This document shows positions 1 through 64,000 of a DNA stretch of 64,000 nucleotides, piece by piece. The stretch comes from Escherichia phage ZCEC14. The first letter of the stretch is position 1. The number at the start of each line of letters is the position of its first letter. Made by a program: the position numbers and the translations under genes. The notes under the pieces are model-generated. The model was given only the letters and a program-made list of their open reading frames with translations. It searched no databases and had not been told where the DNA came from. The stretch lies in sequence record OP168898.1; one strand, given 5' to 3'.

Positions 1-312
1 AAACCAAAGCATCACGCCTACGGAATGTTCCAAAATTATTTGCCTACTATGCGAGCAAGAGTTAAGGAACTTGGTTATAATATGACCGATGCTGAAATAA
101 AAAGAATGTTGAATAAACGATCCAATTCAGCTTCCTGGGCGTACATTGAACTTTCTTATTGGTTAAATATACATAAGGGCGATATAAGAAAAGCAATATC
201 CTCTTATAATTCGGGATGGAATGTTAAAGCAGGTTCTAAATATGCTTCTGAAGTCCTAGAAAAGGCTAATTACCTTAAAAATAATAAACTTTTGGAAATA
301 GTAAATGACTAA
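1..312 (+). CDS. hypothetical protein, C-terminal portion (5' end outside window)
   Basis: Frame open from base 1 to stop at 310-312; track ORF 25-312 is its internal-Met part; weak SYNSGW motif. Confidence 0.45.
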   Translation, partial: KPKHHAYGMFQNYLPTMRARVKELGYNMTDAEIKRMLNKRSNSASWAYIELSYWLNIHKGDIRKAISSYNSGWNVKAGSKYASEVLEKANYLKNNKLLEIVND

Positions 313-652
313 AATTTTGGTTTTATGTATAGGATTAATTTCATTTTCTGCTTCTGCGTCAGCAGATACATCATATACTGAAATTAGAGAATATGTAAAC
401 CGCACTGCGGCAGATTATTGTGGGAAAAATAAAGCATGCCAAGCTGAATTTGCACAGAAATTAATATATGCATATAAAGACGGAGAAAGAGATAAATCAA
501 GCAGATACAAAAACGATACATTATTAAAACGATATGCTAAAAAGTGGAATACTTTAGAATGTTCAGTTGCGGAGGAGAAAGATAAAGCCGCTTGTCATTC
601 AATGGTTGACCGTTTGGTAGATTCTTATAATCGAGGATTGAGTACTAGATGA
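305..652 (+). CDS. small secreted/periplasmic protein (N-terminal signal peptide)
   Basis: 115-aa ORF; N-terminus MTKILVLCIGLISFSASASA; start overlaps upstream stop; lies in the vs/tk.x block by synteny. Confidence 0.6.
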   Translation: MTKILVLCIGLISFSASASADTSYTEIREYVNRTAADYCGKNKACQAEFAQKLIYAYKDGERDKSSRYKNDTLLKRYAKKWNTLECSVAEEKDKAACHSMVDRLVDSYNRGLSTR

Positions 653-1116
653 TTGTAAAATATATCAAGGGCGATATTGTCGCCCTTTTCGCTGAAGGTA
701 AAAATATTGCGCATGGATGCAATTGTTTTCATACTATGGGTTCAGGCGTAGCGGGTCAATTAACCAAAGCTTTCCCTAAAATTTTGGAAGCTGATAAATT
801 ACAGACTGAATGGGGTGATGTAACTAAACTCGGTTCTTACTCAGTCTATGAAAAATACTTTAGGACTCATAAAGCGTATTGCTTCAACCTTTATACTCAA
901 TTTCAACCAGGGCCAAATTTTGAGTATTCCGCTTTAATGAATTGTATGTTAGAATTAAATGAGTTTGGTGAAAATAAACTGATTAAACCTACAATCTATA
1001 TGCCTAGGATTGGTGCAGGCATAGGTAAAGGGAACTGGGATATTATTGAGGGGATTTTAGATACGTATTCCTCTAAATTAGAAATTGTGATTGTTGATTG
1101 GGAACCGTTATTATGA
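649..1116 (+). CDS. macro-domain protein (ADP-ribose binding/processing family)
   Basis: 155-aa ORF; Gly-rich loops HGCNCFHTMGSGVAGQL and IGAGIGKGNW resemble macro-domain signature. Confidence 0.65.
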   Translation: MIVKYIKGDIVALFAEGKNIAHGCNCFHTMGSGVAGQLTKAFPKILEADKLQTEWGDVTKLGSYSVYEKYFRTHKAYCFNLYTQFQPGPNFEYSALMNCMLELNEFGENKLIKPTIYMPRIGAGIGKGNWDIIEGILDTYSSKLEIVIVDWEPLL

Positions 1117-1325
1117 ATATACATTATCCACATCCATATGACCCAAAGAATAAGGCAGTAATTATTCGTCAATGGGAACGCATTTGTCGTACTAAATGTC
1201 CAATTAATAGTCCACATGATGTAGATAAAGATTACATTGGAACATTCGTTGAATATACCTTTATTGATAAGAAAGGTCGTAAACAGCACGTAGAAGAATA
1301 CTGCTTAAAGGTGACATGGTTATGA
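1113..1325 (+). CDS. hypothetical protein
   Basis: 70 aa from in-frame ATG of track ORF 1098-1325; ATGA overlap with upstream stop. Confidence 0.5.
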   Translation: MNIHYPHPYDPKNKAVIIRQWERICRTKCPINSPHDVDKDYIGTFVEYTFIDKKGRKQHVEEYCLKVTWL

Positions 1326-1528
1326 GTCAAACTAGTATTCTTAAAAATGCCCACTGTGAAAAGTGTAAATGGCCGGTTGTTTTTGCTTTATGCAACGATG
1401 AAATGGCTTGTGATTTCGATTATTGGTGCTATTGTTCTAATAAAGGATGCATCAATCATAAAGGTGAAGGATTTTATTCGGGATTTTATCCTTATCCAGA
1501 ATTCGTTAAAGAAGGTAAACCGAAATGA
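1322..1528 (+). CDS. Cys-rich small protein (possible zinc binding)
   Basis: 68 aa; HCEKC...C...C..CYC..C pattern; SD-like aaaggtga upstream. Confidence 0.5.
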   Translation: MSQTSILKNAHCEKCKWPVVFALCNDEMACDFDYWCYCSNKGCINHKGEGFYSGFYPYPEFVKEGKPK

Positions 1529-1698
1529 ATAGTTCTGAGCTACAATATGAAGTGTCACGTGAACTTGATAATTTAATTGAACTCGCTGCTAATAAAGGTT
1601 TTGCCATTGGAATTGGTCAAAAAGATACTGATCATTTAACTATGGAAATATTTAAGCAAAAGCGAATTATTTTAAAACTTCTGGAAATTAATATATGA
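1525..1698 (+). CDS. hypothetical protein
   Basis: 57-aa ORF below track cutoff; ATGA overlaps at both ends suggest translational coupling. Confidence 0.4.
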   Translation: MNSSELQYEVSRELDNLIELAANKGFAIGIGQKDTDHLTMEIFKQKRIILKLLEINI

Positions 1699-1880
1699 GC
1701 CTAAGCAAAGAACAAAAAGACAAACTCTTTTCTCTTATCCACGAAGTTATGGATAAAAATAGTGAATTGGAAAAAGTTTGTAATGAATGCGGTCCTTTTA
1801 GCGCAAATGAATACGAAGAACTTTCCAAAGAATTTGATAATAAAGAACAAGAACTCATTAATTATATAAATTCCTTATGA
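1695..1880 (+). CDS. small helical protein (xEQxxK family)
   Basis: 61-aa ORF; N-terminal SKEQKDKLF motif shared with neighbouring small ORFs. Confidence 0.5.
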   Translation: MSLSKEQKDKLFSLIHEVMDKNSELEKVCNECGPFSANEYEELSKEFDNKEQELINYINSL

Positions 1881-2065
1881 TTACTCGCGAACAAAAGAAC
1901 GAAATATTATTTTTAGTTGGTGAAATTATTAGTTTAGAAAAGGATTTGTCTTTTGAATTATCTTCTGATTATGGAGATGCCGAAACATATTACGAATTAG
2001 TAAAATCTATCGATAAAGCTGAAAATGATTTAGAAACATATTTAGAAAATTTAACTAAGGACTAA
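1877..2065 (+). CDS. small helical protein (xEQxxK family)
   Basis: 62-aa ORF; TREQKNEILF motif; paralogue of 1695-1880. Confidence 0.5.
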   Translation: MITREQKNEILFLVGEIISLEKDLSFELSSDYGDAETYYELVKSIDKAENDLETYLENLTKD

Positions 2066-2066
2066 A

Positions 2067-2648
2067 ATGGCGAGTTTAATTTTTACTTATGCAGCAATGA
2101 ATGCTGGAAAATCTGCTTCTCTTTTGACTGCTGCACATAATTATAAAGAACGCGGAATGAGTGTATTAGTTCTTAAGCCTGCTATTGATACTCGCGACTC
2201 TGTCTGTGAAGTCGTTTCTCGCATTGGAATTAAGCAGGAAGCGAATATTATCACAGATGATATGGATATTTTCGAGTTCTATAAATGGGCTGAAGCACAA
2301 AAAGATATTCATTGTGTATTTGTAGATGAAGCTCAGTTTTTAAAAACTGAACAGGTGCATCAATTAAGCCGAATTGTTGATACATATAATGTTCCTGTTA
2401 TGGCTTATGGATTAAGGACTGATTTCGCTGGAAAATTATTTGAAGGTTCTAAAGAACTTTTAGCGATTGCAGATAAACTTATTGAACTAAAAGCAGTTTG
2501 TCATTGCGGTAAAAAAGCGATTATGACAGCTCGATTAATGGAAGATGGAACACCAGTTAAAGAAGGTAATCAAATCTGTATTGGTGATGAAATTTATGTT
2601 TCTTTGTGTAGAAAACATTGGAATGAATTAACTAAAAAGCTCGGTTAG
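2067..2648 (+). CDS. tk: thymidine kinase
   Basis: 193 aa; P-loop AAMNAGKS, VDEAQF, C-terminal Cys pairs; matches T4 Tk. Confidence 0.9.
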   Translation: MASLIFTYAAMNAGKSASLLTAAHNYKERGMSVLVLKPAIDTRDSVCEVVSRIGIKQEANIITDDMDIFEFYKWAEAQKDIHCVFVDEAQFLKTEQVHQLSRIVDTYNVPVMAYGLRTDFAGKLFEGSKELLAIADKLIELKAVCHCGKKAIMTARLMEDGTPVKEGNQICIGDEIYVSLCRKHWNELTKKLG

Positions 2649-2657
2649 TGCAAAAGT

Positions 2658-2665
2658 TATAAATA
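2658..2665 (+). promoter_or_regulatory. late-promoter consensus TATAAATA
   Basis: Exact TATAAATA 26 nt upstream of ATG 2691. Confidence 0.45.
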
Positions 2666-2690
2666 GGTTTATCTAACTAAAGGGGTATAT

Positions 2691-2903
2691 ATGTTACAAT
2701 TAACTGAAAAGCAACTTCGCAATCTTACTGTGCTTCAATTAGATGAAATTCGTAGGGAAGTTGGAAATATCATTTCAGCTTTGCGTCGAGAAGTATCACT
2801 CAACCAATCTCCGGCAGACTATACTAGATTGCGAAATTTTGAAAAATACCTTGATAAAGTTAAGGCCGTGCATCGGCACAAAGTAAATACAGGACAAAAA
2901 TGA
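2691..2903 (+). CDS. hypothetical protein (rI.-1 position)
   Basis: 70-aa ORF with SD aagggg; immediately upstream of rI. Confidence 0.55.
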
Positions 2904-2915
2904 TAGGAGGCCTTT

Positions 2916-3209
2916 ATGGCCTTAAAAGCAACGGCACTATTTGCCATGCTAGGATTGTCATTTGTTTTATCTCCATCGATTGAAGCGAATGTCGATCCTC
3001 ATTTTGATAAATTTATGGAATCTGGTATTAGGCACGTTTATACACTTTTTGAAAATAAAAGCGTAGAATCGTCTGAACAATTCTATAGTTTTATGAGAAC
3101 GACCTATAAAAATGACCCGTGCTCTTCTGATTTTGAATGTATAGAGCGAGGCGCGGAGATGGCACAATCATACGCTAGAATTATGAACATTAAATTGGAG
3201 ACTGAATGA
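2916..3209 (+). CDS. rI: lysis-inhibition regulator RI (signal-anchor-release protein)
   Basis: 97 aa; N-terminal hydrophobic anchor MALKATALFAMLGLSFVL; matches T4 RI in length and sequence as recalled; SD aggagg. Confidence 0.8.
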   Translation: MALKATALFAMLGLSFVLSPSIEANVDPHFDKFMESGIRHVYTLFENKSVESSEQFYSFMRTTYKNDPCSSDFECIERGAEMAQSYARIMNIKLETE

Positions 3210-3592
3210 AATTCAGCGACTTTTCACAAAGTGGAAAACCTTCGAAGGCAGATGAATACTTAGGTTTATTAATGGCTGCACAAGCTTATTTTCATTCTGC
3301 GCATTTTGAAACTAAAAATTATGCTAGACACAAAGCATACGATTTTATTTTCTCCGAGTTGCCAGATTTGATTGATAAATTTGGTGAACAATATTTGGGG
3401 TATTCTGGTAGAAAATACACACCTTCAATTCCAGATGCCAGTAAACTTCCTACCGACACAATTAAAATGATTGATCGCATATTAGACCAATCTAACAGCA
3501 TTTATAAAGAAATGCCTCCAGCCATCCAAAGCACGATAGATGATATTACTGGAATGTTTTACCAGAGTAAGTATCTTCTTTCCCTCGAATAA
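3206..3592 (+). CDS. hypothetical protein (rI.1 position)
   Basis: 128-aa ORF; ATGA overlap with rI stop. Confidence 0.55.
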
Positions 3593-3596
3593 CATT

Positions 3597-3619
3597 AGTC
3601 TCCTTCGGGAGACTTTTTT
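3597..3619 (+). terminator. intrinsic terminator (UUCG-loop hairpin plus T-run)
   Basis: agtctcc-ttcg-ggagact followed by tttttt. Confidence 0.75.
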
Positions 3620-3629
3620 CATTTTACCG

Positions 3630-3659
3630 GTTTACTTTCCGTTTGAGCTGTGGTATTAT
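3630..3659 (+). promoter_or_regulatory. early sigma70-type promoter
   Basis: -35 GTTTAC 3630-3635, 18-bp spacer, TGgTATTAT -10 at 3654-3659. Confidence 0.7.
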
Positions 3660-3687
3660 ACAACTATCGGATAAAGAGGAGAACATC

Positions 3688-3876
3688 ATGAAAATTGAAG
3701 CACTCAATCAAGAAGGAAATATCTACGTCATCATTAATGGTGATTTTTTCGTCGACATGGATGAAGTTACTAGTGAAGAACTTGTAGAAGTTCTTAAGAA
3801 ACGCTATAGTATGTGTGATGAAGCTGCAACTCATATGGCGTGTGCAATATTCTCTCTTTCATATGTGGTGGAATAA
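3688..3876 (+). CDS. hypothetical protein
   Basis: 62 aa from ATG with SD aagaggag; track ORF 3643 start lies inside the promoter. Confidence 0.5.
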
Positions 3877-4079
3877 TGATTAGTATTGAACAAGCAGATA
3901 AAATTAAAGAATTGGTAGCTTTAATTCGCAAAGCAGATGAGGAACTTAGTGACTTTGCTTGGTTTTCGGCAGGCATTGCAAATAAAGGTATTGAAGAATT
4001 TGAAGCTAAAGTTGATAATGCTGTAGAAGCTTTAGATATGTTTCTTGATGAAATTATCGATCACAATACGAGAGTTTAA
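3876..4079 (+). CDS. small helical protein (xEQxxK family)
   Basis: 67 aa from in-frame ATG; [13 protein letters not shown] motif. Confidence 0.5.
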   Translation: MISIEQADKIKELVALIRKADEELSDFAWFSAGIANKGIEEFEAKVDNAVEALDMFLDEIIDHNTRV

Positions 4080-4081
4080 GT

Positions 4082-4276
4082 ATGCTGACACACGAACAGT
4101 TTGAAAAAATCATTAAATTAGCACGTGATGTTGAAATAGATTCATATCAATTAGCAGTTGAGCATTGTGAAGGATATTCATACGAAGGTATAGCAGCAGC
4201 TAAAAGAGATTTGGATAAATCTAAAGCTAAGTTAGTTCAATATCTTGAAATGATTAGGTGGAATAATGAAAACTGA
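4082..4276 (+). CDS. small helical protein (xEQxxK family)
   Basis: 64-aa ORF; MLTHEQFEKIIKL motif. Confidence 0.5.
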   Translation: MLTHEQFEKIIKLARDVEIDSYQLAVEHCEGYSYEGIAAAKRDLDKSKAKLVQYLEMIRWNNEN

Positions 4277-4439
4277 AAAGCAGATGTTTTTAATGAAGCT
4301 AATTGAAGAATATGCTAATGCAGTTTCTGACTATGAGTGTTCTTCTAGGGAAAGAGGCATAGCTTTTGCAAAGGAAGAAATGAAAATCATGGTTGATGCT
4401 CACACAAAACTCCAGAATTTTATTGAAAACGTCATTTAA
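4266..4439 (+). CDS. hypothetical small protein
   Basis: 57-aa ORF below track cutoff, overlaps upstream stop; codon walk ends at taa 4437-4439. Confidence 0.4.
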   Translation: MKTEKQMFLMKLIEEYANAVSDYECSSRERGIAFAKEEMKIMVDAHTKLQNFIENVI

Positions 4440-4441
4440 TG

Positions 4442-4471
4442 GTTTACAAGTTGGCAAGGTTATGGTATAGT
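4442..4471 (+). promoter_or_regulatory. early sigma70-type promoter inside stem-loop (PeSL-like)
   Basis: -35 GTTTAC 4442-4447, -10 TATAGT 4466-4471; inverted repeat gttggcaag 4450-4458 / cttgccaac 4475-4483. Confidence 0.7.
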
Positions 4472-4499
4472 AATCTTGCCAACTGCCAAGGAGAAGAGA

Positions 4500-4604
4500 A
4501 TGAAAGTTTTGTTTGTTGTGTATGTGATGATTCAATATAATTACCCAATGTTTACTTATAATCTGGTGAACAACATTATTGATATTATTCAAAGGAGCAT
4601 GTAA
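4500..4604 (+). CDS. leader micro-ORF (34 aa)
   Basis: SD aaggag 7 nt upstream of ATG 4500; stop overlaps next ATG (TAATG). Confidence 0.3.
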   Translation: MKVLFVVYVMIQYNYPMFTYNLVNNIIDIIQRSM

Positions 4605-4789
4605 TGACAAGTGAGCAGGCTTTTAAATTAAGAGAATTAATTGAGATGTATAGTAAAGCTGTTCATGCATCAACAGTTATTGATGAATCAGCTTTCTCCG
4701 GACATGCTAATAAGATTAAATACAAAACTCTTATGGAAGAAGCTAAAGTAAATCTTGATTCTTATATTGAAACTTTAATTGGTGAATAA
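4604..4789 (+). CDS. small helical protein (xEQxxK family)
   Basis: 61-aa ORF; SD aaaggag. Confidence 0.5.
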   Translation: MTSEQAFKLRELIEMYSKAVHASTVIDESAFSGHANKIKYKTLMEEAKVNLDSYIETLIGE

Positions 4790-4790
4790 C

Positions 4791-5057
4791 ATGAGCTTTC
4801 CTAAATTAGAAGTAGGCGATTTAGTCTTAACAAAATTGTGGAATGATGCTCAATCAGTAGAAATCTGTCAATATCGTGGAGCAACAGGTAATTTGATGTA
4901 CACGATTTATAACCCAGAAATTTTGTTAGAGTGTCATTTGGAACGCTTTATAAAAGACACCGATAGTATGCCTTATAGTGTATCGATTGTACGTAAATCT
5001 GATACAAAGGAATACTCTAAAATTTTAGAACAAATTCATGCCAATAAAAAGGATTAA
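4791..5057 (+). CDS. hypothetical protein
   Basis: 88 aa from in-frame ATG directly after upstream stop. Confidence 0.5.
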   Translation: MSFPKLEVGDLVLTKLWNDAQSVEICQYRGATGNLMYTIYNPEILLECHLERFIKDTDSMPYSVSIVRKSDTKEYSKILEQIHANKKD

Positions 5058-5058
5058 T

Positions 5059-5589
5059 ATGAAACGATTAGTACTAGAAGTTAGTTCACTTTTTGGTGAA
5101 TTGGCTATAGAAAAAGTAAATAATATGTATCGTTTGACGCAAGAAGACGATATGCTATATTTTACGCCTAGCGAAATTATTCATTTAACCCAAATTGAAA
5201 AACCATACACTGATAAAATTGTAAGCATTAATGATGAGCATAAAATTCATTTTTATTCTTTATGCCCAGGATTTAATATTGAAAGCGAGTCAATATGCTT
5301 ATCAATTAATAATTGGGATAATTTTATAGCTAAGATTAAATATTTCTATTATTCTAATGAAAGAAAACATGGTTTAAAATGGTTTAAAAATTGCAATGCT
5401 ATTATTACTAACGCTTGTAATCAAAATTATGAAACTGTTTTAAATGTATCAAAATGCTATGAAGAGGGAGATGTCTTAACTATTCGTCAATCGGTAAATG
5501 ATGTTAATGTTGTTGTATTAAACAAAGAAGAAGCTGTTTTATTAAAGACTTATCTTGATTCTGTCATTCCAACTATGATTTCAAAGTGA
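5059..5589 (+). CDS. hypothetical protein (duplicated family, copy 1)
   Basis: 176 aa; shares GFNIE(S/D)E and C-terminal YL(D/T)xVxPxM motifs with next ORF. Confidence 0.55.
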   Translation: MKRLVLEVSSLFGELAIEKVNNMYRLTQEDDMLYFTPSEIIHLTQIEKPYTDKIVSINDEHKIHFYSLCPGFNIESESICLSINNWDNFIAKIKYFYYSNERKHGLKWFKNCNAIITNACNQNYETVLNVSKCYEEGDVLTIRQSVNDVNVVVLNKEEAVLLKTYLDSVIPTMISK

Positions 5590-5595
5590 GGAAAT

Positions 5596-6117
5596 ATGTT
5601 TATTTCAAGTGAAAGTGGTTTAATTCGTGTTGAATTTAAAAATGACATCTTCCTTATTCAAGGAGATGATAATATTAAAATGAGTTATGACGAAATTAAG
5701 AAAATTTGTCATGCTCTTGAAAGTCATGGAAAAGTAAATGCTACTATCGATATAGGCGATTTATGGGTGACACTTTATGAAGTATCCGAAGGATTTAACA
5801 TTGAAGATGAAAACAACATCTTAGCTATTGATAAAAGAAGTGATTTGTTTGATGTGTTAAAAGTTTATGAACAGTCAAACGGTGGAAGAAAAGCCGTATT
5901 AATTTATCAAAAACCGCATTCATGTGGAACTGCTTCAATCATTTCAAATATTGAAGATGAAACTGATACTTATATGTGTGTTTTGAAAGCTGGCCGTGAC
6001 CGTCATCCGGATTTTATTTCTATTCGTCAAAACAATGAAGAAATTTCATTATCAAAATCAGAAGCTGAAGCTATGATTAAGTATTTAACAACTGTTACAC
6101 CTTCAATGAAAGGATAA
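5596..6117 (+). CDS. hypothetical protein (duplicated family, copy 2)
   Basis: 173 aa; SD gtgagg; paralogue of 5059-5589. Confidence 0.55.
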   Translation: MFISSESGLIRVEFKNDIFLIQGDDNIKMSYDEIKKICHALESHGKVNATIDIGDLWVTLYEVSEGFNIEDENNILAIDKRSDLFDVLKVYEQSNGGRKAVLIYQKPHSCGTASIISNIEDETDTYMCVLKAGRDRHPDFISIRQNNEEISLSKSEAEAMIKYLTTVTPSMKG

Positions 6118-6119
6118 TT

Positions 6120-6581
6120 ATGATTATTAATGAAAGCTCTTGGCACTATAAATTATTCAAAATGTTTAATGATGAATGGAAACGGCCTAAGACACTATGC
6201 GCGTATTTTTGGTCTATTGTTATTCCTACATTTTTCGTTTCTTTTTTCGGATGTACTATACTCGCAGGTCTAACTATCATCTGTGCAGAAATCATACAGA
6301 AATGGTTTATTTTTGGTAGTTTATGGACTCTTATTCCATCAGCATTTGTACTTGCCATTTTGCTTGTTTTACTTATTATTGGTTCATTTGTTATTCCTGC
6401 ACAACTGCATGAAAAATATAAAGATTATAAATGGAAAAAGGATTATGCTTTACATGTAGAAAATATTGATAGGGCGTATAAAGGTTTACCTCCTATTCAA
6501 CCCAAGAAATCTATTATCGTCGAATTTTTAAAAGCTCGTAAAGCTAAAGTATGTCCTGTTATTGAATATAAGGCTGAATGA
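6120..6581 (+). CDS. membrane protein (about 3 predicted TM helices)
   Basis: 153 aa with long hydrophobic stretches. Confidence 0.55.
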   Translation: MIINESSWHYKLFKMFNDEWKRPKTLCAYFWSIVIPTFFVSFFGCTILAGLTIICAEIIQKWFIFGSLWTLIPSAFVLAILLVLLIIGSFVIPAQLHEKYKDYKWKKDYALHVENIDRAYKGLPPIQPKKSIIVEFLKARKAKVCPVIEYKAE

Positions 6582-7591
6582 TGAAAACAGTAATGAAAAG
6601 CTATTTTGGTAGTCATCTTTATGGAACTTCTACTCCAGAATCTGATGTAGATTTTAAAGAAATCTTTGTTCCTCCTGCTCGCGATATTCTTATCGGAAAT
6701 GTTAAAGAGCATATGAGTAAAAACACTAACAACACATCATCTAAAAACACTAAAGATGATATTGACCATGAACTATACAGTCTTAAGTATTTCTTTAAAT
6801 TAGCAGCAGACGGTGAAACTGTAGCATTGGATATGCTTCACACTCCGCCTGAACTAGTAGTTAAATCTGATTTGCCTGATGTATGGAAATTTATCCAAGA
6901 CAATCGTTCACGGTTTTATACAACTAACATGAAAGCCTATTTAGGATATGTGCGCAAGCAAGCTTCTAAATATGGTGTTAAGGGTTCTCGTTTGGCTGCA
7001 TTGCGTAATGTATTGAAAGTAGTTAATCAAATCCCCGATCAGTGGGTTGATTACCGAGAAGATGGAACACAAGGACAACGTCGTACTAAAATTGTAGATA
7101 TTAAACATCGGCTTCCTGAAAACGAGTTCTGTGAATGGGTATTCCATAACCACGAGAAAACAGGTCCTCAAACGTTCTATACTGTTCTTGGACGTAAGTA
7201 CCAAACCACCTTGTCTTTAATCGAGCTCAAGCAATCTCTGAATAAGCTCGATGCGGAATATGGTGAACGTGCTCGTAAGGCTGAAGCTAATGAAGGTATT
7301 GACTGGAAAGCTCTGAGTCATGCTTATCGCGCAGGGTATCAATTGATGGAAATCTACCAAACAGGTGATTTGGTGTTCCCATTGCGCGAAGCCTCTATCA
7401 TTAAGCTGATTAAAGCCGGTGAATTACCATTTAAAGAAGTTCAAGAACTTCTTGAAGATACTGTTGATTTGGTTGAAGTCCTAGCCATCCAGGCAGCTAA
7501 GAACGGTATGCCTGATAAGGTAGACATGAAGTTCTGGGACAAGTTCGTTGAAGAGGTATATCTTGAAAACCACCGAAGTTATTATAAATGA
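6578..7591 (+). CDS. Pol-beta-superfamily nucleotidyltransferase-like protein
   Basis: 337 aa; N-terminal GSHLYGTSTPESDVDF fits the hG[GS]x9-13Dh[DE]h signature. Confidence 0.6.
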   Translation: MMKTVMKSYFGSHLYGTSTPESDVDFKEIFVPPARDILIGNVKEHMSKNTNNTSSKNTKDDIDHELYSLKYFFKLAADGETVALDMLHTPPELVVKSDLPDVWKFIQDNRSRFYTTNMKAYLGYVRKQASKYGVKGSRLAALRNVLKVVNQIPDQWVDYREDGTQGQRRTKIVDIKHRLPENEFCEWVFHNHEKTGPQTFYTVLGRKYQTTLSLIELKQSLNKLDAEYGERARKAEANEGIDWKALSHAYRAGYQLMEIYQTGDLVFPLREASIIKLIKAGELPFKEVQELLEDTVDLVEVLAIQAAKNGMPDKVDMKFWDKFVEEVYLENHRSYYK

Positions 7592-7593
7592 TA

Positions 7594-7616
7594 GGGAGCC
7601 TTCGGTCTCCCTTTTT
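7594..7616 (+). terminator. intrinsic terminator
   Basis: gggagcc-ttcg-gtctccc hairpin followed by tttttg. Confidence 0.7.
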
Positions 7617-7639
7617 GTTTAAAATGACGTCACAAAGTT

Positions 7640-7669
7640 GTTTACAAGCATAAAGCTTTATGGTACTAT
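7640..7669 (+). promoter_or_regulatory. early sigma70-type promoter
   Basis: -35 GTTTAC 7640-7645, 18-bp spacer, TGgTACTAT -10 at 7664-7669. Confidence 0.7.
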
Positions 7670-7704
7670 ACAACTATCAACTGATGTGGATTTGGGGGAA
7701 TAAA

Positions 7705-7854
7705 ATGAAAACTACGTTAATTGAAGTAAAAAAGTTGATTGACACAGAAGAGATTTCAGCTTGTTTTGAAAATTTCTTAGAAGATGCAACTGAAGATAAC
7801 GCAGTTTATCTCGCTCAGAAAATTATAGAAACATATTTGGAGCAGAATCAATGA
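7705..7854 (+). CDS. small hypothetical protein
   Basis: 49 aa from ATG with leader ggatttgggggaataaaATG; track start 7660 lies in promoter. Confidence 0.4.
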   Translation: MKTTLIEVKKLIDTEEISACFENFLEDATEDNAVYLAQKIIETYLEQNQ

Positions 7855-8114
7855 CAGTTTACGTAGATGTTTTAATGAATCATGGATGGAAACTTCGCGG
7901 TCATCCAACTAAAAATTGTCATATGTTCACTGATGGAGATATTGAAGAGCTTCATGAAATGGCAGAAGCAATAGGAATGAAACGCTCTTGGTTTCAAGAT
8001 AAACGCATTAAACATTATGACTTACACGCGCGCCGCCGCCAAAAAGCCGTAGAACTTGGAGCTGTAGAAGTATCTCGTCGCGAAGCAGTAAAAATTTGGC
8101 GAACATTAAAATAA
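7851..8114 (+). CDS. hypothetical protein
   Basis: 87-aa ORF, ATGA overlap with upstream stop; His/Asp-rich (HPTKNCHMFTD...HYDLH). Confidence 0.5.
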   Translation: MTVYVDVLMNHGWKLRGHPTKNCHMFTDGDIEELHEMAEAIGMKRSWFQDKRIKHYDLHARRRQKAVELGAVEVSRREAVKIWRTLK

Positions 8115-8117
8115 ATT

Positions 8118-8147
8118 GTTTACAGTAGGGTAGTAGTGTGATACTAT
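8118..8147 (+). promoter_or_regulatory. early sigma70-type promoter inside stem-loop
   Basis: -35 GTTTAC, 18-bp spacer, TACTAT -10; flanking inverted repeat agggta/taccct. Confidence 0.65.
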
Positions 8148-8183
8148 TACCCTATCAAAACAAATGTGAAATTGGAGAATAAA

Positions 8184-9152
8184 ATGAAAACTGTAACTAT
8201 CAATAAGGGTATCTACTTCGGTAAAGAAATCTCTGGAACTTTTGAGCTCTTAGGCGAATGGTTCCCAGATAATGCTCCGGTAGATGCACAAGGAGATGGT
8301 AAAGTTTTTGTTGAAATTGACGGTAAACGTCGCGGTGTTTGGGTTTACAAATCAGATATTTCATATGATGGTGTAAAAGTTGAAGAAGTTAAAGAATCAT
8401 ATGAAGATATGAAAACCCGCATTAATAAAAGATTTAATGTTATGGGAATGATGACGAATGGTATTATTAATGGAAATATTCGTTCATTGATTATCTCTGG
8501 CGCAGCAGGTATTGGTAAAACGTATTCTTTAGATAAAGCTTTAAATAAAGCAAATGATAATGGATACATTGAATATAAAAGCATTAACGGTAAAATCTCT
8601 GGTATTGGTCTTTATGAACAGCTTTGGAATAATCGTGAAGAGAATTCTGTCCTTTTGATTGATGATGTGGATGTTTTCTCTGATATGGACATTCTTAATC
8701 TTCTAAAAGCTGCTCTGGACACTGGAGAGACCCGTAAAGTCTGCTGGAGCACTGCATCTTCTTACTTAGAAGAAAAAGGCATTGACCGTGAGTTTGAATT
8801 TAAAGGAACGATTGTTTTTATCACAAACGTTGACATTGACCGCGAATTAGACCGTGGTACTAAACTTGCTCCACATTTACAAGCATTAGTGTCCCGCTCA
8901 GTTTATTTAGATTTGGGTGTTCACACTAATGAAGAAATTATGGTCAGGGTTGAAGATGTTATTCTTTCAACTGACATGATGCAAAAGCGCGGTCTTTCTG
9001 ATGAAGAAACTTATAAAGCATTATCATGGATGAAAGTTAATGTTAATCGTTTACGCAATGTTTCACTGCGTACTGCTCTTTATCTTGCTGACTTTATTAT
9101 GACCGACAAAAACGGTTGGGAAGAAATTGCTGAGGTTACTCTTCTGAAATAA
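8184..9152 (+). CDS. AAA+ family ATPase
   Basis: 322 aa from ATG with SD ggaga; Walker A GAAGIGKT and Walker B LLIDDVD. Confidence 0.65.
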   Translation: MKTVTINKGIYFGKEISGTFELLGEWFPDNAPVDAQGDGKVFVEIDGKRRGVWVYKSDISYDGVKVEEVKESYEDMKTRINKRFNVMGMMTNGIINGNIRSLIISGAAGIGKTYSLDKALNKANDNGYIEYKSINGKISGIGLYEQLWNNREENSVLLIDDVDVFSDMDILNLLKAALDTGETRKVCWSTASSYLEEKGIDREFEFKGTIVFITNVDIDRELDRGTKLAPHLQALVSRSVYLDLGVHTNEEIMVRVEDVILSTDMMQKRGLSDEETYKALSWMKVNVNRLRNVSLRTALYLADFIMTDKNGWEEIAEVTLLK

Positions 9153-9241
9153 TTCATAAGAGGACTTCTATGACAAAAAGGCAGTTCAGAAATAGATTAT
9201 ATGGACTGCCATTAAAAAGATGACTAGAATTAAACTGGTGA

Positions 9242-9556
9242 ATGGAGGTAGTGATGTTATACTCAAAGGCTCGTGAAATTTACGAAACTAAAATTAAAGA
9301 AGCAGTATTTCAGTTCGCAACGACAATGCGATGGACAAATGACTGGGAGTATTCAAAAAATCATAAGAAGCCCATGGTGACAAGAAAGGCTCATATGTTG
9401 GTGTTAATAGACCGTGAGCAGATTAAAGCCCGAGAAGCCCTCCAGAATCATAAAAAGGCTGCCTTTGAATGGTTTATGGATAACACTGCTCCTGAGACTA
9501 AGAAAGCAGTAAGCGCATGGTTCAGTGGAAAAAATTGTGAAAGAAGTTTCTTTTAG
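9242..9556 (+). CDS. hypothetical protein
   Basis: 104-aa ORF; alternative ATG at 9254 preceded by ggagg. Confidence 0.45.
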   Translation: MEVVMLYSKAREIYETKIKEAVFQFATTMRWTNDWEYSKNHKKPMVTRKAHMLVLIDREQIKAREALQNHKKAAFEWFMDNTAPETKKAVSAWFSGKNCERSFF

Positions 9557-9558
9557 TG

Positions 9559-9588
9559 GTTTACAAGACTGTTCCTCTGTGGTACTAT
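9559..9588 (+). promoter_or_regulatory. early sigma70-type promoter with SD-complementary spacer
   Basis: -35 GTTTAC 9559-9564, -10 TACTAT 9583-9588; spacer ctgttcctc (9569-9577) complementary to gaggaacag (9605-9613) at the SD. Confidence 0.7.
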
Positions 9589-9616
9589 ACAACTATCAAC
9601 TACGGAGGAACAGAAA

Positions 9617-10144
9617 ATGAACGCTAAAGATATTTTCAACTTGGTAAATTACAACGATGGCAAATTTAAATCTGAAGCGCAAAGCAAGTTCTTTAACGAC
9701 ATCTCAATCGGAGGTGAAATCACTGTTGATGGAGGACAAATTTACAAATCCCGTTGGAATTGGATCGTTATTATTGATGAGATCGGTATTGTAGAAATTT
9801 ACAAGAATACGAATAAAAATCGTACATTACACTGGTCTCGTGATACTAACGAACAGTACAAAAAGGATAAAGCATCTAAAATGTCTCGTGTAACTCAAGA
9901 AGATATTGAGTTCATCAAGAAAGATATTTTAATGTATGATAACTTAATTGCTGAAGAGCAAGCTGTTATTGATAAATTTGACGAGATTAAAGCTTCTCGT
10001 GAAATTCCTGATTTTATGAAAGAATCAGTAAATGAACGATACTCTCTCATTTCAGAGCGTATTGAAACTTACAAAAAGCAAAGAGCTGAACGCCAAAATA
10101 CTCTTCGGAAGTTTGAAGAACGGTTAAAGACGGTACTCGCATAA
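9617..10144 (+). CDS. hypothetical protein
   Basis: 175-aa ORF directly downstream of promoter/leader cassette. Confidence 0.55.
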   Translation: MNAKDIFNLVNYNDGKFKSEAQSKFFNDISIGGEITVDGGQIYKSRWNWIVIIDEIGIVEIYKNTNKNRTLHWSRDTNEQYKKDKASKMSRVTQEDIEFIKKDILMYDNLIAEEQAVIDKFDEIKASREIPDFMKESVNERYSLISERIETYKKQRAERQNTLRKFEERLKTVLA

Positions 10145-10170
10145 CCGCTTTATACCAAGGATGGTATAAT
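10145..10170 (+). promoter_or_regulatory. putative promoter (extended -10 only)
   Basis: TGgTATAAT at 10162-10170; no clear -35. Confidence 0.35.
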
Positions 10171-10199
10171 GGTTCTAAGCCCTTTTAATTGAGATTATT

Positions 10200-10607
10200 A
10201 TGAAACGGTTGATAATTAAAAGATTGAATTTATTGATATGTTGTTTATGTATAGTAGTTGCATATGGTTATTACGCAATTAATGATTATATGCATTATAA
10301 AGATTATGATGTTACTGTAGTTAATACTATTACAGGAACTCAAGGAAAAGGGTCTAGTTTATCGTTTATTGCCGTATATGAACTCAAAGACGGTTATAGA
10401 TTTAGTGAATATATTTCCCCAGAGATGTATTCTTCAATAGAAAAAGGTGATAATATTACTGTAAGTTTACGTCCTTTCGACGTAAAACAGACACTGTTTG
10501 ATAATATTGTTTGGTTCTTTGGGATGGTATTAGTTCAATCCGTGTGTGGCGCTTATGTAGTTTGTTCAATCATATTCTGTGTATTTAGTAAAATTGAAAT
10601 TGAGTGA
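10200..10607 (+). CDS. membrane protein
   Basis: 135 aa with N- and C-terminal hydrophobic helices. Confidence 0.5.
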   Translation: MKRLIIKRLNLLICCLCIVVAYGYYAINDYMHYKDYDVTVVNTITGTQGKGSSLSFIAVYELKDGYRFSEYISPEMYSSIEKGDNITVSLRPFDVKQTLFDNIVWFFGMVLVQSVCGAYVVCSIIFCVFSKIEIE

Positions 10608-10614
10608 GGAAAAT

Positions 10615-11505
10615 ATGTCAGTAGTAATTAATAATGTCAATGCAGTAATTAAATCTTTAGTTAATAAAAAAATGATGAATGAATGGACTGTACTTCGTCG
10701 TGGAGAGCCAGATAAATTTTTTCATAGATTTAACCCAACTTTGGATTTGAATGTTATTGATAAAGATGTTCATGCCGAAATTTTAGATAAGTTTAAAGTT
10801 GATATTGGATTTGGATTAGAAAAACATTTACAGCGAACAAATGGATCTGGAATGAGTTTATCTAATCGCATTATGAAAGCCCTTAATAAAATTGGAGCAT
10901 TGTCTCGTATTAACGCGAGTGAAATCCTTCGTAATTATAATAAAGGATACGACCTTTATGGTCGACTAATGCCGAAATTATCATTTGACCAAATGATCGC
11001 AGATTTGTGGGAAAATCAACGACGATTATTAGCATTAGGCGCTCGATTAGCTAAAGGTCTAGATAAACAAATGATTTTTAAGACCAATAATACAGAAGAC
11101 CTTAAATGCTTTAAATTTAGTACTCGTGGAGATGATTATTACGTCAGAGCTCACTCTACAGATTATGTTAATATGGGGCATCATCTCTGTTTAGCTTTTG
11201 AAGTTTTAAAAGAAGCTGGAACATTAGAATATTCATCTGGTGCTAAATGTCCGATTGGTTCAAATTGCATTTTAATTTATCGCCCAGATGAATCCAGTTC
11301 ATCTAAATTACCTACAAAACCTGTACCAGTTCGTAGTAACGAAAAACATTCTGAACAAATTGCTTATTTTAATAAGCAGATTGAAGAGCTAAATATTTCT
11401 ATTCAGCAATATGATGATGAAATTTTCAGACTATCTGGATTGAGTAGTAAAGCTAAATCTGAGCGTGAAAAGTTAATTAAAATTGTCGATTTACTTAAAT
11501 CTTAA
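10615..11505 (+). CDS. coiled-coil-tailed paralogue family protein (copy 1)
   Basis: 296 aa from ATG with SD gagga; central RRLLALGARLAKG motif and C-terminal coiled-coil-like tail. Confidence 0.6.
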   Translation: MSVVINNVNAVIKSLVNKKMMNEWTVLRRGEPDKFFHRFNPTLDLNVIDKDVHAEILDKFKVDIGFGLEKHLQRTNGSGMSLSNRIMKALNKIGALSRINASEILRNYNKGYDLYGRLMPKLSFDQMIADLWENQRRLLALGARLAKGLDKQMIFKTNNTEDLKCFKFSTRGDDYYVRAHSTDYVNMGHHLCLAFEVLKEAGTLEYSSGAKCPIGSNCILIYRPDESSSSKLPTKPVPVRSNEKHSEQIAYFNKQIEELNISIQQYDDEIFRLSGLSSKAKSEREKLIKIVDLLKS

Positions 11506-11513
11506 GGAACACC

Positions 11514-12536
11514 ATGAAAACTCGTTCTCAAATTGAAGATATGGTTCGTAATGCCAGCTATACCCGTGATGTTATGACATTTTTGTGTGAAAATAATTTA
11601 GACCCTGATAAAGTTAATCGTGTTATTCATCACTTTAAGTATACGAATAGCAGTGAATGGGTGCGTAATTTTAGTAAAGCAGGGTATATTACACAAATGA
11701 CTGCTCGTGAACAGCTCACCGATTTCTGTAAAACTATTGATTATAAAAATCCTTTGATTGTTCAAGGCGTTGGTCAAAGTAAGGTCGATTTATCATCTGG
11801 ATTTTTCAATCCAAATCATTATCGTATTGAATGGAGATTTATTGCTCTGTTCCGTAGACAATTAAAGCAAATTTTGTCTACTGCTAGTCGATTAAAAGGC
11901 TCTGATATTAACTTAAAGAATCTGAAATTTGATGGTTATACTCTTCAGATGGAAGTAAGACCGTTAAAAGAAAATAATAGAACTGCGCGAATTAGCTTTA
12001 AACCTAATACAAAAAATTCTCTTTCAATTTGTGAATGCCTTAAATCGCAGTTGACAGAAGCATTTAAGTATATGGATGTTGTTGCTGCTGTTCAATCTAA
12101 GATTTTACCTCGTTTTGAGCGAAATTGGGAACATACAACAACATATGAACTTGATATGATCGTTTCATTTAAATACGATTTTTTGAGAAAGGACGAAGTC
12201 ACACAAGAGAAAAAGCAGGAAGTGCAAGATAACTTAAATTTATCCAATTACTCATCAAACGATCCTAAATTTTGGATGTATAGTTCAGGTAATAAAGATG
12301 CATGGAAATTCAATAAAGTGAATTTTCTTCCTATTGAAAATCCGAGTCTTAAACCTGTTGAAAAATGGCATGCAGATGCGATTGAGAAGTCTATCAAGGC
12401 AGTAGATGATGAACTCGTTGAAGCAACTAATGAAGTGTTAGAAGCTGAAAAGGTGTTAGAAAAAGCTCAAGAAAAAGTCAAAAATCTCACGAAGCAACGT
12501 TCTAAACTGAACAATGCACTAAATGCACTGAACTAG
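11514..12536 (+). CDS. coiled-coil-tailed paralogue family protein (copy 2)
   Basis: 340 aa; SD aagga; RRQLKQILSTASRLKGSD motif; Glu/Lys-rich heptad-like C-terminus. Confidence 0.6.
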   Translation: MKTRSQIEDMVRNASYTRDVMTFLCENNLDPDKVNRVIHHFKYTNSSEWVRNFSKAGYITQMTAREQLTDFCKTIDYKNPLIVQGVGQSKVDLSSGFFNPNHYRIEWRFIALFRRQLKQILSTASRLKGSDINLKNLKFDGYTLQMEVRPLKENNRTARISFKPNTKNSLSICECLKSQLTEAFKYMDVVAAVQSKILPRFERNWEHTTTYELDMIVSFKYDFLRKDEVTQEKKQEVQDNLNLSNYSSNDPKFWMYSSGNKDAWKFNKVNFLPIENPSLKPVEKWHADAIEKSIKAVDDELVEATNEVLEAEKVLEKAQEKVKNLTKQRSKLNNALNALN

Positions 12537-12565
12537 TTTACTTTACCACAAGGATGTGGTATAAT
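12536..12565 (+). promoter_or_regulatory. early sigma70-type promoter
   Basis: -35 GTTTAC 12536-12541, 18-bp spacer with ccaca/tgtgg repeat, -10 TATAAT 12560-12565; near-identical copy at 56227. Confidence 0.7.
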
Positions 12566-12593
12566 GTTCTTACTTTCTACTGAGGAGATTAAT

Positions 12594-13595
12594 ATGACTC
12601 GTAACGAATATATCAAATCATTTAATAGCGTTATTGATGATAAAGTTAAACCTATGTCTAGTCAGAATAACGTTATTTCCATTATCAATCAATGGCTCAA
12701 TAATATTGATGTAAGCATTGTTTCTTCCAGCAAATTTATTCATGAAGTTCATAAAATTTCTAGTCGCGAAGATAAAGGTGATATTAAGGAAACCTTTAAA
12801 GGTTCTCGTCTTCTTTCATATTTAGTTAATCAGGATATTCTTGGTAATTTTGGGAAAGAAATTAAACGAACCAAAGATGTAGTAGGATATAATTGGTTTG
12901 GTGATGTTAATTCTTATCATCTTAATAATAAAGAAGACCCTGAGAATATTTTTACTCGTCGTTGGATTAGTAATTTCAGACTTTTCAAAAAGCAAATTCT
13001 AAAATCAGCTTCTAAATTATGCTATGGTGATTATCGTCAAATTCATCCTTGGGCTTCTGACATGATTATCATAAAAGAATATGAACTTGATAAAAATAAA
13101 GCAGCTATTTTTGTGAATTATGGATTTTTTACACCAGAAGCTAATCAAAAGAACATTAATAAATTTTTCTCAATTGCTAGTGATATAACTCGTCAATTAG
13201 AGACTGCATTATTTTGTATGGAAACGGTAGAAAATATTCATACTTATCCTTTTAAGAATATGTGCGGCTGGGAAGGATATAAAATTGTAGTTAGTCTCCG
13301 TGAAGTAAAGTGCGCGTACTCACCGACTGATAAAGAAATTTACCAACAAAAATGTGATGAAATTGTGAATACTCCTAAAGAAGAAACTACCCTTGAGGAA
13401 CTAATGGAATGTCTTGATGATTCACTTGAACCGGTAGAAATTCGTCCAGAAGTTATTGCACTAGAAAAAGCTTATAAAGAAGTTCTAGAAATTTCTAATA
13501 AAGCACAGAAAGAATATGAGCAGGCTAAAAGGATTTGGGAAGAATCTGTTAATCGCCTGGATCGTCTTGAACAAGCTTTACAGTTAATTAAGTAA
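12594..13595 (+). CDS. coiled-coil-tailed paralogue family protein (copy 3)
   Basis: 333 aa from ATG with SD gaggag; KKQILKSASKLCYGD motif; coiled-coil-like tail. Confidence 0.6.
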   Translation: MTRNEYIKSFNSVIDDKVKPMSSQNNVISIINQWLNNIDVSIVSSSKFIHEVHKISSREDKGDIKETFKGSRLLSYLVNQDILGNFGKEIKRTKDVVGYNWFGDVNSYHLNNKEDPENIFTRRWISNFRLFKKQILKSASKLCYGDYRQIHPWASDMIIIKEYELDKNKAAIFVNYGFFTPEANQKNINKFFSIASDITRQLETALFCMETVENIHTYPFKNMCGWEGYKIVVSLREVKCAYSPTDKEIYQQKCDEIVNTPKEETTLEELMECLDDSLEPVEIRPEVIALEKAYKEVLEISNKAQKEYEQAKRIWEESVNRLDRLEQALQLIK

Positions 13596-13647
13596 TTTAA
13601 AGCCAAGGATGGCTCGGAGTATAAATCATTAACCAAGTGAGAAGAAC

Positions 13648-14577
13648 ATGAAAACTCGTAAACATTATATTGATTATTTTGATAGTCTTATTACTAAACA
13701 CCGTAATTATCAGATTGGGCACAGAGCAGTAATCAATAATATTCTTCGTGATTTCTTTCAATATGTTGGCCAGGAAAATCATATCTGTAAAGATACTCAA
13801 AACGCTTATTCTCATTCGTTAGGCAATTTGCTTGAATGGTTTAAACGTTCTCGTCTGTTATCTTCTACTGTAGCTAGTGATAACATTAAAAACTTTATGA
13901 AGCCGAGCTTCATTAAATCTGAGACATCTATAACCGATTTGGTTGAATTTACTATTGTTAACGATGTTAAAAAGACCCATTTGGCTGATTGGTTATCTAC
14001 CATTCCCGAAACTAAATTTGCTGATAAATTCGCTTGTCAATTCAATGACCAAGTGAATATGCTTTTTAAGCATGCTCGTAAACTATTTACCGCGGGCGAT
14101 GACCGTACAAATACAGTTCATGTTAAGGATTGGGTTATTGCTGATGAAGTAACACACAAGCCAGGTGGTTCATCAGTATTAATTAATATCCAGGTTCCTT
14201 ATTATTACTCACGTAATCTCGGCACCATGACAGCTAGAGAAATTAATAAGCACAACAAAATTATTCGTTCGTTGTCTTATAAACTCTGCACGATGGTGGA
14301 GATGATGGACGTAGTGGAAATGTATGACGAAACCGAAGATAATGGTTCAATGCTGTACAGTTCACGCATTCTAATTAAACTGAAGAACCCTAATACATAT
14401 AAGCAAGTTGTAAAAGAACCTAAAGTAGAAAAGGTTGATAACTTGAGCGAAGAACGTGAATATCTCAAATCTCGACTGGTTGAAGTTGAAGCCCAAATTG
14501 CAGAACACACCAAATTGTTAAAAGCTCTTAATGCAAAAGCAAATGGTTTACGTAATGCTATTGAGGTATTGAAATGA
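13648..14577 (+). CDS. coiled-coil-tailed paralogue family protein (copy 4)
   Basis: 309 aa; MLFKHARKLFTAGDD motif; C-terminal heptad-like tail ...[19 protein letters not shown]. Confidence 0.6.
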   Translation: MKTRKHYIDYFDSLITKHRNYQIGHRAVINNILRDFFQYVGQENHICKDTQNAYSHSLGNLLEWFKRSRLLSSTVASDNIKNFMKPSFIKSETSITDLVEFTIVNDVKKTHLADWLSTIPETKFADKFACQFNDQVNMLFKHARKLFTAGDDRTNTVHVKDWVIADEVTHKPGGSSVLINIQVPYYYSRNLGTMTAREINKHNKIIRSLSYKLCTMVEMMDVVEMYDETEDNGSMLYSSRILIKLKNPNTYKQVVKEPKVEKVDNLSEEREYLKSRLVEVEAQIAEHTKLLKALNAKANGLRNAIEVLK

Positions 14578-14888
14578 AAAAGCGTCTATTAGAAGACATT
14601 GCAGCTTCAAGTAATTCTAGTCTAATTAAAATTATTATGGCTGGTGAAGAAGACGATTTGGAAATGCGTGGAAAGATTCATGGTTGTGATGATTATAGCA
14701 GCCCTATTAATTGGGATTCTGTAATGGTCATGGTTGAACGCCGCGAACGTGCTTCTAAAAACGTTCCTAATTGCCCTGAATGTGGAACTGAACAGGTCCA
14801 ATTGATCCATTGGCAGACTAATAATCTTCGTTATAAATGTCGCCATTGTAAACACCGATTTGACCGAGAAGAAAATGACAAAGCGTAA
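14574..14888 (+). CDS. small protein with C-terminal zinc ribbon
   Basis: 104 aa; CPECG...(18)...CRHCKH pattern. Confidence 0.5.
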
Positions 14889-15117
14889 AGAATATATGGA
14901 AACTGCTGAAAAGGCAGTCCGTGAATTAGCAATAGCTTATTATAATGAACATGGTAAATTTCCTGATAGATACAGCGTGCTTAAATCTGCTTTAACTCGT
15001 TCATATAAAAATATGCTATCAGAAGTAAGTGATATTATATACAAACATAAAGAACAAACGGGCCAAAGTCTTGATTACGACGAGACTTTTAAACGAGTAC
15101 TAGGAATTAAGGAATAA
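14875..15117 (+). CDS. hypothetical protein
   Basis: 80 aa from in-frame ATG of track ORF 14860-15117. Confidence 0.45.
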
Positions 15118-15118
15118 T

Positions 15119-15382
15119 ATGTTTAAAGTATATGGTTATGATAGCAACATTCATAAATGCGTGTATTGTGATAATGCAAAACGTCTTTTGACCGTGAAGA
15201 AACAGCCGTTTGAATTTATCAACATTATGCCGGAAAAAGGTGTTTTTGATGATGAGAAAATTGCTGAGCTTCTGACGAAACTAGGTCGTGATACTCAAAT
15301 CGGTTTGACAATGCCACAAGTATTTGCTCCTGATGGAAGTCATATTGGTGGATTTGACCAATTACGGGAATACTTTAAATGA
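15119..15382 (+). CDS. nrdC: thioredoxin/glutaredoxin-like redoxin NrdC
   Basis: 87 aa; CVYC active site; matches T4 NrdC and synteny upstream of gene 49. Confidence 0.85.
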   Translation: MFKVYGYDSNIHKCVYCDNAKRLLTVKKQPFEFINIMPEKGVFDDEKIAELLTKLGRDTQIGLTMPQVFAPDGSHIGGFDQLREYFK

Positions 15383-15594
15383 TGCTCGAAGGAACTGATT
15401 ATATTCATGATTACCGCGGAAGCGCGGTATATGTAGGTGATGAGGTTGCAGTTTACTACGGGTATGGAACTTTGATGACAGCCAAGGTTATTCAAATTAA
15501 AAATAACCGTGCTAAACTTGAAGTTTATTATTCTAATGGTGAAAAGTCTATTTCTAAATGGAAATATGGCGATTGTATGGTCAAACTGGGGTAA
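15379..15594 (+). CDS. hypothetical protein
   Basis: 71-aa ORF, start overlaps nrdC stop. Confidence 0.45.
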   Translation: MMLEGTDYIHDYRGSAVYVGDEVAVYYGYGTLMTAKVIQIKNNRAKLEVYYSNGEKSISKWKYGDCMVKLG

Positions 15595-15596
15595 AT

Positions 15597-15767
15597 ATGA
15601 TTTACGATATTAGTGTATCAAGAACTCCATCAATGGTTACTATTCCAGCTGAAGAACTAGATCGTCTTCAGAAAATTGAAGAGCTTCTTTGGGAAATTGA
15701 ATCTGATTTGCCATCAGGATTAGAATCCTGGATTGATTATGAAGAACTTAATAAGCTTCGGGGTTAA
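15597..15767 (+). CDS. hypothetical small protein
   Basis: 56 aa from in-frame ATG of track ORF 15558-15767. Confidence 0.4.
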   Translation: MIYDISVSRTPSMVTIPAEELDRLQKIEELLWEIESDLPSGLESWIDYEELNKLRG

Positions 15768-15889
15768 ACCCTGGTGGGCGGCTAGATGGGAAACTGTAGA
15801 GCCAGAGCCGGAAGAACCGGTTTACACTGATGAAGAAACAGTATATAATGAACCAACGATAAATGACTTAATTGATATGGAGATGGGAC

Positions 15890-16336
15890 ATGATTACAGT
15901 AGATAAGTGGTTTAGAATTAATCGTGCTGATACAGGACTGTGTAATTACTGGCCGGAACTTAGTGCAGGTGCTGTCTTTAAAGTTCGTGAACTTGCAAAA
16001 GAATGTGAAGATGATATAGAGCCTGATACTGGAATTATTGAAATTGAACTTTCTGATGGAAAGATTATTAATATCTACGATAAGCCAATTACATATTGGT
16101 GTTTGTGGAATACTGAATCAGTCGAAAATGGCGAAATTGAAGAAGTTGTAGAGCGAACTAATCAAGTTGTTCAGAAGCCTAAAGCCGATTTTCAAGGTGA
16201 ACGTATTTCATACGCATTAGCTAAATTAGCTGCACAAGAAAATAACGATGGCTATGAAGGAAATTTAATGCAAGCTGCCGCAGAGTACATTGAATGGCTT
16301 GAAACTCAAAATTCTTTTTCTGACAGGGCATTTTAA
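15890..16336 (+). CDS. hypothetical protein (occupies pin position of T4)
   Basis: 148 aa from in-frame ATG; identity with Pin not verified. Confidence 0.45.
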   Translation: MITVDKWFRINRADTGLCNYWPELSAGAVFKVRELAKECEDDIEPDTGIIEIELSDGKIINIYDKPITYWCLWNTESVENGEIEEVVERTNQVVQKPKADFQGERISYALAKLAAQENNDGYEGNLMQAAAEYIEWLETQNSFSDRAF

Positions 16337-16512
16337 TGAAAACCGAATTGGTTTATACTGAAAAGTTAAATGGCGGTAAGGTTTGGAAACTTTTTATTAA
16401 AGGACATTCTACGGACCCTCATATGACTACTTGCGTAGGAATCTATTCTCGTCCTACTAAAAAGATGATTCGACAGTATAAACGATTGCATCGAATGTTT
16501 TACAATACTTGA
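16336..16512 (+). CDS. hypothetical small protein
   Basis: 58-aa ORF below track cutoff; overlaps upstream stop (TAATG). Confidence 0.4.
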   Translation: MKTELVYTEKLNGGKVWKLFIKGHSTDPHMTTCVGIYSRPTKKMIRQYKRLHRMFYNT

Positions 16513-16522
16513 AAATAATAAA

Positions 16523-16548
16523 TACCCTTATCTATTTAAGGTAAGGGT
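16523..16548 (+). other. stem-loop upstream of gene 49
   Basis: 7-bp stem accctta/taagggt with 11-nt loop, followed by ttatt and the gene 49 ATG. Confidence 0.35.
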
Positions 16549-16553
16549 TTATT

Positions 16554-17027
16554 ATGTTATTGACTGGCAAATTATATAAAGAAGAAAAACAGAAATTTTA
16601 TGATGCACAAAACGGTAAATGCTTAATTTGCCAACGAGAACTAAATCCTGATGTTCAAGCTAATCACCTCGACCATGACCATGAATTAAATGGACCAAAA
16701 GCAGGAAAGGTGCGTGGATTGCTTTGTAATCTCTGCAATGCCGCAGAAGGTCAAATGAAACATAAATTTAATCGTTCTGGCTTAAAGGGACAAGGGGTTG
16801 ATTATCTTGAATGGTTAGAAAATTTACTTACTTATTTAAAATCCGATTACACCCAAAATAATATTCACCCTAACTTTGTTGGAGATAAATCAAAGGAATT
16901 TTCTCGTTTAGGAAAAGAGGAAATGATGGCTGAGATGCTTCAAAGAGGATTTGAATATAATGAATCTGACACCAAAACACAGTTAATAGCTTCATTTAAG
17001 AAGCAGCTTAGAAAGAGTTTAAAATGA
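16554..17027 (+). CDS. 49: endonuclease VII (Holliday-junction resolvase)
   Basis: 157 aa; CLIC...HLDHDH...CNLCN motifs; matches T4 gp49. Confidence 0.9.
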   Translation: MLLTGKLYKEEKQKFYDAQNGKCLICQRELNPDVQANHLDHDHELNGPKAGKVRGLLCNLCNAAEGQMKHKFNRSGLKGQGVDYLEWLENLLTYLKSDYTQNNIHPNFVGDKSKEFSRLGKEEMMAEMLQRGFEYNESDTKTQLIASFKKQLRKSLK

Positions 17028-18841
17028 CAATTGAAAAAGAAATTGAAGGATTGATTCATAAAACTAATAAAGACCTTTTAAACGAGAATGCTAATAAAGA
17101 TTCTCGTGTTTTTCCAACTCAACGGGACCTTATGGCTGGTATTGTGTCTAAACACATTGCCAAAAATATGGTCCCGTCTTTTATTATGAAAGCGCATGAA
17201 AGCGGAATTATTCATTTCCACGATATTGATTATTCCCCTGCTCTTCCATTTACTAATTGCTGTTTAGTAGATTTAAAAGGAATGCTTGAGAACGGATTTA
17301 AGCTAGGTAATGCACAGATTGAAACTCCTAAATCAATTGGCGTTGCTACTGCAATTATGGCACAAATTACTGCACAGGTTGCTTCTCACCAATATGGCGG
17401 AACGACTTTTGCGAATGTAGATAAAGTACTTTCTCCTTATGTTAAACGCACCTATGCAAAACATATTGAGGATGCAGAAAAATGGCAAATCACTGATGCG
17501 TTGAATTATGCTCAATCTAAAACAGAAAAAGACGTATACGATGCATTCCAAGCTTATGAATATGAAGTAAATACTCTCTTTAGTTCAAACGGACAAACGC
17601 CTTTTGTAACAATTACATTTGGTACGGGAACTGACTGGACTGAACGAATGATTCAGAAAGCAATTCTGAAAAATCGTATTAAAGGTCTTGGTCGTGATGG
17701 GATAACTCCTATTTTCCCTAAGCTTGTTATGTTCGTTGAAGAAGGTGTTAATCTTTATAAAGACGATCCGAACTATGATATTAAGCAGCTTGCTCTAGAG
17801 TGTGCAAGCAAAAGGATGTATCCTGATATTATTTCAGCTAAGAACAATAAAGCTATCACTGGTTCATCTGTTCCTGTTTCTCCAATGGGTTGCCGTAGTT
17901 TCTTGAGCGTATGGAAAGATTCGACTGGCAATGAAATTCTTGATGGACGTAATAATCTTGGTGTTGTAACATTGAATCTTCCTCGCATCGCGTTAGATTC
18001 TTATATTGGAACACAGTTCAATGAACAGAAATTTGTTGAATTGTTCAATGAACGAATGGATTTATGTTTTGAAGCTTTGATGTGTAGAATTAGTTCCTTA
18101 AAAGGAGTTAAAGCTACTGTTGCTCCTATTCTTTACCAAGAAGGTGCATTCGGGGTTCGTCTTAAACCTGATGACGATATAATTGAGTTATTTAAAAACG
18201 GTAGAAGTTCAGTGTCTTTAGGATACATTGGTATTCACGAATTGAATATTCTTGTCGGTCGTGATATTGGACAGGAAATTTTAACTAAAATGAATGCTCA
18301 TCTTAAACAGTGGACTGAAAGAACCGGATTTGCTTTTAGTTTATATTCGACTCCTGCTGAAAACCTTTGTTATCGCTTCTGTAAACTTGATACAGAAAAA
18401 TATGGAAGCGTAAAAGATGTTACCGATAAAGGCTGGTACACTAACAGTTTCCATGTTTCAGTAGAAGAAAATATTACTCCGTTTGAAAAAATTTCTCGTG
18501 AAGCGCCATATCATTTCATTGCGACAGGTGGTCACATTTCTTATGTTGAACTTCCTGATATGAAAAACAATTTAAAAGGTCTTGAGGCTGTATGGGATTA
18601 TGCTGCACAACATTTAGATTATTTTGGTGTTAATATGCCAGTAGATAAATGTTTTACATGTGGAAGTACCCATGAAATGACTCCTACTGAAAACGGATTT
18701 GTTTGTTCTATTTGTGAAGAAACTGATCCTAAAAAGATGAATACTATAAGAAGAACATGTGGTTATTTGGGAAATCCGAACGAACGCGGATTTAATCTCG
18801 GTAAAAATAAAGAAATCATGCATAGGGTTAAGCACCAATGA
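17024..18841 (+). CDS. nrdD: anaerobic ribonucleoside-triphosphate reductase
   Basis: 605 aa; C-terminal glycyl-radical region RRTCGYLG and Cys cluster; one uninterrupted ORF. Confidence 0.9.
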   Translation: MTIEKEIEGLIHKTNKDLLNENANKDSRVFPTQRDLMAGIVSKHIAKNMVPSFIMKAHESGIIHFHDIDYSPALPFTNCCLVDLKGMLENGFKLGNAQIETPKSIGVATAIMAQITAQVASHQYGGTTFANVDKVLSPYVKRTYAKHIEDAEKWQITDALNYAQSKTEKDVYDAFQAYEYEVNTLFSSNGQTPFVTITFGTGTDWTERMIQKAILKNRIKGLGRDGITPIFPKLVMFVEEGVNLYKDDPNYDIKQLALECASKRMYPDIISAKNNKAITGSSVPVSPMGCRSFLSVWKDSTGNEILDGRNNLGVVTLNLPRIALDSYIGTQFNEQKFVELFNERMDLCFEALMCRISSLKGVKATVAPILYQEGAFGVRLKPDDDIIELFKNGRSSVSLGYIGIHELNILVGRDIGQEILTKMNAHLKQWTERTGFAFSLYSTPAENLCYRFCKLDTEKYGSVKDVTDKGWYTNSFHVSVEENITPFEKISREAPYHFIATGGHISYVELPDMKNNLKGLEAVWDYAAQHLDYFGVNMPVDKCFTCGSTHEMTPTENGFVCSICEETDPKKMNTIRRTCGYLGNPNERGFNLGKNKEIMHRVKHQ

Positions 18842-19308
18842 ATTATGATAGATTTTATCCTTGCGATTTTGTGAATGGCCCTGGTTGCAGGGTCGTTCTT
18901 TTCGTTACAGGTTGTTTGCATAAATGTGAAGGGTGTTATAATAAATCAACATGGAATGCTAGAAATGGTATTCCATTCACTGGTGAAACACTAGAACAAT
19001 TGATTGAATGTTTGAATAATGATTATATAGAAGGATTAACTATAACTGGAGGAGACCCTCTCTATCCTGACAATCGAGATGTTATTCATTGCATTGTTCA
19101 AACAGTAAAAAATCTTTATCCCAATAAAAGCATTTGGTTGTGGACAGGATATAAGTTTGAAGATATTAAACAACTAGAAATGCTTAAATATGTTGATGTT
19201 ATTATTGATGGGAAGTATGAGAAAAATCTTCCGACTAAAAAGCTGTGGCGAGGATCAGATAATCAGCGACTTTGGTCAAATACCGATGGGGTGTGGAAAC
19301 ATGATTAA
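18838..19308 (+). CDS. nrdG: anaerobic RNR activating enzyme (radical SAM)
   Basis: 156 aa; N-terminal Cys-rich motif; directly after nrdD. Confidence 0.85.
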   Translation: MNYDRFYPCDFVNGPGCRVVLFVTGCLHKCEGCYNKSTWNARNGIPFTGETLEQLIECLNNDYIEGLTITGGDPLYPDNRDVIHCIVQTVKNLYPNKSIWLWTGYKFEDIKQLEMLKYVDVIIDGKYEKNLPTKKLWRGSDNQRLWSNTDGVWKHD

Positions 19309-19426
19309 ATTGAATTATATTATGGATACTATAAATGATATGATTTTTCATTTTGGTCCAGAATTTTATTCGCAGTATAGTTTAGTGCTTATCAATGCTT
19401 GGTTAATTAATTAAAGGTAAAGGTAA

Positions 19427-19642
19427 ATGTATAAATTTCGTAAAGGTTTAGCTGATTTTCTTACAACTGTAACATTCTTTCTGTTTATGGCAGTTGGAGC
19501 TATTTTCCTTATTCCTTTTATTGCTATATTTTTCGTGATTAGTTTGATTTCTCCAGAAAAGGGCTTATCTTCTAGTGAATTCAATGAGCGTCTGGATAAA
19601 ATTACTAACAAGCTGAATGCTGTTCTTGATAAAAAGGCTTAA
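19427..19642 (+). CDS. small membrane protein
   Basis: 71 aa; central hydrophobic helix. Confidence 0.45.
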   Translation: MYKFRKGLADFLTTVTFFLFMAVGAIFLIPFIAIFFVISLISPEKGLSSSEFNERLDKITNKLNAVLDKKA

Positions 19643-19644
19643 TT

Positions 19645-19956
19645 ATGATTAGTTTTGAGCGGTATGTGGTAGAGAGTTGGAATGGTTTTGATATGTTCGG
19701 TAATGACTATTATTTCTATGAATGTAGTCTAAATCCTAGTTTTTGGGCCGGACGTGAACGAGAACTCGAAGAAATTAATAATCGTGCTGAATTGTTAGGT
19801 GAATTACCTACGGTTTATTTTACCTTTGATGCATCTGGATTTGTTATCCAGGTTTATTTTCCTGAAGAAAATTCTGGCGATGATTCTGTTAACCCGCCAT
19901 ATTGGGCTTATCAAGGAATTATTTCTCGTGGAACAAAACTCGAACTTAAAGAATAA
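19645..19956 (+). CDS. hypothetical protein
   Basis: 103-aa ORF. Confidence 0.5.
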   Translation: MISFERYVVESWNGFDMFGNDYYFYECSLNPSFWAGRERELEEINNRAELLGELPTVYFTFDASGFVIQVYFPEENSGDDSVNPPYWAYQGIISRGTKLELKE

Positions 19957-20251
19957 GATTGAAGTCTATGGAATTCCAGATGAAGTAGGTCGTTGTCCTG
20001 GATGTCAATCAGTTACAAAACTTCTAAAGGAGCTCAATGCTCCTTTTACTTTCTATAAAGTTCTTACAAATAATGGTAAGATTGAGTATGATCGTCCACT
20101 GATTGTATCTCTTGCTAAACGCGCTGGATTCACATCTCTTAGTATTCGTTATCCAGTCATTTTCATCAATGATTCTAGACAAAAGAACATTAAACACTTC
20201 AAAGAAACTCTCATTTCACTTGGATATGATAGAGATATCATAGAAGATTAA
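19928..20251 (+). CDS. glutaredoxin-like protein (NrdH position)
   Basis: CPGC redox motif; no in-frame ATG near N-terminus; GTG at 19928 sits 10 nt after aagga; true start uncertain. Confidence 0.5.
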   Translation: MEQNSNLKNKIEVYGIPDEVGRCPGCQSVTKLLKELNAPFTFYKVLTNNGKIEYDRPLIVSLAKRAGFTSLSIRYPVIFINDSRQKNIKHFKETLISLGYDRDIIED

Positions 20252-20254
20252 GAC

Positions 20255-20278
20255 GGGCCCTCTGGGCCTTTCTTTCTC
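20255..20278 (+). terminator. intrinsic terminator
   Basis: gggccc-tct-gggcc hairpin followed by tttctttct. Confidence 0.6.
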
Positions 20279-20349
20279 ACATTCTGTATATTACCATTCT
20301 AAGCTATCGTTCCTTTCTTATCATTCCCTAAAATATTTTTCACAAAGTT

Positions 20350-20379
20350 GTTTACAACAAGTTCAAACCGTGGTATTAT
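20350..20379 (+). promoter_or_regulatory. early sigma70-type promoter
   Basis: -35 GTTTAC 20350-20355, 18-bp spacer, TGgTATTAT -10 at 20374-20379. Confidence 0.7.
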
Positions 20380-20409
20380 TAACATATGAATTACCTTTGA
20401 GGAATTGAT

Positions 20410-20586
20410 ATGGTTGATAAAGAGATTAAAATTGACCAGTATTATCGTGTTAACGGACATATCGTTATTGTTACAGCAGTCGATGATTTAGATGTTCATT
20501 ATACTGCGATTAAATGGAACAAACGTATGATTTGTGATCGTGCTGTATTTAGTTCAGTTGCTAAGGAAATTAAACTCCATGGGTAA
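20410..20586 (+). CDS. hypothetical small protein
   Basis: 58-aa ORF below track cutoff; codon walk from ATG 20410 ends at taa 20584-20586. Confidence 0.4.
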   Translation: MVDKEIKIDQYYRVNGHIVIVTAVDDLDVHYTAIKWNKRMICDRAVFSSVAKEIKLHG

Positions 20587-20872
20587 AACGTATCGTCGTA
20601 AAGACTTAAAAGTGCGTGATTATGACTATTTCGGAAAGCGTAAAGCTCCTGATGGTGTAAGTCATAAAGATATGGTTGAAAACATTTTTCGCTCAGATAA
20701 ATGGCGTAGAATGAAAGGCATTGATTCAGAAGTTAAAGATGAGTTAAATCGTCAATTACGCGGTGAAGTAAGAAAGTTGAAAAAATCAGTTTACATTGAC
20801 GATGATTTTGATTATAATACTTCTCAACGAGTTGCTAAACGTAAATCAAACGAGTGTTATCGTTACAGCTGA
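20579..20872 (+). CDS. hypothetical basic protein
   Basis: 97 aa from in-frame ATG of track ORF 20534-20872; Lys/Arg-rich. Confidence 0.45.
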   Translation: MGKTYRRKDLKVRDYDYFGKRKAPDGVSHKDMVENIFRSDKWRRMKGIDSEVKDELNRQLRGEVRKLKKSVYIDDDFDYNTSQRVAKRKSNECYRYS

Positions 20873-20879
20873 GGAAAAT

Positions 20880-21014
20880 ATGAATATCAAACGAATGCTT
20901 TTTAAGCAAGGGCTATACACTTTAAATGTTACTCCAAAAGGCGATACAACTAAGTGGTCAGTAAATGACTGGATTAAATTTATTGATGAAAATGGCAATT
21001 GGTGGGAAATTTAA
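20880..21014 (+). CDS. hypothetical small protein
   Basis: 44 aa; SD gaggaaaat before ATG. Confidence 0.3.
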   Translation: MNIKRMLFKQGLYTLNVTPKGDTTKWSVNDWIKFIDENGNWWEI

Positions 21015-21215
21015 ATGAATCCTGAATCTAAATTATCGCAGCGAATTGCCGAAGCTCGTCGTCAGTTCTTTGAAAATATGATAGCCCAAGGTATTGATGA
21101 TGAAGTTTTTCTGAACTGGTTTTGGAATCACAAATATTCAAGTTGCTCAGGAGCAATATTAATATCAGCCGCAATGATGTATGAAGGCTGGAAGGGTGCC
21201 AAAAAGTTTAGCTAA
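21015..21215 (+). CDS. hypothetical protein
   Basis: 66-aa ORF, ATG abuts upstream stop. Confidence 0.45.
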   Translation: MNPESKLSQRIAEARRQFFENMIAQGIDDEVFLNWFWNHKYSSCSGAILISAAMMYEGWKGAKKFS

Positions 21216-21232
21216 GGGCTTCGGCCCTTTTT
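21214..21232 (+). terminator. intrinsic terminator
   Basis: aagggc-ttcg-gccctt followed by ttt. Confidence 0.7.
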
Positions 21233-21267
21233 GGATAATAAAATTTTAACGTAATTGAGGATAATGT

Positions 21268-21594
21268 ATGACTATTCAAATTAAAAACGCCATCAATTCT
21301 TACGCATATGATAAAGTAGTTTCTTTGCTAGAAAAAGGCGATATTGTAACTCCTCAAATTTTGGATAAATGGGAAAAAGAGCTTCATCAGACGATGAAAC
21401 AGAATGATCAGAAGATTGGACGTAATACTGTCCGTGAATTGCTGGTTCAGTATATCTTGTCAGAATTTGATGTTAAAGCTTTTGGTGTAGAATCTAAAGC
21501 TTATCAAAAGCATGAAATTTCCGATAAGACTATTCGTCGCATGAAAAATCAACGCAAGAAAAAATTTGCAGACCTGAAAATTACTAAGGTATAA
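21268..21594 (+). CDS. hypothetical protein
   Basis: 108-aa ORF; SD gagga. Confidence 0.5.
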   Translation: MTIQIKNAINSYAYDKVVSLLEKGDIVTPQILDKWEKELHQTMKQNDQKIGRNTVRELLVQYILSEFDVKAFGVESKAYQKHEISDKTIRRMKNQRKKKFADLKITKV

Positions 21595-21596
21595 TT

Positions 21597-21812
21597 ATGA
21601 ACGAAGCTCTTATTAACGATTTGCGTCTTGCTGGATATGAAGTAAATACAAATGGCATTGGTTTAACTCAAATTGAAGGAAATGGATTCATCCTTGAGTA
21701 TGAATTTAGCCAATGGTGGTTATATGCTAATTACGGCGAATTGATTGAATATGTTGACCAATTTGATTCACTAGATGCAGCTCTCGAAGCGGCTAAGTTG
21801 ATGAATGTATGA
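21597..21812 (+). CDS. hypothetical protein
   Basis: 71-aa ORF. Confidence 0.45.
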   Translation: MNEALINDLRLAGYEVNTNGIGLTQIEGNGFILEYEFSQWWLYANYGELIEYVDQFDSLDAALEAAKLMNV

Positions 21813-22078
21813 AATTTATTAATATTTCTATTACTATTGAAAATTATGGCATTTTCTATGTTGACCAATACATGAAAATTTCATTTTTCCCAAATAAGAC
21901 TGGTGTTGGATATTGGGAAAGTCATGTTTCTGAATTAAATGAAAGTGAATATGTTAGCACACATGAAAAGTTTTTAGACTTTTTATATCATGCTGATTTA
22001 ACTAGTCATTATATAGATATTCATGAATTTAAAAAGATGATGGAGAAAGTGTTCCAAGCATACTGCTTACTTAGATAA
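21809..22078 (+). CDS. hypothetical protein
   Basis: 89-aa ORF, ATGA overlap. Confidence 0.45.
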   Translation: MKFINISITIENYGIFYVDQYMKISFFPNKTGVGYWESHVSELNESEYVSTHEKFLDFLYHADLTSHYIDIHEFKKMMEKVFQAYCLLR

Positions 22079-22158
22079 CTGATTCATCCTCTATGCTTTA
22101 AGATAGATCTTCAAATATTATGATATAATAGATCTATGAATTGAGCTAAGAGGTGAAA

Positions 22159-22716
22159 ATGTCAGAAACTAAGCCTAAATATAATTACGTAAACAATAAA
22201 GAGCTTTTACAAGCTATTATTGATTGGAAAACAGAATTAGCAAATAATAAAGACCCAAATAAAGTAGTTCGTCAGAATGATACTATCGGATTAGCCATTA
22301 TGCTTATTGCAGAAGGCTTATCTAAACGTTTCAACTTTTCAGGATACACCCAATCCTGGAAACAAGAAATGATTGCAGATGGTATAGAAGCTTCTATTAA
22401 GGGGCTTCACAATTTTGATGAAACGAAATATAAAAACCCACATGCGTATATAACTCAAGCTTGTTTTAATGCATTCGTCCAACGTATTAAAAAAGAACGT
22501 AAGGAAGTTGCAAAGAAATATAGTTACTTCGTTCACAATGTCTATGACAGTCGTGACGACGATATGGTTGCGTTAGTAGATGAAACTTTTATTCAAGACA
22601 TCTATGATAAAATGACGCATTACGAAGAATCAACCTATAGAACACCGGGGGCTGAAAAGAAAAGTGTTGTAGACGATTCTCCTAGTTTGGATTTTTTATA
22701 TGAGGCTAACGATTAA
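22159..22716 (+). CDS. 55: late-transcription sigma factor gp55
   Basis: 185 aa from ATG ([10 protein letters not shown]...); matches T4 gp55; SD aagaggtg. Confidence 0.9.
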
Positions 22717-22918
22717 CCTCTCCGGATTCTTGGAAGAAATACCTGAAGTTGAAGCTATTCCCTATTTACTTAAAATGTATCTCAGGGAAGTTTTAGCTCT
22801 TGACATTGATATTGATCCAGAAAATCCGTATGATACCGCTTTTAAATCTAATGGTGTAGAATTAAACTATCGGTATCATTTAACAGATGATGATTTTTAT
22901 TTTATATTAGAGAAATAA
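22700..22918 (+). CDS. hypothetical protein
   Basis: 72-aa ORF overlapping 3' end of gene 55. Confidence 0.45.
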
Positions 22919-22919
22919 T

Positions 22920-23237
22920 ATGACTGATAAACCCGAAATTAATGATGAAGTGGAAAAGCTTATTTCTTCTATTGAAGAAAAGAACCGTCTTGAAGCAGAA
23001 AGAAAAGCAAATAAGTTATTGTCTAAAAACAAACGCGAACTGAACCGTCTTTATAAGCACGCTCAGATTGCAGCTGAAAACAATAATTTCGCTCAATACG
23101 AATATGCTATCAAGAAAAGTCGGGATATTCTAAAACAGCCATATAACGATGAACTCATTAGTATTCTTTGGAAGACTACTAGATCGCAGATTGAGGATAT
23201 GATTGATGCTTACACGCGTAAAATTCAAGCGTCTTAA
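22920..23237 (+). CDS. hypothetical protein
   Basis: 105-aa ORF. Confidence 0.5.
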   Translation: MTDKPEINDEVEKLISSIEEKNRLEAERKANKLLSKNKRELNRLYKHAQIAAENNNFAQYEYAIKKSRDILKQPYNDELISILWKTTRSQIEDMIDAYTRKIQAS

Positions 23238-23409
23238 AATTAATGCAGGATTTACTGAATCTTTGAATGGTCATCTTTGCGTGAAAATTTCTGAAAAAGA
23301 ATACCATGATAGTTCAATTAAAGAAGTTAATCCTCCTATTGTAAGAGCAGACCCTAATATGAAAGTGTGGGTTGATTCTTATCAAGTCAAAAAATGGTGG
23401 CAACTGTGA
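23206..23409 (+). CDS. hypothetical protein
   Basis: 67 aa from in-frame ATG of track ORF 23203-23409. Confidence 0.4.
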   Translation: MLTRVKFKRLKINAGFTESLNGHLCVKISEKEYHDSSIKEVNPPIVRADPNMKVWVDSYQVKKWWQL

Positions 23410-23412
23410 AAG

Positions 23413-23586
23413 ATGAACACCCAGACTTCTGAAATAGATTATAATAAAATTCGTTCCTCTAAAGTAGAAATGATGAGACGCTTTAAAGAGTCTCATGATA
23501 AAGCTAAAGCAGAAGGAACTATAACATATAAGCGTATAAAATTTAGAAGCTCTAATGAGCCTCTGTATGGCGTATTATGCGGATAG
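23413..23586 (+). CDS. hypothetical small protein
   Basis: 57-aa ORF below track cutoff. Confidence 0.35.
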   Translation: MNTQTSEIDYNKIRSSKVEMMRRFKESHDKAKAEGTITYKRIKFRSSNEPLYGVLCG

Positions 23587-23610
23587 GAGCTTCGGCTCCT
23601 ATATTGCTTT
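23586..23610 (+). terminator. putative terminator hairpin
   Basis: ggagc-ttcg-gctcc hairpin; weak T-tract. Confidence 0.45.
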
Positions 23611-23652
23611 ATAAATTTTTGGTAAAATAAACCAAAACAATGAGGATATTAA

Positions 23653-24855
23653 ATGAAAGTATGTATTTTTATGGCTCGAGGTCTTGAAGGTTGCGGTGTA
23701 ACTAAATTTTCTCTTGAGCAACGTGATTGGTTTATTAAAAATGGTCATGAAGTAACTTTGGTTTATGCTAAAGATAAATCATTTACTCGTAATTGCGCAC
23801 ATGATTATAAGTCATTTTCAATTCCGGTTTTATTGGCAAAAGAATACGATAAAACACTTAAACTGGTAAATGATTGCGATATTTTAATTATCAATTCAGT
23901 TCCTGCTACTTCAGTAGAAGAAGACACCATTAATAACTATAAAAAAATTATTGATAACATTAAACCTTCGGTTCGTGTTGTAGTTTATCAGCATGACCAT
24001 TCTTCTCTTTCTTTGCGTCGAAATTTGGGATTAGAAGAAACTGTTCGTCGAGCTGATGTTATTTTTAGCCATTCTGATAATGGTGACTTTAATAAAGTTT
24101 TGATGAAAGAATGGTATCCGGAAACTGTTTCTCTGTTTGATGATATTGAAGAAGCACCGACCGTATATAACTTTCAGCCTCCTATGGATATTGCGAAGGT
24201 TCGATCAACCTACTGGAAAGATGTTTCTGAAATTAACATGAATATCAACCGTTGGATTGGTCGTACTACTACATGGAAAGGCTTTTATCAGATGTTTGAT
24301 TTTCATGAAAAACATCTTAAACCTGCAGGACTAAGTACTATTATGGAAGGTCTGGAACGTTCTCCAGCATTCATTCCTATTAAAGAAAAAGGAATTCCAT
24401 ACGAGTATTATCGTCTTCATCAAGTAGACCAAATTAAAATTGCTCCTAATTTGCCAACGCAAATTCTCGACCGTTATGTAAATAGCGAAATGCTTGAACG
24501 CATGAGTAAATCCGGATTTGGTTATCAGCTGAGTAAGTTGGACAAAAAATATCTACAGCGTTCTTTAGAATACACTCATCTCGAGCTTGGTGCATGTGGA
24601 ACAATTCCAGTATTTTGGAAATCTACTGGCGAAAATTTAAAATTCCGTGTTGATAATACTCCATTAATTTCACATGATAGCGGTATCGTTTGGTTTGATG
24701 AAAATGACATGGAATCAACATTTGAACGTATTAAAGAACTGTCATCTGACCGAGCTCTTTATGATCGCGAACGCGAAAAAGCTTATGAATTTTTGTATCA
24801 GCATCAAGATTCAAGCTTCTGCTTTAAAGAACAGTTTGACATTATTACAAAATAA
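23653..24855 (+). CDS. agt: DNA alpha-glucosyltransferase
   Basis: 400 aa; N-terminus MKVCIFMARGLEGCGVTKF; matches T4 a-gt and synteny between 55 and 47. Confidence 0.85.
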   Translation: MKVCIFMARGLEGCGVTKFSLEQRDWFIKNGHEVTLVYAKDKSFTRNCAHDYKSFSIPVLLAKEYDKTLKLVNDCDILIINSVPATSVEEDTINNYKKIIDNIKPSVRVVVYQHDHSSLSLRRNLGLEETVRRADVIFSHSDNGDFNKVLMKEWYPETVSLFDDIEEAPTVYNFQPPMDIAKVRSTYWKDVSEINMNINRWIGRTTTWKGFYQMFDFHEKHLKPAGLSTIMEGLERSPAFIPIKEKGIPYEYYRLHQVDQIKIAPNLPTQILDRYVNSEMLERMSKSGFGYQLSKLDKKYLQRSLEYTHLELGACGTIPVFWKSTGENLKFRVDNTPLISHDSGIVWFDENDMESTFERIKELSSDRALYDREREKAYEFLYQHQDSSFCFKEQFDIITK

Positions 24856-24878
24856 AGGGCTTCGGCCCTTTAGCTTTA
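24855..24878 (+). terminator. intrinsic terminator
   Basis: aagggc-ttcg-gccctt followed by tagcttta. Confidence 0.65.
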
Positions 24879-24894
24879 TACGGAGTTTGATATA

Positions 24895-25035
24895 ATGATA
24901 TTTCTTGGATATGTGATACTTTTTCTAGCGTTTTATCTATTCACTAGAGCATGTTGGATTGGATTCTTTAGTACTCCAGATGGATTTATTTCAATAATTT
25001 TATTTTGCATTTCAATGACGGTTCTTGATATATGA
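24895..25035 (+). CDS. small hydrophobic protein
   Basis: 46-aa ORF; stop overlaps gene 47 ATG. Confidence 0.35.
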   Translation: MIFLGYVILFLAFYLFTRACWIGFFSTPDGFISIILFCISMTVLDI

Positions 25036-26051
25036 AAATTTTAAATTTAGGTGATTGGCATTTAGGTGTTAAAGCCGATGATGAGTGGGTTCAATCCATT
25101 CAGTTGGATGGAATTAAACAAGCAATAGAATATTCTAAGAAAAATGGAATTACTACATGGATTCAATATGGCGATATTTTTGATGTGCGAAAAGCAATCA
25201 CACATAAAACTATGGAGTTCGCTCGTGAAATAGTTCAAATGCTTGATGATGCTGGTATTACCCTACATACTGTTGTAGGAAACCATGATATGCACTTTAA
25301 AAATACTTTAACTCCAAATGCTTCTACTGAACTTTTGGCTAAATATCCTAATGTTAAAGTATATGATAAGCCTACTACAGTAGATTTTGACGGATGTTTG
25401 ATTGATTTAATTCCTTGGATGTGTGAAGAAAATACTGGTGAAATTCTTGAACACATCAAAACTTCATCTGCTTCTTTTTGTGTTGGCCACTGGGAGCTGA
25501 ATGGATTTTATTTTTATAAAGGAATGAAATCTCACGGTCTTGAACCCGATTTCCTTAAGACTTATAAAGAGGTGTGGTCTGGTCACTTCCATACTATCTC
25601 TGAGGCTGCTAACGTCAGATATATTGGGACACCATGGACACTAACTGCAGGTGACGAGAATGACCCTCGTGGGTTCTGGATGTTTGATACAGAAACAGAA
25701 CGAATGGAATTTATTCCAAACAATACTACCTGGCATCGTAGAATTCATTATCCATTTAAAGGAAAAATTGACTATAAAGATTTTACAAATCTATCAGTAC
25801 GTGTTATAGTAACTGAAGTAGACAAAAATCTGACGAAGTTCGAATCTGAACTAGAAAAAGTTGTGCATTCATTACGAGTTGTGTCAAAGATTGATAACTC
25901 TGTCGAGTCAGATGACAGTGAAGAAGTTGAAGTTCAATCGCTTCAGACGTTGATGGAAGAATACATTAATGCAATTCCAGACATCACTGATTCTGATCGT
26001 GAAGCACTTATTCAATATGCAAATCAGCTATATGTAGAGGCAACACAATGA
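25032..26051 (+). CDS. 47: recombination endonuclease subunit gp47 (Mre11-like)
   Basis: 339 aa; phosphoesterase motifs GDWHLG, GNHD, GHWE/GHFH. Confidence 0.9.
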   Translation: MKILNLGDWHLGVKADDEWVQSIQLDGIKQAIEYSKKNGITTWIQYGDIFDVRKAITHKTMEFAREIVQMLDDAGITLHTVVGNHDMHFKNTLTPNASTELLAKYPNVKVYDKPTTVDFDGCLIDLIPWMCEENTGEILEHIKTSSASFCVGHWELNGFYFYKGMKSHGLEPDFLKTYKEVWSGHFHTISEAANVRYIGTPWTLTAGDENDPRGFWMFDTETERMEFIPNNTTWHRRIHYPFKGKIDYKDFTNLSVRVIVTEVDKNLTKFESELEKVVHSLRVVSKIDNSVESDDSEEVEVQSLQTLMEEYINAIPDITDSDREALIQYANQLYVEATQ

Positions 26052-26311
26052 CTTTTGATGAATTTAAAAATGTTATGATGAGTCAGCATTTTGAATGCGA
26101 AGTGAAAGATGATATTGGGCATAAAGAAATTATTGAATATTGGTTTGAACCGCTAGAGGTTGAAGATAATCGTATTAAAAAGGTTACGGTCTGCACTGAT
26201 TGGGCCGTATCTTTTAACTTCAACATTTTAGATAATGACACACCTAAATCATTACAAGATATGGCTGTATCTTGTATTAAGGATGCATACTGTGAAGTTT
26301 TCGACATTTGA
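26048..26311 (+). CDS. hypothetical protein (46.1 position)
   Basis: 87-aa ORF, ATGA overlap with gene 47 stop. Confidence 0.5.
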   Translation: MTFDEFKNVMMSQHFECEVKDDIGHKEIIEYWFEPLEVEDNRIKKVTVCTDWAVSFNFNILDNDTPKSLQDMAVSCIKDAYCEVFDI

Positions 26312-26498
26312 CATTAACGATGAATTCATAGCAAATATTGATTACACCGAAGAAGATTCTAGATATGTTGGAATAATTTATATCACATCAAAAGCAGCAC
26401 AAGGTGTTGTTTGCATGGCTGAATTTGATGAATACTTTTTAGATTATGATGATATGATAGAATGGTCTAAAAGATACATTAAAAGGAATCTTTTGTGA
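26235..26498 (+). CDS. hypothetical protein (46.2 position)
   Basis: 87-aa ORF overlapping previous one; alternative in-frame ATG at 26283. Confidence 0.4.
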   Translation: MTHLNHYKIWLYLVLRMHTVKFSTFDINDEFIANIDYTEEDSRYVGIIYITSKAAQGVVCMAEFDEYFLDYDDMIEWSKRYIKRNLL

Positions 26499-28177
26499 AG
26501 AATTTTAAACTAAACCGAGTTAGGTATCAAAATATAATGTCAGTAGGTGGAAATCCTATTGACATTCAATTAGATAAGGTTCAAAAAACTCTTATTACTG
26601 GACGAAATGGTGGTGGTAAGTCTACTATGTTAGAAGCCATCACATTTGGGCTTTTTGGCAAGCCATTCCGTGATGTAAAGAAAGGCCAATTAATAAACAG
26701 CACAAATAAGAAAGAGCTTTTAGTTGAACTGTGGATGGAATATGATGAGAAAAAGTACTATATCAAAAGAGGACAAAAACCAAATGTTTTCGAAATCACC
26801 GTTAACGGTACACGTCTTAATGAATCTGCCAGCAGTAAAGATTTCCAAGCAGAATTTGAACAGCTTATCGGAATGTCATACGCCAGTTTCAAACAGATCG
26901 TCGTACTCGGCACGGCTGGATATACCCCTTTCATGGGCCTATCCACTCCTGCAAGAAGAAAACTCGTCGAAGACCTGCTCGAGGTAGGAACATTAGCTGA
27001 AATGGATAAGCTTAATAAAGCACTAATACGTGAATTAAATTCACAAAACCAAGTGCTTGATGTTAAAAAAGATAGTATTATCCAACAAATTAAAATATAT
27101 AATGATAACGTTGAACGCCAGAAAAAATTAACTGGCGACAACCTTACTCGTCTGCAAAATATGTATGATGATTTGGCAAAAGAAGCTAGAACGCTAAAAT
27201 CGGAAATAGAAGAAGCTAATGAAAGATTAGTTAATATTGTTTTAGATGAAGACCCGACTGATGCATTTAATAAAATTGGTCAAGAAGCAGTTTTAATTAA
27301 ATCAAAAATTGACTCATATAATAAAGTCATTAATATGTATCACGAAGGTGGATTATGTCCAACCTGCTTGTCACAATTAAGTTCCGGTGATAAAGTTGTT
27401 TCTAAAATTAAAGATAAAGTTTCTGAATGCACGCATTCGTTTGAACAGCTTTCAACACATCGTGATAATTTAAAAGTTCTTGTTGATGAATACCGAGATA
27501 ATATTAAAACCCAGCAGACGTTGGCGAATGATATTCGCAATAAAAAGCAATCCTTAATCACGACGGTAGATAAAGCTAAAAAGGTTAAAGCGGCTATAGA
27601 AAAAGCATCATCCGAGTTTATTGACCATGCTGATGAAATAGCACTGCTTCAAGAAGAACTTGATAAAATTGTTAAGACGAAAACTAATTTAGTAATGGAA
27701 AAATACCACAGAGGAATTTTGACTGACATGCTCAAAGATTCTGGTATTAAAGGTGCTATTATTAAAAAGTACATTCCATTATTTAATAAGCAGATTAACC
27801 ATTATCTTAAAATAATGGAAGCGGATTATGTGTTTACATTAGATGAAGAATTTAATGAGACAATTAAATCCCGTGGTCGCGAAGATTTTAGTTATGCTTC
27901 ATTTAGTGAAGGTGAAAAAGCACGAATTGATATTGCTCTTTTATTTACTTGGCGTGATATTGCTTCTATCGTATCTGGTGTTAGTATTAGTACATTAATT
28001 CTTGATGAAGTATTTGATGGGTCATTTGATGCCGAAGGTATTAAAGGCGTAGCTAATATTATAAATTCAATGAAAAATACTAATGTTTTTATAATTTCGC
28101 ATAAAGACCATGACCCGCAAGAATATGGTCAGCATCTTCAAATGAAGAAAGTCGGTCGATTTACTGTAATGGTTTAA
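26495..28177 (+). CDS. 46: recombination endonuclease subunit gp46 (Rad50-like ATPase)
   Basis: 560 aa; Walker A GRNGGGKST, zinc-hook CPTC, Walker B LILDEVFD; GTG start. Confidence 0.9.
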   Translation: MKNFKLNRVRYQNIMSVGGNPIDIQLDKVQKTLITGRNGGGKSTMLEAITFGLFGKPFRDVKKGQLINSTNKKELLVELWMEYDEKKYYIKRGQKPNVFEITVNGTRLNESASSKDFQAEFEQLIGMSYASFKQIVVLGTAGYTPFMGLSTPARRKLVEDLLEVGTLAEMDKLNKALIRELNSQNQVLDVKKDSIIQQIKIYNDNVERQKKLTGDNLTRLQNMYDDLAKEARTLKSEIEEANERLVNIVLDEDPTDAFNKIGQEAVLIKSKIDSYNKVINMYHEGGLCPTCLSQLSSGDKVVSKIKDKVSECTHSFEQLSTHRDNLKVLVDEYRDNIKTQQTLANDIRNKKQSLITTVDKAKKVKAAIEKASSEFIDHADEIALLQEELDKIVKTKTNLVMEKYHRGILTDMLKDSGIKGAIIKKYIPLFNKQINHYLKIMEADYVFTLDEEFNETIKSRGREDFSYASFSEGEKARIDIALLFTWRDIASIVSGVSISTLILDEVFDGSFDAEGIKGVANIINSMKNTNVFIISHKDHDPQEYGQHLQMKKVGRFTVMV

Positions 28178-28183
28178 TTTATA

Positions 28184-28219
28184 AGAGATTATGCTTTAAT
28201 TTATTAGAGTATAATCTCT
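28184..28219 (+). promoter_or_regulatory. putative MotA-dependent middle promoter inside stem-loop
   Basis: MotA-box-like TGCTTTA 28192-28198, 11-bp spacer, -10 TATAAT 28210-28215; inverted repeat agagattat/ataatctct. Confidence 0.45.
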
Positions 28220-28232
28220 ACGGAGGAAAAAC

Positions 28233-28421
28233 ATGGAATATTCAACTGGACAGCATCTATTAACTATTCCTGAAATAAAACGATATATTCTGAGAAATAA
28301 TTTTTCTAATGAAGAGCATATAGTTACTGAATCTATGCTTAAGAATGCATTTAAATCAGAATATACGAAAATAATGTCCAACAGGAATGAAGCTTGGACT
28401 GTTACTGATTATTATGACTAA
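28233..28421 (+). CDS. hypothetical protein (45.2 position)
   Basis: 62-aa ORF; SD ggagg. Confidence 0.5.
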   Translation: MEYSTGQHLLTIPEIKRYILRNNFSNEEHIVTESMLKNAFKSEYTKIMSNRNEAWTVTDYYD

Positions 28422-28430
28422 AGGTGTATT

Positions 28431-28820
28431 ATGACTAAAATTACTGTGAATTATACTGTTGATGTAAAAGATATTCAGCCAAAACACGTGCGTTCTGAAT
28501 CAAATCCGCAAAACCAAAATAAAATTCGTCGAGCATGGGTTTTGTCTCTTTCTGATAACGCGATGGAAGTTATTCAGAACAAAATTAAATCTGCACCTGC
28601 TCGTCATGCGTATTATGAAGCTATCGATCGTGAAGTGAGTGATAAATGGATTGAACTGATGCGCAAACATACGGCAGAATCTCTAAATGCTGGTGCTAAA
28701 TTTATTATGACTTCATGTGGTGAACGCCTTGAAGACGATTATTGTGGTAATGCAGATGAACGTCTAATTGTTGCTGCTCAAATTGTTGCGGAAACAATTG
28801 CTGCTGATTTTAATCGTTAA
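28431..28820 (+). CDS. rpbA: RNA polymerase-binding protein RpbA
   Basis: 129 aa; position upstream of gene 45 and sequence as recalled for T4 RpbA. Confidence 0.75.
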
Positions 28821-28846
28821 TTGCTTTATTAAATTAGTTATAAAAT
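28821..28846 (+). promoter_or_regulatory. putative MotA-dependent middle promoter of gene 45
   Basis: TTGCTTTA 28821-28828, 12-bp spacer, TAAAAT 28841-28846. Confidence 0.55.
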
Positions 28847-28875
28847 TAAATCTCATTTGAATTGAAGGAAATTAC

Positions 28876-29562
28876 ATGAAACTGTCTAAAGATACTACTG
28901 CTCTGCTTAAAAATTTCGCTACTATTAACTCTGGCATTATGCTTAAATCTGGTCAATTTATTATGACTCGTGCAGTTAATGGTACAACTTATGCGGAAGC
29001 AAATATTTCTGACGTTATTGATTTTGATGTAGCAATTTACGATTTGAACGGTTTTCTCGGTATTCTGTCTCTAGTTAATGATGATGCAGAAATTTCCCAG
29101 TCAGAAGATGGTAATATTAAAATTGCTGATGCCCGTTCAACAATTTTTTGGCCGGCAGCCGATCCGAGTACAGTAGTTGCTCCTAATAAACCAATTCCAT
29201 TCCCGGTAGCATCTGTTGTTACTGAAATTAAAGCTGAAGACCTTCAACAGCTGTTGCGTGTATCTCGTGGTCTGCAGATTGATACAATTGCTATCACAGT
29301 AAAAGAAGGTAAAATCGTAATTAACGGTTTTAATAAAGTAGAAGATTCCGCTTTGACCCGTGTTAAATATTCTTTGACTCTTGGTGATTATGATGGTGAA
29401 AATACATTTAATTTCATTATCAATATGGCAAATATGAAAATGCAACCAGGAAATTATAAACTTCTGCTCTGGGCAAAAGGTAAACAAGGCGCTGCTAAAT
29501 TTGAAGGTGAACACGCGAATTATGTAGTAGCTCTTGAAGCTGATTCTACCCACGACTTTTAA
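28876..29562 (+). CDS. 45: sliding clamp gp45
   Basis: 228 aa; matches T4 gp45. Confidence 0.9.
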   Translation: MKLSKDTTALLKNFATINSGIMLKSGQFIMTRAVNGTTYAEANISDVIDFDVAIYDLNGFLGILSLVNDDAEISQSEDGNIKIADARSTIFWPAADPSTVVAPNKPIPFPVASVVTEIKAEDLQQLLRVSRGLQIDTIAITVKEGKIVINGFNKVEDSALTRVKYSLTLGDYDGENTFNFIINMANMKMQPGNYKLLLWAKGKQGAAKFEGEHANYVVALEADSTHDF

Positions 29563-29564
29563 TA

Positions 29565-29588
29565 GAGGGCTTCGGCCCTTTATAATTT
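29565..29588 (+). terminator. intrinsic terminator
   Basis: agggc-ttcg-gccct followed by ttataattt. Confidence 0.65.
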
Positions 29589-29613
29589 GCACTAAAACTT
29601 GAATGAGGAAATT

Positions 29614-30573
29614 ATGATTACTGTAAATGAAAAAGAACACATTCTTGAACAGAAATATCGTCCATCTACTATCGATGAATGTATTCTTCCCTCCTTTGAT
29701 AAAGAAACCTTTAAATCTATTACAAGTAAAGGTAAGATTCCACATATTATTCTTCATTCTCCTTCTCCAGGAACAGGTAAAACAACCGTAGCAAAAGCAT
29801 TGTGTCATGATGTAAATGCTGATATGATGTTTGTGAATGGGTCAGATTGTAAAATTGATTTCGTTCGTGGTCCTTTGACTAATTTTGCTAGTGCAGCTTC
29901 ATTTGATGGTCGTCAAAAAGTAATCGTCATTGATGAATTTGACCGTTCAGGATTAGCAGAGTCTCAGCGACATCTTCGTTCCTTTATGGAAGCTTATAGT
30001 TCAAACTGTAGTATTATTATTACTGCTAACAATATTGATGGTATTATTAAACCGCTTCAGTCACGCTGCCGAGTTATTACGTTCGGTCAACCGACCGATG
30101 AAGATAAAATTGAAATGATGAAGCAGATGATTCGTCGATTGACTGAAATCTGTAAGCGTGAAGGAATTGCTATAGCTGATATGAAAGTTGTAGCAGCTTT
30201 GGTTAAAAAGAATTTTCCTGATTTTCGTAAAACTATCGGCGAGCTCGATAGTTATTCATCTAAAGGTGTTTTGGATGCTGGTATTTTATCACTGGTTACT
30301 AACGATCGTGGTGCTATTGATGATGTTCTTGAGTCTCTCAAAAATAAAGATGTTAAACAACTCAGAGCTTTAGCACCAAAATATGCGGCTGATTATTCGT
30401 GGTTCGTAGGTAAACTTGCCGAAGAAATTTATACACGCGTAACTCCGCAAAGTATTATTCGTATGTATGAAATTGTTGGTGAAAATAACCAGTATCATGG
30501 AATTGCGGCTAATACGGAATTACATTTAGCATATCTTTTCATTCAATTGGCATGCGAAATGCAGTGGAAGTGA
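29614..30573 (+). CDS. 44: clamp-loader large subunit gp44
   Basis: 319 aa from ATG ([17 protein letters not shown]...); Walker [15 protein letters not shown]; SD gagga. Confidence 0.9.
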
Positions 30574-30574
30574 T

Positions 30575-31138
30575 ATGAGCTTATTTGAAGATGATATTCA
30601 ATTAAACGAGCATCAAGTTGCTTGGTATTCAAAAGATTGGACAGCTGTCCAATCTGCTGCTGATTCTTTTAAAGAAAAAGCTGAAAATGAGTTTTTTGAA
30701 ATAATTGGAGCTATTAATAATAAAACTAAATGCTCTATTGCTCAAAAAGATTATTCAAAATACATGGTTGAGAATGCATTATCACAATTTCCGGAGTGCA
30801 TGCCAGCTGTATATGCTATGAATTTAATTGGATCAGGTTTAAGCGATGAAGCCCATTTTAATTATCTGATGGCTGCTGTTCCTCGTGGTAAAAGATATGG
30901 TAAATGGGCAAAACTGGTTGAAGATTCTACCGAAGTATTGATTATTAAGTTACTTGCTAAGCGGTATCAAGTTAATACAAATGATGCAATTAACTATAAA
31001 TCAATTCTTACTAAAAATGGAAAACTTCCTTTAGTATTAAAAGAACTAAAAGGTTTAGTCACGGATGATTTTTTGAAAGAAGTGACTAAGAACGTAAAAG
31101 AACAGAAACAACTCAAAAAACTAGCATTGGAATGGTAA
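30575..31138 (+). CDS. 62: clamp-loader small subunit gp62
   Basis: 187 aa; follows gene 44 as in T4. Confidence 0.85.
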
Positions 31139-31139
31139 A

Positions 31140-31508
31140 ATGATTGAAATTACTCTTAAAAAACCTGAAGATTTTCTGAAAGTAAAAGAAACTTTGACTC
31201 GTATGGGAATTGCTAATAATAAAGATAAAGTTCTGTATCAGTCCTGTCATATTCTTCAGAAAAAAGGACTATACTATATCGTTCATTTTAAAGAAATGCT
31301 TCGTATGGATGGTCGCCAAGTTGAAATGACAGAAGAAGATGAAGTTCGTCGTGATTCGATTGCATGGTTGTTAGAAGATTGGGGACTGATTGAAATCGTT
31401 CCTGGTCAAAGAACTTTTATGAAAGATTTAACTAATAATTTCCGAGTTATTTCTTTTAAACAAAAACATGAATGGAAACTCGTTCCTAAATATACGATTG
31501 GTAATTAA
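31140..31508 (+). CDS. regA: translational repressor RegA
   Basis: 122 aa; between 62 and 43 as in T4. Confidence 0.85.
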   Translation: MIEITLKKPEDFLKVKETLTRMGIANNKDKVLYQSCHILQKKGLYYIVHFKEMLRMDGRQVEMTEEDEVRRDSIAWLLEDWGLIEIVPGQRTFMKDLTNNFRVISFKQKHEWKLVPKYTIGN

Positions 31509-31511
31509 GCA

Positions 31512-31531
31512 AGGGGCTTCGGCCCCTTAAT
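31512..31531 (+). terminator. hairpin/terminator after regA
   Basis: aggggc-ttcg-gcccct; weak T-tract. Confidence 0.5.
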
Positions 31532-31586
31532 TGGAGTATAATATATCAAGAGCCTAATAACTCGGGCTATAAACTAAGGAATATCT

Positions 31587-34283
31587 ATGAAAGAATTTTA
31601 TATCTCTATCGAAACAGTCGGAAATAACATTATTGAACGTTATATTGATGAAAACGGAAAGGAACGTACTCGTGAAGTAGAATATCTTCCAACTATGTTT
31701 AGGCATTGTAAGGAAGAGTCAAAATATAAAGACATCTATGGTAAAAACTGCGCTCCTCAAAAATTTCCATCAATGAAAGATGCTCGAGATTGGATGAAGC
31801 GAATGGAAGACATCGGTCTCGAAGCTCTCGGTATGAACGATTTTAAACTCGCTTATATCAGTGATACGTATGGTTCAGAAATTGTTTATGACCGAAAATT
31901 TGTTCGTGTAGCTAACTGTGACATTGAGGTTACTGGTGATAAATTTCCTGACCCAATGAAAGCAGAATATGAAATTGATGCTATCACTCATTATGATTCA
32001 ATTGATGATCGTTTTTATGTTTTCGACCTTTTGAATTCAATGTATGGTTCAGTATCAAAATGGGATGCAAAGTTAGCTGCTAAGCTTGACTGTGAAGGTG
32101 GTGATGAAGTTCCTCAAGAAATTCTTGACCGAGTAATTTATATGCCATTTGACAATGAGCGTGATATGCTCATGGAATATATCAATCTCTGGGAACAGAA
32201 ACGACCTGCTATTTTTACTGGTTGGAATATTGAGGGGTTTGACGTTCCGTATATCATGAATCGCGTTAAAATGGTTCTCGGCGAACGCAGTATGAAACGC
32301 TTCTCTCCAATCGGTCGAGTAAAATCTAAACTAATTCAAAATATGTACGGTAGCAAAGAAATTTATTCTATTGATGGCGTATCTATTCTTGATTATTTAG
32401 ATTTGTACAAGAAATTCGCATTTACTAATTTGCCATCGTTCTCTTTGGAATCAGTTGCTCAGCATGAAACCAAAAAAGGTAAATTACCATACGACGGTCC
32501 TATTAATAAACTTCGTGAGACTAATCATCAACGATACATTAGTTATAACATCATTGACGTAGAATCAGTTCAAGCAATTGATAAAATTCGTGGGTTTATC
32601 GATCTAGTTTTAAGTATGTCTTATTACGCTAAAATGCCTTTTTCTGGTGTAATGAGTCCTATTAAAACTTGGGATGCTATTATTTTTAACTCATTGAAAG
32701 GTGAACATAAGGTTATTCCTCAACAAGGTTCGCACGTTAAACAGAGTTTTCCGGGTGCATTTGTGTTTGAACCTAAACCAATTGCTCGTCGATATATTAT
32801 GAGTTTTGACTTGACGTCTCTGTATCCTAGCATTATTCGTCAGGTTAACATTAGTCCTGAAACTATTCGTGGTCAGTTCAAAGTTCATCCAATTCATGAA
32901 TATATCGCAGGAACAGCTCCTAAACCGAGTGATGAATATTCTTGTTCTCCGAATGGATGGATGTATGATAAGCATCAAGAAGGTATCATTCCAAAGGAAA
33001 TCGCTAAAGTATTTTTCCAGCGTAAAGATTGGAAAAAGAAAATGTTCGCGGAAGAAATGAATGCCGAAGCTATTAAAAAGATTATTATGAAAGGAGCAGG
33101 GTCTTGTTCAACTAAACCAGAAGTTGAACGATATGTTAAGTTCAATGATGATTTCTTAAACGAATTATCGAATTACACCGAATCTGTTCTTAATAGTCTG
33201 ATTGAAGAATGTGAAAAAGCAGCTACACTTGCTAACACAAATCAGCTGAACCGTAAAATTCTCATTAACAGTCTTTATGGTGCTCTTGGTAATATTCATT
33301 TCCGTTACTATGATTTGCGAAATGCTACTGCTATCACAATTTTTGGTCAAGTCGGTATTCAGTGGATTGCTCGTAAAATTAATGAATATCTGAATAAAGT
33401 ATGCGGAACTAATGATGAAGATTTCATTGCAGCAGGTGATACTGATTCGGTATATGTTTGCGTAGATAAAGTAATTGAAAAAGTAGGTCTTGACCGCTTT
33501 AAAGAACAAAATGATTTAGTTGAATTCATGAATCAGTTTGGTAAGAAAAAGATGGAACCTATGATTGATGTTGCATATCGTGAGTTATGTGATTATATGA
33601 ATAACCGCGAGCATCTGATGCATATGGACCGTGAAGCTATTTCTTGCCCTCCGCTTGGTTCAAAGGGTGTCGGTGGATTTTGGAAAGCGAAAAAACGTTA
33701 TGCTCTGAACGTTTATGATATGGAAGATAAGCGATTTGCTGAACCGCATCTAAAAATCATGGGCATGGAAACTCAGCAGAGTTCAACACCAAAAGCAGTA
33801 CAAGAAGCTCTCGAAGAAAGTATTCGTCGTATTCTCCAGGAAGGTGAAGAGTCTGTCCAAGAATATTACAAGAACTTCGAGAAAGAATATCGTCAACTTG
33901 ACTATAAAGTTATTGCTGAAGTAAAAACTGCGAACGATATAGCGAAATATGATGATAAAGGTTGGCCAGGATTTAAATGCCCGTTCCATATTCGTGGTGT
34001 GCTAACTTATCGTCGAGCTGTTAGTGGTCTAGGTGTAGCTCCAATTTTGGATGGAAATAAAGTAATGGTTCTTCCATTACGTGAAGGAAATCCATTTGGT
34101 GACAAGTGTATTGCTTGGCCGTCGGGCACAGAACTTCCAAAAGAAATTCGTTCTGACGTACTGTCTTGGATTGACTACTCAACCTTGTTCCAAAAATCGT
34201 TTGTTAAACCGCTTGCGGGTATGTGTGAATCGGCAGGTATGGACTATGAAGAAAAAGCTTCGTTAGACTTCCTGTTTGGCTGA
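31587..34283 (+). CDS. 43: DNA polymerase gp43 (family B)
   Basis: 898 aa; exo motifs FDIE, YNIIDV; polymerase motifs DLTSLYPS, SLYG, GDTDS. Confidence 0.95.
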   Translation: MKEFYISIETVGNNIIERYIDENGKERTREVEYLPTMFRHCKEESKYKDIYGKNCAPQKFPSMKDARDWMKRMEDIGLEALGMNDFKLAYISDTYGSEIVYDRKFVRVANCDIEVTGDKFPDPMKAEYEIDAITHYDSIDDRFYVFDLLNSMYGSVSKWDAKLAAKLDCEGGDEVPQEILDRVIYMPFDNERDMLMEYINLWEQKRPAIFTGWNIEGFDVPYIMNRVKMVLGERSMKRFSPIGRVKSKLIQNMYGSKEIYSIDGVSILDYLDLYKKFAFTNLPSFSLESVAQHETKKGKLPYDGPINKLRETNHQRYISYNIIDVESVQAIDKIRGFIDLVLSMSYYAKMPFSGVMSPIKTWDAIIFNSLKGEHKVIPQQGSHVKQSFPGAFVFEPKPIARRYIMSFDLTSLYPSIIRQVNISPETIRGQFKVHPIHEYIAGTAPKPSDEYSCSPNGWMYDKHQEGIIPKEIAKVFFQRKDWKKKMFAEEMNAEAIKKIIMKGAGSCSTKPEVERYVKFNDDFLNELSNYTESVLNSLIEECEKAATLANTNQLNRKILINSLYGALGNIHFRYYDLRNATAITIFGQVGIQWIARKINEYLNKVCGTNDEDFIAAGDTDSVYVCVDKVIEKVGLDRFKEQNDLVEFMNQFGKKKMEPMIDVAYRELCDYMNNREHLMHMDREAISCPPLGSKGVGGFWKAKKRYALNVYDMEDKRFAEPHLKIMGMETQQSSTPKAVQEALEESIRRILQEGEESVQEYYKNFEKEYRQLDYKVIAEVKTANDIAKYDDKGWPGFKCPFHIRGVLTYRRAVSGLGVAPILDGNKVMVLPLREGNPFGDKCIAWPSGTELPKEIRSDVLSWIDYSTLFQKSFVKPLAGMCESAGMDYEEKASLDFLFG

Positions 34284-34296
34284 TAGAATAAATCTA

Positions 34297-34317
34297 GGGA
34301 CCTCCGGGTCCCTTTTT
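34297..34317 (+). terminator. intrinsic terminator
   Basis: gggacc-tccg-ggtccc followed by ttttt. Confidence 0.8.
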
Positions 34318-34400
34318 CATACAAGTAATATAAATCTATACTTAGGAAAAATAGATGATTCTAGGTCCTGTAAATTTATTAAAAATTTTTTCACAAAACT

Positions 34401-34430
34401 GTTTACATCCCTGTTCTTCCATGGTACTAT
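34401..34430 (+). promoter_or_regulatory. early sigma70-type promoter with SD-complementary spacer
   Basis: -35 GTTTAC 34401-34406, -10 TACTAT 34425-34430; spacer ctgttcttcc pairs with ggaggaacac (34446-34455). Confidence 0.7.
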
Positions 34431-34458
34431 ACAACTATCAACTACGGAGGAACACAAA

Positions 34459-34710
34459 ATGAAAAACATTCAAACTAATTTTATTCAAAATTTAAAAGTT
34501 GTTAATGCAGAAAAAGCTAATAAATTCTTTAAAGTTAAAGAATTCGAAAATGAAGGTAATACTTATGGTATTATAGAACAAAATGGAATGGTGACTGGAT
34601 TAGAAATTTATAATGGCAAAGGAAAATTTCAGTCACAGCCAATTTCTGTTATGGGTGTAAGAAAAGGAATTAAAACTGAAGATGCTTTAAAATTATTTGT
34701 TAAGTTTTAA
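34459..34710 (+). CDS. hypothetical protein
   Basis: 84 aa from ATG after promoter/leader cassette; track start 34276 is an alternative-codon extension across the terminator. Confidence 0.5.
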   Translation: MKNIQTNFIQNLKVVNAEKANKFFKVKEFENEGNTYGIIEQNGMVTGLEIYNGKGKFQSQPISVMGVRKGIKTEDALKLFVKF

Positions 34711-34722
34711 GAGGAAATTGTT

Positions 34723-35103
34723 ATGAAAATCGCTATTTTGGTTATTGCATTAGGTCTTACTGGTTGTGTAGCTCAAGGACCGGTAGTAAATCAGTCTGAT
34801 GTAGGAAAAATTGTAAACTGTTCAAGCAAATTTTATAATCCTAATGTCAAGTGTTATAAAGAAGCTCCAAAGCAAACAGTAGAACAAATGCAGGCGAATT
34901 TTGACGAAGCTATTCGTCCAGATGAATCTGCTCAAGCATATCGTAATTCGGATGTAATTACACGCGAAGAAAAAATTGAAAATTACTGTGCCGTGCTTTG
35001 GGCAAATTGGGCTAATAATTACCAGTGGCGTACAGGTAAAAATGCTCCGATGGAGTATGTAGTGAATTCTTATAATTCATGCGTAAAAAATTTGACTAAG
35101 TGA
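34723..35103 (+). CDS. putative lipoprotein
   Basis: 126 aa; signal peptide with lipobox LTGC. Confidence 0.5.
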   Translation: MKIAILVIALGLTGCVAQGPVVNQSDVGKIVNCSSKFYNPNVKCYKEAPKQTVEQMQANFDEAIRPDESAQAYRNSDVITREEKIENYCAVLWANWANNYQWRTGKNAPMEYVVNSYNSCVKNLTK

Positions 35104-35110
35104 GGAAAAC

Positions 35111-35362
35111 ATGGAAACTTTAGTAGCGGGTTCAATTTTTATGGTTTTAGTTTCAGGCGTGTTGGCTATTATTATATACATGCTTCCGTGGTTCATCGCC
35201 TTGATGCGTGGGTCAAAATCGACAGTAGGAATCTTTTTCACGTCTTTACTGTTTAACTGGTCAATTATTGGTTGGTTTATTACATTTATTTGGTCAATTG
35301 CTGGTGAAACTAAAAAGTCTGCGCAGCCAAATCAGGTAATTATCATCAGAGAGAAGGAATGA
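35111..35362 (+). CDS. imm: superinfection immunity membrane protein
   Basis: 83 aa, two hydrophobic helices; position between 43 and 42 and length match T4 Imm. Confidence 0.75.
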   Translation: METLVAGSIFMVLVSGVLAIIIYMLPWFIALMRGSKSTVGIFFTSLLFNWSIIGWFITFIWSIAGETKKSAQPNQVIIIREKE

Positions 35363-35508
35363 AAAGCAAAATTATAGCAGCATTGCTTTTAATCTTGATG
35401 ATTATAATAAGTATATACTATAGTGTAACGGTTCCTCTTATGATTCCAACTATTATTTTAGGTTGGAGTTTATTACTGTTACAAGTTAAATATGAATGTA
35501 TCAATTGA
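35359..35508 (+). CDS. small membrane protein
   Basis: 49-aa hydrophobic ORF below track cutoff, ATGA overlap with imm stop. Confidence 0.4.
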   Translation: MKSKIIAALLLILMIIISIYYSVTVPLMIPTIILGWSLLLLQVKYECIN

Positions 35509-35515
35509 GGTTTAA

Positions 35516-36256
35516 ATGATTAGTGACTCTATGACAGTTGAAGAAATCCGTCTTCATTTGGGGCTTGCATTAAAAGAAAAAGATTTCGTAGTTGATAAAA
35601 CTGGTGTCAAAACTATTGAAATTATTGGCGCATCATTTGTAGCAGATGAACCGTTTATTTTTGGCGCTCTTAATGATGAATACATTCAGCGTGAACTTGA
35701 ATGGTATAAATCTAAAAGCTTGTTCGTTAAAGATATTCCGGGTGAAACACCGAAGATTTGGCAACAAGTAGCATCTTCTAAAGGTGAAATTAACTCGAAT
35801 TATGGTTGGGCTATCTGGTCAGAAGATAACTATGCCCAGTATGATATGTGTTTAGCTGAACTTGGTCAAAATCCTGATTCTCGGCGCGGTATCATGATTT
35901 ATACTCGTCCATCTATGCAGTTTGACTACAATAAAGATGGTATGTCAGATTTCATGTGTACTAATACAGTACAGTACTTGATTCGTGATAAGAAAGTCAA
36001 TGCAGTAGTAAGCATGCGCTCAAATGACGTGGTCTTCGGATTCCGTAATGATTATGCATGGCAAAAATACGTATTAGATAAATTAGTATCTGATTTGAAT
36101 GCAGGCGATTCAACTCGTCAGTATAAAGCAGGTTCTATTATATGGAATGTTGGAAGTCTTCATGTATATTCTCGTCATTTTTACTTGGTTGATCATTGGT
36201 GGAATACTGGCGAAACTCATATTGTGAAAAAAGACTATAAAGGTGAGTGGAAATGA
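35516..36256 (+). CDS. 42: dCMP hydroxymethylase gp42
   Basis: 246 aa; thymidylate-synthase-like fold; matches T4 gp42. Confidence 0.9.
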   Translation: MISDSMTVEEIRLHLGLALKEKDFVVDKTGVKTIEIIGASFVADEPFIFGALNDEYIQRELEWYKSKSLFVKDIPGETPKIWQQVASSKGEINSNYGWAIWSEDNYAQYDMCLAELGQNPDSRRGIMIYTRPSMQFDYNKDGMSDFMCTNTVQYLIRDKKVNAVVSMRSNDVVFGFRNDYAWQKYVLDKLVSDLNAGDSTRQYKAGSIIWNVGSLHVYSRHFYLVDHWWNTGETHIVKKDYKGEWK

Positions 36257-37095
36257 TTCAATTCGTAATTCCGAGCTATCAACGTGTAGGGGCAGTTTCT
36301 GCCCTTGATATGTTTCCGACTGATTATGAACCGCATATTGTAGTACGTGAACATGAAGAAAAAGCTTATTACGATGCCTATGGGTCTAGAGCTAAAATTA
36401 TAACTATTCCTGATGATGTAAATGGAATTGCTGGAACTCGTAAAGCAATTACTGATATGTATGCAGGTCAACGAATCTGGATGATTGACGATGATACTAC
36501 TATTCGTATGAGTTCAATGCGAAAAAGAGATGATCGTCGTTGCGTAGATAAAGTCAATCAATTGACTCGTGAACAGTTCTATGAATTGATTCAATATGTT
36601 GAGGATGCCATGGATTGCGGGTATTATCATGGCCATGCTCGTCTACCTATTTTTAAAATTACTTCATCTTGGGGTAATTATCGTGAAAATTCATATGGAT
36701 TCACGAATACATGGTATGACCTCGGAAAACTTACGACAGAACAAATTGGGTATGGAAAAATTGATTTATGTGAAGATATGTATGCATTTCTCAATTTAAT
36801 TAATCAAGGTTATCCGCATTTGGCCTTGTTCAAATATCTAGTTGTATCTGGAAAAGCACAAGCTCCTGGCGGATGCAGTTCAATTCGTAGTAATTCTAAA
36901 CATAATAGAGCGCTTGAGCAAATCAATAGAGAGTTTCCAGATCAAGCTCGTTGGAAAACTTCTAATATTGAAAAACGAAAATCGTTGGGTGAAGAAGATG
37001 AACCACTAAAGGTTCTTCGTATGTGTGTTTCGCGTAAAGAAAAATCAGAAGCATTTCATAAGTTTAATGCTATTCATCCAATAGCAGTTGATTAA
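36253..37095 (+). CDS. GT-A-fold glycosyltransferase at the beta-gt locus
   Basis: 280 aa from ATG (ATGA overlap with gene 42); IPSYQR N-terminus and DXD-type motif IWMIDDDTTI; not the T4 beta-gt sequence. Confidence 0.65.
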   Translation: MIQFVIPSYQRVGAVSALDMFPTDYEPHIVVREHEEKAYYDAYGSRAKIITIPDDVNGIAGTRKAITDMYAGQRIWMIDDDTTIRMSSMRKRDDRRCVDKVNQLTREQFYELIQYVEDAMDCGYYHGHARLPIFKITSSWGNYRENSYGFTNTWYDLGKLTTEQIGYGKIDLCEDMYAFLNLINQGYPHLALFKYLVVSGKAQAPGGCSSIRSNSKHNRALEQINREFPDQARWKTSNIEKRKSLGEEDEPLKVLRMCVSRKEKSEAFHKFNAIHPIAVD

Positions 37096-37172
37096 TGCCT
37101 AAATTTATTGTGTTATAATTACTCTATCTTTAACCAGTGAGGAAAATATAATGATGCCTATGGAAAAAATGA

Positions 37173-38354
37173 ATGTCTATTGCAGATTTAAAATCCCGTT
37201 TGATTAAAGCTTCCACTTCTAAAATGACTGCTGAACTGACTACATCTAAATTCTTTAATGAAAAGGATGTAATCCGTACAAAAATCCCAATGCTTAATAT
37301 CGCTATTTCTGGTGCGATTGATGGCGGTATGCAGTCTGGTTTAACTATTTTCGCAGGGCCTTCTAAACACTTTAAATCAAATATGTCTTTGACTATGGTT
37401 GCGGCGTATTTGAACAAATATCCTGACGCGGTTTGTCTATTCTATGATAGCGAATTTGGTATTACTCCTGCTTATTTGCGATCCATGGGAGTTGACCCGG
37501 AACGAGTAATTCATACACCAATTCAGTCAGTTGAACAGCTGAAAATTGATATGGTGAATCAGCTTGAAGCTATTGAGCGTGGTGAAAAAGTTATTGTATT
37601 CATCGACTCAATCGGTAATATGGCTTCTAAGAAAGAAACTGAAGATGCCTTGAATGAAAAATCTGTGGCAGATATGACTCGTGCTAAATCGCTGAAGTCA
37701 TTATTTCGTATTGTTACTCCTTATTTTAGTATTAAAAACATTCCGTGCGTTGCGGTTAACCATACAATTGAAACAATTGAAATGTTTAGTAAAACCGTGA
37801 TGACAGGTGGTACAGGCGTAATGTATTCGGCTGATACTGTATTCATTATCGGTAAGCGCCAGATTAAAGATGGTTCTGATCTTCAGGGGTATCAATTTGT
37901 TCTAAATGTAGAAAAATCTCGTACCGTTAAAGAAAAAAGTAAATTCTTTATTGATGTTAAATTTGACGGTGGTATCGATCCTTATTCTGGATTGTTAGAT
38001 ATGGCTCTAGAATTAGGATTTGTAGTAAAACCTAAGAATGGTTGGTATGCTCGTGAATTTCTTGACGAAGAAACCGGCGAGATGATTCGCGAAGAAAAAT
38101 CTTGGCGTGCAAAAGATACCAACTGCACTACATTCTGGGGTCCTTTATTTAAGCATCAACCATTCCGAGATGCTATTAAACGCGCTTATCAGTTAGGTGC
38201 TATTGATAGTAATGAAATTGTTGAAGCTGAAGTTGATGAATTGATTAACTCAAAGGTTGAAAAATTTAAATCTCCAGAAAGTAAAAGTAAATCAGCATCT
38301 GATTTAGAAACTGACCTCGAACAGTTAAGTGATATGGAAGAATTTAATGAATAA
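37173..38354 (+). CDS. uvsX: recombinase UvsX (RecA-like)
   Basis: 393 aa; Walker A GPSKHFKS; matches T4 UvsX. Confidence 0.9.
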   Translation: MSIADLKSRLIKASTSKMTAELTTSKFFNEKDVIRTKIPMLNIAISGAIDGGMQSGLTIFAGPSKHFKSNMSLTMVAAYLNKYPDAVCLFYDSEFGITPAYLRSMGVDPERVIHTPIQSVEQLKIDMVNQLEAIERGEKVIVFIDSIGNMASKKETEDALNEKSVADMTRAKSLKSLFRIVTPYFSIKNIPCVAVNHTIETIEMFSKTVMTGGTGVMYSADTVFIIGKRQIKDGSDLQGYQFVLNVEKSRTVKEKSKFFIDVKFDGGIDPYSGLLDMALELGFVVKPKNGWYAREFLDEETGEMIREEKSWRAKDTNCTTFWGPLFKHQPFRDAIKRAYQLGAIDSNEIVEAEVDELINSKVEKFKSPESKSKSASDLETDLEQLSDMEEFNE

Positions 38355-38691
38355 AGATGATTTAGATTTAGATCTAGAAATTATCGATGAATCCCCCTCT
38401 TCGGAGGGGGAAGAAGAAAGAAAAGAACGTCTTTTTAATGAGTCTCTTAAGATAATTAAATCCGCTATGGAAAATGTTATCCAGGAGATTGTCATTAAAC
38501 TAGAAGATGGTTCTACACACATTGTGTATGTGACAAAATTAGATTGGGTTGATGGAAAAGTCGTAATGGACTTTGCTGTTCTTGACCAAGAAAGAAAAGC
38601 TGAGTTAGCTCCTCATGTAGAAAAATGTATTACAATGCAACTACAAGATGCATTTAATAAAAGGTCAAAGAAAAAATTTAAATTCTTTTAA
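38347..38691 (+). CDS. 40: gp40 (head vertex assembly factor)
   Basis: 114 aa from in-frame ATG overlapping uvsX stop; position between uvsX and 41. Confidence 0.65.
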   Translation: MNKDDLDLDLEIIDESPSSEGEEERKERLFNESLKIIKSAMENVIQEIVIKLEDGSTHIVYVTKLDWVDGKVVMDFAVLDQERKAELAPHVEKCITMQLQDAFNKRSKKKFKFF

Positions 38692-38700
38692 GGAGTAAGT

Positions 38701-40128
38701 GTGGTAGAAATTATTCTTTCTCATCTCATATTTGATCAAGCTTATTTTTCAAAAGTTTGGCCATATATGGATTCAGAATATTTTGAAAGTGGTCCAGCTA
38801 AAAATACATTCAAATTAATTAAATCTCATGTCAATGAGTATCATAGCGTTCCATCTATTAATGCGTTAAATGTTGCATTAGAAAATAGTTCATTTACTGA
38901 AACAGAATATTCTGGTGTAAAAACACTTATTTCAAAACTAGCTGATTCTCCGGAAGACCACAGTTGGTTAATAAAAGAAACAGAAAAATATGTTCAGCAA
39001 AGGGCGATGTTTAATGCTACGTCTAAAATAATCGAAATTCAAACTAATGCTGAGCTTCCTCCGGAAAAACGAAATAAGAAAATGCCGGATGTTGGTGCTA
39101 TTCCTGACATCATGCGTCAAGCATTATCAATTTCATTTGATAGTTACGTTGGTCATGATTGGATGGATGACTACGAAGCACGTTGGCTATCTTATATGAA
39201 TAAAGCGCGTAAGGTTCCATTTAAACTCAAAATTCTAAACAAAATTACTAAAGGCGGAGCTGAAACTGGAACACTGAATGTTTTAATGGCTGGTGTTAAC
39301 GTTGGTAAGTCATTAGGATTGTGTTCATTAGCAGCAGATTATTTGCAGCTCGGACATAATGTTCTTTACATTTCCATGGAAATGGCAGAAGAAGTCTGTG
39401 CTAAACGTATTGACGCTAATATGCTTGATGTTTCTCTTGATGACATTGATGATGGGCATATTTCTTACGCTGAGTATAAAGGAAAAATGGAAAAATGGCG
39501 TGAGAAATCTACTCTCGGTCGTTTAATCGTTAAACAGTATCCTACTGGCGGAGCAGATGCTAATACATTTCGATCACTTTTAAACGAATTGAAGCTCAAA
39601 AAGAATTTTGTTCCAACAATCATTATTGTCGACTATCTAGGTATTTGTAAATCTTGCCGCATCAGAGTTTATTCAGAAAATAGTTACACAACTGTTAAAG
39701 CTATTGCAGAGGAATTGCGTGCTTTGGCTGTTGAAACCGAAACTGTTCTTTGGACTGCAGCACAGGTTGGTAAACAAGCTTGGGACTCTTCCGATGTTAA
39801 CATGAGCGATATTGCAGAATCTGCCGGTCTTCCAGCAACAGCCGATTTTATGCTTGCAGTCATTGAAACCGAGGAGTTAGCAGCTGCTGAACAACAACTC
39901 ATTAAGCAAATCAAATCACGATATGGCGATAAGAACAAATGGAATAAGTTTTTGATGGGTGTTCAAAAAGGAAATCAGAAATGGGTAGAAATTGAACAAG
40001 ATTCTACTCCAACTGAAGTGAGTGAAGTAGCAGGTTCACAACAGATTCAGGCTGAGCAGAATCGCTATCAAAGAAATGAATCCACTCGAGCTCAGTTAGA
40101 TGCTTTGGCAAATGAATTAAAATTTTAG
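38701..40128 (+). CDS. 41: replicative DNA helicase gp41
   Basis: 475 aa; DnaB-family motifs; GTG start after SD aaggag. Confidence 0.9.
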   Translation: MVEIILSHLIFDQAYFSKVWPYMDSEYFESGPAKNTFKLIKSHVNEYHSVPSINALNVALENSSFTETEYSGVKTLISKLADSPEDHSWLIKETEKYVQQRAMFNATSKIIEIQTNAELPPEKRNKKMPDVGAIPDIMRQALSISFDSYVGHDWMDDYEARWLSYMNKARKVPFKLKILNKITKGGAETGTLNVLMAGVNVGKSLGLCSLAADYLQLGHNVLYISMEMAEEVCAKRIDANMLDVSLDDIDDGHISYAEYKGKMEKWREKSTLGRLIVKQYPTGGADANTFRSLLNELKLKKNFVPTIIIVDYLGICKSCRIRVYSENSYTTVKAIAEELRALAVETETVLWTAAQVGKQAWDSSDVNMSDIAESAGLPATADFMLAVIETEELAAAEQQLIKQIKSRYGDKNKWNKFLMGVQKGNQKWVEIEQDSTPTEVSEVAGSQQIQAEQNRYQRNESTRAQLDALANELKF

Positions 40129-40157
40129 TTTACAAGCTGACAAGACTATGGTATAGT
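40128..40157 (+). promoter_or_regulatory. early sigma70-type promoter inside stem-loop
   Basis: -35 GTTTAC 40128-40133, -10 TATAGT 40152-40157; inverted repeat caagacta/tagtcttg. Confidence 0.7.
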
Positions 40158-40186
40158 AGTCTTGTTGGTTAAATGAGGAGATTGTT

Positions 40187-40369
40187 ATGGAATTGGTAAA
40201 GGTAGTTTTTATGGGGTGGTTTAAGAACGAAAGCATGTTTACTAAAGAAATCACAATGATGAAAGATGACGTTCAATGGGCTACTACTCAATATGCTGAA
40301 GTTAATAAAGCATTAGTTAAAGCTTTCATTGATGACAAGAAAGTATGTGAAGTAGATTGCCGAGGATAA
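40187..40369 (+). CDS. dmd: Dmd, antitoxin against host RnlA/LsoA
   Basis: 60 aa; sequence and position (first ORF after gene 41) match T4 Dmd as recalled. Confidence 0.8.
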   Translation: MELVKVVFMGWFKNESMFTKEITMMKDDVQWATTQYAEVNKALVKAFIDDKKVCEVDCRG

Positions 40370-40370
40370 T

Positions 40371-40613
40371 ATGCATATTGTTTTATTTAAACCTACTCCG
40401 TATAACGTCAGGAAAAATACACAATTCAAAGCACTTATTGCAGATACGTGGGAATTGGTGCTAGATATTCCAGCAGAAGAAAGTCCTCCATTTGGTCGAG
40501 TGGAATTTATTAAGTTTGCTGTGCGCCCTACGAAGCGACAGATTCGCCAATGCAAAAGATACTTTCGTAAAATCGTCAAATTAGAGAAACAGTTATTGAT
40601 GCTAGTAAAATAG
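40371..40613 (+). CDS. hypothetical protein (61.4 position)
   Basis: 80-aa ORF. Confidence 0.5.
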   Translation: MHIVLFKPTPYNVRKNTQFKALIADTWELVLDIPAEESPPFGRVEFIKFAVRPTKRQIRQCKRYFRKIVKLEKQLLMLVK

Positions 40614-40615
40614 TA

Positions 40616-40645
40616 GTTTACAAGCTGATAGAGTTGTGTTATAGT
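40616..40645 (+). promoter_or_regulatory. early sigma70-type promoter inside stem-loop
   Basis: -35 GTTTAC 40616-40621, -10 TATAGT 40640-40645; inverted repeat gctgataga/tctatcagc. Confidence 0.7.
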
Positions 40646-40676
40646 AATTCTATCAGCTAATCGCGGAGAAAAGAAA

Positions 40677-40931
40677 ATGATGCTAGTTAATAGAGAATAT
40701 CAGTTTAAATCAGAAGAAGATTTGGAAAAATTCGCAAGTGGTTGTGAACTGAATAGACGCACAGCTAAAGTCATAGGATTAAAACCCTTTACAGTTCTAG
40801 ATTGTGAAGTTTCTAAATTCCGCAGAGGGTGTTCTATTAGCGGTCATGCTCTGGTTGATGGGAACACATTTTTCTTTGTTTTTAGCGTCAGAGAACTTTT
40901 ATTGATTAACGAACTTGAGGAAATAAAATAG
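40677..40931 (+). CDS. hypothetical protein
   Basis: 84-aa ORF. Confidence 0.5.
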   Translation: MMLVNREYQFKSEEDLEKFASGCELNRRTAKVIGLKPFTVLDCEVSKFRRGCSISGHALVDGNTFFFVFSVRELLLINELEEIK

Positions 40932-40960
40932 TTTACTTTTGTTGGAAATTGAGATACTAT
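40931..40960 (+). promoter_or_regulatory. early sigma70-type promoter
   Basis: -35 GTTTAC 40931-40936, 18-bp spacer, -10 TACTAT 40955-40960. Confidence 0.65.
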
Positions 40961-40988
40961 ATAAACATAAACTACTGAGGAGATTATC

Positions 40989-41282
40989 ATGAAAAAATTT
41001 ATCTTTGCTACAATTTTTGCTTTAGCTTCTTGCGCTGCTCAGCCTGCTATGGCAGGTTATGATAAAGATTTGTGCGAATGGTCTATGACTGCGGATCAGA
41101 CTGAGGTTGAAACCCAAATTGAAGCAGATATTATGAATATCGTTGAGCGTGATCGTCCTGAAATGAAAGATGAAGTACAAAAACAACTTAAGTCTGGCGG
41201 TGTAATGCAGTATAATTATGTTCTGTATTGCGATAAAAACTTTAATAATAAAAATATCATCGCTGAAGTGGTAGGTGAATAA
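40989..41282 (+). CDS. sp: Spackle, periplasmic superinfection-exclusion protein
   Basis: 97 aa with signal peptide MKKFIFATIFALASCAAQPAMA; matches T4 Sp as recalled. Confidence 0.8.
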   Translation: MKKFIFATIFALASCAAQPAMAGYDKDLCEWSMTADQTEVETQIEADIMNIVERDRPEMKDEVQKQLKSGGVMQYNYVLYCDKNFNNKNIIAEVVGE

Positions 41283-41294
41283 TTAGAGGTTGAT

Positions 41295-41651
41295 ATGTAT
41301 AGTTCTGAATTTTCATATTTAAAAATGGAAAAAATTTCATACGATTTTATAGATGAAAAGGTTTATTACAGTTTCCATGAACCACGTTTTAATAGTGAGG
41401 TTGGGTTTATTGTAGTAAAAGACAATTTCATTTTAAAAATATATTCGGCATTAAAGGATTTTCACTACGAAAATATTAACCTAAAATTTAATAAAGAAAA
41501 CGTTCGTAATTGCGCAGTAACAATTACAGGAAATAAAGGTACATGTGTTATGCTATCTGATGAAATTAATGATTTGCTAAATGATGCAGAAAATATTACT
41601 GCACCATCTATTGATGACCAAATTTTTAACGCTTTTATGAATAGAGGTTAA
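41295..41651 (+). CDS. hypothetical protein (61.2 position)
   Basis: 118-aa ORF. Confidence 0.5.
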   Translation: MYSSEFSYLKMEKISYDFIDEKVYYSFHEPRFNSEVGFIVVKDNFILKIYSALKDFHYENINLKFNKENVRNCAVTITGNKGTCVMLSDEINDLLNDAENITAPSIDDQIFNAFMNRG

Positions 41652-41652
41652 T

Positions 41653-41817
41653 ATGAAAACATATAAAGAATTTATCAAAGAAGATATGGTTGCTGGAGAT
41701 TCAGGTGGTAATCCTGAAAATATCTCTACTGGAACAACATCAGGTGCTGCAGTAAATAAAGGTCCTGAACAGATTCCTAAAAAGAAAAAAGAGGAATCTA
41801 AAGAAAAAGAAGAGTAA
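41653..41817 (+). CDS. hypothetical small acidic/lysine-rich protein (61.1 position)
   Basis: 54-aa ORF below track cutoff. Confidence 0.4.
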   Translation: MKTYKEFIKEDMVAGDSGGNPENISTGTTSGAAVNKGPEQIPKKKKEESKEKEE

Positions 41818-41819
41818 AA

Positions 41820-42848
41820 ATGTCATCAATACCTTGGATTGATAATGAGTTTGCGTATCGTGCATTAGCTCATTTACCTAAATTTACACAAGTAAATAAT
41901 AGTTCAACTTTTAAATTACGGTTTAGATGCCCTGTTTGTGGAGATTCAAAAACCGACCAGAATAAAGCTCGTGGATGGTATTATGGTGATAATAATGAAG
42001 GAAATATTCATTGTTATAACTGTAACTATCATGCACCAATCGGAATATATTTAAAGGAGTTTGAACCTGATTTATATCGTGAGTATATCTTTGAAATAAG
42101 AAAAGAAAAAGGTAAAAGTCGTCCAGTAGAAAAACCTAAAGAACTTCCTAAACAACCTGAGAAGAAAATAATTAAATCTCTTCCGTCATGTATTAGATTA
42201 GATAAACTGGTGGAAGACCATCCAATTATAAAATATGTAAAAGCTCGTTGTATTCCAAAGGATAAATGGAAATATCTTTGGTTTACAACCGAATGGCCTA
42301 AATTAGTTAATAGCATAGCACCGGGAACATATAAAAAGGAAATACCTGAGCCTCGTCTTGTTATTCCAATTTATAATGCTAATGGAAAAGCTGAGTCTTT
42401 TCAAGGACGTGCATTAAAGAAAGATGCTCCTCAAAAATATATCACCATCAAAGCTTATCCTGAGGCAACAAAAATCTATGGAGTCGAACGAGTTAAAGAT
42501 GGTGATGTATATGTTCTAGAAGGACCTATAGATTCACTTTTTATTGAAAATGGTATAGCTATTACGGGTGGTCAATTAGACCTAGAAGTTGTTCCATTTA
42601 AAGATAGACGCGTGTGGGTCTTAGATAATGAACCTCGTCACCCTGACACTATCAAACGAATGACTAAATTAGTTGATGCAGGAGAAAGGGTTATGTTTTG
42701 GGATAAATCTCCCTGGAAATCAAAAGATGTTAATGATATGATTAGAAAGGAAGGTGCAACCCCTGAACAAATTATGGAATATATGAAAAATAATATTGCC
42801 CAGGGGTTAATGGCTAAAATGCGGTTATCTAAATATGCTAAGATTTAA
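41820..42848 (+). CDS. 61: DNA primase gp61
   Basis: 342 aa; N-terminal zinc ribbon CPVCGDS...CYNCNYH; Toprim-like EGPIDSLF. Confidence 0.9.
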   Translation: MSSIPWIDNEFAYRALAHLPKFTQVNNSSTFKLRFRCPVCGDSKTDQNKARGWYYGDNNEGNIHCYNCNYHAPIGIYLKEFEPDLYREYIFEIRKEKGKSRPVEKPKELPKQPEKKIIKSLPSCIRLDKLVEDHPIIKYVKARCIPKDKWKYLWFTTEWPKLVNSIAPGTYKKEIPEPRLVIPIYNANGKAESFQGRALKKDAPQKYITIKAYPEATKIYGVERVKDGDVYVLEGPIDSLFIENGIAITGGQLDLEVVPFKDRRVWVLDNEPRHPDTIKRMTKLVDAGERVMFWDKSPWKSKDVNDMIRKEGATPEQIMEYMKNNIAQGLMAKMRLSKYAKI

Positions 42849-43045
42849 ATTAACCCAACTAAAGCAAATGCTAAATCTACAAATGTATCAAGAGTAACTA
42901 CTGGAATATTAACACCATGAGCAATAGCAATTGGTGATAAAACAAAATTCCAGAGTAAAATTCCTACCATAGCAGAAATAGTAAAAGCTATACGCTTTTT
43001 ATTACCTTTGATGGCATTAACAAGTGCCATTAATTTTTGTACCAT
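42845..43045 (-). CDS. small membrane protein, convergently transcribed
   Basis: 66 aa, two hydrophobic helices; SD aaggagg 4 nt before ATG; lies in the 61-56 intergenic space, stop overlaps gene 61 stop. Confidence 0.5.
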   Translation of the reverse strand: MVQKLMALVNAIKGNKKRIAFTISAMVGILLWNFVLSPIAIAHGVNIPVVTLDTFVDLAFALVGLI

Positions 43046-43116
43046 ATGTCCTCCTTATTGCTTTATATATTTATTGTATAATTAATCTACTAACCCATGA
43101 ATTGAAAGGAAAAATA

Positions 43117-43635
43117 ATGGCATACTTTAACGAATGTAGTCAACTGATTGAAGGCGCTGATAAAGCTCAAAATGAATATTGGGATATTCTTGGTGATGAA
43201 AAAGACCCGCTGCAGGTTATGCTTGATATGCAGAAATCTCTACAGGTTCGTTTAGCTAAAGATAAACCTGAATATAATCGTCATCCTGATGACTTGGCTA
43301 CTGCAGGCGAAGTTGTTGATTGGCTGCGCAATCAGAAAGATTATATTGATGATGAATTCCGTGAACTTCTGACTTCTCTTGGTGGTATGAGCAATGGTGA
43401 AAAAGATGCATCTGCTGTATGGAAGCCTTGGAAGTCGCAACATGGTGAACGTCGTGAAACTCTAATTACTGATTTGTCTCCGCAAGATCAATTGGAAATT
43501 AAATTTGAAATGATTGATATTCTCCATTTCGTTCTGAACATGTTCCAAGGTCTTGGTCTTACAGCAGAAGAAATCTTTAAACTTTATTATCTGAAAAATG
43601 CTGAAAACTTTGCTCGTCAAGACCGAGGTTATTAA
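43117..43635 (+). CDS. 56: dCTPase/dCDPase gp56
   Basis: 172 aa from ATG (MAYFNECSQLIEG...); matches T4 gp56; track start 43024 is a spurious extension. Confidence 0.85.
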   Translation: MAYFNECSQLIEGADKAQNEYWDILGDEKDPLQVMLDMQKSLQVRLAKDKPEYNRHPDDLATAGEVVDWLRNQKDYIDDEFRELLTSLGGMSNGEKDASAVWKPWKSQHGERRETLITDLSPQDQLEIKFEMIDILHFVLNMFQGLGLTAEEIFKLYYLKNAENFARQDRGY

Positions 43636-43665
43636 CAGCTCGTCTTAAAAGCCGCGAGAATTTAT

Positions 43666-43673
43666 TATAAATA
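43666..43673 (+). promoter_or_regulatory. late-promoter consensus TATAAATA (soc)
   Basis: Exact TATAAATA 31 nt upstream of soc ATG. Confidence 0.6.
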
Positions 43674-43703
43674 ATCATGTAATTTAAATAAAAGGAGAAT
43701 TAC

Positions 43704-43949
43704 ATGGCTAGTACTCGCGGTTATGTTAATATCAAAACATTTGAGCAGAAATTAGATGGAAATAAGAAAATTGAAGGAAAGGAAATTTCAGTAGCTTTCC
43801 CTCTTTATTCTGACGTTCACAAAATTTCTGGTGCTCATTACCAGACGTTCCCTTCAGAAAAAGCAGCATATACTACTGTATATGAAGAAAATCAGCGTAC
43901 TGAATGGATTGCTGCAAACGAAGATTTGTGGAAAGTAACTGGTGGTTAA
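43704..43949 (+). CDS. soc: small outer capsid protein Soc
   Basis: 81-aa ORF; sequence matches T4 Soc as recalled; SD aaggag; late promoter upstream. Confidence 0.85.
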   Translation: MASTRGYVNIKTFEQKLDGNKKIEGKEISVAFPLYSDVHKISGAHYQTFPSEKAAYTTVYEENQRTEWIAANEDLWKVTGG

Positions 43950-43957
43950 TAATTCAA

Positions 43958-43981
43958 GGACTCCTTCGGGAGTCCTTTTTT
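43958..43981 (+). terminator. intrinsic terminator
   Basis: ggactcc-ttcg-ggagtcc followed by tttttt. Confidence 0.8.
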
Positions 43982-43991
43982 CATTTAAACG

Positions 43992-44021
43992 GTTTACTTT
44001 CCAAAATGAGTATGGTATAAT
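43992..44021 (+). promoter_or_regulatory. early sigma70-type promoter
   Basis: -35 GTTTAC 43992-43997, 18-bp spacer, TGgTATAAT -10 at 44016-44021. Confidence 0.7.
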
Positions 44022-44047
44022 AGATTTATCTTATAGAGGAGAGCACT

Positions 44048-44260
44048 ATGTTAAATCGCTGGATTAAACCAAATGAAGACCTCCAGAAGGTTCTTGATAA
44101 AGCTATCTCTGATAAATGGGGTATGAAAAGCTGGGATTGTGATGTCGTCACGCATTCATTCATGATGCATGCAGATGGTTCAGTCGAGTTCAATGCTGAA
44201 ATGCGATACACTGACTGGGGTGGATTTCAAAGAGTCGAATTTCAAAGAGGCTTTTTATAA
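44048..44260 (+). CDS. hypothetical protein
   Basis: 70-aa ORF; SD aggagag. Confidence 0.5.
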   Translation: MLNRWIKPNEDLQKVLDKAISDKWGMKSWDCDVVTHSFMMHADGSVEFNAEMRYTDWGGFQRVEFQRGFL

Positions 44261-44601
44261 TGTTTATCTTTAATTGGTTTAAAAGTTTCTTTACGGATTT
44301 TTTCTCTACAACTCCCGGAGAAGGTGTAGTTCCTATTTCAAACGATTACCTTCCTTTAACTGTAGTTGAATATGTTTATATGGGAGATGGAACAGTAGAA
44401 GCAGTTACTATGACTTATGAAGAAGCCCAAGAATATTATAAAAATCCTTGGCGCTGGTCAGTACCTACTACATCATCTAACACACAGAATACACAGTCTA
44501 GTTCTGATTCATATGATACTAATGTTCCTGTTCATGTATGGACGGGCGATTCATGTGGAAGTTCTTGTGATTCTAGTTGTTCATCTACATCTTGTGATTG
44601 A
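44260..44601 (+). CDS. hypothetical protein with Cys/Ser-rich C-terminal tail
   Basis: 113 aa; tail [17 protein letters not shown]; SD aagagg. Confidence 0.5.
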
Positions 44602-44609
44602 GGAAAATT

Positions 44610-45095
44610 ATGGAAGCGATTTTGTTTGAAATGTATATTAGCAGTAATAGTATGTCGTTTGCTAAAGATGTTCCAATTACCGTAGCAGTAATGATTGATA
44701 AGGGTTATTGTGACCCAATGTATCTCGTAGAAAATTTCGTTTCAATGCCAGTTCCAGAAGATGCTGAAATAAAACTTAAAAAGATTGGTATTATTGAAAC
44801 TGTACCAAATATTCCGTTTAGAGCAATTGAAGCATTTACTAAATCCGAATACATTAATGTTAGCGCAGAACAATATAATGATAAACCATTATCTTTTTAT
44901 TCGTACGATTCAGTATATAGTTGGAAAATAGATAAAGGAAATAAATTTATAATTGCAAGTGAAGATGCTTTATCATACTTTATTTCTTCTGTGTGGAATA
45001 GTTTACATCCAAATTTGCTAAAAATTCATGAATTTGATGATGCTCCTACTGTTGTTTTAGGTAAAACAAATGAAAGTTCTGAAGAAGATGCTTGA
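44610..45095 (+). CDS. hypothetical protein (mrh position; 161 aa)
   Basis: From in-frame ATG after SD gaggaaaat; length and position match T4 mrh but sequence identity not verified. Confidence 0.5.
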
Positions 45096-45273
45096 ATGGT
45101 TCAATAGACCAAACTCAATGTATATTGACGATGGTTGGGTTGAACAAGCAAATAAAGAAATGCAGAACGAATCAGAAGAATGGATGAAATCAATGATTAG
45201 TGCTGAGAAAGAAAAGAAATTAGAACGCTCAGCGCTTAAATTGATGAGAGACATCTATGGGGATAAATCGTGA
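45070..45273 (+). CDS. hypothetical protein
   Basis: 67-aa ORF; alternative ATG at 45088 after gaagaag. Confidence 0.4.
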
Positions 45274-45281
45274 ACAGAGAT

Positions 45282-45434
45282 ATGACATTAGAAGAGGCTA
45301 AAGCTAAAGCAAATGAAGCCTTAGATTTGCTTCTTAAAATCGGTAGTAAAATGATGGAAGAAAATGAGAAATATATCCAGGAAAACAAAATTCCTGACGG
45401 TCCGTTAGTAGGCAAGAGGAAATCGCATGATTGA
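45282..45434 (+). CDS. hypothetical small protein
   Basis: 50-aa ORF below track cutoff (in-frame GTG at 45270). Confidence 0.3.
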
Positions 45435-45897
45435 AGTAGCAAAACATTATTCAATAGAATTTATGTCTAAAGAAGGTAAATCAGTAAATACACTTGATAA
45501 AAAGTGCTCATTAATTATTCCTTTAGCAGAAAATCCGGATATTTTAATTAAAGATATAAAAGAAAGAAAATATCCAGAAAATGTTATTCTAATTATAAAG
45601 CATACTGAAGATATTTTGCAGAATACTGATTCACCGTTTTCTTCTTCTGAAGCTTTAACTATTAAAGGCTATAAAAGAGCTCATGAATATGGTCTTTTTG
45701 ACCTGTTTGAAGACGATAAAGTTAAATTAGCTAGTCAACCTTATAAAAGTAAAACATTCATTATTGAAGATATTAAAGATATAAATGCATTTGTTAAGAT
45801 GGTCTGGGCTCATTTTGATGTTGGACTACGCTGGAGAATGTCCGAAGAAGAAAGAAAGATTATTGAAGCTAATCGTCAATTTGGTTTTTATCGCTAG
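45427..45897 (+). CDS. hypothetical protein
   Basis: 156-aa ORF. Confidence 0.5.
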
Positions 45898-45905
45898 GAA
45901 TTAAT

Positions 45906-46088
45906 ATGGATTTATTTGAGATGTTAGAAGATAATCATTCTACGAATATCCAGAATGATTCTAGTGATTATAAGAAAGAGTACCGTATAGTATTACAGAA
46001 TTATGGAATTGAAGCCCCAGATGCTCTTCTAGAAGAACTAGCTTCATACCACCTTGACCCTCCGCCTTGGGCTCCCTGGGCAAAATAA
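45906..46088 (+). CDS. hypothetical protein
   Basis: 60-aa ORF. Confidence 0.4.
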   Translation: MDLFEMLEDNHSTNIQNDSSDYKKEYRIVLQNYGIEAPDALLEELASYHLDPPPWAPWAK

Positions 46089-46099
46089 TTCAAAAAGTT

Positions 46100-46129
46100 G
46101 TTTACTTTCCTTCCTAACGATGATATGAT
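46100..46129 (+). promoter_or_regulatory. early sigma70-type promoter
   Basis: -35 GTTTAC 46100-46105, 18-bp spacer, TGaTATGAT -10 at 46124-46129. Confidence 0.55.
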
Positions 46130-46155
46130 AGCTTCTGAAGTATACGGAGGCTATC

Positions 46156-46779
46156 ATGATTATTAATCTTGTAGATGTTGAACAGTTATCTATAAAAGCT
46201 GAAAGTGTTGATTTTCAATATGATATGTATAAAAAGGTCTGTGAAAAATTTACTGACTTTGAACAGTCAATTCTTTGGCAATGTATGGAAGCCAAAAAGA
46301 ATGAAGCTCTTCATCAGCAGTTGAATAAAATCATTAAAAAGCATTTAACTAAATCACCTTATCAGCTATATCGTGGTATATCAAAATCGACAAAAGAACT
46401 CATTAAAGATTTACAAGTCGGAGAAGTGTTTTCAACGAACAGGGTAGATTCATTTACTACTAGTTTGCATACAGCGTGTTCTTTTTCTTATGCCGAATAT
46501 TTCACTGACACAATACTTCGCTTAAAAACTGATAAAGCTTTTAATTACTCTGACCATATCAGCGATATTATACTTTCTTCTCCTAATACTGAGTTTAAGT
46601 ACACGTATGAAGATACTGATGGATTAGATTCAGAACGTACTGATAACTTAATGATGATTGTACGTGAACAAGAATGGATGATTCCAATTGGAAAGTATAG
46701 AATAACTTCTATTTCAAAAGAAAAATTACACGATTCATTTGGAACATTTAAAGTTTATGATATTGAGGTAGTTGAATGA
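46156..46779 (+). CDS. modB: ADP-ribosyltransferase ModB
   Basis: 207 aa; R-S-E ART motifs YRG, STN and EQEWMIP. Confidence 0.75.
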   Translation: MIINLVDVEQLSIKAESVDFQYDMYKKVCEKFTDFEQSILWQCMEAKKNEALHQQLNKIIKKHLTKSPYQLYRGISKSTKELIKDLQVGEVFSTNRVDSFTTSLHTACSFSYAEYFTDTILRLKTDKAFNYSDHISDIILSSPNTEFKYTYEDTDGLDSERTDNLMMIVREQEWMIPIGKYRITSISKEKLHDSFGTFKVYDIEVVE

Positions 46780-47378
46780 AATACTCAGTAATGCAATTAA
46801 AAGATTTTAAAATCAAATCAATGGATGCATCGGTGCGTGCTTCTATTCGTGAGGAATTGCTTTCTGAAGGGTTTAATTTATCTGAAATTGAACTTTTAAT
46901 TCATTGTATTACCAACAAACCAGATGACCATACTTGGTTAAATGAAATAATCAAATCTCGTTTGGTTCCAAACGATAAACCTCTTTGGAGAGGTGTTCCA
47001 GCTGAGACTAAACAAGTATTAAATCAAGGAATTGATATTATTACATTTGATAAAGTCGTATCAGCTTCATATGATAAAAATATAGCTCTACATTTTGCTT
47101 CCGGTTTAGAATATAACACACAAGTTATTTTTGAATTCAAAGCTCCTATGGTATTCAATTTCCAGGAGTATGCTATAAAAGCTCTACGCTGTAAAGAATA
47201 CAATCCAAACTTTAAGTTTCCGGATAGTCATCGTTATCGTAATATGGAATTAGTTTCAGATGAACAAGAAGTAATGATACCAGCTGGAAGTGTATTTAGA
47301 ATTGCGGATAGATATGAGTATAAAAAGTATTCAACATACACTATCTATACTCTTGATTTTGAAGGATTTAATCTATAA
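46776..47378 (+). CDS. modA: ADP-ribosyltransferase ModA
   Basis: 200 aa; ART motifs WRG, SAS and EQEVMIP; paralogue of modB. Confidence 0.75.
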   Translation: MKYSVMQLKDFKIKSMDASVRASIREELLSEGFNLSEIELLIHCITNKPDDHTWLNEIIKSRLVPNDKPLWRGVPAETKQVLNQGIDIITFDKVVSASYDKNIALHFASGLEYNTQVIFEFKAPMVFNFQEYAIKALRCKEYNPNFKFPDSHRYRNMELVSDEQEVMIPAGSVFRIADRYEYKKYSTYTIYTLDFEGFNL

Positions 47379-47434
47379 TGGAAGGACTTAGATTCATTAT
47401 ACCACGAAAGTTTTAAAGCATTTTTCATAAAGTT

Positions 47435-47464
47435 GTTTACAAACTGAAGTAAAAATGTTATAGT
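47435..47464 (+). promoter_or_regulatory. early sigma70-type promoter
   Basis: -35 GTTTAC 47435-47440, 18-bp spacer, TGtTATAGT -10 at 47459-47464. Confidence 0.65.
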
Positions 47465-47494
47465 ATAAGTAGTTAACCCGTCCGTGAGAAAAAT

Positions 47495-48241
47495 ATGAAA
47501 CTGTCTAAAAATCAAATTCGTAAAATTACACGTCGTCTAGAGCATACTCAGGCATCTGCAAAAAGACGTTCTAAAGATTTTAACTTAGACTTCAATTACA
47601 TTAAGAACATTTTAGATCAAAAAGTTTGCGCTTACTCGGGAGAACCTTTTGATAATCGTATTGAAGGAGAGAAATTATCATTAGAACGTTTTGATAATAA
47701 CGTTGGATACATTAAAGGGAACGTTATTGCAGTAAAGAAAAAGTATAATACATTTCGCTCTGATTATACTTTAGAGGAGTTAATTGAAAAACGTGATTTG
47801 TTTGCTTTGCGAATTGGTCGTTCATCTGCGAAAAAAGTTCATAAACTAAATTTAGATGAAAAGAAATGGGCTAAAATCAAAAAGACTTATAATCAAATTA
47901 AAGCTATACAGAAAAAACGTGAAAACCGAATTGAACACATTTCTCAGCTTTCTAAATCAAAACAGACCTCTGACATTAAGCTAACGATTATAGCGCTTAA
48001 AGCTCGTATTGATGGTTCTCGTATAGCAGAAGGCGCTGAAGTTGTTAAACTGAACGTTCTTCTTAAAGGCTCGGATTGGAAAACCGTGAAAAAGTTGTCA
48101 GAAGCAGAAATGCAATATGATATGTGTGATAAAATTATTCAAGGTGTAGAGCGGTATCAAAACTTGTCTTTTATTGATAAACTTAAACTGAAAAGAGGAT
48201 ACCCGCTAAATTGCTCAATTTTTAAACTTATCCGAGGATAA
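47495..48241 (+). CDS. srd: Srd (sigma-related early protein)
   Basis: 248 aa; position between modA and dda as in T4; sequence identity not verified. Confidence 0.65.
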   Translation: MKLSKNQIRKITRRLEHTQASAKRRSKDFNLDFNYIKNILDQKVCAYSGEPFDNRIEGEKLSLERFDNNVGYIKGNVIAVKKKYNTFRSDYTLEELIEKRDLFALRIGRSSAKKVHKLNLDEKKWAKIKKTYNQIKAIQKKRENRIEHISQLSKSKQTSDIKLTIIALKARIDGSRIAEGAEVVKLNVLLKGSDWKTVKKLSEAEMQYDMCDKIIQGVERYQNLSFIDKLKLKRGYPLNCSIFKLIRG

Positions 48242-48242
48242 T

Positions 48243-48554
48243 ATGGTTTATGTATACGCGATAGTTTACCGAGACAAAGACGGATTTACGGCGCCAGTTC
48301 CGCTTGATGAACATCGTCCTGCTGTATTTTTTGAATGGAAGATTGCTGATAAAGTATTTACCACTCTTAAAGAGCAGTATCAACTAGCTTTAGGTAAGGG
48401 AATTCCAAGATTAGTTGAGACTCCACGTAAATTTTGGTTTAATAAAATAGAAGTTAAACATGTTAAGCCTGACGTAGACACACAAAGATTATATCAGCGA
48501 ATTTTAGATACTGGGCGTATTGTTAGTATACCAATTGCAGGGAATTTACGATGA
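48243..48554 (+). CDS. hypothetical protein (dda.1 position)
   Basis: 103-aa ORF; SD gagga. Confidence 0.5.
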   Translation: MVYVYAIVYRDKDGFTAPVPLDEHRPAVFFEWKIADKVFTTLKEQYQLALGKGIPRLVETPRKFWFNKIEVKHVKPDVDTQRLYQRILDTGRIVSIPIAGNLR

Positions 48555-49870
48555 CATTTGATGATTTGACAGAAGGCCAGAAAAATGCCTTTAACATTGT
48601 TATGAAGGCTATTAAAGAAAAGAAACATCATGTAACTATTAATGGACCTGCTGGTACTGGTAAGACTACTCTTACCAAGTTCATTATTGAAGCCCTAATA
48701 TCTACAGGTGAAACTGGTATTATTTTAGCAGCTCCTACACATGCAGCTAAAAAGATTCTTTCAAAACTGTCAGGGAAAGAAGCGAGTACTATTCACAGTA
48801 TTCTCAAAATTAACCCGGTAACATATGAAGAAAATGTTCTTTTTGAACAAAAAGAAGTACCAGATTTAGCTAAATGCAGGGTATTAATCTGTGATGAAGT
48901 GTCAATGTATGATAGAAAGCTATTTAAAATTCTGCTTTCAACTATCCCGCCGTGGTGTACTATAATTGGAATAGGGGATAATAAGCAAATTAGACCTGTT
49001 GATCCAGGAGAAAATACTGCTTATATCAGTCCATTCTTTACGCATAAAGATTTTTATCAGTGCGAACTCACTGAAGTTAAACGCAGTAATGCTCCTATTA
49101 TTGATGTAGCTACTGATGTTCGTAACGGTAAGTGGATTTATGATAAAATTGTTGACGGGCATGGAGTACGTGGATTTACAGGTGATACCGCTTTACGCGA
49201 TTTTATGGTAAATTATTTTTCAATCGTAAAATCACTAGATGATTTGTTTGAAAATCGCGTAATGGCATTTACGAATAAATCTGTTGATAAGTTAAATAGC
49301 ATTATTCGCAAAAAGATTTTTGAAACTGATAAAGATTTTATCGTTGGTGAAATTATCGTAATGCAGGAACCATTAATTAAAACATACAAAATTGATGGAA
49401 AGCCTGTGTCAGAAATTATTTTTAATAACGGACAATTAGTTCGTATTATAGAAGCAGAGTATACATCAACGTTTGTTAAAGCTCGTGGTGTTCCCGGAGA
49501 ATATCTAATTCGTCATTGGGATTTAACAGTAGAAACTTACGGCGATGATGAATATTATCGTGAAAAGATTAAAATAATTTCGTCTGATGAAGAGCTATAT
49601 AAGTTTAACCTATTTTTAGGTAAAACGGCAGAAACGTATAAAAATTGGAACAAAGGCGGAAAAGCTCCGTGGAGTGATTTTTGGGATGCTAAATCACAGT
49701 TTAGTAAAGTGAAAGCACTTCCTGCATCAACATTCCATAAAGCTCAGGGCATGTCTGTAGATCGTGCTTTCATCTATACACCTTGTATTCATTATGCAGA
49801 TGCTGAATTGGCTCAACAGCTTCTTTATGTTGGTGTTACCCGTGGTCGTTATGATGTATTTTATGTATGA
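48551..49870 (+). CDS. dda: Dda DNA helicase (SF1B)
   Basis: 439 aa; Walker A GPAGTGKT; Walker B LICDEVSM; matches T4 Dda. Confidence 0.9.
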   Translation: MTFDDLTEGQKNAFNIVMKAIKEKKHHVTINGPAGTGKTTLTKFIIEALISTGETGIILAAPTHAAKKILSKLSGKEASTIHSILKINPVTYEENVLFEQKEVPDLAKCRVLICDEVSMYDRKLFKILLSTIPPWCTIIGIGDNKQIRPVDPGENTAYISPFFTHKDFYQCELTEVKRSNAPIIDVATDVRNGKWIYDKIVDGHGVRGFTGDTALRDFMVNYFSIVKSLDDLFENRVMAFTNKSVDKLNSIIRKKIFETDKDFIVGEIIVMQEPLIKTYKIDGKPVSEIIFNNGQLVRIIEAEYTSTFVKARGVPGEYLIRHWDLTVETYGDDEYYREKIKIISSDEELYKFNLFLGKTAETYKNWNKGGKAPWSDFWDAKSQFSKVKALPASTFHKAQGMSVDRAFIYTPCIHYADAELAQQLLYVGVTRGRYDVFYV

Positions 49871-49891
49871 TTAAATTTGAGGAAGCTATTC

Positions 49892-50137
49892 GTGGAAATA
49901 ACTAAAGATCAGTTTTATCTTCTTCAAGATAAAGTAAGCGAAATTTATGAAATAGCTTATAGCAAAAATCGCAAAAATGTGAAAACTGAATCAGGCAAGT
50001 TAATGCTTCAATTAGAAGAAATTGAACGAGATTTGATTGCGTTAGAATTCTTTTGTGGTGAAGTGAAAACTGTTACAATCAGTGATTACATTTTAGGTGA
50101 AATTAGCCATCTTTATAAGGCGGTTATTAATGATTGA
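49892..50137 (+). CDS. hypothetical protein (dexA-upstream family, copy 1)
   Basis: Track ORF 49877-50137 begins at TTG; GTG at 49892 follows SD gagga. Confidence 0.45.
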   Translation: MEITKDQFYLLQDKVSEIYEIAYSKNRKNVKTESGKLMLQLEEIERDLIALEFFCGEVKTVTISDYILGEISHLYKAVIND

Positions 50138-50372
50138 ATTAAGTTGGTGTCAGTTTAAATCTCTTATGACAAATGTTAAAGCTGTCATTGAGAAAAATTC
50201 TGGTCCTGAAAATATTACTATTCGCGAAAAAGCTTTAAAGGTAATATACAGTCTTGAAGAGATGCAAAAAGATATTGAATCTATGGCAAAATTTATTGAT
50301 GAACCTATTAATAAAGTTTATATTCAAGACTATACTGTAGGCCAAATTTGCGATTTAGCGAGGAAAGTTTAA
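50130..50372 (+). CDS. hypothetical protein (dexA-upstream family, copy 2)
   Basis: In-frame ATG of track ORF 50097-50372; shares DY(T/I)(L/V)G(E/Q)I(S/C)xL motif with previous ORF. Confidence 0.45.
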   Translation: MIELSWCQFKSLMTNVKAVIEKNSGPENITIREKALKVIYSLEEMQKDIESMAKFIDEPINKVYIQDYTVGQICDLARKV

Positions 50373-51055
50373 TGTTTGATTTTATTATAGATTTTGAAAC
50401 AATGGGAAGTGGTGAAAAAGCAGCTGTTATTGATTTGGCTGTAATTGCTTTTGACCCTAATCCAGAAGTCGTTGAAACGTTTGATGAATTAGTTTCACGT
50501 GGCATTAAAATCAAATTTGATTTAAAAAGCCAAAAAGGACATCGTCTTTTTACTAAAAGCACTATCGAATGGTGGAAAAATCAATCTCCTGAAGCTCGAA
50601 AAAATATTGCACCATCCGATGAAGATGTAAGCACTATTGATGGTATTGCAAAATTTAATGATTACATCAATGCGCATAATATCGATCCTTGGAAATCTCA
50701 AGGCTGGTGCCGCGGAATGTCGTTTGATTTTCCAATTTTAGTCGATCTCATTCGTGATATTCAACGTCTTAATGGCGTTTCTGAGAATGAGCTTGACACA
50801 TTTAAGTTAGAACCGTGTAAATTCTGGAATCAGCGTGATATTCGTACTAGAATTGAAGCACTTCTGCTTGTTCGTGATATGACCACATGTCCTCTTCCAA
50901 AGGGAACTTTAGATGGATTCGTTGCGCATGATTCTATTCATGACTGTGCAAAAGACATCCTGATGATGAAGTATGCTTTGCGATATGCTATGGGTCTTGA
51001 AGATGCTCCGTCAGAGGAAGAGTGCGATCCTCTATCTCTTCCAACAAAACGATAA
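50372..51055 (+). CDS. dexA: exonuclease A (DnaQ-like 3'-5' exonuclease)
   Basis: 227 aa from ATG (MFDFIIDFETMGSGEK...); DEDD-type motifs. Confidence 0.85.
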   Translation: MFDFIIDFETMGSGEKAAVIDLAVIAFDPNPEVVETFDELVSRGIKIKFDLKSQKGHRLFTKSTIEWWKNQSPEARKNIAPSDEDVSTIDGIAKFNDYINAHNIDPWKSQGWCRGMSFDFPILVDLIRDIQRLNGVSENELDTFKLEPCKFWNQRDIRTRIEALLLVRDMTTCPLPKGTLDGFVAHDSIHDCAKDILMMKYALRYAMGLEDAPSEEECDPLSLPTKR

Positions 51056-51061
51056 AAAGTT

Positions 51062-51091
51062 GTTTACTTCCTCGGTTAGTTGTGGTATTAT
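51062..51091 (+). promoter_or_regulatory. early sigma70-type promoter
   Basis: -35 GTTTAC 51062-51067, 18-bp spacer, TGgTATTAT -10 at 51086-51091. Confidence 0.7.
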
Positions 51092-51118
51092 AACACCATA
51101 GCTACTGAGGATAATAAA

Positions 51119-51619
51119 ATGAAAATTTATCGTGTTGAATCATCGTTTAGTATTCTTGATTATGAAGATGCTATAACAATACGTCGAAATCTTTGTGTTC
51201 AAATAACGCCGTACAGGAGTATAATAGATTCATGGAGCGAAGAGTGGCTATTACACGTAGGTTATGACAGACCTAATTTTATGCATCATAGCGATAATAA
51301 TAAAAGAATTCCTTTACCACACGAAGATAAACTATTAGTTAAAAACGCTAATATAGTAATTAATACTAAGTTCAAGAAAGATTATGTTGGAGTAGAATAT
51401 CATATTCCAGGATGGTTTATAGCTCTTTATCATTTTGCTTTCGCTAGCGAATATGATATGATGAGATGGTTCACACGAGAAGAGCGGGAAGAATTATCTT
51501 CTAAAGGATTTTATCTCGCTGTATACGAAGTTCCTGAAGATGAAGTTATCATTGGTGGGCACCAAGTAATGTTCCGCAAATCGCATGCTGAACTCGTAGA
51601 TTTTATTGAAATGAGATAA
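51119..51619 (+). CDS. hypothetical protein (motB position)
   Basis: 166 aa from in-frame ATG; first ORF after dexA as motB is in T4; identity not verified. Confidence 0.5.
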   Translation: MKIYRVESSFSILDYEDAITIRRNLCVQITPYRSIIDSWSEEWLLHVGYDRPNFMHHSDNNKRIPLPHEDKLLVKNANIVINTKFKKDYVGVEYHIPGWFIALYHFAFASEYDMMRWFTREEREELSSKGFYLAVYEVPEDEVIIGGHQVMFRKSHAELVDFIEMR

Positions 51620-51621
51620 TT

Positions 51622-52155
51622 ATGAAATTTAATTATAATCCTGAATACATACCAAATCCGGTAGCTAAACTGATTGATTTTGATGTTGTAAGCACTTATG
51701 TATGCCCTGTTAAACCACTGGAAATTAAGGAACCTACTATGACTACCGCTATTGAAATCGGCAAAACCTACAAATTGGTTGAACCTGAAATTAAAACTAA
51801 TGCCTTGATTTCTGGCCATAAAACTCTGACTGATGTTTTTGGCGAAGGTGAATTTATTGTTGAAGATTTTGAAAAAAGTAAATGGTTTACTAAATCTTAT
51901 ATTGTCCACGGTCGTCGTTTAGACAATAACAAAATAGAGAAAATCCTGGTTTATGAAGCAGAGTTCATCCTCTTTCAAGAATGCGATCCTACTGACCTTC
52001 TAACTCATGCGGTAGCTATTAAGACCCCATTTATTTCGGTCTGTGGTTGGGTAACAGATCAGTGGATTGAAGATGGTGTTGAACTTCTGAACGTTGTTCA
52101 TGCAGGTGATTTTAGCGTAGTACCTCGTAGTGCAGTGGTAGCTATTTTGAATTAA
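51622..52155 (+). CDS. hypothetical protein (TDQWxEDGV family, copy 1)
   Basis: 177 aa; C-terminal CGWVTDQWIEDGVELLNVV motif. Confidence 0.5.
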   Translation: MKFNYNPEYIPNPVAKLIDFDVVSTYVCPVKPLEIKEPTMTTAIEIGKTYKLVEPEIKTNALISGHKTLTDVFGEGEFIVEDFEKSKWFTKSYIVHGRRLDNNKIEKILVYEAEFILFQECDPTDLLTHAVAIKTPFISVCGWVTDQWIEDGVELLNVVHAGDFSVVPRSAVVAILN

Positions 52156-52157
52156 TA

Positions 52158-52187
52158 GTTTACAAACTCTTGGGACCAGAGTATAAT
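52158..52187 (+). promoter_or_regulatory. early sigma70-type promoter inside stem-loop
   Basis: -35 GTTTAC 52158-52163, -10 TATAAT 52182-52187 flanked by gggacc/ggtccc. Confidence 0.7.
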
Positions 52188-52231
52188 GGTCCCGTGGAGT
52201 ATAAAATCTTTTTAACAAGTGAGAGATAACT

Positions 52232-52729
52232 ATGATTATTAATATTGGTGAAATTGCTCGTGTATCTGATAAATCCCGTTCTAAAGCAGCAGGAAAATTG
52301 GTTGAAATTGTAAGCATTCAGCTTAAACATGGTGTTAAAGATGAAGATTCTGAAGTAAAAGTGCGTATCATTCCTAAAGATGGAAAGTCTAAACCTCAGT
52401 TTGGTTATGTTCGTGCGAAATTTCTTGAATCTGCGTTTTTGAAAGCTGTTCCTGCTAAAGGAATTGAAACGATTGATACTTCACATGTAGGCGTAGACTT
52501 TAAGTGGAAACTCGGTCAAGCTATTAAGTTCGTCGCTCCTTATGAATTTGAATTTACCGAAGACGAAGAAGGGGTTGTTCAAAAACATCGTACTCGCGCT
52601 ATGTGTGCATACATTACCGATCAATGGGTAGAAGATGGCGTTAAGTTGTACAACGCGGTATTTTTAGGAACATACAAAGTCATTCCTGAAAGTTGGATTA
52701 AACATTATAGCAAAGCTCGCTGTGCATAA
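52232..52729 (+). CDS. hypothetical protein (TDQWxEDGV family, copy 2)
   Basis: 165 aa; C-terminal CAYITDQWVEDGVKLYNAV motif. Confidence 0.5.
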   Translation: MIINIGEIARVSDKSRSKAAGKLVEIVSIQLKHGVKDEDSEVKVRIIPKDGKSKPQFGYVRAKFLESAFLKAVPAKGIETIDTSHVGVDFKWKLGQAIKFVAPYEFEFTEDEEGVVQKHRTRAMCAYITDQWVEDGVKLYNAVFLGTYKVIPESWIKHYSKARCA

Positions 52730-52759
52730 AGTTTAAAATTTTTTCATAAAACTATATAC

Positions 52760-52802
52760 ATCAGTAGTTGATTATGGTACTATATTAATATCAACTACTG
52801 AT
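52760..52802 (+). promoter_or_regulatory. 13-bp perfect inverted repeat enclosing an extended -10 (promoter-like stem-loop)
   Basis: atcagtagttgat (52760-52772) / atcaactactgat (52790-52802) around TGgTACTAT; followed by leader ttggagaataaaATG. Confidence 0.5.
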
Positions 52803-52901
52803 ATAGAAAATAACTTGGAGAATAAAATGGAAAATTTGCCAAAGGTGCTGCTACTCTTCTGAAACGCATCGCTCCAATGTTCAATTAATGAGGAAATTGT
52901 A

Positions 52902-53117
52902 ATGAAACGCAAAATTGTTCAGAACTGCACTAATGACGAATTTGAAGACGTGTTATTCGATCCAGATTTGGTAGTAGTTCAAAAGGAACACACTGCTAAG
53001 TTTACTCACTTGACTTCGGTTTATGTGTATGAAAAGGTTGGTGATAAACAACCGATTTATGGTGTATTCCGTGAAATCACTGAAGACGGTACAACTTACT
53101 GGAAGGAAATTTATTAA
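52902..53117 (+). CDS. hypothetical protein (cef position; 71 aa)
   Basis: 71-aa ORF; SD gaggaaa; length and position match T4 cef, identity not verified. Confidence 0.5.
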
Positions 53118-53521
53118 TGGCTATTAGATTTGAAGTTAATAAATGGTATCAATTTAAAAATAAACAAGCTCAAGAAAATTTTATTAAAGACCATACTGAT
53201 AACGGAATCTATGCACGACGTTTAGGTATGGAACCTTTTAAAATTTTAGATGCTGATTATCTTGGGCGTCCTACTAAAATTGTGACATCCACAGGTGTAC
53301 TCAAACGTTGTGCCGGCGCTGATATCCTTGACGAAAACTTTATCTGGCTCTCTACTAACGAAGCTGGGTTCTTTGATGAAGTGGAAAATCCATACCAAGC
53401 TTCTGAAGAGCAAGAACAAATAGAAGATTTCACAGAATTCCCTGTCATGAAAGTTACTATTGAAAATAATGAACAGGCATGGTCCTTGTATCAGATGTTG
53501 AAAGCACACTTTAAGGAATAA
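53117..53521 (+). CDS. hypothetical protein (goF position)
   Basis: 134-aa ORF, start overlaps upstream stop. Confidence 0.5.
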
Positions 53522-53523
53522 TT

Positions 53524-53700
53524 ATGCCAATGTATGATTATAAATGCCAATCTGAAGATTGCGGGCATGAATATGAAAAAATTAAAAAGATTTCTGAACG
53601 AGAAAATGATGTTTGCCCTAAATGTCATCGTTTGTCTACTCGTCGGCCTTCTGCTCCTAAGCATGTGAATGGTGGATTTTACGACTTACTTAAAGGGTGA
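53524..53700 (+). CDS. small zinc-ribbon protein
   Basis: 58-aa ORF below track cutoff; CQSEDCGH...(22)...CPKCH pattern. Confidence 0.45.
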   Translation: MPMYDYKCQSEDCGHEYEKIKKISERENDVCPKCHRLSTRRPSAPKHVNGGFYDLLKG

Positions 53701-53702
53701 TT

Positions 53703-54074
53703 ATGTTTAAAATCGGTAAGAAATATCGTGTTCGCGAAGGTGAAGAAAAGAAATATCTACTTTCTTCTATTTATAGGAATGGTTCTATTAATGCCGTAAT
53801 ATCTTCAAGCGAATTTATCGTTGAAGATATGAAAGGCCATAATGTTACAATGATTAGTACAGCATCTGGAAATGATGGAAAAATTCTTCACAGTTTTCAG
53901 AGTAATGTTCTAATTTATGATGAAGAATTTGACTTCTTCGAAGAAGTTCCTGAAGATTTTGATTTTGAATGCACTATCACTATGAAATCTGGCGACCCTA
54001 TTTCTTTTACAGTTAAAGATGAAAGAAGTCGCTTGAGAATTATTAGTCTTCTTCAAGCCATTAAATTTAAGTGA
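53703..54074 (+). CDS. hypothetical protein
   Basis: 123 aa from in-frame ATG of track ORF 53697-54074. Confidence 0.5.
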   Translation: MFKIGKKYRVREGEEKKYLLSSIYRNGSINAVISSSEFIVEDMKGHNVTMISTASGNDGKILHSFQSNVLIYDEEFDFFEEVPEDFDFECTITMKSGDPISFTVKDERSRLRIISLLQAIKFK

Positions 54075-54079
54075 AAATT

Positions 54080-54340
54080 ATGAAATATGTTAATCGTTCT
54101 ATCGCGGCATTAGTATTAGCAGTATCTTTAGTAGGATGTACTGATGCTGATAATGCAACTAAAGTTTTGTCTTCAAGTGGTTTTACTAATATTGAAATCA
54201 CTGGATATAACTGGTTCGGTTGCTCTGAAAATGATTTCCAACATACTGGATTTCGTGCTATTGGACCTACTGGGCAGAAAGTAGAAGGAACGGTATGTTC
54301 TGGTCTATTCTTCAAGGATTCGACTATCCGTTTTAAATAA
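54080..54340 (+). CDS. putative lipoprotein
   Basis: 86 aa from ATG; signal peptide with lipobox LVGC. Confidence 0.5.
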   Translation: MKYVNRSIAALVLAVSLVGCTDADNATKVLSSSGFTNIEITGYNWFGCSENDFQHTGFRAIGPTGQKVEGTVCSGLFFKDSTIRFK

Positions 54341-54363
54341 AAGGCCTTCGGGCCTTTAGCTTT
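54341..54363 (+). terminator. intrinsic terminator
   Basis: aaggcc-ttcg-ggcctt followed by tagcttta. Confidence 0.6.
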
Positions 54364-54409
54364 ATGATTGCCGGAGTATAATATTCCCGAAACCAAACGA
54401 GGATAAGTG

Positions 54410-56227
54410 ATGATTAAGAATGAAATTAAAATTCTGAGCGATATTGAACATATCAAAAAGCGTAGCGGCATGTACATTGGCTCTTCAGCTAATGAAATGC
54501 ATGAGCGCTTTCTGTTTGGTAAATGGGAAAGTGTTCAGTATGTACCTGGTCTTGTTAAGCTTATTGATGAAATTATCGATAACTCAGTAGATGAAGGTAT
54601 TCGTACTAAGTTTAAATTCGCAAATAAAATTAATGTTACTATCAAAAACAATCAAGTAACAGTTGAAGATAACGGTCGTGGTATTCCACAAGCGATGGTT
54701 AAAACACCTACCGGTGAAGAAATTCCTGGTCCTGTTGCTGCGTGGACTATTCCAAAAGCAGGTGGTAACTTTGGTGATGATAAAGAACGCGTCACTGGCG
54801 GTATGAATGGTGTTGGTTCTAGTTTGACAAACATTTTTTCTGTGATGTTTGTTGGTGAAACTGGCGACGGTGAAAATAATATTGTAGTTCGTTGTTCAAA
54901 TGGCATGGAAAATAAATCATGGGAAGATATTCCTGGAAAATGGAAAGGAACCCGTGTTACTTTCATTCCTGATTTTATGTCATTTGAAACTAATGAGCTG
55001 TCCCAAGTTTATCTTGACATTACACTAGATCGTCTCCAGACACTTGCTGTTGTTTATCCTGATATTCAATTTACCTTTAATGGTAAAAAGGTTCAGGGCA
55101 ATTTTAAGAAATATGCACGCCAATATGATGAGCATGCTATCGTTCAAGAACAAGAAAATTGTTCTATTGCGGTTGGTCGTTCACCGGATGGTTTTCGTCA
55201 ATTAACATACGTGAATAACATTCATACTAAGAATGGTGGCCATCACATTGACTGCGTTATGGATGATATTTGTGAAGACCTTATTCCACAAATCAAACGT
55301 AAGTTCAAAATTGATGTAACTAAAGCACGCGTTAAAGAATGTTTGACTATCGTTATGTTTGTTCGTGATATGAAAAACATGCGATTTGATTCTCAAACTA
55401 AAGAGCGTTTGACTTCTCCATTTGGCGAAATTCGTAGTCATATTCAACTTGATGCTAAAAAGATTTCACGTGCTATTCTAAATAATGAAGCGATTTTGAT
55501 GCCGATTATTGAAGCTGCTTTGGCTCGTAAATTGGCGGCAGAAAAAGCAGCAGAAACTAAAGCAGCTAAAAAGGCTTCTAAAGCTAAGGTTCATAAACAT
55601 ATTAAAGCGAATCTTTGTGGTAAAGATGCTGATACTACTCTTTTCTTGACTGAGGGTGATTCTGCTATCGGATATCTTATTGATGTTCGTGATAAAGAAC
55701 TTCACGGTGGTTATCCATTGCGTGGTAAAGTTCTTAATAGCTGGGGTATGTCTTATGCCGATATGCTTAAAAACAAAGAACTGTTTGATATTTGCGCAAT
55801 CACTGGATTAGTTCTTGGTGAAAAAGCCGAAAACTTGAATTATCATAATATTGCAATTATGACTGATGCTGACCATGATGGTCTAGGAAGCATTTATCCT
55901 TCTCTGCTCGGATTTTTTAGTAATTGGCCAGAACTGTTTGAACAAGGAAGAATTCGTTTTGTCAAAACTCCTGTAATCATCGCTCAGGTCGGTAAAAAAC
56001 AAGAATGGTTTTATACAGTCGCTGAATATGAGAGTGCCAAAGATGCTCTACCTAAACATAGCATCCGTTATATTAAGGGACTTGGCTCTTTGGAAAAATC
56101 TGAATATCGTGAGATGATTCAAAACCCAGTATATGATGTTGTTAAACTTCCTGAGAACTGGAAAGAGCTTTTTGAAATGCTCATGGGAGATAATGCTGAC
56201 CTTCGTAAAGAATGGATGAGCCAGTAG
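54410..56227 (+). CDS. 39: DNA topoisomerase II large subunit gp39, uninterrupted
   Basis: 605 aa from ATG; GyrB-like ATPase and Toprim motifs in one continuous ORF. Confidence 0.9.
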   Translation: MIKNEIKILSDIEHIKKRSGMYIGSSANEMHERFLFGKWESVQYVPGLVKLIDEIIDNSVDEGIRTKFKFANKINVTIKNNQVTVEDNGRGIPQAMVKTPTGEEIPGPVAAWTIPKAGGNFGDDKERVTGGMNGVGSSLTNIFSVMFVGETGDGENNIVVRCSNGMENKSWEDIPGKWKGTRVTFIPDFMSFETNELSQVYLDITLDRLQTLAVVYPDIQFTFNGKKVQGNFKKYARQYDEHAIVQEQENCSIAVGRSPDGFRQLTYVNNIHTKNGGHHIDCVMDDICEDLIPQIKRKFKIDVTKARVKECLTIVMFVRDMKNMRFDSQTKERLTSPFGEIRSHIQLDAKKISRAILNNEAILMPIIEAALARKLAAEKAAETKAAKKASKAKVHKHIKANLCGKDADTTLFLTEGDSAIGYLIDVRDKELHGGYPLRGKVLNSWGMSYADMLKNKELFDICAITGLVLGEKAENLNYHNIAIMTDADHDGLGSIYPSLLGFFSNWPELFEQGRIRFVKTPVIIAQVGKKQEWFYTVAEYESAKDALPKHSIRYIKGLGSLEKSEYREMIQNPVYDVVKLPENWKELFEMLMGDNADLRKEWMSQ

Positions 56228-56256
56228 TTTACTTTACCACAAGGATGTGGTAAAAT
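56227..56256 (+). promoter_or_regulatory. early sigma70-type promoter
   Basis: -35 GTTTAC 56227-56232, 18-bp spacer, -10 TAAAAT 56251-56256; near-identical to promoter at 12536. Confidence 0.65.
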
Positions 56257-56281
56257 TAATTGGGCAAATGAGGATATTGAA

Positions 56282-56485
56282 ATGAAATCATACAAAGTAA
56301 ATTTAGAACTTTTTGATAAAGCAGTTCATCGAGAATATAGAATCATTCAACGCTTTTTCGATATGGGAGAAGCCGAAGAGTTTAAAAACCGCTTTAAGGA
56401 TATTAGAGATAAAATTCAATCCGATACCGCAACTAAAGATGAACTACTAGAAGTTGCTGAAGTTATTAAACGCAATATGAATTAA
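56282..56485 (+). CDS. hypothetical protein (rIIA.1 position)
   Basis: 67-aa ORF; SD gagga. Confidence 0.5.
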
Positions 56486-56495
56486 TGAGGAAATT

Positions 56496-58673
56496 ATGAT
56501 TATCACCACTGAAAAAGAAACAATTCTTGGTAATGGTTCTAAATCAAAAGCATTTAGCATCACAGCATCTCCTAAAGTATTCAAAATTCTGTCATCTGAT
56601 TTGTATACAAACAAGATTCGCGCAGTAGTCCGTGAATTGATTACTAACATGATTGATGCCCATGCTCTCAATGGAAATCCTGAAAAATTTATCATTCAAG
56701 TTCCAGGACGATTAGATCCTCGATTTGTTTGTCGAGATTTTGGTCCAGGTATGAGCGATTTTGATATTCAGGGTGATGATAATTCTCCTGGGTTGTATAA
56801 TTCATACTTTAGTTCATCTAAGGCTGAATCTAACGATTTCATTGGTGGATTTGGTTTAGGTTCTAAATCTCCGTTTAGTTATACTGATACATTTAGTATT
56901 ACTTCATATCATAAAGGCGAAATTCGTGGTTATGTAGCTTACATGGATGGTGATGGCCCACAGATTAAACCTACATTCGTAAAAGAAATGGGTCCAGATG
57001 ATAAAACTGGTATTGAAATCGTAGTTCCAGTTGAAGAAAAAGACTTTAGAAACTTTGCTTATGAAGTTTCTTATATCATGCGGCCGTTCAAAGATTTGGC
57101 TATCATTAATGGTCTTGACCGCGAAATTGATTATTTTCCGGATTTCGATGACTATTACGGCGTAAATCCAGAAAGATACTGGCCTGATCGTGGTGGATTA
57201 TATGCTATCTATGGCGGTATTGTTTATCCTATTGATGGTGTTATTAGAGACCGTAACTGGTTAAGCATTCGCAATGAAGTGAATTATATTAAGTTTCCAA
57301 TGGGTTCACTTGATATTGCTCCATCACGTGAAGCTCTTTCATTAGATGATCGTACTCGTAAAAATATTATTGAGCGTGTTAAAGAACTCAGTGAGAAGGC
57401 ATTCAATGAAGATGTAAAACGATTTAAAGAATCTACATCTCCTCGTCATACATACCGTGAATTGATGAAGATGGGATATTCTGCTCGAGATTATATGATT
57501 AGTAATTCAGTCAAATTTACGACTAAAAATCTGTCATATAAGAAGATGCAAAGCATGTTTGAACCTGACAGTAAGTTATGCAATGCAGGGGTTGTATATG
57601 AAGTAAATCTTGACCCTCGGCTGAAACGCATTAAGCAAAGCCATGAAACTTCAGCCGTTGCATCAAGTTATCGTCTGTTTGGTATTAATACAACAAAAAT
57701 TAATATCGTTATTGATGATATTAAAAATCGTGTTAATATTGTTCGTGGATTAGCACATGCGTTAGATGATAGTGAATTTAATAACACTTTGAATATTCAT
57801 CACAATGAGCGTCTTCTGTTTATTAATCCAGAAGTAGAATCGCAGATTGATTTACTCCCTGATATTATGGCGATGTTTGAAAGTGATGAAGTTAACATTC
57901 ATTATTTGTCAGAAATTGAAGCTTTAGTTAAAAGCTATATTCCAAAGGTAGTTAAAAGTAAAGCTCCTCGTCCTAAAGCTGCTACAGCATTTAAGTTTGA
58001 AATTAAAGACGGGCGGTGGGAAAAAGAGGAATTATTTACGCTCACATCAGAAGCAGATGAAATTACTGGGTATGTAGCGTATATGCATCGTTCTGATATT
58101 TTCTCTATGGATGGTACTACATCTCTTTGTCATCCATCTATGAATATTTTGATTCGTATGGCTAATCTTATTGGCATTAATGAATTTTATGTTATTCGTC
58201 CGCTTTTACAGAAAAAGGTAAAAGAACTCGGTCAGTGCCAATGTATTTTTGAAGCTTTGCGTGATTTATATGTAGATGCTTTTGATGATGTAGATTATGA
58301 TAAGTATGTAGGTTATTCAAGTTCAGCTAAACGATATATTGATAAAATTATCAAGTATCCTGAGTTAGATTTTATGATGAAGTACTTCAGTGTAGATGAA
58401 GTTTCTGAAGAATATACACGACTTGCTAATATGGTTAGTTCATTACAGGGTGTATATTTTAATGGTGGAAAAGATACCATCGGTCATGACATCTGGACAG
58501 TAACTAATCTTTTTGATGTATTATCAAATAATGCTTCAAAAAACAGTGATAAAATGGTTGCTGAGTTTACCAAGAAATTCCGTATTGTTTCCGACTTCAT
58601 CGGTTATCGCAACTCTTTAAGTGATGATGAAGTTTCCCAAATCGCTAAAACTATGAAGGCTCTTGCGGCCTAA
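56496..58673 (+). CDS. rIIA: rIIA protein
   Basis: 725 aa; N-terminal GHKL-type ATPase motifs; matches T4 rIIA. Confidence 0.9.
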
Positions 58674-58684
58674 TAAGGAAAATT

Positions 58685-59623
58685 ATGTACAATATTAAAT
58701 GCTTGACCAAAAACGAACAAGCTGAAATTGTTAAACTGTATTCAAGTGGTAATTACACCCAACAGGAATTGGCTGATTGGCAAGGTGTATCGGTTGACAC
58801 AATCCGTCGTGTTTTGAAAAATGCTGAAGAAGCTAAACGCTCTAAAGTTACTATTAGCGGTGATATTACAGTTAAAGTTAATAGCGATGCAGTTATTGCT
58901 CCAGTTGCTAAATCTGACATTATTTGGAATGCATCTAAAAAATTCATTTCAATTACTGTTGACGGTGTAACTTATAACGCAACTCCTAATACTCATTCAA
59001 ACTTCCAGGAAATTCTTAATCTGCTTGTAGCAGATAAGCTGGAAGAAGCTGCACAAAAAATTAATGTTCGTCGCGCTGTTGAAAAATATATTTCCGGCGA
59101 TGTTCGAATTGAAGGTGGAAGCTTGTTCTATCAAAATATTGAATTGCGGTCTGGTTTGGTTGATCGTATTCTTGACTCGATGGAAAAAGGCGAAAACTTT
59201 GAATTTTATTTTCCGTTCTTGGAAAATCTGCTGGAAAACCCAAGCCAAAAAGCGGTATCTCGACTCTTTGATTTCTTGGTAGCAAACGATATTGAAATTA
59301 CAGAAGATGGTTACTTCTATGCTTGGAAAGTAGTTCGTAGCAATTACTTTGACTGTCACTCAAATACCTTTGATAACAGTCCTGGTAAAGTAGTTAAAAT
59401 GCCACGTACTCGTGTGAACGACGATGATACACAAACTTGTTCTCGTGGTCTGCATGTGTGTTCTAAATCTTATATTCGTCACTTTGGTAGTTCAACCAGC
59501 CGAGTTGTAAAAGTTAAAGTACATCCTCGCGATGTAGTATCAATTCCGATTGATTACAACGATGCTAAAATGCGTACCTGCCAATACGAAGTAGTTGAAG
59601 ACGTTACTGAACAATTTAAATAA
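58685..59623 (+). CDS. rIIB: rIIB protein
   Basis: 312 aa; matches T4 rIIB and follows rIIA. Confidence 0.9.
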   Translation: MYNIKCLTKNEQAEIVKLYSSGNYTQQELADWQGVSVDTIRRVLKNAEEAKRSKVTISGDITVKVNSDAVIAPVAKSDIIWNASKKFISITVDGVTYNATPNTHSNFQEILNLLVADKLEEAAQKINVRRAVEKYISGDVRIEGGSLFYQNIELRSGLVDRILDSMEKGENFEFYFPFLENLLENPSQKAVSRLFDFLVANDIEITEDGYFYAWKVVRSNYFDCHSNTFDNSPGKVVKMPRTRVNDDDTQTCSRGLHVCSKSYIRHFGSSTSRVVKVKVHPRDVVSIPIDYNDAKMRTCQYEVVEDVTEQFK

Positions 59624-59637
59624 GGGCTTCGGCCCTT
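59622..59637 (+). other. UUCG-loop hairpin without T-tract
   Basis: aagggc-ttcg-gccctt overlapping rIIB stop; no downstream U-run. Confidence 0.4.
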
Positions 59638-59651
59638 AACTAAGGAAAATT

Positions 59652-59846
59652 ATGTTAGGTTATCAAGCACGAGTAAAAGAAGAATACGATCAATTAATGC
59701 TCAAAATTAATGCACTGAGTAAATTTTTAGAAAGCGCAAAGTTTCTAACAGTTAGTGCAGTTGAGCAAGAACTGTTACTTTCACAGTTCATCTCAATGAA
59801 ATCTTACGCTGAATGTCTAGAGAAAAGAATTGCACAATTCAAATAA
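59652..59846 (+). CDS. small helical protein
   Basis: 64-aa ORF; SD aaggaaaat. Confidence 0.5.
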   Translation: MLGYQARVKEEYDQLMLKINALSKFLESAKFLTVSAVEQELLLSQFISMKSYAECLEKRIAQFK

Positions 59847-59849
59847 AAT

Positions 59850-59872
59850 AAGGGCTTCGGCCCTTTTGTTTT
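59850..59872 (+). terminator. intrinsic terminator
   Basis: aagggc-ttcg-gccctt followed by ttgtttt. Confidence 0.8.
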
Positions 59873-59928
59873 AAGAGAAATTATGATTTATATGAATACC
59901 AGTGATTCCGACATAAAGGAAAGTTTAA

Positions 59929-60486
59929 ATGCAGAAAACGAATCCGGGTTTGCAGAGACTATTTCAGATTCCGTCATTTACCCTATCGAATAGTGACTTG
60001 ACTAGTGAAATGAAGGTCAAAATTGCTGATACAGCGAGATACTCTTTAAAACAAAATCCAAATCAGGATAAGGCAGAAGTTATTGAAAGATGCCGTATAG
60101 CCGTGTACGCAGAGTTTTTTGTGGCAGATTGGCTAAGCGGATATGTCAATAAAGGCCAAGAAAATGTCGATGATCCGTACACATATGCATGGGATGTTTT
60201 GGCACATCCAAAATACTGTGGGCTTCGTGTAGAAGTTAAGACACATCAAACTGACTCACGTTGGATTTCGGTAACAACAGGATGCAGCGGAGAGTATCCA
60301 TATGGTTCTGGAATAAATCTAGGGCCCATTCTGAATCACCAAGTCGCTGACTGTATAATTATATTCAACACTAAAGAAATTCACCCAGGTGTCATCCAGT
60401 ACACTCCGAAGTTCATCGGTGACAGAGAAGACCTTCGCAAGGTTGTAAGAAAAAGCAACTACAATGGATGGTATCTTTCCATTTAA
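59929..60486 (+). CDS. denB: endonuclease IV (DenB)
   Basis: 185 aa; position after rIIB and sequence as recalled for T4 DenB. Confidence 0.8.
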   Translation: MQKTNPGLQRLFQIPSFTLSNSDLTSEMKVKIADTARYSLKQNPNQDKAEVIERCRIAVYAEFFVADWLSGYVNKGQENVDDPYTYAWDVLAHPKYCGLRVEVKTHQTDSRWISVTTGCSGEYPYGSGINLGPILNHQVADCIIIFNTKEIHPGVIQYTPKFIGDREDLRKVVRKSNYNGWYLSI

Positions 60487-60503
60487 AAAAATTTCACAAA
60501 ACA

Positions 60504-60533
60504 GTTTACATACCACAAGGACCGTGGTACTAT
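60504..60533 (+). promoter_or_regulatory. early sigma70-type promoter
   Basis: -35 GTTTAC 60504-60509, 18-bp spacer with ccac/gtgg repeat, TGgTACTAT -10 at 60528-60533. Confidence 0.7.
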
Positions 60534-60567
60534 ATAACTATCAACTGATACGGATTTGGAGAATAAA

Positions 60568-60774
60568 ATGTTTACTACAGCTGAATTAAAACGAGCAAAA
60601 GCTAAGAAAGGGCAAGGGAAATATAAATCTGAATTAGTTAAAGAACTTCAGTTTGCTGAGGCTGAATTGAATTCAATGATTATTCAAAATGCTCCAGAAA
60701 CTGAAATTGCCCTTAAACGTATTGCGAATAAGTGTCTTCGTGATGCAATCGTTGATCTTTTAGCGGATTATTGA
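60568..60774 (+). CDS. hypothetical protein
   Basis: 68 aa from ATG after leader ggatttggagaataaaATG. Confidence 0.45.
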   Translation: MFTTAELKRAKAKKGQGKYKSELVKELQFAEAELNSMIIQNAPETEIALKRIANKCLRDAIVDLLADY

Positions 60775-60991
60775 GTAAAATGAAAATCGTTGAGATTGAA
60801 CTATGAGTTCACTATGGTGGTGTTTTGTTTGGTTAATTAGTATTCCATTAATTTGTTTAACATTTACTTTTGTTATGAGGTTATTATGAAAATTTTTAAT
60901 TCTGTACTTATTGCTTGTGCGTGGTGGGTTGCACAAGTTTCGGCAGTGGTGATTGGTATTCACATTTATTACGAATATTTTTAAAAAAGTT

Positions 60992-61021
60992 GTTTACAAG
61001 ACTGTTCCTCTGTGGTATTAT
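60992..61021 (+). promoter_or_regulatory. early sigma70-type promoter with SD-complementary spacer
   Basis: -35 GTTTAC 60992-60997, -10 TATTAT 61016-61021; spacer ctgttcctc (61002-61010) complementary to gaggaacag (61038-61046). Confidence 0.7.
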
Positions 61022-61049
61022 TACCCTATCAACTACGGAGGAACAGAAA

Positions 61050-61163
61050 ATGAAAAAGATTATTAAAGCTATATGGAATGTAGTTATAATACTAGTAGTT
61101 TTGAGTATATTCCCAATCGTTTTAATGATTGATGTATTAAACGTTTACTTTGGATTTATGTGA
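61050..61163 (+). CDS. hydrophobic micro-protein (37 aa)
   Basis: ATG after promoter/leader cassette; single predicted TM helix. Confidence 0.35.
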   Translation: MKKIIKAIWNVVIILVVLSIFPIVLMIDVLNVYFGFM

Positions 61164-61170
61164 GGAAAAT

Positions 61171-61368
61171 ATGAAGCGTAAACGCAGTGCTTTTACATTT
61201 ATTGAATGGTTTTTCGATAATATTTTTCCGGCTTTATTCATTTTCATGCTGATTTTTGCCTTAGGTTCAGTTGTAGTTGGAATCTATTTGATGACAGTAG
61301 TCGGAATTGATATTCATCAAAACGGTTTAAAATCCGTGATTGAAACAATTTGGAATGGTGTAAAATGA
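61171..61368 (+). CDS. small membrane protein
   Basis: 65 aa from ATG with SD gtgaggaaaat; hydrophobic core. Confidence 0.45.
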   Translation: MKRKRSAFTFIEWFFDNIFPALFIFMLIFALGSVVVGIYLMTVVGIDIHQNGLKSVIETIWNGVK

Positions 61369-61482
61369 TGAATTTGTTGAGCGGTTGGTTTTATATTCTT
61401 GTATTTTACATTGGCGCAAATTTCCCATACTGGATGGGATGGTCAACAACTGCATTCGGATTTTATACTCCTGAGGTGAATT

Positions 61483-61698
61483 ATGAAAAGTTTTAAAGAT
61501 GTAAAAGTTGGTGAAATTTTTTGTTTAGATAACGGCGATCAGTTAATTCGTATTTCACCTCTTAAGAGCACCAGCGAGAAAATGACAGTTAACGCTACTT
61601 TAGCAAATAACAGTAATGAACGTTTCTGTATTGAAAATGATACTGAAACTTATACCGTAGAAGAGTTTTGGGAATTGAGCGTCGACTGCGACGATTAA
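61483..61698 (+). CDS. hypothetical protein
   Basis: 71-aa ORF; SD gaggtga. Confidence 0.45.
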   Translation: MKSFKDVKVGEIFCLDNGDQLIRISPLKSTSEKMTVNATLANNSNERFCIENDTETYTVEEFWELSVDCDD

Positions 61699-61758
61699 TT
61701 TAATGGCCGTGTGTATTCATGCGGCCTTGGAGTAGAAAATAATTTAGAGGAAATTAAT

Positions 61759-62217
61759 ATGAAATATATGACTGTTACTGATCTGAATAATGCAGGCGCT
61801 ACTGTTATTGGTACAATCAAAGGCGGTGAGTGGTTTTTGGGAACTCCGCATAAAGATATTTTATCTAAACCTGGATTTTACTTTTTAGTGAGTAAATTAG
61901 ATGGTCGTCCATTTAGTAATCCGTGCGTGTCTGCACGATTTTATGTAGGTAATCAGCGTTCTAAGCAAGGATTCAGTGCGGTTCTAAGTCATATTCGTCA
62001 GCGTCGGTCTCAGCTTGCGCGTACTATTGCAAATAACAATGTTCCATACACAGTATTTTATCTGCCTGCTTCTAAGATGAAACCTCTGACGACGGGATTT
62101 GGAAAAGGACAGTTAGCTTTAGCGTTTACTCGTAATCATCATTCTGAGTATCAAACACTTGAAGAAATGAACCGTATGTTGGTTGATAATTTTAAATTCG
62201 TTTTGCAGGCATATTAA
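61759..62217 (+). CDS. ndd: nucleoid disruption protein Ndd
   Basis: 152 aa from ATG ([15 protein letters not shown]...); sequence as recalled for T4 Ndd; SD gaggaaatt. Confidence 0.8.
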
Positions 62218-62304
62218 TGAGTAATTTCCACAACGAACACGTGATGCAGTTCTATCGTAATAATCTTAAAACTAAAGGCGTCTTCGGACGCCAGTGAGGA
62301 AAAT

Positions 62305-62463
62305 ATGAATATTGCAAAATTATTAGGAGTTATTTCATTTATTTGTTGGATAGTAGCATGTGTTTTAACTATCTGTATTGATGCCAGCAGTGTGTTTTCG
62401 CAAGCTTTAGCTCAGGGTATGTGTGCATATTTAACATTTGTGTTGTTATCTACTAATGATTAA
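62305..62463 (+). CDS. small membrane protein
   Basis: 52-aa hydrophobic ORF with SD gtgaggaaaat. Confidence 0.35.
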   Translation: MNIAKLLGVISFICWIVACVLTICIDASSVFSQALAQGMCAYLTFVLLSTND

Positions 62464-62600
62464 GAAAATCTTGGGCTATTCATTAGCCCTTGCTACTTTA
62501 TTGGTAGCACTATATTATGGAGTAATGTTCGGATTAATTCAAGTCGTGCTTTTCATTTCTGATGTTATTATGGCACTACATTCACTAGTATGGTAAATTT

Positions 62601-63929
62601 ATGCAACTGAATAATCGCGATTTAAAAAGTATCATTGATAATGAAGCATTGGCTTATGCTATGTACACGGTTGAAAATCGTGCTATCCCAAATATGATTG
62701 ATGGATTTAAGCCAGTTCAACGATTTGTTATTGCTCGAGCTCTTGATTTGGCACGAGGGAATAAAGATAAGTTTCACAAACTCGCTTCTATTGCAGGTGG
62801 TGTAGCGGACCTTGGATATCATCATGGTGAAAACTCTGCGCAAGATGCAGGTGCTTTGATGGCTAATACTTGGAATAATAACTTCCCTTTGTTAGATGGC
62901 CAAGGAAACTTCGGTTCTCGTACTGTTCAAAAAGCAGCAGCAAGTCGTTATATTTTTGCTCGTGTAAGTAAAAATTTCTATAACGTATATAAAGATACTG
63001 AATATGCTCCGGTACATCAAGATAAAGAACACATTCCGCCTGCTTTCTATTTGCCTATTATTCCTACTGTTCTTCTTAATGGCGTTTCCGGTATTGCAAC
63101 TGGTTATGCAACTTACATTCTTCCTCATAGTGTTTCTTCTGTCAAGAAAGCTGTATTACAAGCTCTTCAAGGAAAGAAAGTAACTAAACCGAAGGTAGAA
63201 TTCCCAGAATTTCGCGGTGAAGTCGTTGAGATTGACGGGCAATATGAAATTCGTGGAACGTACAAGTTTACTTCACGAACCCAAATGCATATCACTGAGA
63301 TTCCGTATAAGTATGATCGTGAAACTTATGTAAGTAAAATCTTAGACCCGCTTGAAGATAAAGGCTTCATTACATGGGATGATGCTTGTGGTGAGCATGG
63401 CTTTGGCTTTAAAGTTAAATTCCGCAAAGAATATTCTTTGAGCGATAACGAAGAAGAACGCCATGCAAAAATTATGAAAGACTTCGGGTTGATTGAGCGC
63501 CGTTCCCAGAATATTACCGTCATTAATGAAAAAGGAAAGCTGCAAGTTTACGATAACGTAGTTGATTTAATTAAAGACTTTGTTGAAGTTCGTAAAACTT
63601 ATGTCCAAAAACGAATTGATAACAAAATCAAAGAAACTGAATCAGCATTTCGTTTAGCCTTTGCCAAGGCGCATTTCATTAAGAAAGTAATTTCAGGTGA
63701 AATCGTTGTACAGGGTAAAACTCGTAAAGAACTGACTGAAGAACTTTCTAAAATTGATATGTATTTTTCTTATGTTGATAAACTAGTTGGAATGAATATT
63801 TTTCATATGACTTCCGATGAAGCAAAGAAACTTGCAGAAGAAGCTAAAGCTAAAAAAGAAGAAAACGAATATTGGAAAACTACTGATGTAGTTACTGAAT
63901 ACACTAAAGATTTAGAGGAAATCAAATGA
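62601..63929 (+). CDS. 52: DNA topoisomerase II medium subunit gp52
   Basis: 442 aa; GyrA-like region; matches T4 gp52. Confidence 0.9.
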   Translation: MQLNNRDLKSIIDNEALAYAMYTVENRAIPNMIDGFKPVQRFVIARALDLARGNKDKFHKLASIAGGVADLGYHHGENSAQDAGALMANTWNNNFPLLDGQGNFGSRTVQKAAASRYIFARVSKNFYNVYKDTEYAPVHQDKEHIPPAFYLPIIPTVLLNGVSGIATGYATYILPHSVSSVKKAVLQALQGKKVTKPKVEFPEFRGEVVEIDGQYEIRGTYKFTSRTQMHITEIPYKYDRETYVSKILDPLEDKGFITWDDACGEHGFGFKVKFRKEYSLSDNEEERHAKIMKDFGLIERRSQNITVINEKGKLQVYDNVVDLIKDFVEVRKTYVQKRIDNKIKETESAFRLAFAKAHFIKKVISGEIVVQGKTRKELTEELSKIDMYFSYVDKLVGMNIFHMTSDEAKKLAEEAKAKKEENEYWKTTDVVTEYTKDLEEIK

Positions 63930-64000
63930 GTCCATTTATAGGTATTACAAGCGCGGCATTAGTATCTGGTGGTATTTTACTGGCGGGTTTAGGTGTTGTT
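63926..64000 (+). CDS. hypothetical membrane protein, N-terminal fragment (3' end outside window)
   Basis: ATG overlapping gene 52 stop; hydrophobic MSPFIGITSAALVSGGILLAGLGVV; runs off the window. Confidence 0.4.
   Translation, partial: MSPFIGITSAALVSGGILLAGLGVV

Follow-up and report, generated by a model that had tools for sequence, protein, structure and literature searches.

Complementarity between promoter spacer and Shine-Dalgarno region in three early-gene cassettes of a T4-like phage suggests a promoter-dependent translational switch

Three near-identical promoter-leader cassettes in the 64,000-nucleotide stretch of Escherichia phage ZCEC14 analysed here (OP168898.1; hereafter the window) carry, between their -35 and -10 elements, a sequence complementary to their own Shine-Dalgarno (SD) region. 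The reading that we favor, with moderate confidence, is a promoter-dependent translational switch: RNA that reads through from an upstream promoter would hide the SD, RNA from the gene's own promoter would expose it, and probably only the latter is translated. Our confidence goes no further since the sequences, their geometry, the predicted folds, the statistical enrichment and the covariation across lineages are observations, while the formation of the hairpin in vivo, the translation block and its purpose are what we infer from them. A translational-coupling gate, an attenuator or RNA-end element, a DNA recombination signal and chance each fit the data less well than the switch.

The window belongs to a T4-like (Tequatrovirus) genome and its plus strand corresponds to the early-gene (minus) strand of T4; the 3 kb around the first cassette are 97-98% identical to many Tequatrovirus genomes. 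The three copies were found on the plus strand at 9559-9619, 34401-34461 and 60992-61052, where the initial annotation had placed them. Copy 1 (-35 GTTTAC at 9559-9564, -10 TACTAT at 9583-9588, ATG at 9617) is the T4-type early promoter and leader of the nrdC.8 homologue. It begins 2 bp past the stop codon of the nrdC.9 homologue, directly 5' of nrdC.8, and is orthologous to the T4 site 5' of that gene. Copy 2 combines an imm.1-type early promoter with the GGAGGAACA leader of an extra 83-aa ORF (34459-34710, plus strand) located before imm.1, the local order being gene 43 and its terminator, copy 2, the 83-aa ORF, imm.1 and imm. Copy 3 is the early promoter and leader of the ndd.4 homologue (ATG at 61050), which codes for a 37-aa membrane peptide and is part of the ndd-denB cluster, a group of tiny membrane-protein ORFs. 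All three copies fit the T4 early-promoter consensus (GTTTAC-N18-TA(C/T)TAT, with TGG before the -10) and have an A/T-rich UP-like tract 5' of the -35, and SA20RB carries the annotation of a T4-type early promoter at the orthologous site. The consensus fit and this annotation bear out the earlier description of the copies as promoter-leader cassettes, which had nonetheless missed their known identity as T4 early promoters and as PeSL-type elements.

The similarity between the copies begins with the -35 hexamer and ends a few bases after the ATG; outside these limits the sequences are divergent and merely A/T-rich upstream, so the repeat unit is exactly a promoter plus its leader. Counted by eye on the alignment, copy 1 differs from copy 3 at 5 of 61 positions and from copy 2 at 7 of 61, and the downstream ORF starts 58 nt after the first -35 base in every copy. 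The 20-mer CTATCAACTACGGAGGAACA occurs at exactly three sites in the window (9593, 34435 and 61026), none being expected by chance (100 shuffles, three mismatches allowed), and the pattern GTTTAC-N4-CTGTTCNTC-N2-TGGTAYTAT has no window match beyond the three copies. A chance repeat can be rejected. About 14 early promoters of this type lie on the plus strand of the window and, since the core TGGTACTATACAACTATCAACT is common to several of them, part of the similarity corresponds to family consensus. Spacer and SD leader together are common to the three copies only.

The spacer-SD complementarity had been described as 9-10 nt long. It is real and was understated, as the predicted RNA stem comprises 15 bp (reduced to 13 pairs in copy 2). 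Copies 1 and 3 pair CUGUUCCUCUGUGGU with ACUACGGAGGAACAG, two of the pairs being G-U, around a 15-nt loop in which the -10 hexamer and the likely start site are located; the free energy of the isolated hairpin is predicted at -22.1 kcal/mol. The 5' arm of copy 1 (CTGTTCCTCTGTGGT, 9569-9583, plus strand) is made up of the spacer, the extended -10 and the first -10 base, and its 3' arm (ACTACGGAGGAACAG, 9599-9613, plus strand) contains the SD GGAGG at 9604-9608. The corresponding plus-strand arms lie at 61002-61016 and 61032-61046 in copy 3, and at 34411-34425 and 34441-34455 in copy 2, where the stem has an internal A-C mismatch, has lost its terminal pair and reaches -13.9 kcal/mol. About five of the 15 pairs (GUGGU/ACUAC) derive from consensus promoter and leader motifs. 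The same 5' arm is also found with other leaders at T4 imm.1 and e.8, where it pairs less strongly with UUGGAGAA (-7.3 and -10.0 kcal/mol). The Rfam scan of the whole window gave zero matches at the gathering score.

The 5' arm spans the spacer and the extended -10, and its last base is the first base of the -10 hexamer. Hence, any sigma-70 start about 7 nt downstream of the -10 would omit the arm, and this geometry agrees with the earlier claim that the own-promoter transcript is devoid of it. The predicted folds point in the same direction. The 101-nt read-through RNAs of copies 1, 2 and 3 have z-scores of -5.9, -3.3 and -3.8 relative to dinucleotide shuffles, and RNAs beginning in the loop are predicted to be essentially unstructured. 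The SD is predicted to be unpaired with a probability of 0.00 in the read-through RNA and 0.60 in the own-promoter RNA of copy 1, 0.11 and 0.75 in those of copy 2, and 0.00 and 0.81 in those of copy 3. The comparison of read-through and promoter-proximal RNAs that the initial annotation had called for therefore places the SD in a predicted helix in the read-through form only. The read-through RNAs of validated T4 hairpins, scored in the same manner, give 0.03 (49), 0.30 (e) and 0.40 (I-TevI), so that the predicted SD occlusion in the three copies is at least as strong as in these validated cases.

In the proposed switch, each copy would act as a self-contained early-gene cassette made up of an UP-like A/T tract, the -35 GTTTAC, an extended -10, a leader, an SD and an ATG, the promoter spacer doubling as an anti-SD sequence. 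A polymerase arriving from an upstream promoter would transcribe both arms, the nascent RNA would close the stem of 13-15 pairs and, with the SD in the 3' strand of the closed stem, 30S binding would be blocked. As no U-run trails the stem, transcription is proposed to go on past the hairpin. A polymerase starting from the cassette's own promoter would begin about 7 nt past the -10 hexamer, inside the loop, and its transcript would have the 3' arm alone, a leader of about 22 nt and an accessible SD. The downstream gene would then be translated essentially only from its own early promoter. Such masking could insulate its output from upstream transcription and confine its synthesis to the immediate-early burst that precedes the shut-off of early promoters.

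The switch requires transcripts that enter the cassettes from upstream, and the neighborhoods of copies 1 and 3 make such RNAs plausible. The nrdC.10 early promoter (8118-8147, plus strand) is the likely source of read-through across copy 1, and an early promoter about 490 nt 5' of copy 3 (60504-60533, plus strand) is the likely source across that copy; the terminator scan detected no terminator-like site between either promoter and the cassette that it faces. Copy 2 is preceded at about 85 bp by the intrinsic terminator of gene 43, so that read-through there should be limited and reliant on terminator leakage. Across the cassettes surveyed below, upstream terminators were found at 1 of 16 masked cassettes and at 21 of 107 others, an expected depletion that is a trend only (P=0.30).

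Read-through RNA could also be translated in step with the upstream gene. In that case, the hairpin would be a translational-coupling gate, in which the SD stays closed unless a ribosome that terminates just before the -35 melts the base of the stem. The presence of an upstream stop codon 2-8 nt before GTTTAC in many cassettes would be congruent with this, and wherever the 5' arm starts right after the -35, its first pairs, formed by the anti-SD bases, could come within reach of the terminating ribosome. Nevertheless, a terminating ribosome covers roughly 8-10 nt past the stop codon, and the 5' arms of the window cassettes lie beyond that reach, either 12 nt (copy 1) and 17 nt (copy 3) from the upstream stop or behind a long intergenic gap. 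At these distances the stem should be left closed by the terminating ribosome, and with 13-15 pairs and energies of -14 to -22 kcal/mol the stems would open little. A coupling gate thus seems unlikely, and the promoter-dependent switch remains the better account of the closed stem.

Another possibility is that the stem-loop is a PeSL-type attenuator or RNA-end element, which would stop or pause upstream transcription or protect the 3' end of processed upstream mRNAs, the involvement of the SD being incidental. The PeSL stem-loops of RB49 and phi1 do overlap promoters, and one of them was a strong terminator in a reporter assay (PMC2839356); moreover, RB49 cassettes show GGGAG...CTCCC stems, at least one of which is directly followed by a T-run. 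Yet the T4-type stems are followed by AAAAUG, with no U-run, and the terminator scan does not call them. The cassette stem was accordingly rejected as an intrinsic terminator, and the terminator or attenuator activity expected of a PeSL finds, at the level of sequence, no counterpart in these cassettes. In addition, the 3' arm includes the SD across unrelated arm sequences, and a complement directed specifically at the SD region would be needless in an attenuator. This explanation is therefore quite unlikely, and the position of the complement is one of the features that the switch would account for directly.

The position of the complement was evaluated in a wider set of T4-type early promoters. 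A total of 107 IMG/VR loci with such promoters (about 960 kb) were scanned for a GTTTAC promoter followed by an SD and an ATG, which yielded 203 unique cassettes and, below 80% identity, 127 representatives. Spacer-SD duplexes of -10 kcal/mol or better are present in 16 of these 127, against 3.8 with shuffled spacers, and duplexes of -14 kcal/mol or better in nine, against 0.2. When spacers were permuted among cassettes (300 permutations), the latter threshold was reached by 0.9 cassettes on average and by four at most. At -10 kcal/mol or better, the complement is found 16 times in the spacer, twice in a stretch of equal length 5' of the -35, in none of 63 transcribed leaders and never in the coding start. 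The strong cases rely on unrelated arm pairs, such as TTCTCCAGTAGTTG/CAACTACTGGAGAA, ATCTCCATTAG/CTAATGGAGAT, TTCTCCTCATG/CATGAGGAGAA and TTCCTCCAAG/CTTGGAGGAA, among others. In T4 (the complete genome minus the late-gene block at 100-119 kb), eight of 30 early cassettes have the complement, namely those of motB.2, mrh.2, nrdC.8, regB, denV, e.8, 30.8 and ndd.4; 1.25 would be expected and none of 1000 shuffles reached eight. The window itself has four qualifying cassettes out of 16 (0.92 expected; P=0.009). The feature is restricted to about 12-27% of early promoters and is hence no general requirement of these promoters. In RB49, the original PeSL phage, promoters are of the TTGACA type; its first 50 kb contain nine cassettes, a small sample in which none shows spacer-SD pairing.

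The three copies in the window are related by descent or gene conversion and thus represent one evolutionary instance of the pairing rather than three. T4 itself has the full cassette both at nrdC.8, with a 13-bp stem, and at ndd.4. An independent example within the window is the early promoter of motB.2 (51062-51121, plus strand), whose spacer TTCCTCGGTTAG (51068-51079) pairs with CTACTGAGGA (51102-51111) at -12.3 kcal/mol. The orthologues of this promoter are too alike one another to inform on covariation, and the diverged cassette that carries the TTCTCCTCATG/CATGAGGAGAA pair precedes a gene with the same first nine residues as motB.2. Likewise, a gene that starts with MKKLLKAIW (MKKIIKAIW in ndd.4) lies behind the ATCTCCATTAG/CTAATGGAGAT pair, although this diverged relative comes from the promoter scan and not from a protein search.

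The orthologues of regB, denV and nrdC.8 were fetched through protein homology, a procedure that is blind to structure. For regB, the three lineages recovered (99, 77 and 68% amino acid identity) all keep a spacer-SD stem, with the inner arms CTTGACTG/CAGTTAAG, CTAGTTG/CAACTAG and TGTAAG/CTTACA. Individual folds were used for this gene, as MAFFT set the arms in different registers and the RNAalifold pair counts were consequently poor. For denV, 36 distinct upstream regions were compared (58-98% amino acid identity of the proteins). In 25 of them the promoter region can pair with the SD/AUG region at -10 kcal/mol or better, and 18 of the 36 beat at least 99% of their shuffles, with many different arm pairs. 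These denV duplexes adopt two geometries, one in which the 5' arm immediately follows the -35 hexamer and one in which it covers the -10/+1 region, and in both of them the own-promoter RNA would lose all or most of the 5' arm. For nrdC.8, the Dhakavirus-related vB_EcoM_005 has the arms ATCTCCAGTAG/CTACTGGAGGT, and JS98, assigned to Dhakavirus via its close relative IME08, has the same arms with one mismatch; a further lineage (L113/L116) has a different local hairpin instead.

Changes within the T4-type family are more conservative. No double compensatory change was found among nine distinct T4-type cassettes, the window copies included; three pairs vary solely by wobble exchange (C-G/U-G or G-C/G-U), and terminal pairs sometimes break. 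In the interior of the stem, eight of nine varying cells are changes of C-G to U-G or of G-C to G-U. Since wobble pairs hold in the sense-strand RNA alone, these wobble-only changes fit a sense-strand RNA structure, an indication that is weak on its own. In six class-II cassettes, 5 of 14 pairs are compensatory and none of 500 shuffles reaches the score, an illustrative and partly circular result because these cassettes were chosen for their pairing.

The pairing could also be devoid of function, in which case a single chance complementarity would have spread with the copying of the cassette. The shared ancestry of the three copies and their lack of double compensatory change could be interpreted in this way. 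Nevertheless, several lineages have independent arm pairs at their orthologous promoters, and the feature is both strongly enriched and specific to one position, which makes an absence of function barely credible. On the sequence evidence, the recurrence of the pairing with other sequences and the covariation across phage lineages argue for selection on the pairing itself.

Selection could in principle bear on DNA rather than on RNA. In that case, the inverted repeat would be a recombination signal that forms a DNA hairpin or cruciform and is targeted by the proteins that move ORF cassettes. The cassettes do lie at indel junctions and undergo gene conversion, and a protein that targets the stem-loop was speculated on by the PeSL authors (PMC2839356). 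Yet the 15 pairs include two or three G-U, which would be mismatched in DNA and on the antisense strand, and in the T4-type family duplex energies favor the sense RNA pairing over the antisense one by 7-8 kcal/mol; this comparison is informative for that family only, as over the top cassettes it is biased by the ranking on the sense strand. The arm sequences differ between lineages, which leaves no common site for a protein, and homology alone accounts for the exchanges. A DNA-level signal is thus very improbable, and the strand asymmetry is more readily reconciled with an RNA structure.

The exchanges themselves match the published PeSL model. The initial annotation had regarded the dispersed copies as substrates for homologous recombination and had advised a search for rearrangement breakpoints within them, and both suggestions are supported. 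Identical cassette variants are shared by the nrdC.8 and ndd.4 loci across genomes, which indicates gene conversion. Relative to T4, the 83-aa ORF is an insertion whose junction lies inside copy 2, right after CTATCAACTAC: the T4 imm.1 promoter has the same 5' arm and core as copy 2 followed by a different leader, and the ORF with its GGAGGAACA leader sits between the imm.1 promoter and imm.1 in the window phage, T2, RB27, RB51 and others. The region of this insertion is covered by 30 of 534 records. No relatives of the 83-aa ORF were detected in IMG/VR; they were found in the GenBank phage set, and a homologue with 53% identity is present in Dhakaviruses, at another locus and with its own early promoter. 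Elsewhere in the window, two cassettes flank two extra ORFs at 7640/8118. Being near-identical and dispersed, the cassettes can serve as portable stretches of homology at which gene conversion takes place and ORFs are inserted or deleted, as in shuffling of the PeSL type. They have in common with PeSLs a repeated composite of early promoter, stem-loop, SD and ATG that is linked to the insertion, deletion or exchange of ORFs among close relatives. Such exchanges are described in the PeSL papers, including that of ndd.4/.5 between T4 and PST (Fig. 6A in Comeau 2014, PMC4122927), and the role of the cassettes as PeSL-type recombination modules is therefore already known.

A broader interpretation can be put forward tentatively, its chances being in our view slightly short of even. 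A substantial share of T-even early genes (in T4 about a quarter, with regB, denV, nrdC.8 and ndd.4 among them) may consist of self-insulating cassettes, with the anti-SD sequence in the spacer or in the -10/+1 region, which would be translated only from their own immediate-early promoter and remain silent on read-through and later transcripts. T4 is the reference system for phage gene regulation, and this would represent an unrecognised layer of its early-gene control: about a quarter of its early promoters would carry a built-in translational switch that is absent from the reviews and from the PeSL papers. It could help to explain how RegB and other proteins come to be made in a short burst only, despite continuing transcription through their genes, and how densely packed early ORFs avoid summing the expression from every upstream promoter. 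It could also help to explain how promoter-leader cassettes move accessory ORFs between positions with their expression undisturbed, since expression that is independent of the landing place would make these ORFs portable. For synthetic biology, the cassettes would be a compact means (about 60 bp) of making translation promoter-specific.

The closest known systems are the T4 genes controlled by a promoter within a hairpin. The initial annotation had stated that this logic is known for some T4 genes, and e, soc, 49, I-TevI to I-TevIII and segB are indeed such cases (PMC3014915, PMC2988022), to which mobE of Aeh1 can be added. There, as proposed for the cassettes, a helix hides the SD or AUG only in RNA started upstream, and transcripts from the internal promoter are devoid of the 5' strand and hence translated (PMC3014915, PMC2988022). 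The cassettes resemble them in that the SD is located in a stable predicted helix and that, by geometry, the proximal transcripts leave out the 5' strand; the stems predicted for the two groups are of comparable quality, as is the occlusion of the SD. Nevertheless, wherever the promoter of the T4 hairpins is specified, it is the late promoter TATAAATA, and the purpose is delayed expression (PMC3014915, PMC2988022). In contrast, the cassettes have no TATAAATA and rely on a sigma-70 early promoter whose spacer is the anti-SD sequence; they are also repeated and mobile, and their effect would be restriction to the earliest phase or insulation. The two T4 reviews from 2010 list no early-promoter case of an SD-hiding hairpin (PMC3014915, PMC2988022). 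Full-text searches likewise returned no description of SD masking by early promoters; as older and subscription literature fell largely outside these searches, an older report may exist.

The likeness to PeSLs concerns architecture and mobility. Both are repeated composites (about 50-70 bp) of an A/T tract, an early promoter, a stem-loop, an SD and an ATG, concentrated among small accessory ORFs, and both mediate the gain, loss and exchange of ORFs. PeSL stem-loops occupy five positions (5' of the -35, overlapping the -35, within the spacer, overlapping the -10 or just before +1; PMC2839356) and have been read as terminators or attenuators, one of which was tested (Arbiol 2010, PMC2839356); in T4 and PST, the stem-loop was placed upstream of the promoter (PMC4122927). 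Unlike the stem of the cassettes, none of them has been described as a pairing between spacer and SD.

Finally, RegB and the cassette hairpins share their targets, the SD motifs of these early genes. This nuclease requires a single-stranded GGAG, and the GGAG of nrdC.8 is moderately cleaved by it in vivo (Durand et al. 2006, PMC1702504), which fits the existence of transcripts with an open SD. The SD of regB is itself a RegB target (PMC1702504, PMC3014915), and the regB promoter has the spacer-SD design. Whereas RegB is a trans-acting nuclease, the cassette hairpin is a cis element that would hide the GGAG in long transcripts. From this we infer a possible interplay: if the self-insulating interpretation holds, the hairpins and RegB would work together, the nuclease being able to cut only the short transcripts in which the SD is open.

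In the cassettes, which run from the -35 hexamer of a T4-type early promoter to the ATG, the 5' arm lies in the promoter spacer and extended -10 and its complement in the leader. The 5' arm CTGTTCTTCC is also joined to unrelated leaders ending in TTGGAGAAT, both in T4 (AF158101 27013, imm.1, and 70623, e.8) and in seven IMG/VR loci carrying T4-type promoters (L013, L024, L040, L043, L072, L095 and L103). It is still predicted to pair with these leaders, forming a bulged 9-bp helix of -7 to -10 kcal/mol. Since the same arm accompanies unrelated leaders, the sequences indicate that spacer and leader modules are reassorted at a shared core.

The 83-aa ORF downstream of the second copy (34459-34710, phrog_18567), for which a Pfam search returned no match, lies between gene 43 and imm.1 in around 30 Tequatroviruses (including T2, RB27 and RB51) and is missing in T4. 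A 53%-identical homologue occurs in seven Dhakavirus-type records (IME08, dhabil and others), being placed between rI.-1 and mobD.3 in IME08. Judged by sequence, this ORF behaves as a movable promoter-plus-ORF module. At 7640-8147, two small ORFs that are absent from T4 (7705-7854 and 7851-8114) are flanked by early-promoter cassettes at 7640 and 8118; T4 has just one cassette here, immediately upstream of nrdC.10, and its spacer is of the 7640 type. Compared with T4, the region looks like a deletion or insertion between cassettes, of the type described for the promoter-early stem-loop (PeSL) cassettes of T4-like phages (PMC2839356, PMC4122927).

The third copy bears on the annotation of T4 ndd.4 (AF158101 166636-166764), which matches window 61032-61052. 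The ATG at 166764 that is annotated as the start arises from a T4-specific C-to-T substitution within the 3' arm, where T4 reads ACTATGG and the other phages seen read ACTACGG. The conserved ATG, with a GGAGG Shine-Dalgarno (SD) sequence, lies 15 nt downstream at 166749. The annotated T4 ndd.4 is therefore probably five codons too long.

Outside the window, the spacers of the T4 regB and denV early promoters (AF158101 62740 and 65355) are complementary to the respective SD regions, a complementarity kept with covariation in diverged phages. As RegB cuts the SD of regB itself if it is single-stranded (PMC1702504, PMC3014915), the hairpin may select which regB transcripts are translatable and also cleavable. 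A second predicted SD/AUG masking geometry is found at denV orthologue loci (L138, L145, L146, L160 and L162-L164), in which the 5' arm spans the -10 hexamer and first transcribed bases and the 3' arm lies between SD and AUG (for instance TAGTAGTCT/AGACTACTA and ATGTCCTCCTA/TAGGAGGACAT).

Different inverted repeats are present at other early promoters (window 7640, 8118, 12536, 52158, 56227 and 60504) and at many IMG/VR loci. In some of them the spacer can pair with the -10/+1 region, as in TAGGGTA/TACCCTA at 8118, GGGACC/GGTCCC at 52158 and, at further sites, AGGGCTAT/ATAGCCCT and GGTCTAT/ATAGACC, which covary; others are palindromes within the promoter spacer (CCACAAGGATGTGG; AAGCATAAAGCTT). 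Both kinds of repeat resemble the PeSL stem-loop classes.

Follow-up and report, generated by a model that had tools for sequence, protein, structure and literature searches.

Identity and organisation of the genes

The window, that is, the whole 64,000-nucleotide stretch of DNA of Escherichia phage ZCEC14 that was analysed (OP168898.1), comes from a Tequatrovirus (T4-like phage). Four consecutive open reading frames on the plus strand, referred to below as A, B, C and D, were confirmed in its nrdC-tk accessory region. Based on identity and synteny, they are the T4-type early accessory genes nrdC.6, nrdC.5, nrdC.4 and nrdC.3:

10615-11505, plus strand: ORF A, nrdC.6, 296 aa; Pfam PF26899 (Phage_T4_Y05B), phrog_2257
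11514-12536, plus strand: ORF B, nrdC.5, 340 aa; Pfam DUF7235 (PF23882), phrog_2351; orthologue of the T4 anti-Dsr1 factor
12594-13595, plus strand: ORF C, nrdC.4, 333 aa; Pfam PF26897 (Phage_T4_Y04OP), phrog_1435
13648-14577, plus strand: ORF D, nrdC.3, 309 aa; PHROG and Pfam family as for C; divergent allele

The start codons of A and C are ATG, with GAGGAAAAT and GAGGAG, respectively, just before them. Comparison with the nrdC.x ORFs of T4 assigned all four ORFs to T4 counterparts, which agrees with the placement of the locus in an earlier note on this DNA. A is 97.7% identical to T4 NrdC.6 over residues 1-259, beyond which the T4 reference is frameshifted. B has 95% identity to T4 NrdC.5 (Y05A_BPT4), with equal length and equal position, and C has 90.7% identity to T4 NrdC.4. 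The identity of D is 59-60% to NrdC.3 of T4, 76% to that of RB69, and 95% to that of RB3.

The DUF7235 HMM is matched by B over its full length (E 3.7e-130, 434 bits, cutoff 30). No match to it was observed for A, C or D in the Pfam scan, and thus B is the sole member of this family among the four. The phrog_1435 family is matched by both C (E 3e-166) and D (E 1e-114). PF26897 is found on every homologue of C, and C and D were placed in it via phrog_1435, these homologues, and the C-D profile alignment described below. PF26899 is found on all 105 of 105 homologues of A, and A itself matches phrog_2257 with E 2e-151. Hence the gene set is real but largely catalogued already. The earlier note could assign no function to the array and named clear homology to a characterised T4 protein as grounds for refutation; B has such homology, and thus the array is not an unknown.

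Candidate promoters

Candidate promoters were observed upstream of C and D:

12537-12565, plus strand: T4 early-promoter-like site upstream of C, TTTACT-17 nt-TATAAT with TG; consensus match only
13596-13626, plus strand: weaker promoter-like site upstream of D, TTTAAA-18 nt-TATAAA; read from the sequence

Two copies had been credited with early promoters of their own. For C there is a canonical match, and the 32 nt at 12534-12565, in the promoter region, are repeated at 56225-56256. The site upstream of D, on the other hand, is weak and ambiguous, as TATAAATC resembles a late promoter too, and the consensus promoter scan did not report 13596-13626.

Relationships between the four proteins

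The earlier note proposed an all-versus-all alignment of what it took to be paralogues, and the outcome depends on the method. Plain BLASTP links C and D alone (E 1e-8, with 27% identity over 226 aa); for every other pair of the four proteins, E exceeds 0.2. Profile-profile comparison links all four, as very divergent paralogues scoring above the controls. For C and D, hhalign yields a probability of 98% (E 2e-14). For B against the combined C and D profile, the probability is 94.7% (E 5.7e-8, 178 columns), with a score of 62 against 15 for the reversed profile. A aligns with single families at E 0.002-0.03 only. Against the merged B, C and D profile its score is 41.7, compared to 16.5 for the reversed profile and a maximum of 18.7 over 20 column shuffles. 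Addition of bridging homologues from other Straboviridae to the superfamily profile raises the match of A to 93.9% (E 1.5e-7, 136 columns). HMMER among all 183 ORFs of the window makes B and C/D reciprocal best non-self matches.

Two bridging proteins connect these groups. Marfa gp80 matches both B and C/D, and fHe-Yen9-01 gp94 matches both A and C/D; each is encoded just upstream of nrdC, in phages of other genera. The combined profile of A and gp94 matches that of B, C and D with a probability of 92.4%. Profile-profile similarity is significant between all member families of the proposed NrdC.3-6 superfamily, which on this evidence is very divergent and restricted to Straboviridae. The unification of three Pfam families in one superfamily is new here, and makes a case for merging them into one clan.

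One could ascribe the likeness to chance or composition, as the phage ORFs are AT-rich and their K/E/L tails of low complexity, so that C and D would be the only true paralogues. The BLASTP results, the modest E-values of A against single families, and the weak heptad signal of the C tail (121/2000, see below) are in line with such an origin. However, the collinear profile alignments far exceed the reversed and shuffled controls, the probabilities reach 92-95% with bridging sequences added, the predicted secondary-structure order is identical in the models of A and B, which also have structural neighbours in common, and synteny upstream of nrdC is kept across genera. Together these largely refute this explanation, which we consider very improbable.

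Conserved motifs and predicted structure

The central motif described by the earlier note (motif 2 below) is real: it stands in register in the profile-profile alignments of all four proteins. A second conserved helix (motif 1) was found 50-70 residues upstream of it, with the sequences KALNKIGALSRINASEILRNYNK in A, RNFSKAGYITQMTAREQLTDFCK in B, ETFKGSRLLSYLVNQDILGNFGK in C and EWFKRSRLLSSTVASDNIKNFMK in D:

10870-10944, plus strand: motif 1 of A, residues 86-110, IMKALNKIGALSRINASEILRNYNK; hhalign to motif 1 of B, C and D
11011-11073, plus strand: motif 2 of A, residues 133-153, ENQRRLLALGARLAKGLDKQM; hhalign; nearly invariant across the NrdC.6 family
11661-11732, plus strand: motif 1 of B, residues 50-73; profile alignment; AF2 helix 55-69
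11838-11906, plus strand: motif 2 of B, residues 109-131, FIALFRRQLKQILSTASRLKGSD; profile alignment; AF2 helix 105-128
12786-12860, plus strand: motif 1 of C, residues 65-89; profile alignment
12963-13031, plus strand: motif 2 of C, residues 124-146, WISNFRLFKKQILKSASKLCYGD; profile alignment
13828-13902, plus strand: motif 1 of D, residues 61-85; hhalign C-D; visible in the sequence itself
14029-14103, plus strand: motif 2 of D, residues 128-152, ...NMLFKHARKLFTAGDD; hhalign C-D

As the motif 1 helix is common to all four, the N-terminal halves, previously described as dissimilar, are divergent but not wholly so.

The proteins have a common predicted build: a helical region with the mostly basic motifs 1 and 2, a small ββαββ core with a surface that differs from one paralogue or allele to the next, a flexible, disordered linker, and a C-terminal heptad helix of 50-59 residues. 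The helix closes with a conserved KL..AΦ..LK (KL..ΦΦ..LK in A). Conservation is highest in motifs 1 and 2 and at the very C-terminus, which all paralogues have in common. The AF2 model of A has pLDDT 77.5; that of B, with pLDDT 64.7, is of moderate confidence, and the secondary-structure elements follow in the same order in both. In Foldseek searches (BFVD), both models match A0A1V0DXL6 and A0A2Z4QAR2, uncharacterised proteins of T4-like phages.

The tails were assessed by enrichment of LIVM at heptad positions a and d, the figures giving the number of 2000 shuffles that matched or exceeded the observed value:

11341-11502, plus strand: coiled-coil tail of A, residues 243-296; AF2 helices 243-272 and 278-295; 13/2000; KL..ΦΦ..LK
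12357-12533, plus strand: coiled-coil tail of B, residues 282-340; single AF2 helix 282-339, pLDDT 83-93; 0/2000
13437-13592, plus strand: coiled-coil tail of C, residues 282-333; 121/2000; C-terminal motif RLEQALQLIK
14425-14574, plus strand: coiled-coil tail of D, residues 260-309; 0/2000; conserved 10-residue C-terminal motif

Coiled coils were recognised by a long helix (54-58 residues in the AF2 models of A and B) combined with a/d periodicity, the signal of C being weaker. Thus a heptad-like tail is present on each protein, as had been noted, but its length is 50-59 residues rather than about 40.

Some reference records contain frameshifts, by which T4 loses the NrdC.6 tail and RB69 the NrdC.5 tail. 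Either the tail is dispensable in those laboratory stocks, or the records contain sequencing errors.

Searches of Pfam, NCBIfam and PDB found no catalytic motif, enzyme family, known fold or solved relative for the four proteins, in agreement with the earlier failure to recognise a catalytic motif.

Evolution of the array

Relative to T4, dN/dS is 0.17-0.29 for the four genes and 0.02-0.09 for nrdC.8-10. As all four values are below 1, there is no signature of gene-wide positive selection in this comparison. The suggestion that the family is diversifying is therefore weakly supported: the ratios are above those of nrdC.8-10, yet well below 1. D shares just 59% identity with T4 NrdC.3, at a dS of about 1.1, whereas in the flanks dS is about 0.13; this indicates allele replacement, and not fast evolution in place.

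An order of the.6/.5/.4 type is kept in phage C6 (annotated as an Escherichia phage) and in one metagenome contig, and on this gene-order evidence the duplication is ancient. What seems confined to Tequatrovirus-like genomes is just the separation of nrdC.3 from nrdC.4. The copy number varies as in accessory genes: RB69 lacks nrdC.4, other genera have 1-3 copies, and single-copy homologues are found in Klebsiella, Yersinia and Acinetobacter phages. Natural nrdC.5::nrdC.3 fusions exist.

Possible function

T4 is the reference phage for studies of defence and counter-defence; of the genes that it can do without, roughly 120 in all, most have no function assigned. The nrdC.1-6 fragment can be deleted in T4 (PMC9825161). 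When T4 nrdC.5 alone is expressed, a T4 deletion clone regains the ability to plate on MG1655 with dsr1 from ECOR17 (Srikant, Guegler, Laub 2022, PMC9391042). B is near-identical in sequence to this protein, published as sufficient in trans against the NAD-depleting Dsr1 sirtuin defence. The counter-defence role suggested by the earlier note is thus supported for B through its T4 orthologue. Given that NrdC.5 overcomes Dsr1, we infer from family kinship that A, C and D are candidate counter-defence genes. The sensor domain of Dsr1 recognises the phage major capsid protein (bioRxiv 10.64898/2026.01.04.697583). No biochemical mechanism of NrdC.5 was found in the literature searched.

The reading that we favour, with a probability of roughly 55%, is that the nrdC.6-.5-.4-.3 block encodes four anciently duplicated, non-essential early proteins acting as non-enzymatic oligomeric blockers of defence. 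As the architecture suggests, the coiled-coil tail would oligomerise the protein, and the heads tethered to it would attach to an immune sensor of the host, blocking this sensor or its activation. The target of B would be Dsr1 as the sensor of the major capsid protein, with binding again suggested by the architecture, and A, C and D may act alike against other host defences. In favour of this reading are the homology of all four proteins, the coiled-coil tails, the lack of matches to enzyme families, the published effect of nrdC.5, the dispensability of nrdC.1-6, the accessory-like copy number, the deep allelic divergence of nrdC.3, and the early expression signals. Against it stand the dN/dS values below 1, the moderate confidence of the B model, and the frameshifted reference records that lack tails.

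A more far-reaching version, which we consider less likely, is that NrdC.3-6 are modular, coiled-coil-tethered immune antagonists with a fold new to PDB. Each paralogue or allele would be directed against a different sensor of conserved phage structural proteins (Dsr1- and Avs7-type capsid sensors, and others), and alleles and copies would be exchanged to match host defences. For both versions, however, the fact that the most conserved parts are common to all paralogues could equally mean one common partner rather than different targets.

It is rather unlikely, in our estimate, that these are general host-takeover or regulatory proteins, for instance binding nucleic acids or proteins via basic helices, with an indirect anti-Dsr1 effect on the timing or amount of the trigger. 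Such a role would fit the basic character of A, B and D (pI about 9), the strongly basic motif 2 of A, B and C, the conservation of the motifs, which points to a ligand common to all, and the purifying selection on all four genes. On the other hand, T4 can do without all of nrdC.1-6 on laboratory hosts, the sole known phenotype is defence-specific, and no match to HTH or another nucleic-acid-binding family was found.

The proteins might also be subunits of one hetero-oligomeric complex, assembled via the related tails and having a single function, anti-Dsr1 or other, instead of a specificity each. The homologous tails with their common KL..AΦ..LK end, the adjacency of the genes, the co-transcription of A and B, and the retention of motifs 1 and 2 in all paralogues would fit such a complex. 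We consider it unlikely, as plasmid-borne nrdC.5 alone restores plating on dsr1+ cells (of a deletion clone), the copy number ranges from 1 to 4 between genera, with RB69 lacking nrdC.4 and nrdC.5::nrdC.3 fused in nature, and reference T4 has no NrdC.6 tail.

Finally, although hundreds of phage records label such ORFs "thioredoxin", a thioredoxin- or glutaredoxin-like redox function is refuted, every defining feature being absent: there are no thioredoxin or glutaredoxin matches in Pfam and NCBIfam, CxxC is missing from all four sequences, and the AF2 topology of A and B differs from the thioredoxin fold. One record notes "similar to phage T4 thioredoxin", which suggests that the label appears to have spread from the gene names nrdC.x.

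Returning to the proposed defence blockers, A, C and D share the ancestry and architecture of NrdC.5, and so three hypothetical proteins mislabelled as thioredoxins become concrete, testable anti-defence candidates. Mutagenesis can now be aimed at defined conserved elements, namely motifs 1 and 2 and the coiled coil with its C-terminal KL..AΦ..LK. For the mapping of specificity, nature offers nrdC.3 alleles (with identities of 59%, 76% and 95%), a T4 NrdC.6 without a tail, and single-copy homologues from Klebsiella, Yersinia and Acinetobacter phages.

Comparison with known systems

The NARP1 and NARP2 pathways of NAD+ reconstitution counter NAD-depleting systems including DSR1 (bioRxiv 10.1101/2024.02.11.579819). 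They consist of enzymes, whereas Pfam and NCBIfam searches found no enzyme domain or catalytic motif in the four ORFs. Besides NrdC.5, no specific anti-Dsr1 factors were found in the literature searched, NARP1/2 being metabolic and rebuilding NAD+.

The internal proteins IPI, IPII and IPIII of T-even phages are likewise a paralogous, dispensable accessory set of T4, with variable bodies attached to a conserved targeting module. Of these, IPIII at least allows ECOR17 to be infected (PMC9391042). However, the internal proteins are carried in the phage head and injected into the host, whereas NrdC.3-6 have no capsid-targeting sequence and seem to be made early, from the genome; the sequences of the two sets showed no relationship.

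DSAD1 of SPbeta-type phage is, like NrdC.5, a non-enzymatic phage protein directed against a SIR2-type NAD-depleting defence. It is reported to bind DSR2, another defence-associated sirtuin (PMC10973363, PMC10981675). The target (DSR2 vs Dsr1) and the phage lineage differ, and binding is reported for DSAD1 and putative for NrdC.5. No sequence similarity of the four proteins to PDB chains, including the DSAD1-DSR2 complexes, was observed, and they are not assigned to a DSAD1-like class.

With respect to T4 NrdC.5 itself, B is the orthologue. A, C and D, although assigned to other Pfam families (PF26899, PF26897) and below the DUF7235 thresholds, are its distant homologues with the same architecture.

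Gene locus and promoters

The array consists of four consecutive genes on the + strand, and the coordinates and lengths in the earlier note were all matched:

10615-11505, + strand: ORF A, nrdC.6, 296 aa, ATG after a good Shine-Dalgarno box
11514-12536, + strand: ORF B, nrdC.5, 340 aa
12537-12565, + strand: match to the T4 early promoter consensus upstream of C, TTTACT-17-TATAAT with TG
12594-13595, + strand: ORF C, nrdC.4, 333 aa, ATG after a good Shine-Dalgarno box
13648-14577, + strand: ORF D, nrdC.3, 309 aa

The gene names follow from synteny with the annotated records of RB3 and T4, and thus the array had been correctly placed in the nrdC-tk accessory region. Its genes are already catalogued. 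By its sequence, the phage can be assigned to Tequatrovirus. Over the 5.5 kb that surround the array it is 96-97% identical to IME537 and RB3, among other phages, and a product 100% identical to T4 NrdC (87 aa) is encoded downstream. The "Mur ligase domain" annotated in IME537 belongs to nrdC.7 and is not a feature of the array.

Two copies were thought to have their own early promoters. Upstream of C the match is a textbook one, whereas D is preceded by a weaker site that could also fit the core of a late promoter. The 32-nt early promoter sequence TAGTTTACTTTACCACAAGGATGTGGTATAAT occurs at 12534-12565 and at 56225-56256 (97% identity, 43.7 kb apart), which produces a "second place" in megablast for nearly every T4-like record. 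Genes A and B come after nrdC.7, and neither has its own promoter. The region upstream of nrdC.7 contains an extended -10 box (TGGTATAAT, 10162-10170), missed by the sigma-70 consensus scan, with GCTTTA 12 nt before it (region 10147-10170). The latter presumably resembles a MotA box, and we take this site to be a putative middle rather than early promoter.

Further upstream, NrdC.10 (8166-9152) has the Walker A motif GAAGIGKT, and its homologue in phage C6 has a faint Pfam match to AAA_14. The gene upstream of nrdC.10 in related phages encodes an RlaP nucleotidyltransferase domain.

Homology of the four proteins

In the all-versus-all BLASTP comparison, C and D are the sole significant pair (27% identity over 226 aa, E 1e-8); all other pairs have E > 0.2. 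Both C and D belong to phrog_1435, A and B being in separate PHROGs. Pfam splits the array into three families, PF26899 Phage_T4_Y05B (A), DUF7235 (B), and PF26897 Phage_T4_Y04OP (C, D). Family alignments for profile-profile comparison were made from database hits. Since the close relatives of B are all at least 81% identical, its alignment was supplemented with three remote members that an exhaustive profile search had turned up, and with the homologues from RB69 and phage C6.

Profile-profile comparisons and controls
C vs D: 98%, E 2e-14
B vs C+D: 94.7%, E 5.7e-8, 178 collinear columns
B vs reversed C+D (control): score 15, against 62 unreversed
A vs B alone: E 0.0016
A vs C+D alone: E 0.009
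A vs merged B/C/D: score 41.7, E 4.8e-5
A vs reversed profile (control): score 16.5
A vs 20 column-shuffled profiles (control): score at most 18.7

With self-matches set aside, B and C/D are each other's top HMMER hits in the full set of 183 window ORFs, and no fifth family member was found. NrdC.8 (9617-10144, 175 aa) has a helix-like tail rich in K, E and R, yet no profile similarity, and was rejected as a fifth member.

Other Straboviridae genomes contain one to three related genes immediately upstream of nrdC, and these served as bridging homologues linking the family profiles. In full-length matches, gp80 of Klebsiella phage Marfa (315 aa) reaches 93.5% with B (E 2e-7) and 96.4% with C/D (E 1e-9). 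Gp94 of Yersinia phage fHe-Yen9-01 (292 aa) matches A with an hmmsearch E of 1e-5 and 166 collinear columns in hhalign, and C/D at 64.8% (E 6e-5). Matches of Acinetobacter phage Konradin gp116 are weaker than those of the first two. With bridging homologues added, the match of A to the superfamily reaches 93.9% (E 1.5e-7, 136 columns), and the profile of A and gp94 matches B/C/D at 92.4%. These profile matches argue that all four proteins are homologous, with high confidence for B, C and D and good confidence for A. The earlier description of the array as divergent paralogues thus stands, although BLASTP supports it for C and D alone and B and A are joined by profile-profile comparison. What this analysis adds is that three Pfam families are brought together in a single superfamily with coiled-coil tails, one member of which is a known anti-Dsr1 protein.

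Shared architecture

Profile alignments contain two conserved helices in all four proteins, rather than the one central motif observed initially. The latter is motif 2. Motif 1, K.G.LS...A...L.NF.K, lies 50-70 residues upstream of it, at residues 86-110 in A, 50-73 in B, 65-89 in C, and 61-85 in D. In the AlphaFold2 models of A (pLDDT 77.5, pTM 0.65) and B (pLDDT 64.7; 77-93 in the core and tail) all elements follow in the same order: the motif-1 helix, short strands, the motif-2 helix, a beta hairpin, a helix, another beta hairpin, a linker modelled at low confidence that spans 15 residues in A and about 55 in B, and a long C-terminal helix. Foldseek searches of BFVD with both models retrieved uncharacterised proteins from T4-like phages of Erwinia, Klebsiella, Yersinia, Aeromonas, Acinetobacter, Pectobacterium, Enterobacter, and Citrobacter; A0A1V0DXL6 (fHe-Yen9-01) and A0A2Z4QAR2 (Mineola) were common to A and B.

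The coiled-coil tails are present, but their length is 50-59 residues rather than roughly 40. The hydrophobic a/d periodicity was reached by none of 2000 shuffled sequences for B and D, by 13 of 2000 for A, and by 121 of 2000 for C. In the ungapped alignment of C-terminal ends, members from all genera have the common pattern (K/R)L..A-Phi..LK-COOH, where Phi is a hydrophobic residue. The shared ending speaks for homologous tails under constraint, beyond mere compositional likeness.

Several other identities were rejected. Weak matches to DUF4164, DndD, BrxC and PgrA are confined to the coiled-coil tail and reflect its composition. Proteins A, B and D have a basic pI of about 9 and thus are not acidic DNA mimics. 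For B, weak Foldseek matches to tail-completion and tail-terminator proteins (E 4e-3 to 4e-2, TM 0.16-0.46) could suggest a structural-protein decoy; however, they are too weak and were not found with the model of A. In hundreds of GenBank records of T4-like phages nrdC.3-nrdC.6, and even nrdC.7-9, are labelled "thioredoxin". There is no match to the thioredoxin family, no CxxC, and the topology differs; the label probably derives from the nrdC.x gene and locus names. In Pfam, NCBIfam and PADLOC, no informative family was found for the four proteins beyond DUF-type families such as DUF7235, and no chain was matched in the PDB sequence search. None of the four carries an enzyme signature.

Frameshifts, fusions and alleles

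The reference T4 NrdC.6 has 275 aa, and its frame changes after residue 259 (ELIFLFNNMMMKFSDYLD), which removes the entire coiled-coil tail (window 11391-11440 against positions 2967-3794 of the T4 sequence). The tail is retained in the window, RB3, RB69, and about 100 homologues. The frame change may be either a real lesion of the laboratory strain or an old sequencing error. The annotated RB69 NrdC.5 (300 aa) has a non-helical end (positions 5500-6000 of the RB69 sequence). Another frame encodes a typical tail (...LDKAQAKLRDAQSVVTNLQLQYSKLFNAMNALKS*), and thus this record has a tail-removing frameshift too.

The database protein P0161 (299 aa, from a 167-kb phage contig) is a natural in-frame NrdC.5::NrdC.3 fusion. 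It follows NrdC.5 from residue 146 to ...KFNKVN and then NrdC.3 from MLFKHARK...; the junction is exactly at motif 2 and nrdC.4 is deleted. This suggests that the paralogues may have recombined at the short common sequence FN..VN. In NrdC.6 of Shigella phage Sf25 (P0001, 378 aa), a stretch of about 82 residues that spans the linker and part of the beta core is internally duplicated in tandem (IRAHSTDYVNMGHH...QIEEL twice). In a 173 aa ORF (P0230) of a metagenome contig, an unrelated N-terminus precedes a tail that matches the NrdC.5 tail exactly. This may reflect shuffling of the tail module or an assembly chimera, the contig (803 bp) being too short to decide.

Relative to T4, dN/dS is 0.17-0.29 in the four array genes and 0.02-0.09 in nrdC.8-10. 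The array genes evolve faster than nrdC.8-10, yet under purifying selection. Gene-wide positive selection was rejected, as dN/dS (0.16-0.29) is never above 1, and to call the family diversifying was an overstatement. Protein D is 59-60% identical to T4 NrdC.3, 76% to RB69, and 95% to RB3. Since its dS is about 1.1, against about 0.13 in the flanks, exchange of deeply diverged alleles at nrdC.3 is indicated, rather than rapid divergence in place. NrdC.3 forms three deeply divergent allele groups among phages otherwise roughly 95% identical; tblastn identity is at least 90% in 355 records, 60-80% in 162, and below 60% in 130. Most differences between the alleles lie within residues 75-260 or so, and both the N-terminus and the tail remain alike. 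Phage C6 and one metagenome contig keep the.6/.5/.4-type order with one Y04OP copy each, and RB69 carries.6,.5 and.3 without.4. Gene order and copy number therefore point to three old lineages, with nrdC.3/nrdC.4 as the youngest duplication.

Published and proposed counter-defence roles

Dsr1 is a SIR2-type NAD-depleting defence protein of E. coli ECOR17. As described by Srikant, Guegler and Laub (eLife 2022, PMC9391042), a T4 clone with compensatory deletions failed to plate on ECOR17 and regained plating when dsr1 was deleted, cloned dsr1 protected MG1655 from this clone, and expression of nrdC.5 alone, an uncharacterised early gene, restored infection. ORF B is 95% identical to T4 NrdC.5. 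The architecture described here is given a probability of about 0.8-0.9, and so is B being an anti-Dsr1 factor. The counter-defence role proposed for the array is published for one member, the T4 orthologue of B, and plausible for the others; that A, C and D are anti-defence proteins has somewhat less than an even chance. "nrdC.1-6" is among the large fragments that T4 can lose (genome-reduction study, PMC9825161), and thus this block is dispensable on laboratory hosts. According to a 2026 preprint (bioRxiv 10.64898/2026.01.04.697583), the sensor domain of Dsr1, common to Avs7, recognises the phage major capsid protein. Nothing was found in the literature after 2022 on NrdC.5, the anti-Dsr1 mechanism or the relationship of NrdC.3-6.

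In the mechanism considered most likely, the coiled-coil tail would make the protein oligomerise, and the head domains on a flexible linker would bind a host immune protein. NrdC.5 could then block capsid-protein sensing by Dsr1 or its NADase activation, and paralogues and alleles might supply different specificities. Direct oligomeric binding of this kind has, in our estimate, well under an even chance of being the mechanism. The main alternatives are that the array proteins form a single hetero-oligomeric complex, or that they have a general takeover function and the effect on Dsr1 is indirect. What argues most strongly for a shared partner is that motifs 1 and 2 and the C-terminal end are conserved in every paralogue. 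For NrdC.5 as a factor acting against Dsr1, a possible analogy is DSAD1, which blocks DSR2, although the two are not homologous.

Follow-up and report, generated by a model that had tools for sequence, protein, structure and literature searches.

The 280-aa protein encoded at 36253..37095 in the genome of Escherichia phage ZCEC14 (OP168898.1) is an orthologue of the beta-glucosyl-HMC-alpha-glucosyltransferase of phages T2 and T6, the product of an already known gene that occurs in near-identical form in ~470 T4-like phages and has been named ba-gt, ggt, g-gt or TAGT. We consider it very probable that the enzyme acts after alpha-gt, as it does in T2 and T6, with a predicted T6-like, gentiobiosyl-hmC-containing DNA as the outcome; activity and product are taken from the literature on T2 and T6, and from these we infer the activity of the present allele and the ratio of the modified bases. 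In the window, that is, the whole 64-kb stretch analysed out of a roughly 166-kb genome, we established the gene, its identity, its fold (as an AlphaFold2 model), its synteny and the presence of alpha-gt, and the absence of beta-gt holds within the same window; a beta-gt or another modification gene may lie in the rest of the genome. The first-pass annotation, which had read this frame as a glycosyltransferase in the beta-gt position, was correct in its reasoning, but the gene has long been known and published work fully covers the finding. The T2 and T6 genes were reportedly cloned and sequenced in 1993, the original cloning paper being said to be that of Winkler and Rueger in Nucleic Acids Res. 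For a Tequatrovirus, the TAGT call is routine annotation and opens no new question.

Gene call, family assignment and surroundings

Reading of the DNA placed the coding sequence on the + strand at 36253..37095, with an ATG start at 36253, 280 codons and a stop codon at 37093-37095; the program-made ORF list gave the same frame as 36247..37095, opened by a GTG, with the ATG at 36253 lying two codons further in. The coordinates, length and neighbours given in the first pass for a 280-aa ORF between gene 42 and uvsX were borne out, and both motifs named there were located in the protein, IPSYQR at residues 6-11 and IWMIDDDTTI at residues 75-84. A chance ORF was ruled out by the 684 phage records containing a homologue with at least 80% coverage, which mark 36253..37095 as a real gene.

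Assignment to the family rested on the ORF itself, on Pfam and PHROG profiles and on the comparison with T2 and T6. The protein matched PF20691 (TET-associated glycosyltransferase, TAGT) at 38.9 bits against a gathering score of 27.5, over profile positions 2-205 of 205, and PHROG 842 (beta-glucosyl-HMC-alpha-glucosyltransferase) over the full length with an E value of 4.8e-89. The T2/T6 enzyme has been assigned to the same Pfam family (PMC13216743), and in the comparison with it proposed in the first pass, the window protein shared 277 of 280 residues with T2 and 276 of 280 with T6. The gene 42-uvsX position, the ATGA overlap and the alpha-gt partner are also the same in both of these phages. 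In tblastn, 688 phage records matched, 471 of them at ≥95% identity and many annotated as beta-glucosyl-HMC-alpha-glucosyltransferase, and a second group of homologues, ~65% identical, was found in Klebsiella, Enterobacter and Citrobacter phages. An exhaustive profile search yielded 2147 family representatives at E ≤0.001. NCBIfam had no model for the protein, and a PDB sequence search with it detected no solved relative.

Upstream lies gene 42 for dCMP hydroxymethylase (35516..36256, +), which belongs to the thymidylate synthase family (PF00303) and is 97% identical in nucleotide sequence to T4 gene 42; its stop codon overlaps the TAGT ATG in an ATGA at 36253-36256, just downstream of the Shine-Dalgarno-like GGTGAGTGG (site and start together, 36240..36256, +, from the sequence read). 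The overlap and the Shine-Dalgarno-like site suggest that the TAGT gene shares a transcript with gene 42 and that translation of the two is coupled; annotations of T2, fPS-65, Lutter and the Durham phages show the same arrangement. Downstream, uvsX (37173..38354, +) was recognized by the Pfam family T4_UVSX_C. A promoter-like element at 37088..37119 (+), with TATAAT at 37114-37119, overlaps the 3′ end of the TAGT coding sequence and probably serves uvsX; the homologous stretch is annotated 'promoter' in phage Lutter, and the sigma-70 scan had no entry for this element.

At the locus as a whole, one internal hairpin was the only element to rise above background in the scan for sigma-70 promoters and terminators. 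A GC-rich RNA hairpin (−17.4 kcal/mol, z −2.2) lies at 36281-36314, 28 nt inside the 5′ end of the TAGT ORF, with a GGGCAG/CTGCCC stem extended to 15 pairs. Phage fPS-65 has a terminator annotated at the homologous stretch, and the core stem is identical in Klebsiella phage Roth17, the TAGT protein of which is ~65% identical. An attenuator role between the two genes, gene 42 and TAGT, is one possible reading of the hairpin; the other is that it simply reflects conserved codons.

Several further features were observed in the window. A repeat family of the form GTTTACA-N17-TGGTACTATA...ACTATCAACT, with every copy on the + strand, resembles T4 early promoters and was found at 34374-34470 and at about 3651-3694, 7614-7682, 9559-9621, 52732-52801, 60481-60546 and 60964-61061. 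Three of the copies also have the ribosome-binding site and start in common (CTACGGAGGAACAGAAAATGAA), and are reminiscent of the mobile promoter cassettes known in T4-type phages. The copy at 34374-34470 lies where an insertion of 274 bp begins that T4 lacks (34449-34722, between gene 43 and imm.1); this insertion contains an 83-aa ORF (34459..34710) with no Pfam match and with the hypothetical protein T2_046 as its T2 homologue. A short ORF (35359-35508), encoding 49 strongly hydrophobic residues, lies between imm and gene 42, its start overlapping the imm stop codon. Its protein is identical in T4 (4228-4377 of the extracted T4 locus, minus strand); the T4, T2 and T6 records that we examined leave it unannotated, and those of the Durham phages label it 'Phage protein'.

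Fold and conserved residues

A word-indexed protein search found only 11 homologues, resulting in a shallow alignment (10 sequences) and a moderately confident AlphaFold2 model (pTM 0.72, mean pLDDT 69.8), which was good at residues 1-80 (pLDDT 84-95) and poor at residues 126-151 and 194-211. At that level of confidence, the GT-A-type features proposed from the sequence were recovered: the modelled protein adopts a GT-A fold, has an acidic motif of the DXD type following strand beta4, and lacks the two Rossmann domains of a GT-B fold. The published AlphaFold3 model of the T6 protein also has a GT-A fold and is grouped next to GT2 (PMC13216743). The motif consists of Asp79-Asp80-Asp81 (codons 36487..36495, +), placed by our model directly after beta4 (residues 74-77), and is presumed to be the metal and UDP-sugar binding site.

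Conservation was read from an alignment of 110 family representatives at 17-64% identity, in which only five columns, R11, D80, D175, G186 and G207, were invariant. All five are present in the window protein, which also has every residue conserved at ≥90% (I6, P7, R63, D79, D81, L180, G206 and R212). Arg11 (codon 36283..36285, +) belongs to the IPSYQR motif that follows strand beta1 and is replaced by His in T2. This replacement was seen in two independent T2 records (codons 3784-3786 and 784-786 of the extracted loci), and Arg11 was kept in RB18 and every other relative checked.

Predicted glucosylation of the phage DNA

In the proposed pathway, gene 42 would make hm-dCMP and replication would then incorporate hmC; the alpha-gt product would use UDP-glucose to attach an alpha-linked glucose to hmC, and TAGT would attach a second glucose, again from UDP-glucose, to the first by a beta-1,6 bond, so forming gentiobiosyl-hmC. 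As glucose is alpha-linked in the donor, UDP-glucose, and beta-linked in the product, the reaction would have to invert the configuration, as expected of a GT2-like GT-A enzyme; this argument rests on the established glycosyltransferase classification. The alpha-gt gene listed in the first pass at 23653..24855 (+) was confirmed by a full-length match to PF11440 (AGT, E 2.4e-236). The sequence of events follows that described in T2 and T6, where alpha-gt glucosylates hmC and a second enzyme then adds the beta-1,6 glucose (PMC13216743; PMC6024577), with a further source for activity and product in close relatives of these phages (PMC13390438). The genome of T6 delta g-gt has been described as ~75% alpha-glucosyl-hmC, and its DNA gave off glucose in the BapA assay (bioRxiv 10.64898/2026.02.25.707755). 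The presence of alpha-gt and the near identity to the T2/T6 enzymes thus support the earlier proposal of a second sugar placed on glucosyl-HMC as in those phages.

HPLC/MS nucleoside compositions have been published for ten Tequatroviruses encoding alpha-GT and TAGT: Solly, TB37 and five others contained ~1/3 5-hmdC, ~2/3 alpha-gentiobiosyl-hmdC and a trace of the alpha-glucosyl form, and Geo, EL and BGP contained hmdC, alpha-glucosyl and gentiobiosyl forms at ~1:2:2 (PMC13390438). Our comparison of alleles with measured phages covered Geo, EL, BGP, Solly and TB37, leaving out NR1 and QOTSP. The TAGT proteins of Solly and TB37, both from the Durham Collection Tequatroviruses (genes at 1238-2080 and 1299-2141 of their extracted loci, with the same layout as here), were identical to the window protein at 279 of 280 residues, D230E being the sole difference. 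Asp230 was unique to the window protein among the nine close relatives compared, at a position that is variable in the family. Geo, EL and BGP (genes at 23868-24710, 3119-3961 and 5199-6001 of their extracted loci) have a common allele with eight changes, I50V, M89I, R95K, C97R, V101I, A202S, Q203H and D230E. Since a single substitution separates the window protein from those of Solly and TB37 and the invariant residues are all kept, a T6-like pattern is predicted from the sequence for the window phage, in which ~2/3 would be gentiobiosyl-hmC and ~1/3 bare hmC, with alpha-glucosyl-hmC scarce and beta-glucosyl-hmC absent.

The main competing reading is that the same gene yields a T2-like pattern, mostly alpha-glucosyl-hmC with a few percent of the gentiobiosyl form, owing to low activity or low expression of the enzyme. 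The 2.9 kb around the TAGT gene are 98.0% identical to T2 DNA, and the T2 protein (LC348380, 280 aa) is three residues away (window to T2, R11H, D230E and P251S). Moreover, the ratios do differ among close relatives, from 1:2:2 in Geo, EL and BGP to about 5% gentiobiosyl-hmC in T2 (PMC13390438; PMC6024577). Against this, the window protein has Arg at the family-invariant position where T2 has His, and its allele is, save for D230E, the high-gentiobiosyl allele of Solly and TB37. A low-gentiobiosyl pattern is accordingly the less likely outcome, to which we would give a small though appreciable chance, and the T6-like pattern is preferred.

The T2/T6 difference in gentiobiosyl content has been known since 1960, the textbook value for T6 being about 72%. 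The replacement R11H may lie behind it (~5% in T2 against ~72% in T6). A more general proposal, that natural TAGT alleles rather than gene presence alone set the share of mono- and di-glucosylated hmC, is conceivable but leaves the odds against it: among five phages, the Geo/EL/BGP allele goes with 1:2:2 and the Solly/TB37 allele with ~2/3 gentiobiosyl-hmdC, a correlation in which other genes differ too. The ratio may depend as well on expression, on alpha-gt or on other genes. If the allele effect were causal, R11H would explain the T2/T6 difference, and the window phage would carry a full-activity allele.

The T6 protein (280 aa, lesions aside) differs from that of the window by Y40N, D55G, R106H and D230E. 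Both deposited T6 genomes are damaged in the TAGT gene, each differently. In MH550421 (4138-4980 of the extracted locus, minus strand), codon 10 is changed from CAG to an amber TAG, and the CDS is annotated as 261 aa from a downstream Met; in AP018814 (2135-2974 of the extracted locus, minus strand), an in-frame loss has shortened the DDD motif by one Asp, turning IDDDTT into IDDTT. These lesions suggest that some laboratory T6 stocks may not make the textbook amount of gentiobiosyl-hmC.

Two other readings were rejected. That the enzyme uses a different sugar, or acts on something else (for example bare hmC, beta-glucosyl-hmC or a target other than DNA), giving a modification unlike that of T2 and T6, draws on the size of the family and on its distant TAGT homologues, which occur beside beta-GT or without another GT and the acceptors of which are probably diverse (PMC13216743), donor and acceptor specificity not being revealed by sequence; it is highly improbable for a protein 98.6-98.9% identical to the T2/T6 enzymes of known product, and 99.6% identical to the enzymes of phages in which gentiobiosyl-hmC was measured, that is accompanied by alpha-gt, the maker of the known acceptor. 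A non-functional gene, leaving DNA with alpha-glucosyl-hmC and hmC only, has precedent in the damaged T6 records and is just as improbable here, where the ORF is intact and full length, the invariant and nearly invariant residues are kept, and so is the coupled start with gene 42.

Comparison with T4 and with cellular glycosyltransferases

The window shares 96-97% identity over 25 kb with Tequatroviruses such as UFV13, GEP001, ime09 and Shfl2, and the placement of the gene between gene 42 and uvsX matches the annotations of T2, T6, fPS-65, Lutter, Geo, EL, Solly and TB37. In T4, the annotated order is gene 42, beta-gt, segA, uvsX. Alignment of the T4 locus with the window by blastn showed 97% identity up to 36238, a break, and then 89% identity from 37185 inside uvsX, so that a 946-bp TAGT segment (36239..37184, +), unrelated in DNA sequence to T4, stands for the 1941 bp of beta-gt and segA. 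The unequal identity to T4 on the two sides of this swap suggests differing recombination histories. Neither T4 beta-gt nor segA had a homologue in the whole 64-kb window (best tblastn E values of 1.5 and 2.9), and no segA homing endonuclease gene lies between TAGT and uvsX (37096-38354), unlike in T4. The window protein showed no similarity to T4 beta-gt by BLASTP (best E 2.2) and gave only TAGT in Pfam, which ruled out a beta-gt homologue (PF09198) and agreed with the first-pass impression that the two do not resemble each other.

According to the literature, the T2/T6-type gene sits in the beta-gt position of T4, and T4 is atypical of its group: alpha-GT (or beta-GT) together with TAGT is the common combination, and the alpha plus beta pair of T4 occurs in 6 of 753 genomes only (PMC13216743). 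The pattern of sugars on hmC decides which host defences can act on a phage; with alpha-gt and a second transferase in place of the T4 pair, the sensitivities of the window phage become sensibly predictable. T4 beta-gt occupies the same slot after gene 42, acts with UDP-glucose on hmC DNA after replication, and complements alpha-gt. It has a GT-B fold, whereas the window protein is modelled as GT-A, like the T6 protein (PMC13216743), and the two share no sequence similarity. Their acceptors also differ: T4 beta-gt adds a first glucose to bare hmC, whereas the T2/T6-type enzyme adds a second glucose to alpha-glucosyl-hmC. Compared with cellular GT2-type GT-A enzymes (WrtF, 9omh; BcsA, 9fmv; K4CP, 2z86; TarP, 6h1j), the window protein has 7-16% sequence identity, and the acceptors are again distinct, as the cellular enzymes act on glycan, lipid or teichoic acid, whereas the acceptor of TAGT is a DNA-linked glucose.

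Follow-up and report, generated by a model that had tools for sequence, protein, structure and literature searches.

A small gene convergent on primase gene 61 of T-even phages, predicted to encode a late-made inner-membrane protein

Introduction

The closest described relatives of the gene examined here are hypothetical proteins of T-even phages. Orthologues are annotated in RB32, RB51, RB69, and AR1 and in hundreds of Tequatrovirus, Mosigvirus, and Gaprivervirus genomes, and the RB51 entry reads "RB32ORF030w hypothetical protein, similar to RB69ORF029w". Every name within the 90% cluster (156 members) is "hypothetical" or "uncharacterized". The UniProt entry of the OE5505 orthologue is named "Holin", a label given without stated evidence. 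Neither RB32ORF030w nor RB69ORF029w is named in the searchable literature, and a literature search on unannotated or antisense late genes of T4 gave nothing specific.

The promoters from which T4 late genes are transcribed have been cataloged. Among the 50 late promoters of T4 listed by Geiduschek and Kassavetis, 32 are perfect, and nine carry A at position −13, the commonest variant; variant promoters are used both in vitro and in vivo (PMC2988020). A T4 dRNA-seq preprint reports 150 transcription start sites (TSSs) in T4, 22 of which are antisense (bioRxiv 10.1101/2024.04.04.588121).

The DNA analyzed here, referred to as the window, is the whole 64,000-nt stretch taken from Escherichia phage ZCEC14 (OP168898.1). 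It is a T-even (Tequatrovirus) segment, and the locus of interest is ~97% identical to those of RB32, RB33, and RB51. An earlier note, made from the letters of the window, had drawn attention to a 66-aa minus-strand open reading frame (ORF) wedged between primase gene 61 and gene 56. It had described the ORF as a convergent gene for a small membrane protein and as a locus-specific replacement of dam. The ORF is already known as a member of the annotated hypothetical family described above, and the window copy is a near-identical orthologue, 97–100% identical to annotated Tequatrovirus ORFs (RB32, RB51, and others).

Results

The ORF and its associated elements are listed in Table 1. The ORF was found exactly as the earlier note had described it, including its ATG start, its strong Shine-Dalgarno (SD) sequence, and the overlap of its stop codon with that of gene 61. 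The plus-strand genes of the window run in the order 61.1, 61 (41820..42848), 56 (43117..43635), and soc (43704..43949). The TAA of gene 61 is 42846-42848, and that of the ORF is the complement of 42845-42847; the stops overlap, and the intergenic space between gene 61 and the ORF is zero. The note was also right that 68 bp separate gene 56 from soc, that no methylase-sized ORF is present here, and that T4 has dam and segF at this locus: the gene coordinates give the spacing, both genes stand in the T4 record (NC_000866), and tblastn detected no homologue of either anywhere in the window.

Only five gaps of 120 nt or more in the window lack plus-strand ORF cover, and 42849-43023 is one of them. 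Minus-strand ORFs of 60 aa or more number 61 in the window, most of them overlapped by plus-strand ORFs, and the length of a 66-codon ORF is therefore not significant by itself. This ORF, however, lies 87% outside plus-strand ORFs, and it is the sole such minus-strand ORF of at least 50 aa with a plausible start and sequence. No other fills a plus-strand gap credibly, in keeping with its description as the only credible minus-strand gene in 64 kb. The heptamer AAGGAGG occurs just twice in the whole window, and a GGAG(G)-type SD precedes the ORF in all lineages examined.

Table 1. Features of the ORF and its control region (window positions)
Feature	Positions	Strand	Basis
66-aa ORF (ATG start, stop included)	42845..43045	-	ORF list; PHROG 2024; dN/dS; codon-position variation
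Shine-Dalgarno AAGGAGG, ending 4 nt upstream of the ORF ATG	43050..43056	-	sequence
TTAA common to the convergent stops (gene 61 TAA on +, ORF TAA on -)	42845..42848	.	sequence
T4 late-promoter box AATAAATA, the A(-13) variant of TATAAATA	43068..43075	-	sequence and conservation
Middle-promoter-like site for gene 56: TGCTTTA (43059-43065), 11 nt, TATAAT (43077-43082)	43059..43082	+	sequence
Terminator-like hairpin (stem 43008-43033) followed by T-run TTTTTGTACC	43008..43043	+	consensus scan; inside ORF codons 1-13

Sequence variation in the ORF was examined at several depths. The window and T4 copies differ by eight synonymous and three nonsynonymous changes (dN/dS 0.10). The RB69 copy and that of a metagenomic relative (L013) differ by six synonymous and two nonsynonymous changes, again with a dN/dS of 0.10. 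Between genera, synonymous sites are saturated, and the ORF proteins are still 50–70% identical. Variable sites at the first, second, and third codon positions number 6/2/12 in Tequatrovirus, 6/0/12 in Mosigvirus, and 18/7/49 in the more distant subtype designated type B below. Only one of the six frames is open across the ORF interval, the remaining five carrying two to eight stops. The earlier note had made the gene depend on conservation of the ORF in related genomes, and the ORF is intact at this same position in ~690 phage records, which clearly favors a gene. Together, the coding gap, the SD, the late-promoter box, the third-position-biased variation, and the conservation place the reality of the gene far beyond chance. 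These data show that 42845..43045 (−) is a genuine gene, conserved and syntenic, with a late-promoter box and an SD.

The ORF product matches PHROG 2024 with an E value of 2.3e-31, its residues 2-66 aligning with profile positions 1-65 of 65. Other members of the family match the same profile with E values of 1e-26 to 1e-28, and type B proteins match it too. In agreement with the earlier description of the product as uncharacterized, PHROG 2024 is labeled "unknown function", and no function match beyond the family itself was obtained with Pfam, NCBIfam, PADLOC, or PDB sequence profiles. Foldseek against viral structures returned nothing but the family itself above noise, and phmmer against 1.84 billion representatives gave no member outside the family. 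Two long phmmer matches, P0034 and P0038, are repetitive proteins and were judged spurious.

The family comprises two subtypes. Type A, to which the window protein belongs, was detected by tblastn in 692 phage records, and 686 of these matches run to nearly the full length; identity to the window protein is 90–100% in Tequatrovirus and ~50–55% in Mosigvirus (RB69) and Gaprivervirus (VR25). The related-locus search with the type A alignment comprised 10 loci. Type B, a sister subtype found by profile search, is 22–25% identical to the window protein and occurs in 136 phage records, which are JS98-like phages, VR7, and phages of Klebsiella (such as Potts1, Marfa, and pzk-kv8), Enterobacter, and Pectobacterium. 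Phages of Citrobacter, Kosakonia, and Edwardsiella match weakly in the type B search. Gaprivervirus (VR25) has a tandem pair of types A and B, and several genomes (e.g., TH40) have a B copy that is truncated or decayed, which suggests that the two types are interchangeable or redundant.

Comparison with T4 bears directly on the relationship of the ORF to dam. In NC_000866, dam occupies 16846-17625 and gene 61 occupies 17935-18963, with an unannotated gap of 309 bp between them. A copy of the ORF lies in this gap, at 17738..17938 (+), between dam and gene 61; its product matches the window protein at 63 of 66 residues (95%), and the TTAA overlap is kept. The RefSeq record has no annotation for this copy; only gene 61 is annotated beneath the match. 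The ORF is convergent on the primase gene in all loci examined (RB51, T4, RB69, VR25, L016, Potts1, pzk-kv8, and G4498), and it adjoins gene 61 in Tequatrovirus, Mosigvirus, Gaprivervirus, the Klebsiella T4-like phages, and the unclassified metagenomic lineage L016. The 4-nt stop overlap is also found in RB51, T4, RB69, VR25 (type B copy), G4498, and the Klebsiella phages; in L016, the ORF and gene 61 are separated by a 9-nt gap and do not overlap. RB49 (Krischvirus) has no such ORF, and its genes 61 and 56 are separated by 14 nt.

The other side of the ORF varies. The interval between its promoter and gene 56 is empty in the window, RB32, and RB51; T4 has dam there, G4498 a homing endonuclease, and the Klebsiella phages one or two other ORFs. 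Because the ORF stands beside gene 61 whatever its other neighbor, T4 included, dam is an independent insertion or deletion adjoining it. In the simplest history, a small self-promoted gene would have been inserted beside gene 61 in an ancestor of the Tevenvirinae, and dam or homing endonucleases would be later insertions or losses at the site adjoining the ORF, between its promoter and gene 56. A separate observation is that the 61-56 junction is an insertion hot spot (dam, homing endonucleases, and other ORFs) adjoining a fixed small gene.

Upstream of the ORF lies a sequence with the form of a TATAAATA-type late promoter, a class in which the box is located ~6 nt upstream of the start site and no −35 element is needed. 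Its core, ATAAATA, is scarce in the window: five copies are present on both strands against 40 ± 7 expected, an 8-fold depletion. Four of these copies lie a short way upstream of genes: rI.-1/rI (25 nt), gene 49 (29 nt, as AATAAATA), soc (30 nt), and the ORF (22 nt). The fifth is an orphan antisense site. In T4, rI, gene 49, and soc are reported to be late-expressed. The orphan, a TATAAATA at 53768-53775 (−), was considered as the promoter of a second minus-strand gene and rejected; the sole downstream ORF, 53491..53664, lies inside plus-strand genes and looks noncoding.

The box is conserved as well as rare. In four type A lineages, ATAAATA is found 16–22 nt before the ATG, with flanks on either side that differ. 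The base preceding it is A in the window, RB51, and RB69, G in T4, and C in VR25, and it is never T in type A. Type B of the Klebsiella phages has a perfect TATAAATA 19 nt before the ATG, and the L016 lineage has TATTAATA in place of the late-promoter box. The non-T first base of type A and the sequence in L016 count against a late promoter. Given the rarity of the core, its placement before late genes, the conservation of the box, and the perfect TATAAATA in the Klebsiella phages, the predicted late, gp55-dependent transcription of the ORF is well supported by sequence. Transcription would start near 43062 (−) and give a leader of ~16 nt. On the opposite strand, the ORF late box sits in the spacer of the middle-promoter-like site of gene 56, and the two share a divergent control region of 71 bp (43046-43116). 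The upstream element of that site is presumably MotA-box-like, judged by the published consensus of MotA-type promoters.

In the predicted protein, residues 1-19 include five Lys/Arg and no acidic residue, for a net charge of +5, and the positive-inside rule would accordingly place the N-terminus in the cytoplasm. Hydrophobicity is highest in the segment formed by residues 19-42. The final 24 residues are hydrophobic, with two Asp and no basic residue, and are marginal for membrane spanning on an additive insertion scale. An AlphaFold2 model built from a 23-sequence alignment (mean pLDDT 80.6) has helices at residues 2-13, 16-42, and 52-63 and a loop at 43-51. The earlier note had counted two hydrophobic helices. 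One clear transmembrane (TM) helix, at ~19-42, stands; the C-terminal helix is 12 residues long (52-63), contains two acidic residues, and is too short to span. Its broader description, of a convergent gene whose small product is hydrophobic and probably located in the membrane, is borne out.

Conservation is unevenly distributed along this protein. M1, W32, N33, P38, G44, and P48 are invariant over types A and B in the 23 aligned sequences; two further residues, V50 and G64, are nearly so, and position 53 is Asp or Glu in 23 of 23. The conserved positions cluster in the half of the span nearer the periplasm, in the loop, and where the tail begins, whereas the cytoplasm-proximal half of the span varies freely. 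A conserved Asn within a membrane span is a classic driver of helix-helix association. A candidate relationship to the RI antiholin (T4 rI) through the motif FVLSP was rejected, the profile-profile probability being 0.06%. BLASTP of the ORF product against RI aligned no more than a hydrophobic stretch of 20 residues (17.7 bits; E 0.009 for a single comparison), and the ORF product has no periplasmic domain corresponding to the periplasmic T-binding domain of RI.

The terminator-like hairpin inside the ORF is a candidate end of gene 61 transcripts, and the 3′ untranslated region of those transcripts would then be antisense to almost the whole ORF. The hairpin fold is kept in T4 and is absent in RB69, VR25, and L016. 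Since it is limited to Tequatrovirus, it cannot explain the family-wide conservation, of which it was considered and rejected as the cause. Promoter-like sites on the plus strand were also found inside the ORF (42934-42961 and 43017-43045); the scan gave nine such sites versus 7.1 ± 2.7 in shuffled sequence, which is no excess.

Discussion

The explanation that best accounts for these observations, and one that we consider probable, is that the ORF is a real T-even late gene with an inner-membrane product that acts by helix association, and that it arose as a lineage-specific insertion without replacing dam. The ORF would be transcribed in the direction opposite to the early genes around it, from a gp55-type late promoter of its own, and with such a promoter its product is expected only late in infection. 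On the cytoplasmic side of the inner membrane there would be the basic N-terminal amphipathic helix, followed by one TM helix with the invariant Trp-Asn pair and Pro in its periplasm-proximal half. A short loop containing the invariant Gly and Pro would lead to the 12-residue acidic hydrophobic helix, which is probably located in or against the outer leaflet. Because the conserved residues include a polar Asn within the span, we infer helix-helix association, through which the protein may self-oligomerize or bind a partner membrane protein at the periplasmic face. As no homology of the product to characterized proteins was found, its mode of action is read from its anatomy. It is likely that this is a late-made, N-in, single-span inner-membrane protein that acts via a conserved outer-leaflet or periplasmic-face surface.

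Several other explanations concern the locus rather than the protein. That there is no gene at all, and that an ORF arising by chance within the gene 61 3′ untranslated region has been conserved for RNA or terminator elements, is hardly credible. The plus-strand hairpin inside the ORF, the missing annotation in the T4 RefSeq record, and the abundance of minus-strand ORFs of such length would all fit this explanation; however, the hairpin is not kept beyond Tequatrovirus, the SD and the promoter box ahead of the ATG are conserved, and the ORF has codon-position bias, a low dN/dS, and a frame that stays open at 22–55% identity across genera. A more substantial possibility, albeit an improbable one, is that the late promoter directs transcription into the 3′ end of the primase gene and that the resulting antisense RNA helps to shut off or process the messages of gene 61 (and upstream) late in infection, with the ORF secondary or the gene dual in function. 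The tail-to-tail layout, usually with the 4-nt stop overlap, is kept across genera, and no terminator-like site is present on the minus strand within 850 nt downstream of the ORF. In Tequatrovirus, the gene 61 message probably reaches the hairpin, in which case the two RNAs would be complementary, and several T4 sites are known at which each strand is transcribed at a different time (PMC2988020). Synteny by itself, however, would preserve the layout without selection; the strong SD is retained everywhere, RB49 does without the gene, and L016 has a gap in place of the overlap. Strong purifying selection on the protein, with residues invariant across subtypes that are 22–25% identical, argues that antisense RNA is not the main function. 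An RNA-RNA interplay of the late ORF transcript with the gene 61 message is conceivable and would be compatible with a membrane role. The proposal of the earlier note, a locus-specific gene that took the place of dam in this phage, accords with the window itself, which lacks dam and segF and in which the ORF fills the 61-56 interval where T4 has dam. It is refuted by the T4 sequence, which holds dam and the 95%-identical ORF copy next to each other, and in all genera examined the ORF stands directly beside gene 61, independent of what precedes gene 56; we give this proposal next to no credence.

Two further explanations accept the gene and assign its product a different fate. In one, the product is a secreted pre-peptide, residues 1-42 being a signal that is cut after P-I-A-I-A (P38-x-A-x-A42, followed by H-G), leaving at the periplasmic face an acidic, hydrophobic peptide of 24 residues, HGVNIPVVTLDTFVDLAFALVGLI. 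The basic n-region and hydrophobic core are indeed followed by an invariant Pro at −5; the residue at −1 is small (A/T/S) and that at −3 small or aliphatic (A/L) in all members, an invariant Gly is at +2, and there is a superficial resemblance to the N-terminal region of RI (FVLSPSIEA, then N). We rate this reading lower because the core, ~19–24 residues, is of membrane-anchor length and because the invariant W-N lies within it, which is not usual in a leader that is cut off and discarded. The AlphaFold helix is also continuous through the proposed cleavage site, and cleavage is on the whole unlikely. In the other, the product is a holin- or pinholin-type lysis protein, a late inner-membrane trigger that forms holes or depolarizes, as the UniProt name of the OE5505 orthologue would have it. 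The protein is small and has a predicted late promoter, its TM span contains polar residues (Asn in both types and also Asp in type B), and its gene sits in the early region like other scattered T4 lysis genes, such as rI in the window. However, the "Holin" label comes without stated evidence, no holin family in Pfam, PHROGs, or NCBIfam was matched, and no endolysin gene neighbors the ORF. Nor does the protein have the two spans and short basic cytoplasmic C-terminal domain of class II holins and pinholins: it has one span of membrane length (24–27 residues) and a second helix of 12 residues, and its basic domain is N-terminal and its acidic, hydrophobic part C-terminal, which inverts the order typical of holins. 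These phages already encode the T holin, which also counts against this reading, and we regard a holin as quite improbable.

For the late, helix-associating membrane protein that we prefer, a role in a late envelope event, such as lysis timing or membrane integrity, is our leading guess, although one more likely wrong than right. We lean toward it because the product is late, small, and membrane-embedded with polar residues in its span, and because T4 lysis genes are scattered singly with late promoters. T4-type phages have a complete known lysis set, and a lysis role for the ORF product is therefore not required. The wider claim, that an overlooked T4 late gene, unannotated in the reference, supplies a new player in a late envelope process, is doubtful. 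If it is true, the product might be a viroporin-like or partner-binding factor that times holin triggering or lysis inhibition or, alternatively, a late membrane effector against host defense, and the transcript might in addition restrain primase expression in antisense. A gene that is clearly under purifying selection and common to the enterobacterial T-even group has no entry in the T4 reference record. An ORF with a recognizable late promoter, opposed to all of its neighbors, is a clean candidate for an uncharacterized late membrane function, and the view of the 61-56 junction as a hot spot corrects the idea that dam and the ORF are alternatives.

Among known systems, the RB32ORF030w/RB69ORF029w family is the nearest: its Tequatrovirus members are identical to the window ORF in length, position, and stop overlap, with no material difference. 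Type B proteins (VR25 gp032-type) share with the window protein PHROG 2024, a length of 66 aa, convergence on the primase gene, the W-N...P...G...P core, and a late promoter. They differ in having an extra Asp in the TM span and a less hydrophobic tail without the second acidic residue, and their promoter box, in the Klebsiella phages, is a perfect TATAAATA, whereas that of the window is AATAAATA. With regard to control, the ORF resembles rI.-1/rI, gene 49, and soc, which likewise have (T/A)ATAAATA 22–30 nt before the ATG in a region purged of this motif, and rI, like the ORF, encodes a small envelope protein. Those genes are codirectional with the early genes, and their late expression is documented; the ORF is opposed, and its lateness is predicted.

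More distant systems share fewer properties. Class II holins and pinholins, such as S68 of phage 21, are also small, with a hydrophobic helix containing polar residues, and the ORF product is predicted to be late as they are; the ORF product, however, has its charged domain at the N- rather than the C-terminus, is predicted to span the membrane once, has no sequence match to them, and is encoded without an adjacent endolysin gene. In type I toxin-antitoxin systems, a small membrane toxin is paired with a cis-antisense small RNA dedicated to it and transcribed from its own promoter; here, the strand opposite the ORF is the 3′ end or 3′ untranslated region of gene 61 rather than a separate small-RNA gene. 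The ORF is also reminiscent of phage "morons", being a single small self-promoted gene, with an orientation independent of its neighbors, between genes that are adjacent in an outgroup (RB49). The definition of morons, however, comes from temperate phages, in which they are usually expressed by the prophage, whereas this ORF is found in a virulent phage and is equipped with the phage's own type of late promoter.

Promoter motifs and the control region

Throughout the window (early region), ATAAATA, the core of the T4 late-promoter box, is depleted about 8-fold (5 copies vs 40 +/- 7 expected), and the complete TATAAATA occurs 3 times vs 10 expected. Four of the five ATAAATA copies lie 22-30 nt ahead of an ATG, namely those of rI.-1/rI, gene 49, soc, and the 66-aa ORF. 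This motif seems to have been cleared from the window except at sites where it is used. Downstream of the minus-strand TATAAATA that lies within the RB32ORF005c-like gene there is no credible ORF; this copy could therefore represent a late promoter that is antisense and orphan, or it could reflect chance. T4 lacks the gene that contains it, and the site is consequently not common to T4.

The minus-strand late-promoter box of the 66-aa ORF falls in the spacer of a middle-promoter-like site that precedes gene 56 on the plus strand. As predicted from sequence, the two promoters would overlap physically and differ in the timing of their use. A terminator-like hairpin on the gene 61 strand lies approximately 160 nt beyond the gene 61 stop, in codons 1-13 of the 66-aa ORF. 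It is kept in T4 and is not found in RB69, VR25, or a metagenomic lineage (L016).

Features of the window and of related loci
Feature	Genome or locus	Position	Strand	Remark
ATAAATA core sites	window	2659, 16518, 43667	+	whole-window motif count
ATAAATA core sites	window	43074, 53774	-	whole-window motif count
Perfect TATAAATA	window	53768-53775	-	within plus-strand gene 53697..54074 (RB32ORF005c-like)
Terminator-like hairpin (11 pairs) and T-run	window	43008-43043	+	gene 61 strand
Divergent control region, 71 bp	window	43046-43116	both	sequence
MotA-box-like TGCTTTA	window	43059-43065	+	upstream of gene 56
TATAAT	window	43077-43082	+	upstream of gene 56; 11 nt after TGCTTTA
66-codon gene	T4, NC_000866.4 (L002)	17738..17938 (L002 4739..4939)	+	conserved copy, no RefSeq annotation
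dam	T4 (L002)	3847..4626		promoter-gene 56 interval
Homing endonuclease	G4498 (L024)	1117..1767		promoter-gene 56 interval
ORFs of 93/94 aa (also 248 aa)	Klebsiella phages (L019/L021)	2190..2474		promoter-gene 56 interval
mobB-like homing endonuclease	RB51 (L018)	31961..32674	opposite	between 45.2 and 46
Types A and B in tandem	VR25 (L004)	1495..1901
Tandem, second copy truncated or decayed	TH40 (L005)	about 1700-1920

The locus in related phages

The T4 copy occupies a 309-bp "gap" with dam on one side and gene 61 on the other; type B copies, which belong to the sister subtype, also lack annotation in the JS98, IME08, and VR7 records. Insertions recur in the short interval from the promoter of the 66-aa gene to gene 56, and in RB49 gene 61 directly adjoins gene 56. 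Apart from the 66-aa gene, the mobB-like gene is the only one that RB51 carries on the opposite strand here. A search of the window at 45.2-46 for a minus-strand ORF yielded none that is credible, and the window therefore lacks this mobile element. In Gaprivervirus, where types A (the window's subtype) and B stand in tandem, a single promoter box is present, ahead of the first copy, and the second is truncated or decayed in TH40 and several other genomes. This arrangement looks as if a second copy had arisen by duplication or been acquired, and a redundant copy had then been lost.
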